A stretch of DNA of 20,000 nucleotides. It comes from an uncultured Methanosarcinales archaeon (GTDB lineage Archaea > Nanobdellota > Nanobdellia > Woesearchaeales > CAYMBN01). Each line of letters starts with the position of its first letter. Within the stretch, counting starts at the first letter, position 1. The position numbers and the translations under genes were made by a program. Below are positions 1 through 20,000 of the stretch, piece by piece. The notes under the pieces were generated by a model. It did no database searches, had not been told where the DNA came from, and saw only the letters and a list, made by a program, of their open reading frames with translations. Location: NCBI GenBank assembly GCA_964388715.1, contig CAYMBN010000001.1, forward strand, positions 248,759-268,758, read 5' to 3'.

Positions 1-417
1 CATAATATACAATTTAATTTGATCATGAATTTGTTTTTTATCTTTAACATGATGCATTTTAAAGTTAGGAGTGAAAAGGATTGAACATGTTCCAAGTAAT
101 GTGTCAAAAAAGTTTCGTATAATGCTCATCTTACTTATGTTTTTTAAGGGAAGTGTTTTGTTTTTATGTTGAACTTTGTCATGGAAAAAGTGAAATTTTT
201 TGTAATTTTTTTTGTGGAATAGGATAAGTTCAAGTGCAATTAGGATAAGGATGATTGAGATTGACATTAAATGTAAGTGCGGATTTAGTTTGTAATCAAG
301 AAAATAAAAGTTTAGTAAAACTCCAATGTAAAGGATTGCTCCTAATGCTAAAAGTTTTATTCCATAAGGTATAAGAATTCTTGGAGTGTGTGTTTTTAAT
401 GTAAAGTGAGGTATCAT
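1..417 (-). CDS. Membrane protein with bacterial PH-like (bPH_2/YdbS-type) domain, 3' end runs off window
   Basis: Not in ORF track. Manually translated from ATG at 417 with no stop to position 1 (MIPHFTLKTHTPRILIPYGIKLLALGAILYIGVLLNFYFL...ISKMSIIRNFFDTLLGTCSILF...). Two hydrophobic helices, then a motif resembling bPH_2. Confidence 0.65.
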   Translation of the reverse strand, partial: MIPHFTLKTHTPRILIPYGIKLLALGAILYIGVLLNFYFLDYKLNPHLHLMSISIILILIALELILFHKKNYKKFHFFHDKVQHKNKTLPLKNISKMSIIRNFFDTLLGTCSILFTPNFKMHHVKDKKQIHDQIKLYIM

Positions 418-432
418 TTTAGGAGTATATAT

Positions 433-450
433 GGGCTTAATAAAAAAGCC
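433..450 (-). terminator. Putative terminator after tRNA-Val: short hairpin with T6 tract
   Basis: Minus strand GGCTTTTTTATTAAGCC (GGCTT/AAGCC arms plus oligo-T) directly downstream of the tRNA 3' end. Confidence 0.4.
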
Positions 451-454
451 TGAA

Positions 455-577
455 TGGGCCTGACCGGACTTTCAAAAATTGGAATTTTCAATTCCAATTA
501 ATATTTGAACCGGCGATCCTCTCCATTTTGAGTTTTAACTCGTCAAGGAGATGTCATAGCCACTAGACCACAAGCCC
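455..577 (-). tRNA. tRNA-Val(GAC) with two introns: 37/38 (526..540, 15 nt) and 59/60 (469..503, 35 nt)
   Basis: Acceptor GGGCTTG/CAGGCCC+A, anticodon stem TCTCC/GGAGA, T stem GCCGG/CCGGT. BHB central helices TTGA/TCAA (bulges CGA, AAT) and TTCA/TGAA (bulges AAT, AGT). CCA not encoded. Confidence 0.93.
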
Positions 578-602
578 TTGTTATTGTGATTAACTATTTT
601 TG

Positions 603-617
603 TTTATAAATTTTTCT
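603..617 (-). promoter_or_regulatory. Archaeal BRE/TATA promoter of tRNA-Val
   Basis: Minus strand AGAAAAA-TTTATAAA about 25 nt upstream of the tRNA 5' end. Confidence 0.65.
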
Positions 618-629
618 ACCAAGTTGAAA

Positions 630-1412
630 TTAATTTGGGATTTCTAAATCAGCTGGTTTTACTGTTCTAAACTTATAGGCTGTGAATCTTAAGTTTAGTG
701 TTACATCTCCATTATCATTAAATTCTTTGTAAGTGTAAGGAACTCCGTAATTTCCTTCAAGTAAGACTTCTATTTTTTTGCCTTGTTTGTTAGTACCTTC
801 AATTTTGTGACTTGTTCTTTGTTCATATATTTCTTCTGATACAATCTTACCTGTGTCAATTAATAAAGTGATTTCTTTAGGAGTGATTGTATAAAGTTCA
901 TTGAAATCACGTTCTGTTGCAACACTTTCTTTTTCACAATCTGCTTCTTTACAAAAGCTGACTGCTATTTGTTGTTCTAGGTCAAGTATTGCAATGTTAT
1001 CTTCACCTGTGTTAAACATTTCTCTTGTTCTGATTATGTCAAGACGTGCTGTGTTGGCTATTATTTGATAATCGCGTTCTTCAACACCTTTAATATATCG
1101 ATATTCATAATTTTCAAGGTTTTCTGCGCTTTCGATAATAGTTTTAAGTTTTTCTTCCATTTCTGGTTTTTCACAATCTGAGCATGTTGTGAAATCTTCA
1201 CCTTCCTCACACAGTGTGTTGCCGCAGCAAGGAATTATTTCAGAATGTTGACATTCAAAATTAGTTTGTTCTGAACAAAGATCATCTGTGCATGCATTAG
1301 CATCATCACATGATGCAGGACATGTTTGTGCTTCTGGTTCTTCTGGCACTTCTTCTTTTCCACAAGCTGTTATTAATAGAACTAAAACGATTAATAATAA
1401 TATTTTTCTCAT
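630..1412 (-). CDS. Lipobox-containing secreted protein with Cys-rich module
   Basis: ATG at 1412 lies 5 nt after SD GAGGTGA. Signal MRKILLLIVLVLLITAC, acidic linker, then CPASCDDANACTDDLC...CCGNTLCEEGE Cys-rich module. Confidence 0.75.
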   Translation of the reverse strand: MRKILLLIVLVLLITACGKEEVPEEPEAQTCPASCDDANACTDDLCSEQTNFECQHSEIIPCCGNTLCEEGEDFTTCSDCEKPEMEEKLKTIIESAENLENYEYRYIKGVEERDYQIIANTARLDIIRTREMFNTGEDNIAILDLEQQIAVSFCKEADCEKESVATERDFNELYTITPKEITLLIDTGKIVSEEIYEQRTSHKIEGTNKQGKKIEVLLEGNYGVPYTYKEFNDNGDVTLNLRFTAYKFRTVKPADLEIPN

Positions 1413-1501
1413 TAAAATCACCTCTTGTTTTGAATATTTAAGTATAGAGTATTTATATAGGTTTCGTTAAATATTAATATTTGGGATGATTCTTTTGTTT
1501 T

Positions 1502-2167
1502 ATGTTATCAAAACATGAGAGATTGTTGGAAAGGTTTGAAAAGAAACGGCTTGAGTTTAATAAAACAAAAGATAAAGAAAGGAAAGAGTTGATTAAGAAA
1601 GAAGTTAGAGAGTTAGTTAAGGATTTTCCTGCGCTAAAAGGGTTTTATTCTAATGCTAGAGTTTTTTGGGATTCTGAAGCTCTTATATGGAAGTATAGGA
1701 TTGAGCCTGAATATAGAGAGTTTGTTAGGAAATTTTTGAAAAGGAAGGTGAAAGGTAAGATTTTGGATATTGGTTGTGGTAGTTATCCTTATTTTGATTC
1801 AGTTTGTTTGGATATTTCTCATAATATGTTGAGTTTGGTTAATGGGAAACGGGTTCAAGCTGATGTTGAGAAAGGATTGCCTTTTAAAAAAGATTGTTTT
1901 GATACTGTTCTTATGGTTTTTCTTTTAAAGTATGTGAAGAATATTGAAGGATTGTTAAAAGAAGCTAAGAGGGTTTGTAAAGGAAAGATAATAATTGTAG
2001 AGTCTTTGGCTAAAACAAATGATTGGTTTGTTGAACAGTTGAAGCAGAAGGATGATGGTTTTGATGAATTCTTGATTAAGTTGTTGAAGAAGAAGAGGTT
2101 TAAGTTTAAGAAGTCTGTTAAAAAGGTTGGGAAGAAAGAGTTGTTGATTGTAAAGATTGGAAAATAA
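1502..2167 (+). CDS. Class I SAM-dependent methyltransferase
   Basis: Motif I ILDIGCGS, then LDISHNML, QADVEKGLPF and FDTVL (Methyltransf_11-like pattern). Stop codon overlaps the discriminator base of the convergent tRNA-Thr. Confidence 0.85.
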   Translation: MLSKHERLLERFEKKRLEFNKTKDKERKELIKKEVRELVKDFPALKGFYSNARVFWDSEALIWKYRIEPEYREFVRKFLKRKVKGKILDIGCGSYPYFDSVCLDISHNMLSLVNGKRVQADVEKGLPFKKDCFDTVLMVFLLKYVKNIEGLLKEAKRVCKGKIIIVESLAKTNDWFVEQLKQKDDGFDEFLIKLLKKKRFKFKKSVKKVGKKELLIVKIGK

Positions 2168-2288
2168 GCCTCTGGAGGGATCTGCACCCTCGACCTCGGC
2201 CTTACCAAGGCTTTGCGGACACTTGAAAAACCAGAGTGTCTCGCGCAATTTGTAGGACCTAAAGATCTAGCTACTATGCTACAGAGGC
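2167..2288 (-). tRNA. tRNA-Thr(GGT) with two non-canonical introns: D-loop 20a/21 (2250..2268, 19 nt) and anticodon stem 28/29 (2212..2241, 30 nt)
   Basis: Acceptor GCCTCTG/CAGAGGC+T. After splicing, anticodon arm CGGCC-TTGGTAA-GGCCG and T stem GAGGG/CCCTC. Central helices GTAG/CTAC (bulges CTA, AAA) and TGCG/CGCA (bulges CGA, AAG). Mature length 73 nt. Confidence 0.9.
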
Positions 2289-2426
2289 ATAATGTGATGT
2301 TTTGTGTATTGATTTATATAATTTTTGCATGTTTTTCAGTTTTTGTCTTTTTTTTCCAACGTATATACTGTTCTAAAGAAAACTTTTTAAAGTGGTTGTG
2401 TTTAGTTGTTTCTGGGGTGTTTAGAC

Positions 2427-2795
2427 ATGAAAAAGAACATTCTTATTATTGAAGATGAAGAAGCAATTGCAAAAGCAGAAGCAATGATATTGGGTAGTGA
2501 TTTCAATATTCATGTTGCAAAAGATGGTGAACAGGGATTTAAGATGGCTAAAGAAATTAAGCCTGAGCTTGTTGTCCTTGATTTGATGTTACCAAAACGC
2601 GGTGGGTATGATGTATGTTTTAATATTAGGCAAGATGATGAATTAAAAAATACAAAAATATTAATGGTTACAGCTAAAGCGCAAGAGATTGATGAAGATA
2701 AAGGTATGATGGTTGGTGCTGATCATTACCTTAGAAAACCTTTTGAACCACAAGAGTTAAGAGCGCAGGTAAAGAGATTACTGGAAAATGATTGA
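2427..2795 (+). CDS. Single-domain response regulator (receiver only)
   Basis: IIEDE acidic pocket, phosphoacceptor VVLDLMLP, MVTA and KPF motifs. ATG 2427 follows SD-like GGGGTG. Confidence 0.92.
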   Translation: MKKNILIIEDEEAIAKAEAMILGSDFNIHVAKDGEQGFKMAKEIKPELVVLDLMLPKRGGYDVCFNIRQDDELKNTKILMVTAKAQEIDEDKGMMVGADHYLRKPFEPQELRAQVKRLLEND

Positions 2796-4239
2796 TTTAA
2801 TTCATAAATTCTTTTTCTTTTTAGGTACTGCTGGTGGAGAGTTGCTAAAAAATTCTGTTGAATTGCTTATCTTTACTATTCTAGCTTATATGGTGATATC
2901 TGAATATTCAAGGATTAAGGGAACTGAGTTAAAATTGTTCTCAATTGCGTTTCTTGGGTTAATGGCTCACAGAGCAATGGTTGTTTTTTTATATTTTTTT
3001 GTTGTTTTTGGTGGTTATAGTACGTTGTCTTTAGAGAAGTATATGCCAATAATAATGCATGCACCTGAATTGTTTGCTTTAGTGTTTCTTGTGAATGCTT
3101 TTATTTATCCTTTAATTAAAAAAAGGTTTAAGAGAAATCTTCTTGTTGAAACTGGTTTAGTAATTTTGATTGTAATCATTATAGAAATTTTCTGGTTGAA
3201 TATGTGGAGAGCTGATCGAGCTTTGTTGTTTAGGAATCACTGGTTTAATACTATTTTTATATTGTTGCAGATTTTGATATTAGCTTATCCTATTTATTAT
3301 ATCCCACTTAAAGCTTCGAGAAGGGTAATAAGGTATAGAAAAAATATTGTGCTTGGGTTTACTGTTTATTTAATCAAACCTTTCTTGCACTTAACTAATA
3401 TTGTTTTATATGATAATCAGTCTGTAAGATTAGCTTTGGTTGAACATCCGTTTACAATATTAGCAGTACTTTTGTTTGTGAGAGTTATTTATCTTAAACT
3501 TGCTGATAAAGCAAGACTTCTTGATAAATTAAGGTCAACAGAGTATAAGTATAAAAAAGAGAAGGAGATAAGTGAAATGAAGGATGAGTTTATTTCTGTT
3601 GTAAGTCATGAGTTAAGAACGCCGTTGACATCTATAAAATTGTATTTGTCTTTATTAAGGGATGGTAATTTTGGGAAAGTGAGTAAAAAACAAAAAGATG
3701 CTATTACTACTATTGATGATGAAGCTGGAAGATTGAATGGAATGATTAATAATATACTTGATTTGTCAAGACTTGAGGCAAAGAGGGTTAAGTTAAGCAT
3801 TAAAAAAGTAGATTTAAATGAGTTGATTTCTGATTTTTATTTTAAAGAAGCTGAACAAAAGGGGTTAAAGGTTGTGATAAAGGTTCCTGGTAAGTTTATG
3901 GTTAATGTTGATCCTGAACAGTTTAAACAGGTTTTGATTAACTTGATTAATAATGCAACAAAGTTTACTGAAAAGGGTAAGATTATTATTTCTGCTAAAA
4001 AAGTTAAGCAAGGATGGACATTGATTATAGAAGATACTGGTGTTGGAATTGAAAAGGATAAAATTCCTTTGTTGTTTGATAAGTTTTATCAGACAGAACA
4101 TCATATGACCCGAACACAAAAGGGTTCTGGACTTGGTCTTGCTATTGCAAAAAAGATTGTTGAGTTACATAATGGCAGAATTGAGGTTGAAAGTGATTAT
4201 GGTAAAGGAAGTAGGTTTATTATAGATATGCCTGAGTGA
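2788..4239 (+). CDS. Multi-TM membrane sensor histidine kinase (HisKA + HATPase_c)
   Basis: About 7 hydrophobic segments, then H-box SHELRTPLT, N-box NLINNATKFT, G1 DTGVGI, F-box FDKFYQ, G2 GSGLGLAI. Overlaps the regulator gene by 8 bp. Confidence 0.93.
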   Translation: MIDLIHKFFFFLGTAGGELLKNSVELLIFTILAYMVISEYSRIKGTELKLFSIAFLGLMAHRAMVVFLYFFVVFGGYSTLSLEKYMPIIMHAPELFALVFLVNAFIYPLIKKRFKRNLLVETGLVILIVIIIEIFWLNMWRADRALLFRNHWFNTIFILLQILILAYPIYYIPLKASRRVIRYRKNIVLGFTVYLIKPFLHLTNIVLYDNQSVRLALVEHPFTILAVLLFVRVIYLKLADKARLLDKLRSTEYKYKKEKEISEMKDEFISVVSHELRTPLTSIKLYLSLLRDGNFGKVSKKQKDAITTIDDEAGRLNGMINNILDLSRLEAKRVKLSIKKVDLNELISDFYFKEAEQKGLKVVIKVPGKFMVNVDPEQFKQVLINLINNATKFTEKGKIIISAKKVKQGWTLIIEDTGVGIEKDKIPLLFDKFYQTEHHMTRTQKGSGLGLAIAKKIVELHNGRIEVESDYGKGSRFIIDMPE

Positions 4240-4260
4240 TTCTTTTTCTAGAAAAAAATA

Positions 4261-4402
4261 TGCGAGGGAGGGGACATTCGTGCCATATGGCATTTCGAAC
4301 CCCCGGACCCACTAAGAGACAGGATAACATATTAATTCCCATTATCAACAATGGGTGTCAATCTTAAGTCCTGCGCATTTGACCAGACTCTGCAACCCTC
4401 GC
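4261..4402 (-). tRNA. tRNA-Leu(TAA) with two introns: 37/38 (4326..4362, 37 nt) and 59/60 (4275..4293, 19 nt)
   Basis: Acceptor GCGAGGG/CCCTCGC+A, anticodon arm CAGGA-CTTAAG|A-TCCTG, long variable arm, T stem GGGGG/CCCCT. T-loop BHB TTCG/CGAA with TGCCA/TGGCA inner helix. Anticodon BHB is relaxed (CTTA/TATG). Confidence 0.93.
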
Positions 4403-4457
4403 GTAATGTCTGGTATTTAGAAAAAGATGGATTTTATTTAAAAATGTTTTTGTTTTT

Positions 4458-4964
4458 CTACTGTATCTCTACTAAATCTATTCTTTTTTCATCTGAAAAG
4501 AAAACTCTTTCACCATCCTTAAAGAAAGATGCTCTAGCCTTTATCACAAGAAAAGAAGGATATTCAATTCCTGATCTGAATTTTAGATTGGAAACTGTTA
4601 GATATTGTTTTGCATTAGGATTAAGTTTTTCTATACCAAAACTAAAATCTCCAAGTGATTTATCAAAGTGACCAGGTGTTATGCCAAGAATGTCAACTCC
4701 TAAGTCTTCTATTGTATGATTAAAATTGTTTTTTAACTCAACATATATTTCAAAATTGTTCCTGTTTCTTAAGTCATAATATAATCTTGATTCTGGTTGA
4801 ATGATTCTAACTTCAATATTCCCTGTTTCTTCTTCCACAATAGGTTCTTGTTCAACTACTGTTTCATTTGGTTCTTCAACTACAACTGGTTCTGATTGTG
4901 GAATAGTTTTAGTGCAAGCTGATAAAAGTAGTACTAAAAGTAAAATTGTAATTATTTGTCTCAT
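4458..4964 (-). CDS. Lipobox-containing hypothetical surface protein
   Basis: MRQIITILLLVLLLSAC signal, EP/VE-rich linker, beta-rich (Ig-like?) C-terminal domain. TTTATAAA about 22 nt upstream of ATG. Confidence 0.7.
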   Translation of the reverse strand: MRQIITILLLVLLLSACTKTIPQSEPVVVEEPNETVVEQEPIVEEETGNIEVRIIQPESRLYYDLRNRNNFEIYVELKNNFNHTIEDLGVDILGITPGHFDKSLGDFSFGIEKLNPNAKQYLTVSNLKFRSGIEYPSFLVIKARASFFKDGERVFFSDEKRIDLVEIQ

Positions 4965-5002
4965 AATAGGTTTAAAATAAGCTATGTTTATAAAATTAAC
5001 TC

Positions 5003-5539
5003 TTAGAATGTTACAGATCCTGCACTTACTTGAGCTGATGCGTATCTGTATAGGTTTAGGAATGATTTGACTGATGTTTGTATATGATGAACATCATCAA
5101 TGAGTTCTGCTTCAAATGCATCTGTATGAAATTTAAAGATATATTTATCAAAAAGTGCTCTTATGAAGAAGAATGTTGGTTTTTGTTCCCATTTATTTTC
5201 ATAGTCTGTTTCAATGTAACCATCAATTATAATCTGTACACTACCTTGATTAAGACGATGTTTGACACCATCTTTTTCAACAACAACATCTTTTATACCT
5301 TTCATGAAAAGTCTTATTTTCATGATCTTGTTTGCATAATCAGTTGGTTTTTTCCATGGTCGCATTTCTATTTCAATATCTTTACCATTAGGAGTGACTC
5401 GCTCATCATTTTTCTTTTCTAACTTATCATAAGCATTTTCGTAGAACCAGCTGTCAAGTAACTTGTATAAGCCGTTGACACTAAATATACCATCATAATT
5501 AATCTTCAATTGATCAACTACCAGCTTTTTTTCACTCAT
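5003..5539 (-). CDS. Hypothetical protein, paralog A of tandem pair
   Basis: 178 aa ORF that aligns by eye with 5577..6128. Own TATA (TTATATAA) about 24 nt upstream. Confidence 0.8.
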   Translation of the reverse strand: MSEKKLVVDQLKINYDGIFSVNGLYKLLDSWFYENAYDKLEKKNDERVTPNGKDIEIEMRPWKKPTDYANKIMKIRLFMKGIKDVVVEKDGVKHRLNQGSVQIIIDGYIETDYENKWEQKPTFFFIRALFDKYIFKFHTDAFEAELIDDVHHIQTSVKSFLNLYRYASAQVSAGSVTF

Positions 5540-5576
5540 TGTAAAGTATAATTATGTTTGTCATTTATATAACTTT

Positions 5577-6128
5577 CTAAACATTATCTCCTAAGTAACC
5601 AGCATATTCCCTTCCTTTTGTTTCCATGTTAAGGTAATCTTTTATAACAGCTGCAAACTTAAGCATTCTATAATATATTGTATCCCATGTAATGGAATCT
5701 GTTTTTTTGAAAATGATATATTTGTTGTAGAAATCTTTAAGGAATTCTGTTAATTTGTTTTGTTTGTATCTTCTTTGCCAGTCCCTATATAAGGTACATT
5801 TTAACTTTATTTCCATACGTGCTTTTGTTAATGTTTTTTTCTGACCATCTTGGAAAATTTCTACTTCATTTATGTCCCAAATATGAAAATTAACTGTAAG
5901 ATGGAAGCGGAAGTATTCGTCAATGTTTTTCCAGGCAACCCATTTAAGCATGACTTCTTTACCAAAACCATCACCTGGTTTGAATTTGTAAGTGTCTTCA
6001 TGAAACCAATAACGTCTTTGTTTGAGCCATTGTACCATTACTTTGTATAAACCGTCAAAGTCAAATATACCTGTATAACGTATTATCTGTCTCTTTGCAG
6101 CAATCTTGTCTCCGTGGATTGGTTCCAT
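5577..6128 (-). CDS. Hypothetical protein, paralog B of tandem pair
   Basis: 183 aa ORF sharing YxGIFxxxGLYK...W...WK..(D/E)Y...DGxK..L...KYI...KxxLN with paralog A. TTTATAAA about 25 nt upstream. Confidence 0.8.
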   Translation of the reverse strand: MEPIHGDKIAAKRQIIRYTGIFDFDGLYKVMVQWLKQRRYWFHEDTYKFKPGDGFGKEVMLKWVAWKNIDEYFRFHLTVNFHIWDINEVEIFQDGQKKTLTKARMEIKLKCTLYRDWQRRYKQNKLTEFLKDFYNKYIIFKKTDSITWDTIYYRMLKFAAVIKDYLNMETKGREYAGYLGDNV

Positions 6129-6160
6129 TTTATTTTATGTATGAAAAATAGGTTTATAAA

Positions 6161-6191
6161 TCTTTTGAAAAATCCGATGGATTTTTTAAGA
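6161..6191. repeat. Intergenic inverted repeat/hairpin
   Basis: AAAAATCC-GAT-GGATTTTT (6168..6186), extendable with TCTT/AAGA. Lies downstream of aCPSF1 and directly upstream of a TATA box. Confidence 0.55.
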
Positions 6192-6243
6192 CATTTATAC
6201 TTCAAAAAAAATTTTGTATAAATATTTTTACATATAAATCTGA

Positions 6244-8133
6244 TTATTTAATTCTGATAGTTTCTAGATTTCTTGGTGCATTGGTTTCAATCCTGTTTTG
6301 TTTATGAATTGAAGATGCTAAGTCAAGGCACCTAGAGTTTTCGCCGTGGTTAATGATAACTTTCTTAGGTTTTGGATTACAACGTTGTACAAAAGTCATT
6401 AGTTCGTTTCTGTCTGCGTGATTTGTAATTTCTATCTTGCTAACTTCCATTTTAAGTTCTGTTACTTCTTGTTTGTTTCCACTGTGAAATACAATTTCTC
6501 TTAAACCGTTCTGGATACGTCTTCCTAGTGAACCTTCACCTTGGTAACATGAGAAAACTAAAGAGTTTTTTGGATTATCTGCAAGATGTTTAAGATATTC
6601 AACACTTGGTCCTCCTACCAACATACCTGATGTTGCAAGGATTAAACAAGGACCGTGCTCTTCTATTAATTGCATTCTTTCTTTTTGTGAACCTACTCTT
6701 TTGAAAATGCTTGATAAGAATGGATTTTGATCTTTATGGAAAATCTGTTTTCTTACCTGGCTGTTGAGAAATTCTGGGTATGCTGTGTGTATTGCTGTGA
6801 TATCCCAAACCATTCCATCAATATAAACTGGAATTTCTTTTAATTCTTTGTTTCTTACCATGTTTTCAATAAGTATCATAATTTCCTGTGCCCTACCTGA
6901 ACCTAAAACTGGCATTAATATTTTCCCACCACGTTTAACAGTATCAATGATTATTTTCTTGAGAACATTGTCTGATTCTTTTCTGTTAGGCATAATATTA
7001 TCTTTTCCACCATATGTTGATTCGATAATCATTGTTTCTAAACGCGGAAAGACTGTTGAACAACCTTCTAAAAGTTGTGTCCTGTTAAATTTGAGATCTC
7101 CTGTAAAAACTAGGTTATGTAATCCATTTCCTATGTGTAAATGGGCCATTGCAGAACCAAGAATATGACCTGAATTATATAATGTGAGTCTTACATCAGG
7201 TGTAATGTCAGTTACTTCTTCGTAATTAAGGCAAATGGTATGTTTAACCATTTCTTTAACGTCATCACTTGTATAGATTGGATCTTTACCTTCATTTCTA
7301 GTAATTTTAATAAAATCAAGTTGCAACAGACTCATAACATCACGTGTAGGAAGAGTACAATAAACTGGTCCTTTATAGCCAAACTTGAACAAGTATGGAA
7401 GGAAACCTGAGTGATCTAAATGTGAGTGTGATATAATTACTGCGTCAAGTTCATTTATCTTAAACTCAGGTGCGTCTAAAAAAGGGTATGGTTCTCTATC
7501 ATTTGCAACATCAATTCCACAATCTAATAATACCCTTGATTCTGGTGTTTGAAGTAAAAGACAACTTCTACCAACATGACGTGCACCTCCTAAGAAGCTT
7601 ACTCGAATCCATTCATGTTTTTTCTCACGTATCCAACCATCATATACTCTGTGACCTGTTTTATCTAAAAATTTTCTTCTTGCGTCACTATTTTGATAAA
7701 GAACAGCTCTAATATTATCAATAATTTTTGATTTGATCGCTGGAGTTCTCTTTATTAAAGGGATCCATAATGTTTTTTCTCTTACTTCCCTTAAAATTGA
7801 ACCTTGCTTACCAATTGCTAAACCAGGTTTTTCAGCTTCAATTATAACCATACTTCTTTGTGAGTCAAAGATAATTTGGGATATACCTGCTTCTTTTGGA
7901 ATAAGTTTTTTTATTTGTTTTTCTGCTTTTTCAAGTTCCATGCAAATAGAAGGATCTGGTCTTAATTCAACTCTTTTTTTAAATTCATTAACTATTTTTC
8001 TGATTAATCCCTCATTGTCAAAAAAAAATTGTTTATCTTTGGTGTAAAGAACAATGTTTGCTCCTTCAAACCCTGCTGTGGAAACCTTTTTTGCAGGTAC
8101 TATTTTTAAAATTTCTTTTAGAATATCTCCCAT
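6244..8133 (-). CDS. fttA: Archaeal beta-CASP ribonuclease aCPSF1 / transcription termination factor FttA
   Basis: 629 aa with N-terminal KH domains (AEKPGLAIGKQG), MBL motifs LLDCG, SHSHLDH, GHILGS, TGD, ESTYG, beta-CASP region and C-terminal APRNLETIRI. Conserved adjacency to psmB. Confidence 0.96.
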   Translation of the reverse strand: MGDILKEILKIVPAKKVSTAGFEGANIVLYTKDKQFFFDNEGLIRKIVNEFKKRVELRPDPSICMELEKAEKQIKKLIPKEAGISQIIFDSQRSMVIIEAEKPGLAIGKQGSILREVREKTLWIPLIKRTPAIKSKIIDNIRAVLYQNSDARRKFLDKTGHRVYDGWIREKKHEWIRVSFLGGARHVGRSCLLLQTPESRVLLDCGIDVANDREPYPFLDAPEFKINELDAVIISHSHLDHSGFLPYLFKFGYKGPVYCTLPTRDVMSLLQLDFIKITRNEGKDPIYTSDDVKEMVKHTICLNYEEVTDITPDVRLTLYNSGHILGSAMAHLHIGNGLHNLVFTGDLKFNRTQLLEGCSTVFPRLETMIIESTYGGKDNIMPNRKESDNVLKKIIIDTVKRGGKILMPVLGSGRAQEIMILIENMVRNKELKEIPVYIDGMVWDITAIHTAYPEFLNSQVRKQIFHKDQNPFLSSIFKRVGSQKERMQLIEEHGPCLILATSGMLVGGPSVEYLKHLADNPKNSLVFSCYQGEGSLGRRIQNGLREIVFHSGNKQEVTELKMEVSKIEITNHADRNELMTFVQRCNPKPKKVIINHGENSRCLDLASSIHKQNRIETNAPRNLETIRIK

Positions 8134-8177
8134 TTACATTCACCTTTTCAGAATTTTATTCATTTTAAATGAAAAAT

Positions 8178-8819
8178 TTAAATTTCAACCTTGGTTGTGA
8201 ATTCCTTATTTAGTACTCTTTTAAAACCTTCTTTTGTAAAGGTTATAACATCAATTCCTCCACCTGATGCTGAGTCTCTTTGTAAAGCAGCATTGATTGA
8301 TTTTACTGCAAGTTTAACTCCTTCATCTACTGTGAGGTTTGGTTGGTATAATGTTTCTAAAACACCATATGCCATTACACTTCCTGAGCCAGATGAAATA
8401 AAGTCGTCTACTTCAGTGATGGAACCATCTGCGAAAAGATCATATATGTGAAAACCATCATTGTCTGAGCCACCCATTACAAAATGTGCGATTCCTGGTA
8501 TCATTGACATTCTTCGAATGTTACCATAAACCATGCCTGCTAATAGGTTTGCTGCCTCTTTTACAGTCATTTGTCTACTATTTCTTATTTCTTTAAGTTT
8601 GATTTCTGCTTTGATTAGTTTTGTTAGTAATTGAGCATCACTTACAGTACCTGCCATTGTGACTGCCATTGTATCTGCAATTAGATGTATTTTTTCAACT
8701 CTTTTGTTAACAATAAAATGTCCAGATGTTGCTCTTTTGTCAGCTGCAAGTACAATTCCATCCTTACAAACTAATCCCAGAGTTGTTGTACCGGTTTTCA
8801 AAAGTTCTTTTTCATTCAT
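8178..8819 (-). CDS. psmB: 20S proteasome beta subunit
   Basis: 10-aa propeptide ending KTG|TTT (catalytic Thr), AADKRAT, GSGS and RDSASG motifs. SD GAGGTG. Confidence 0.97.
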   Translation of the reverse strand: MNEKELLKTGTTTLGLVCKDGIVLAADKRATSGHFIVNKRVEKIHLIADTMAVTMAGTVSDAQLLTKLIKAEIKLKEIRNSRQMTVKEAANLLAGMVYGNIRRMSMIPGIAHFVMGGSDNDGFHIYDLFADGSITEVDDFISSGSGSVMAYGVLETLYQPNLTVDEGVKLAVKSINAALQRDSASGGGIDVITFTKEGFKRVLNKEFTTKVEI

Positions 8820-8937
8820 TAGTATGCACCTCAGAACTCCTTTATTCTAGAGGGGATAATATTGGTGTATATTTAAATGTTGTGGTTTTTTAATTAAATA
8901 TAAATAAAAGAAATAATTACTCTAAGCTTTGGGGAGA

Positions 8938-10161
8938 ATGAACGTTAGGTGTATTAAATGTCAGGGTAAAGGTCATTGTGGTAGGAGTTTTTGTCCTATT
9001 TATGCTAAAAGTGAAGCTATGTTTAAGGTTAGGAAAGAGGTTAAGGAAGACTTTTCTGGGTCTGCGCCAAATGTTTTTGTTGGAAGATATGGTTATCCTA
9101 ATGTTAATGTTGGAATTTTGAGTCCTTCTGAACAAGTAGGAGATGCCTGGTTGTATGATGCGCCAAGGCATTGGGCTGAAAAGGATTTTGGGATTAGAAA
9201 GATAATTGATTATAGGTCATCACTTGTTAATTCAAGGTATAAGATGGATGTTAAATTAAGGCATAAGTTTCTTGATGTTAGTCAGGAAGTTGGGATGGCT
9301 TCGAAACCTGTTGATATTGAAGTTGGTTTGGAAGCGAAGCCTAAATTTAAGCTTAGTTTTAATCCTGAATTAATGCCAATGGGACCTAATGCTAAATTAA
9401 AGAAAGTGCAAGTAGTTAGTAATCCGTTTGTGGATTCAAGAGTTGATAAAGTTGTTGCTGATACTGATTTTAAAGCGAATGATGCGATTTTGCATTTGTA
9501 TAAAAAGAATTTTGATGAGAATTTTTTATCAAAGTTGTTGAGTATTGGTAATATTGGTGTTAAGAAAAACAGAAAGTTGGTGCCAACGCGTTGGAGTATT
9601 ACTGCTGTTGATGATAATTTAGGAAAAGATTTGATTAAAAAAGCAAGGGATTTTCAAACTTGTGATTACTCTGCTTATTTTGGTTCGTATCTTGGTAATT
9701 ATTATTTAATATTATTTTTTCCAGATGTCTGGAGTTATGAATTGTTTGAAACATATGCTCCAAGAGCAAGTTGGAATGTGAGTGATGAAGTACAGTTTTC
9801 AACTGATCATGAAGGTTATTATGGAAGAAAAACTTATGCTGAGAATTGTGTTGGTGGTTATTATGCTGCAAGGTTAGCTGTTTTAGAAAAATTAGTTGGA
9901 ATGAAGAGGCAAGCGAGTGTGTTGTGTTTGAGGTTTATTACAGGAGAATATGCTGCACCTCTTGGAGTGTGGGTTGTACGTGAAGCTACACGTAAGGCTA
10001 TGGCTTCGAGTGCTATTAAGTTTGCTTCTAAAGAGTTAATGATGACTTATGCCAAACATTTGGTTAAGAAGAAGTTTGGGATTGAGTTGGATAATATTTT
10101 AAAGGAAAGTTTTTTGTTGAAAGAGATGAAACAGCAAAGTAAGTTGAGAGAGTTTTTTTAA
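8938..10161 (+). CDS. nreA: Nre-family PCNA-interacting DNA repair protein
   Basis: N-terminal CxxC-x4-C-x4-CP Zn module, PNVFVGRYGYPNVNVG, RKLVPTRWSITAVDD, GGYYAARL, PLGVWVVRE, and C-terminal PIP box QSKLREFF. Confidence 0.93.
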   Translation: MNVRCIKCQGKGHCGRSFCPIYAKSEAMFKVRKEVKEDFSGSAPNVFVGRYGYPNVNVGILSPSEQVGDAWLYDAPRHWAEKDFGIRKIIDYRSSLVNSRYKMDVKLRHKFLDVSQEVGMASKPVDIEVGLEAKPKFKLSFNPELMPMGPNAKLKKVQVVSNPFVDSRVDKVVADTDFKANDAILHLYKKNFDENFLSKLLSIGNIGVKKNRKLVPTRWSITAVDDNLGKDLIKKARDFQTCDYSAYFGSYLGNYYLILFFPDVWSYELFETYAPRASWNVSDEVQFSTDHEGYYGRKTYAENCVGGYYAARLAVLEKLVGMKRQASVLCLRFITGEYAAPLGVWVVREATRKAMASSAIKFASKELMMTYAKHLVKKKFGIELDNILKESFLLKEMKQQSKLREFF

Positions 10162-10177
10162 AAAAAGAAAAAAGAAA

Positions 10178-10363
10178 TTATTTTCCTTTAGCTTTTAACA
10201 TAAAAAGCCCTAATACAATTCCTAGTACTACAAATCCCCAGACAATTGATGGAAGTACTGATACCATCATTTCTTTGGCAAATATTACAAGTATTATTAT
10301 TATTGTTAATAAAATACCTCCCAAAGAAGCACCAAGTCCTATAAAATCATTTCCTTTAGCCAT
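10178..10363 (-). CDS. Small 2-TM membrane protein
   Basis: 61 aa with two hydrophobic helices. Strong SD GGAGGTGG before ATG. Confidence 0.75.
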   Translation of the reverse strand: MAKGNDFIGLGASLGGILLTIIIILVIFAKEMMVSVLPSIVWGFVVLGIVLGLFMLKAKGK

Positions 10364-10381
10364 ATAACCACCTCCATGGTT

Positions 10382-11296
10382 TTATATTAATTCTTGAATT
10401 TCTTCTGCTGATAATGGTTCATTGTAGATTCTGAAGTCGTCAATTAATCCTTTGTAATAAATAAAGTCAGGTGAGATCATAAAAGATGATCTTCCATAGC
10501 CAATTGTCATTTGTTCTTTTACTGGAATGTCATCAAAGAACGCTTTGTCACTTGATGATCCAAAGTTATAATCTCTGTTTGTCATTTCTTCTCCGTTTAA
10601 GTATCCTGCATTTCCATCTGGTCCTACAGTAACAGCAAAGTGATGCCAAGTGTTTTCTTCAAGGTTATCTGTTGAATCATAACAAAGGAAAGGTTCTGCA
10701 CCGTTCTTAACCCATGTTGAATAAAGCATTTTATTTGTTGGATCAGGAGTTGATCCTGAACCTTCACCACCTGCACCACCACTATGTCCTATTTCTATGA
10801 GGAACATGTTATCTTGTCCTTGTTCCATTCCAATGTAAAAGATTGGCATTAGTGTTTGTGTTTCAAGAATTGATTCATAATTAAACCAGAATGCAATTGT
10901 TCCTTGAGTTAAAGAGCCAATGTCATTTAATGGGAGATCAACATAGCTGTTATCAAGGTAAAGTGCTTTGTCTTTTTTTCCTTCAGAGAAACTTGTTTGT
11001 CCTACAATTGTTCCGTCATAGTTTCCTGTTGCATCTTTAAGATCATCATCGAATTTCCAGTATGCAACTAGATTTTCTGGAAATGTTTCTTGTGGTGCAG
11101 TGACTTGTGTTTCCTCTGGTTGTTCTTCAATAGTTTCTTCTGGTTTTGGAGTTGGTTCTTCAACTGGAGTTTCTTCTGGTGTTGGTTCTGTTACTTCTGG
11201 TTCTGGTTCTTCTGGTTGAATATCTTGTTGTTGTGCGCAACTTACAATGAATAAAATTAATACAAATAAGATCAGTATTTTTTTTATTTTAATCAC
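10382..11296 (-). CDS. Lipobox protein with LamG-like (concanavalin A-like) jellyroll domain
   Basis: Signal ...LFIVSC, PE-rich stalk, LVAYWKFDD...GTIAFW...WHHFAVT...YLNG...GLIDDFRIYNEPLSAEEI (Laminin_G_3 pattern). Start codon uncertain. Confidence 0.85.
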   Translation of the reverse strand: MIKIKKILILFVLILFIVSCAQQQDIQPEEPEPEVTEPTPEETPVEEPTPKPEETIEEQPEETQVTAPQETFPENLVAYWKFDDDLKDATGNYDGTIVGQTSFSEGKKDKALYLDNSYVDLPLNDIGSLTQGTIAFWFNYESILETQTLMPIFYIGMEQGQDNMFLIEIGHSGGAGGEGSGSTPDPTNKMLYSTWVKNGAEPFLCYDSTDNLEENTWHHFAVTVGPDGNAGYLNGEEMTNRDYNFGSSSDKAFFDDIPVKEQMTIGYGRSSFMISPDFIYYKGLIDDFRIYNEPLSAEEIQELI

Positions 11297-11376
11297 CTCT
11301 TTGGTTTTATGATATGTTTAATATATATAAAAGTTTTTATATTAGTAAATCTTGATAACTTTAAGAGGTGATGCAC

Positions 11377-11571
11377 ATGAGTTATATAAATTGGATGAAT
11401 AAATGTGTTAAGAAACTTGATTGGAAAGATATTGGATTAGTTAAATTAAGTGTTGCTGGATTTATTTTGATGGTCGCGAAGTTATGGTCAGGGATATTGG
11501 CTTTAGACTGGTATTGGTATCTAGTTATTGCATTAGTCGCTGCAATTAGACCAATGAAGAAGATGTTTTAA
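11377..11571 (+). CDS. Small membrane protein
   Basis: ATG 11377 lies 5 nt after SD GAGGTGA. Two hydrophobic segments (DIGLVKLSVAGFILMVAKLW; WYWYLVIALVAA). Confidence 0.75.
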   Translation: MSYINWMNKCVKKLDWKDIGLVKLSVAGFILMVAKLWSGILALDWYWYLVIALVAAIRPMKKMF

Positions 11572-11637
11572 TTGTTTTTTATTTTATTTTTTCTATCACA
11601 ACAATCTTTATAAAAAAAACCTAATTAAAATATATTT

Positions 11638-12725
<1,088 letters not shown>

Positions 12726-12729
<4 letters not shown>

Positions 12730-13094
12730 AGAAATCGTTTGAAGAATTGTATCTTGCATTGAAGGTTAATAGAGAGAAATGTCATTGGGCTTCTAAAGTT
12801 GATATTGAAGAGTATAGTGATGAACTAATAAGTGAGATCGAGGAAGTGAAGAAAGCTGTTAAGAATAATGATATGAAGAATCTTAAAGAAGAGGTTGGTG
12901 ATATGTTATGGGATGCTATTTTTTTAGCAATAATTGCTGAAGAAAAAGCTGGTTTTGAGTTAAAGGAAGCTTTACAGGGTGCTTTAGATAAGTTGAAGAG
13001 AAGGAAATCATGGATGTTTGAAGGAAAAGATGTTACAATTGAGGAAGCTAGGCGAATCTGGAGAGAAGCTAAGGCTAAGGAAAAAAATATTTAA
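12726..13094 (+). CDS. MazG-like nucleotide pyrophosphohydrolase (single domain)
   Basis: REKCHWA..., SEIEEV and LKEEVGDMLW (ExxE...EExGD) motifs, KLKRRKSWMF. Confidence 0.88.
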
Positions 13095-13118
13095 ATATGT
13101 ACTTCTTTAAATAATAAA

Positions 13119-13586
13119 ATGGCAAAGAAAGATATTCATAAGGAGATACAAGAAAAGATTGGGACTTATGAAGATAAAGAAAAGATGTGTATTTTTTGTA
13201 AGATTATAAGAGGAGAGATTCCTAGTTCTAAAGTTTATGAAGATGATGAGATTCTAGCTTTTCTTGATATTATGCCTGTGCATAAAGGACATACATTAGT
13301 TATTCCAAAACAACATTATGAAACAATATTGGATACACCTGATGAATTGTTGCAGAAAATTATTACGGTTGTGAAAAAGGTTGGTGGAGCTGTGATTAAA
13401 GCTGCTCAAACTGATGGGTTTAATGTTTTGCAGAGTAATAATGAAACAGCAGGACAGGTTGTTCCTCATTTACATTTCCATATTATACCTAGGCATGTTG
13501 ATGATAATCTAAAGTTTTGGCCTCAAGGTAAGTATAATGAAGGAGAGATGCAAGAATATCTTGAAGATATAAAGAAACATTTATAA
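13119..13586 (+). CDS. HIT family nucleotide hydrolase
   Basis: CIFCKI, AFLDIMP, GHTLVIPK and GQVVPHLHFHIIPR (histidine triad). Confidence 0.95.
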   Translation: MAKKDIHKEIQEKIGTYEDKEKMCIFCKIIRGEIPSSKVYEDDEILAFLDIMPVHKGHTLVIPKQHYETILDTPDELLQKIITVVKKVGGAVIKAAQTDGFNVLQSNNETAGQVVPHLHFHIIPRHVDDNLKFWPQGKYNEGEMQEYLEDIKKHL

Positions 13587-13612
13587 AAAAGATATGATTT
13601 TTCTGTGTTAAT

Positions 13613-13734
13613 GCCGCTGTAGCTCAGCCTGGTTAGAGCGCTAGACTCATATTTTTGAGTGATGAGGATTATTCCGATGAAAAGACTCATAACGAGGCAT
13701 CTAGAGGCCATGGGTTCAGATCCCGTCAGCGGCA
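13613..13734 (+). tRNA. tRNA-Met(CAT), probably elongator, with 47-nt intron at 37/38 (13652..13698)
   Basis: Acceptor GCCGCTG/CAGCGGC+A, D stem GCTC/GAGC, anticodon arm CTAGA-CTCATA|A-TCTAG, T stem ATGGG/CCCGT. G1-C72 and no GGG/CCC anticodon stem argue against initiator. Upstream TTTATAAA and downstream T tracts. Confidence 0.92.
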
Positions 13735-13745
13735 TTTTTATTTTT

Positions 13746-14078
13746 TTAATTTGAATATCTTTTATCACAATCTTGTATAGTGGTTGTAACTTCTTTGATA
13801 TAATCTCCTAGTTGATTGCCTTGTGCTTGATACCTTTCTAGACTGCTAAGAATTGCATTTAGTGCTGGTTTAATATGTCTGGGGTATAATCCAATTACTA
13901 CATCTTCTCGTTGATGTTCTTTTAGGAAGTTACTTAATTCCTCAAACATATGTATAGCAGAGTCAGGACTTGTTATTCTAATTGTATTTGTAAAATGATC
14001 AGTAATCAGTTCTGCTGTTTGGGTGCTTTGAGCAACACAACTTGTAGAACTAGACTGTACTTTTTGTACTAAACCCAT
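13746..14078 (-). CDS. Hypothetical protein
   Basis: 110 aa from ATG 14078, preceded by SD AGGTGA. No recognisable family. Confidence 0.55.
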   Translation of the reverse strand: MGLVQKVQSSSTSCVAQSTQTAELITDHFTNTIRITSPDSAIHMFEELSNFLKEHQREDVVIGLYPRHIKPALNAILSSLERYQAQGNQLGDYIKEVTTTIQDCDKRYSN

Positions 14079-14210
14079 TTTTTCATCACCTTTTTTGGTT
14101 AATATTTTTATCTTCAAATCAAAATTTGAAGTTAGTCTATAATCAAAAGGTGGAGAGTTATTGTTTATATAGTTATTGATTTTGTCGACGAGAAAAGGTA
14201 TTACTTTATA

Positions 14211-14525
14211 TTACTTCTTATAAGGGAATCTCATGTATTTCTTGCAGTTGAGGCAGTAATATACTAGTTTGCTTTTGTTTGTTCTTATGCGGCAATTCTT
14301 GCTTGGCACGAGGTAAGTGTAGCAGTGTTTACAAAATTGTTTTTTTAGGTTAGAAGGAATCTTTACTTTGTATTTCATAGCCATTTTCCTGGCAAGACGA
14401 ACATATCTATTAGATAATTTCGGGTCTTGTTTGAATGCTTTTTTAGCTTGTTTAAATAATTCCTTGATTCTCTCATTAGCTATCTCAAGCTGTTTTTTAG
14501 GCTTTTTATTGTGTTTCCTAACCAT
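14211..14525 (-). CDS. rnp4: Ribonuclease P protein component 4 (Rpp21)
   Basis: IANERIKELF...RYVRLARKMAMK...FCKHC...CLNC...RFPY: helical N-terminus plus Zn ribbon. Confidence 0.93.
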   Translation of the reverse strand: MVRKHNKKPKKQLEIANERIKELFKQAKKAFKQDPKLSNRYVRLARKMAMKYKVKIPSNLKKQFCKHCYTYLVPSKNCRIRTNKSKLVYYCLNCKKYMRFPYKK

Positions 14526-14548
14526 ATACTTCAATGAATATTCTTGGG

Positions 14549-14566
14549 TTTATAAAACTTTATATA
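14549..14566. promoter_or_regulatory. Back-to-back divergent TATA boxes
   Basis: TTTATAAA (14549..14556) about 23 nt from the rnp4 ATG and TTTATATA (14559..14566) about 22 nt from the ATG at 14589. Confidence 0.65.
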
Positions 14567-14588
14567 GGGAAATATATTTCTATAGTCT

Positions 14589-15842
14589 ATGTTTGAATTT
14601 ATAAAGAAATTTTTTACAAAACCTGTTGTTTACCAGGAACAGGTTCTATTGAATGAGGTTGATACTTGGTTTTCTAATAAAATGCGTTCTAGAACTAAAA
14701 GGTTGGATGATAATTTCTTTTCTTTTTTTAATTCTGTACAAACAGAAGTATCTTTTTTACAAAGTAAAATAAAAGAATTGGAAAGTGCAGAGATTGATGA
14801 AAAAGAAAATATTCAGCATAGGGTTAAGCAGGTGGTTTTAGGTAACAGACAACATTATGTAAGGCAGTTAAACAGTTTTATACAAAATATCAAGGTTCCG
14901 GAAAGCAAGAATGCTCAAGTAGGGATGAATTATCTTAATAGGCTTTCTGTTGAACTTGATAATTTTGCTAAAAAAACAACCAAAACATATTATACAACAC
15001 AACATTTATTCCATAAACAGGCTGATGAGATTGCAAAGATAATAAAAAATCTTTCTAATCTTTTGAAAGAGATGAAATCAACAATGAAGGAAGATGAATT
15101 AGAGCTATTACAACAAACACAAAGTATAATTAAAGAGTTTTTTGAAAAAAGAGAATTAAAAAGTCAGTTAGAAAAGGAACTTATTGAAAAACAAAGTGCT
15201 TTTAAGAAGGTTGAATCTGAGATTAATGAGTTTACAAATCAAATTAAAAATAAAACAGAATCAGATGGGTTTAAAGATTATACTGAGTTGGAACAAAAAA
15301 ATAAAGAATTGGATGATTCACTGAAAAGTATGAAGGATGAGATTTATAGTTTATTTAAGTCAATTGAACGTAGCCTTAAAAAGTTTGAACATATTGACGA
15401 TAAAAATCAAAAATTAATCAAAGAATATATCAATGATCCTGTAAAAACACTCTTTGAAGATAAGAGTTTTGAGATATTGAATATTCTTAAGGAATTGAAA
15501 GCAAATATTGATTCTTTGGGTTTAAAGGATAAAGAAAAGGAAAAAACATTGGATATACTTAAACAAATAACTTCAAAGAAACTTAAAGATTTTGTTAAAG
15601 AAGAGGAAAATATTAAACAACAGCAAAAATTACTTGGACAACAGGTAGAAAACCATGAGGTTAAAAAGTCTATTAATGAAATTAAATATCTTATGACTTT
15701 TAAACTTCATAAATTTGATAACATTAAAGAGGATATTGAGAAGATTAATGAGAAATTGAGTAGTATTGACTTGGAAAAACTTAAACAACAAATAAAAGAA
15801 AGTATAAAAGAAAGTATTAATATTGATATTATATTAGCTTGA
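14589..15842 (+). CDS. Coiled-coil hypothetical protein
   Basis: 417 aa, K/E/L/I-rich helical heptad pattern with no Walker motifs. Stop abuts the convergent gene with zero gap. Confidence 0.75.
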   Translation: MFEFIKKFFTKPVVYQEQVLLNEVDTWFSNKMRSRTKRLDDNFFSFFNSVQTEVSFLQSKIKELESAEIDEKENIQHRVKQVVLGNRQHYVRQLNSFIQNIKVPESKNAQVGMNYLNRLSVELDNFAKKTTKTYYTTQHLFHKQADEIAKIIKNLSNLLKEMKSTMKEDELELLQQTQSIIKEFFEKRELKSQLEKELIEKQSAFKKVESEINEFTNQIKNKTESDGFKDYTELEQKNKELDDSLKSMKDEIYSLFKSIERSLKKFEHIDDKNQKLIKEYINDPVKTLFEDKSFEILNILKELKANIDSLGLKDKEKEKTLDILKQITSKKLKDFVKEEENIKQQQKLLGQQVENHEVKKSINEIKYLMTFKLHKFDNIKEDIEKINEKLSSIDLEKLKQQIKESIKESINIDIILA

Positions 15843-17765
15843 TTATTTCTTTTCAAAAAAGAAATTTACTAACCATTTATTTAACTTACTTTGTTTTTTT
15901 GGTTTCTGTTTTTTCTTAGGTTTTTTTACTATTTTCTTTTTAGGAGCTTTTTTCTTAATTTTAACTTTTTTCTCTTGGAAAAAGAAGTTTAATAAAGATT
16001 TGCTTGTTCTCTTAAAAAAGTTTTTGATTTTTCTAAATCCTTTTTTTATTGGGTTAGAGATTTTTTTCTTTTTCATTTTTATTTTTGGTCTCCATTGTTT
16101 TAATTGTTCTATTTTGCTTAGCTTTTTAGGTTTTTTCTTTTTAGGAGTTAACATTATTACTGTTGTTAGTAATATTATTAAAATAACAACAATTGTTGCA
16201 ATTGCCCATTCTTTGAATTCCCATGCACCTAGGAAAGCACCTGTTACTTCTGGGATTCCTTCCTGTTTTTCTTCTTCAACAACAAGTTCTTGTTCTTCTT
16301 CTGTTGTTGGTTCTTCTTCAACTGCAGTTTCTTCTTTAACTGGTTCATGTTCTTCTTCAATAAGTTTTTCTTGTAAAACTTTGAACTTAAGTTCTGCTCT
16401 TCTGTTAACAATTTTTATTAGTGTAACTTCAAGATCATTTAAACCATTTGCATTTACATCAAGTTGTTTTGTTTCTCCAACATTAAGTTGTATTGTGATT
16501 GGATCTGATTTTATTGTAAGTTCTATATAATCATCATAAATACCATTTATTTTGATATGATGTGATTCACCTTTGAAATCAAATTCAATGTCTTGTCTTG
16601 CTTGTACTGTAAGTGCTTGTTCTTCAAATGTTTCTTTAAGTTTTAAATCAAGGGTTGAGATAATAGAACCTCCACCACCACCCCCTCCTGCTGATGCAGT
16701 AGGTGGTGCAGGTACTTCCTTCACTGTAACCCCAACACTGCTTGAAGTAGTATGATTTCTGTCACAACCAGACATTTCTGATATTGGATAAGCTTCAAAT
16801 GTGTGTATTCCTAGTTTTCCTGATGTTGACCATGTGATTGAAACATCTCTGGTTTCACCAACTGAAATAGTGTCAATACTTTGGACTGTTTCAATTAATG
16901 TATTGTCTTTGTAAAAGCTTACATTAAAGCCTGTTACATTATAATCTGCCATGTTTTCAATTGCAGCTGTAAATGTGATTGTGTTTCCTTCTGTTGGATT
17001 GTTATTGTTTACTGTAAGTGAAGCTGTCTTTAATGGATCAATTACACTAAATGAAATGTCTTCTTGTAATGATCCTCTTAATTTGTCATTTGTATTGTAA
17101 TAATCAAGATCTAATGTAGCACCATAATCAACACATGAAGGTGCTCTTAGTGAAATTATTTCTGTTTTAGTTGGTTCTGTGCTTACATTTTGTTGTGTAT
17201 AATTCATTGGTAAGTCATTACTTTCTAAGTCTTGTAGATTGCCTAGTTGTGCAATTTCTACTTTTGCTGAGCCTTCTCCTGTGTTTTCTGTTGTGATTGT
17301 TACATTAAATGATTGGTTGAATAGTATTGTTTCTGGTAATTCTTTTGAAAGTGTTAAATTAGGATTTGGAATTATTGAAAAGTTTAGGTTTTCGTCAATA
17401 GTACAGCTTTGATCTATGTCATGTTCTATTGTAAAAACTACATTAAGGTTTTGTGCATTAGGTTTACACATTAATACCCATGAAGTGGAATTTACTTGTC
17501 CTAATGGAACATCTCCAATACTTTGTGTAGTTGATATATTATCTCCTAAATACATACTATTTGAATCTGTTATGCTTACTGAAACACTAACATCATCTTT
17601 ATTAGGGAAAATGTTAACTGTAACAGGAACACCGTTTTCATCGCAAACAGCACCATCTATGTAAATTAACTTAGCACTGCTTTCAAGACAGTTAGCTGCA
17701 AAAGCCATAGGTATAACTAAGAAAATCATGATTGCAAATGTTATTAATTTTGTTAGCTTGTTCAT
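15843..17765 (-). CDS. Cell-surface protein: signal peptide, Ig/CARDB-like domains, Gly linker, C-terminal TM, long Lys-rich tail
   Basis: MNKLTKLITFAIMIFLVIPMAFA signal, CARDB-like PTEGNTITFTAAIEN...VSITW, G7 linker, acidic stalk, TM WAIATIVVILIILLTTVIML, many N-x-S/T sequons. Confidence 0.85.
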   Translation of the reverse strand: MNKLTKLITFAIMIFLVIPMAFAANCLESSAKLIYIDGAVCDENGVPVTVNIFPNKDDVSVSVSITDSNSMYLGDNISTTQSIGDVPLGQVNSTSWVLMCKPNAQNLNVVFTIEHDIDQSCTIDENLNFSIIPNPNLTLSKELPETILFNQSFNVTITTENTGEGSAKVEIAQLGNLQDLESNDLPMNYTQQNVSTEPTKTEIISLRAPSCVDYGATLDLDYYNTNDKLRGSLQEDISFSVIDPLKTASLTVNNNNPTEGNTITFTAAIENMADYNVTGFNVSFYKDNTLIETVQSIDTISVGETRDVSITWSTSGKLGIHTFEAYPISEMSGCDRNHTTSSSVGVTVKEVPAPPTASAGGGGGGGSIISTLDLKLKETFEEQALTVQARQDIEFDFKGESHHIKINGIYDDYIELTIKSDPITIQLNVGETKQLDVNANGLNDLEVTLIKIVNRRAELKFKVLQEKLIEEEHEPVKEETAVEEEPTTEEEQELVVEEEKQEGIPEVTGAFLGAWEFKEWAIATIVVILIILLTTVIMLTPKKKKPKKLSKIEQLKQWRPKIKMKKKKISNPIKKGFRKIKNFFKRTSKSLLNFFFQEKKVKIKKKAPKKKIVKKPKKKQKPKKQSKLNKWLVNFFFEKK

Positions 17766-17766
17766 T

Positions 17767-20000
17767 TTAGGCTACACCTACACTTTCTTGTAATGTTATT
17801 TGATCATTTTGGTTTCCAACTTTTACTGTGACATTTGCGTTAGCTGTTGGTGTCATGTTCCATGTTAACCATACAAAGCCATTGTCCATGTCTGTTGTTT
17901 GGTCTGCTGCTTGGTTTAGTGTTAAACCTGCAGTTGTTTCAATTGTTACAGGAATATCATAATAAGTTCCACTAATCTTGATTAATTGTGCCCATAAGTC
18001 AAATGGTTCTCCACTTGTTCTTGCTTCTTGACTTTGTGCCCAGATATCTGAGATTTGTATGAAATTATCGTCTTGGAAAGACCATACTCTTTGATTATTA
18101 AGTGTTTTTGAGTTGTCTGCTGTGTTTGTTTCAAGGTTTACTTTTGGTACTGATACTTCTACATCTTTGTAACCTTTTTCACTTGCATTCCAGTTAAATG
18201 TTATTTCTTTTGTTTCATCTACTGCTAATGAAACTGATTGTGAAGATTTTTCTACACCATTAACTTTTAGTTTAATGGTTACAGTATTTTCTCCTAAATT
18301 ACCATTGTTTGTAATATTAGCTTTAACTTCAACTTGATCATATTTGTAGATTGTTTGTTTGTTGTGTGAAATTGAGTCTACGCTAATGTCATGTACTTCT
18401 GCATCAACATTGTTTTGTACAATAAATTCAACTGTTTTTGTGTCTTCTAAATCACCATCGTTTGCAGTGATATCAACATTGTATGTTCCGTTTTGTGTTA
18501 ATGATGGTGTGAATGAAATTAAACCTGTGTTAGTGTTAATAGTCATGTTTTCAGGTTCATTTGTTAATGAATATATGAATGAAGTGTTGTCAATATCTGT
18601 TACTTCTTGACTTACATCATAAGTGTAAGCAATTGTTTCAACAAGATATTGTGTTATAATTTGTTCAAGTACTGGTGCGTCGTTAACAGGTTCAACTGTT
18701 ATGTTTACTGTGATAGTGTTTGAGTATTCATTATTATCAAAAGCTCTTACACTACATGTTGCTAAACCATTGAAGTCAAGAGCTGGAGTCATTGTTAAGT
18801 TGTTTCCATCAATACCACAATCAACTTCTGCTGTGTTTTCATTTGCAATTACAAAAGTTAATGTATCTAGGTCAATGTCAGTTGCTTTATCTGAAATGTC
18901 AACTGTTTTGAATGTTTCTTCATCAGTTGTTTGATTATCAATCTGTGTCATGACAGGTGCGTCGTTTATTGGATTAAGTGTGATTGTTACATCTTGTTGT
19001 GCTGTTAGTGCACCACTGTCTGTTAAAGTGAATGTTGCAGTTGTTGAACCTTGTGCATCTGCAACTGGTGTGAATGTAAAAATGTCATTATCTTCATCTG
19101 TTAATACAATGTTTACTAATGATGTGTTAAATCCTGAAACTCCCCAATCAAGATTTGTTGTTGAATCTTCTTCATCTGATTCATAATCTGTTAAAGTAAG
19201 GTTCCATGCGTCTGCATCTTCATCTTTTTCTTGCGCAGGGATTGTTCCATCTATTGAAGGTTGATCATTTACAAAAGTAACATTAACTTCTAAACTGTCT
19301 GTATCATTGTTTCCGTAAGGATCAATAACTTTTAAGTTAACAGTGTAAATATCATCAAGAGTGTATGTGTGATTAGCATTAACTCCTTGTGCATCATTAT
19401 AATCAACACCATCTGAACTATCAAAGTCCCATAGATATGTTAGTGCTGAGAAATCTGTTGAATCTGATGCGTCAAAAGAAACTACTGTATCTTCTGCAAC
19501 TGTTTGGTCTTCACCTGCGTCTGGAGTTGGAGCTGTTGTGTCTTGAATTACAAGTTGTCCATTTACAAATGTAATATTATAATTGTCTGAGGTTAAGCTT
19601 TGCGGTGTGATTGTATAATTTCCTACTTCTGTTGCACTTTGGCTTGTACCTGTGTATGATAATGTTCCTGTAAGATCATTTTCGTCTTCGCTTCCTACAA
19701 AACCATTGTATGTTACATCATTTCCACCACTATAACCTGTTTGATCATATTCTTTAGTATCATTGTTTGCTGTGATTGTTAAATCTTTAAGTGTGATATT
19801 TGCAACAGCTGTTTCTGATGTTGTTACAAGGTTATAATTATTTTGATCTGCACCGCCGTTGATTGTTACACTTGTGAAGTCAACATTTTTGTCTGTGCCG
19901 ACGTTTTTATCTTCAAATGCTACGTTGTATGAGAATGTTAATTCATCGCTTCCAAGTCTGTCATCGTCAAAATCATCACCTGTGACATCAGTTGTAGCGT
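17767..20000 (-). CDS. Large modular adhesin-like protein, 5' end outside window: YDG, MBG, PKD, 3 cadherin/Ig-like repeats, CARDB
   Basis: The frame of ORF 17767..18951 stays open to the window edge (manually translated, at least 743 aa): FEDKNVGTDKNV...ADQNNYNL (YDG); LTITANNDTKEYDQTGYSGGNDVTYNGFV...NYNITFVNGQLVI (MBG); DAGEDQT...FDASDS...YLWDFD (PKD); VNDQP/INDAP/VNDAP linkers. Confidence 0.88.
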   Translation of the reverse strand, partial: ATTDVTGDDFDDDRLGSDELTFSYNVAFEDKNVGTDKNVDFTSVTINGGADQNNYNLVTTSETAVANITLKDLTITANNDTKEYDQTGYSGGNDVTYNGFVGSEDENDLTGTLSYTGTSQSATEVGNYTITPQSLTSDNYNITFVNGQLVIQDTTAPTPDAGEDQTVAEDTVVSFDASDSTDFSALTYLWDFDSSDGVDYNDAQGVNANHTYTLDDIYTVNLKVIDPYGNNDTDSLEVNVTFVNDQPSIDGTIPAQEKDEDADAWNLTLTDYESDEEDSTTNLDWGVSGFNTSLVNIVLTDEDNDIFTFTPVADAQGSTTATFTLTDSGALTAQQDVTITLNPINDAPVMTQIDNQTTDEETFKTVDISDKATDIDLDTLTFVIANENTAEVDCGIDGNNLTMTPALDFNGLATCSVRAFDNNEYSNTITVNITVEPVNDAPVLEQIITQYLVETIAYTYDVSQEVTDIDNTSFIYSLTNEPENMTINTNTGLISFTPSLTQNGTYNVDITANDGDLEDTKTVEFIVQNNVDAEVHDISVDSISHNKQTIYKYDQVEVKANITNNGNLGENTVTIKLKVNGVEKSSQSVSLAVDETKEITFNWNASEKGYKDVEVSVPKVNLETNTADNSKTLNNQRVWSFQDDNFIQISDIWAQSQEARTSGEPFDLWAQLIKISGTYYDIPVTIETTAGLTLNQAADQTTDMDNGFVWLTWNMTPTANANVTVKVGNQNDQITLQESVGVA

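Follow-up and report, generated by a model that had tools for sequence, protein, structure and literature searches.

The minus strand of the window (the whole 20,000-nt stretch of DNA that was analysed) carries a 122-nt gene for tRNA-Thr(GGU) at 2288..2167, which is divided into three exons by two introns and has its anticodon GGT at 2206..2204 (Table 1). With moderate confidence, this is a working gene of a small-genome Woesearchaeota-type (DPANN) archaeon in which both introns are spliced by proteins and in which the order of removal would be a kinetic bias rather than an obligatory switch. The coordinates, the pairings and the 8-nt micro-exon AUUGCGCG, which is all that separates the two introns, are as first described. 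The original prediction had gone on to propose that the precursor must refold between cuts, with a splicing order or a conformational switch as the result.

Table 1. Features of the tRNA-Thr(GGU) gene in the window. Nucleotide (nt) numbers are those of the tRNA; a slash within a bulge or site marks the cut.
Feature	Position	Strand	Description
TATA-like box TTATATAAA	2313..2321	-	25-33 nt upstream of first tRNA base; read from sequence
Exon 1	2288..2269	-	nt 1-20: perfect acceptor 5' strand, U8-A9, D-stem 5' strand, most of D loop
D-stem 5' strand GCA	2279..2277	-	within exon 1
D-loop bases AGUAGCU	exon 1	-	read from sequence
Intron 1	2268..2250	-	19 nt, in D loop, about 20/21
Intron 1 motif	GUAG 2274..2271 with CUAC 2255..2252 (central helix)	-	5' bulge CU/A; 3' site AA/A
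Intron 1 inner helix	GAUC 2267..2264 with GGUC 2259..2256	-	loop UUUA
Micro-exon AUUGCGCG	2249..2242	-	8 nt, nt 21-28: A21, D-stem 3' strand, G26, C27-G28 (anticodon stem)
U23-G24-C25	2247..2245	-	needed by D stem and by intron 2 central helix (pair lists)
Intron 2	2241..2212	-	30 nt, at 28/29
Intron 2 motif	UGCG 2247..2244 (exon) with CGCA 2217..2214 (central helix)	-	5' bulge CG/A; 3' site AA/G
Intron 2 inner helix	GACACU 2240..2235 with AGUGUC 2223..2218	-	pair lists
Exon 3	2211..2167	-	nt 29-73: rest of anticodon arm, variable loop, T arm, acceptor 3' strand, discriminator U
Exon 3 loops	2211..2167	-	anticodon loop UUGGUAA; variable loop AGGUC; T loop UGCAGAU (unusual)
T-rich stretch TATTTT	2161..2166	-	directly after discriminator; read from sequence

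In the unspliced window, neither ARAGORN nor Rfam (at the gathering threshold) reports a tRNA at this site. When both introns are removed in silico, the resulting 73-nt RNA is called as tRNA-Thr(ggt) by ARAGORN, and the exon junctions reproduce the sequence ...GCATAGTAGCTATTGCG... that intron-free tRNA-Thr genes of relatives carry without a break. Many relatives have tRNA-Thr genes whose 5' part is the same as exon 1, and AUUGCGCG is contiguous with its neighbours in intron-free orthologues. The border of intron 1 is ambiguous by 1 nt because the intron and exon 2 both start with A; a shift of 1 nt in the 3' direction leaves the product the same. DNA contigs of four runs were also checked. Two of these contig sets (X1 and X2) match the stretch 2050-2450 without difference, but they may be source samples of the genome, which limits the independence of the identical DNA, and no intron-free allele of the gene was found in the contigs of the four runs. 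A look for RNA runs that cover window 1200-3600 gave none. A contig that joins 2196 to 2268 with 35 other letters between them was considered as a spliced form and was rejected, as it carries the threonine tRNA gene of another organism with the same exon ends.

All stems of the tRNA are intact, and the predicted fold of the precursor (-51.9 kcal/mol) is far below that of 200 shuffled sequences (-35.0 +/- 3.6 kcal/mol; z = -4.72), none of which was as good. The Thr-type 5' motif is present in three copies in the genome, with the anticodons GGU, UGU, and CGU; all three genes bear introns and no second GGU gene was found among them. The TATA-like box may serve as an archaeal promoter element and the TATTTT stretch is a probable archaeal terminator. 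These intact stems, the flanking signals, the single GGU gene, and a two-intron layout that is kept in five genomes, where the inner helices change in sequence and stay paired, led to the rejection of a decayed tRNA pseudogene or of two chance insertions that are never spliced, a reading regarded as very improbable. That reading draws on the failure of the standard finders and on a T loop (UGCAGAU) and a D loop (AGUAGCUA) that depart from the universal pattern, but the odd loops are common to all Thr tRNA genes of the order that were examined. The identical DNA in two contig sets, with the reservation given above, also speaks against it. The gene is bordered by a convergent 221-aa open reading frame at 1502..2167 (+), whose stop codon ends on the discriminator base of the tRNA and leaves no spacer between the genes.

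The geometry of the splice motifs was calibrated on the canonical BHB intron of the tRNA(CAU) gene at 13613-13734, in which the exon supplies the 5' strand of a 4-bp central helix and the cut falls after the second base of each 3-nt bulge. Both introns of the Thr gene obey this cut rule. Each of their motifs consists of a 4-bp central helix, a 3-nt 5' bulge, and an inner helix, while the 3' bulge has no in-register outer helix; under the strict hBHBh' definition for substrates of classical alpha4 or alpha'2 endonucleases, in which both 3-nt bulges are bounded by helices on both sides, neither motif qualifies. The D stem had been thought to close motif 1. It does form in the minimum free energy (MFE) fold, yet it does not act as an in-register outer helix: the 3' site of intron 1 then lies in a 2x4 internal loop in which U13 and A14 face A, A, A21, and U22. 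For motif 2, nt 21-22 (AU) are unable to pair with nt 30-31 (CC). Motifs 1 and 2 are thus relaxed BHB forms, a class known from Crenarchaeota (PMC4090602, PMC3978253, as excerpted). A slipped GCG/CGC register was tried as an alternative cutting motif for intron 2 and rejected because its 5' bulge is 1 nt. The tRNA(CAU) gene (Met or Ile2; plus strand) has a long canonical intron, a 49-nt insert in the anticodon loop, and scores 55.6 bits in Rfam; its central helix has 3 bp and one A.C mismatch.

The D stem and the TGCG/CGCA central helix were predicted to claim the same bases, and the pair lists bear this out for three of them: U23-G24-C25 pair either with G10-C11-A12 in the D stem or with CGCA in the central helix of motif 2. 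Motif 1 closed by the D stem and motif 2 in its proper form do exclude each other, since both need these bases. The exclusion does not extend to the cores of the motifs. The core of motif 1 (GUAG/CUAC, the 3-nt bulge, and GAUC/GGUC) has no base in common with motif 2, and the two cores can coexist at a predicted cost of +3.0 kcal/mol in this gene and of +1.2 to +4.0 kcal/mol in the four other two-intron genes described below. The introns are also not nested, as an 8-nt exon lies between them and only the closure by the D stem overlaps motif 2. Any intron at 28/29 must take the exon strand of its central helix from nt 23-26, and therefore the clash with the D stem is built into the position. 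The same clash occurs in the 15 of 20 family members that lack a D-loop intron and thus is not a product of the two-intron layout.

Constrained folding, which had been suggested as a check, splits the predicted ensemble of the precursor into two folds. At 37 C, the MFE fold (-51.9 kcal/mol) has motif 1 together with the D stem and accounts for 55-62% of the ensemble, while proper motif 2 lies 1.8 kcal/mol higher and accounts for 5%; the figures are similar at 15, 20, and 60 C. The MFE fold also contains the slipped GCG/CGC helix (probability 0.94), by which the 5' bulge of intron 2 shrinks to 1 nt. The slip is possible because nt 26-28 are GCG and follow G24-C25. With intron 1 removed, proper motif 2 is predicted to rise to 14%, with the slipped helix at 84% and the D stem at 16%; with intron 2 removed, motif 1 is predicted to stay at 66-73%. 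The same energy model ranks the mature cloverleaf 3.5 kcal/mol above the MFE, a misranking which indicates that nearest-neighbour models are weak for tRNAs, and the populations and the predicted order are therefore soft. The gap of 1.8 kcal/mol between the two modelled folds is within the error of the energy model.

An obligatory order would require that the D-stem-closed fold locks the precursor until intron 1 leaves, after which the RNA refolds and motif 2 is exposed. Three bases are indeed common to the D stem and motif 2, and the GCGCG run permits the slipped helix, so that the MFE fold presents motif 1 alone. The endonuclease of this genome looks like the plain alpha4 type, which is described as strict (PMC5829648, as excerpted), and there are precedents in the excerpts of two papers: a forced order for nested archaeal tRNA introns (PMC3978253) and ordered BHB processing for Cyanidioschyzon (PMC3728597). 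Obligatory ordered splicing of the tRNA-Thr(GGU) precursor is plausible on these modelled folds, although it is considered rather unlikely. In the model, the loss of intron 1 does not unlock motif 2, as the slipped helix persists; a gap of less than 2 kcal/mol would make a weak lock; and no fold turns either motif into a strict BHB. In addition, the slipped helix needs C27-G28, and the other four two-intron genes have UU or CA at these positions.

Relatives were sought in several ways. A pattern for the D-loop intron was run on 401 sampled genomes of the order and gave four matches, the window's genome among them. All four are tRNA-Thr(GGU) genes and each also has a 28/29 intron. Two of them (from genomes G244 and G315, which are flagged as unpublished) are the same sequences as loci L043 and L055 of a public genome scan and are counted under the latter names. 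That scan, with one genome per species, gave 18 loci with a 28/29 intron. A first metagenome scan that required both introns and the anticodon found none, and a looser second scan found one, L057, which is a further two-intron gene. The family therefore comprises 20 genes with a 28/29 intron: the 18 loci, L057, and the gene in the window. Both introns are present, at the same places, in five of the 20 (the window gene and genes of four other Woesearchaeota-type genomes). The remaining 15 have no D-loop intron; by eye, all of them have extra bases directly after GGUA, the canonical 37/38 site, and ARAGORN marks a 37/38 intron in 10. The combination of introns at 28/29 and 37/38 in these 15 genes leaves a 9-nt micro-exon (nt 29-37) that bears the anticodon. 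L043 has a third intron at 37/38 and hence two micro-exons, of 8 and 9 nt. When spliced in silico, 16 of the 20 family members are called as Thr(ggt) by ARAGORN, three receive no call, and one is mis-called as Phe; unspliced, none of the 20 is called as Thr and one is mis-called as Arg.

The search patterns required UUGCR and CGYAAA, and to cite the conserved central helix (UGCG/CGYA) of the 20 genes as evidence would therefore be circular. The inner helix of intron 2 lies outside the patterns. Its contiguous pairs average 6.1 over the 20 genes and 0.75 in shuffles; at least three pairs are present in 17 of the 20, and the first five bases of its 5' strand occur in 15 distinct forms. The intron 2 inner helix thus varies in sequence yet stays paired across the family. 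The inner hairpin of intron 1 also varies between genes. CUAC, which the D-loop pattern left unspecified, precedes AAA in all three further matches to that pattern, while L057 came from a pattern requiring YTAC. Covariation by alignment of the five two-intron genes was uninformative because MAFFT misaligned the length-variable inner helices, and helix counts per sequence with shuffled controls were used in its place. RNAalifold on these five genes retained only the UUGCG/CGCAA helix, with no double changes.

The predicted folds of the relatives differ from that of the window gene. Of 19 family precursors, 17 have motif 2 as the MFE fold, at a probability of 0.69-0.98 and with the D stem near 0; only the window gene and L055 differ. 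Among the two-intron genes, motif 2 dominates in three of the other four (L042, L043, and L057), at 71-92% with motif 1 at no more than 2%, whereas neither motif dominates in L055 and motif 1 dominates in the window gene. No conserved order can be read from the folding energies, and the modelled bias towards intron 1 first is not conserved. This difference in preference between orthologues counts against an obligatory order and, with the narrow gap and the compatible cores, makes the statement that the precursor must refold too strong. For this one gene, given its predicted slipped helix, refolding with a resulting splicing order is a reasonable hypothesis.

The compatibility of the cores also allows for a different reading, in which no refolding takes place: the hairpins of motif 1, motif 2, and the anticodon would stack cooperatively, end to end, and a single fold would allow both introns to be cut. 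Motif 2, whose helix begins exactly 3 nt (AAA) past the central helix of motif 1, would then stand in for the outer helix that motif 1 lacks, a 3-nt bulge-like linker would hold the 3' site of intron 1, and the anticodon hairpin would play the part of outer helix for intron 2. A structure with both motifs does have CUAC-AAA-UUGCG with a 3-nt linker, as compared with the 2x4 loop that holds the same site when the D stem is closed. The CUAC-AAA-UUGC spacing is the same in all five two-intron genes (although the string is partly fixed by the search patterns), and a motif 2 hairpin with the D stem near 0 is what is predicted for most of the family. The cost of holding both cores (+1.2 to +4.0 kcal/mol) was computed with a model in which neither coaxial stacking nor protein binding is given an explicit term. 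However, the arrangement makes up no more than 0.6% of the predicted ensemble of the window gene and about 2% or less in the other genes, the opposite strand is broken at the junction so that the linker is not a true bulge, and few base pairs would retain the 8-nt exon if the cuts at both introns preceded any ligation. Simultaneous cutting from stacked hairpins is therefore judged improbable.

A combination of these ideas is slightly less likely again. The micro-exon might be the hinge in a chain of three stacked hairpins whose neighbours supply each other's outer helices, with the GCGCG slip adding a two-state switch by which intron 1 and then intron 2 is removed. If the three-hairpin hinge were true, a plain, insert-free alpha4 endonuclease would handle non-canonical introns across the Woesearchaeales, and the architecture of the substrate rather than an insert in the enzyme would explain the broad intron repertoire of the order.

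The reading preferred here, of two protein-spliced introns with a kinetic bias, needs an endonuclease and a ligase, and both are encoded. The genome (1.3 Mb in 31 contigs, 95.75% complete; the window has 32% G+C) has one EndA gene of 177 aa at C2:54148-54678 (-), with the domains PF02778 and PF01974, a TIGR00324 score of 129.7 bits and a PF01974 score of 101.4 bits in the genome search. There is no paralogue in the genome at E<=10, and the beta-subunit model matches the same gene only, though at 95.75% completeness a second subunit could be unassembled. Of 31 genomes of the order, 30 have exactly one PF01974 match and one has no match; the catalytic-domain matches span about 86-87 residues in most of those genomes and are shorter in two. 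Apart from one 1-residue gap, the EndA of the window's genome aligns collinearly with the Methanocaldococcus jannaschii alpha4 enzyme, and it is without the 2+4 extra residues found before the catalytic His in the Nanoarchaeum equitans alpha subunit. An alpha4 (homotetramer) EndA is encoded by one gene of about 180 aa that has an N-terminal and a catalytic domain, with no gene for a second subunit, and the EndA described here appears to fit this type. RNA ligase RtcB is represented by two genes (PF01139, 549 and 275 bits). The genomes of this order are full of relaxed non-canonical introns, yet the EndA of the window's genome is collinear with the strict M. jannaschii enzyme.

It is proposed that the 122-nt precursor is transcribed, that both introns are cut by the single alpha-type EndA, and that the exons are joined by RtcB. 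In each relaxed motif, an inner hairpin and a 4-bp central helix flank a clean 3-nt 5' bulge, while the 3' cut site lies in a looser loop. A 28/29 intron must build its central helix on nt 23-26 and thereby takes over the D-stem 3' strand, and the precursor would therefore sample at least two folds. In one, the D stem and motif 1 form and the slipped GCG/CGC helix conceals the 5' site of intron 2; in another, proper motif 2 forms and the D stem is open. The two would differ by 3-4 base pairs and about 2 kcal/mol, and fast exchange between them is expected. In this genome, a kinetic bias towards removal of intron 1 and then intron 2 is expected rather than an obligatory switch. If one intron is cut and ligated at a time, the 8-nt exon would be kept tethered throughout. 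A point against this proposal is that it does not account for the use of relaxed motifs by an alpha4-like EndA that looks strict.

Tandem introns in archaeal tRNA genes and their ordered removal have been described before. Thermoproteales such as Pyrobaculum and Thermofilum have multiple-intron tRNA genes in which nested introns are removed in a forced order (Sugahara 2007/2008 and Tocchini-Valentini 2009, as cited in PMC3978253 and PMC4090602). The window gene resembles these, as far as the citing papers describe them, in having two or three short BHB introns per gene at non-canonical positions that include the D loop and the anticodon stem, in its small internal exons, and in the idea of a motif that can form solely after another intron is lost. 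It differs in that the introns lie side by side rather than nested, with an overlap confined to the outer D-stem closure, in that the host is a low-G+C DPANN archaeon, and in having one alpha-type EndA gene instead of the alpha-beta pair of Crenarchaeota. Hirata and coworkers (2011, PMC3241643) showed that the D-loop intron of Aeropyrum pernix pre-tRNA-Thr2(UGU) is cut by EndA alone, though more slowly than a canonical intron. That gene is likewise a threonine tRNA with a D-loop intron, but according to the excerpted source it has one intron and another anticodon (UGU), and its EndA is a heterotetramer with a Crenarchaea-specific loop.

Soma and coworkers (2013, PMC3728597) used RT-PCR to demonstrate ordered removal of several BHB motifs from pre-tRNAs of Cyanidioschyzon merolae, where the order tracks the computed stability of the motifs although each motif folds on its own. 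By analogy, an order that tracks stability would be expected for the precursor described here. C. merolae is, however, a eukaryote with another endonuclease, its motifs as excerpted have no bases in common, and the order was measured there and is predicted here. Kaneta and coworkers (2018, PMC5829648) linked a DPANN alpha4-type EndA with an inserted loop, L3, to many disrupted tRNA genes, described classical alpha4 endonucleases as strict for full BHB motifs, and pointed to incomplete tRNA sets as a sign of hidden disrupted genes; their survey included one Woesearchaeota genome. The genome of the window is similar to their DPANN cases in its single alpha-type EndA and its wealth of intron-bearing tRNA genes. 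It may depart from the L3 trend, as alignments of its EndA with the M. jannaschii and N. equitans proteins show no insert. The study by Kaneta and coworkers was the sole relevant match for tRNA introns in Woesearchaeota, and no paper on the Woesearchaeota tRNA-Thr family was found in the literature searched. Both the ordered removal of BHB introns and this type of gene are already in print, and the idea of ordered splicing is not new.

A tRNA-Thr(GGU) gene that is invisible to standard finders has consequences for annotation, as the genome would be scored without it. Rfam tRNA matches in this genome number 20 at E<=1, of which 14 pass the cut-off, and 9 of these 14 are longer than 80 nt. Many tRNA genes of the genome are probably hidden by non-canonical or multiple introns, and hidden multi-intron genes probably explain a good part of the gap between 14 matches and a genome that is 95.75% complete. 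The 20-gene Thr(GGU) family provides a natural test set for the action of a single alpha-type endonuclease on relaxed non-canonical motifs, and it is also suited to the question of whether RNA folding sets the order of splicing. Related loci come from records with titles such as Woesearchaeota or Nanoarchaeota archaeon, and 10 of the 18 genome records with a Woesearchaeota-type tRNA-Thr gene are titled 'uncultured Methanosarcinales archaeon'. The Methanosarcinales titles of these 10 assemblies look like a labelling problem.

A partial copy of a tRNA-Thr gene is present in another genome (G001), at about 1497-1560 of locus L010 (equivalent to about 555-620 of L027). It has the 5' part of a tRNA-Thr through GCUA followed by a hairpin like that of motif 1 (GAAU-UAGC-AUUC, then CUGC-AAA) and lies about 850 nt upstream of a complete Thr(GGU) gene. 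No downstream exons were found in roughly 140 nt after the hairpin, and the copy could be a split-tRNA half, a gene with a very long intron, or a dead fragment. A further observation concerns the elbow of the tRNA. In all Thr tRNA genes of the order that were examined, the T loop starts with UGC (G at position 55) as opposed to UUC, and the Thr D loop AGUAGCUA has G-C at the usual place of G18-G19. This odd elbow occurs in all three Thr genes of the window's genome (window 2167-2288, C10:8890-8977, and C27:1264-1360), while the 12 other tRNAs detected by Rfam all have TTC. Among the 20 GGU genes, the T loop has TGCA in 19 and CGCA in one. Judged from these sequences, both sides of the D-loop/T-loop contact seem to have changed together, and specifically in tRNA-Thr.
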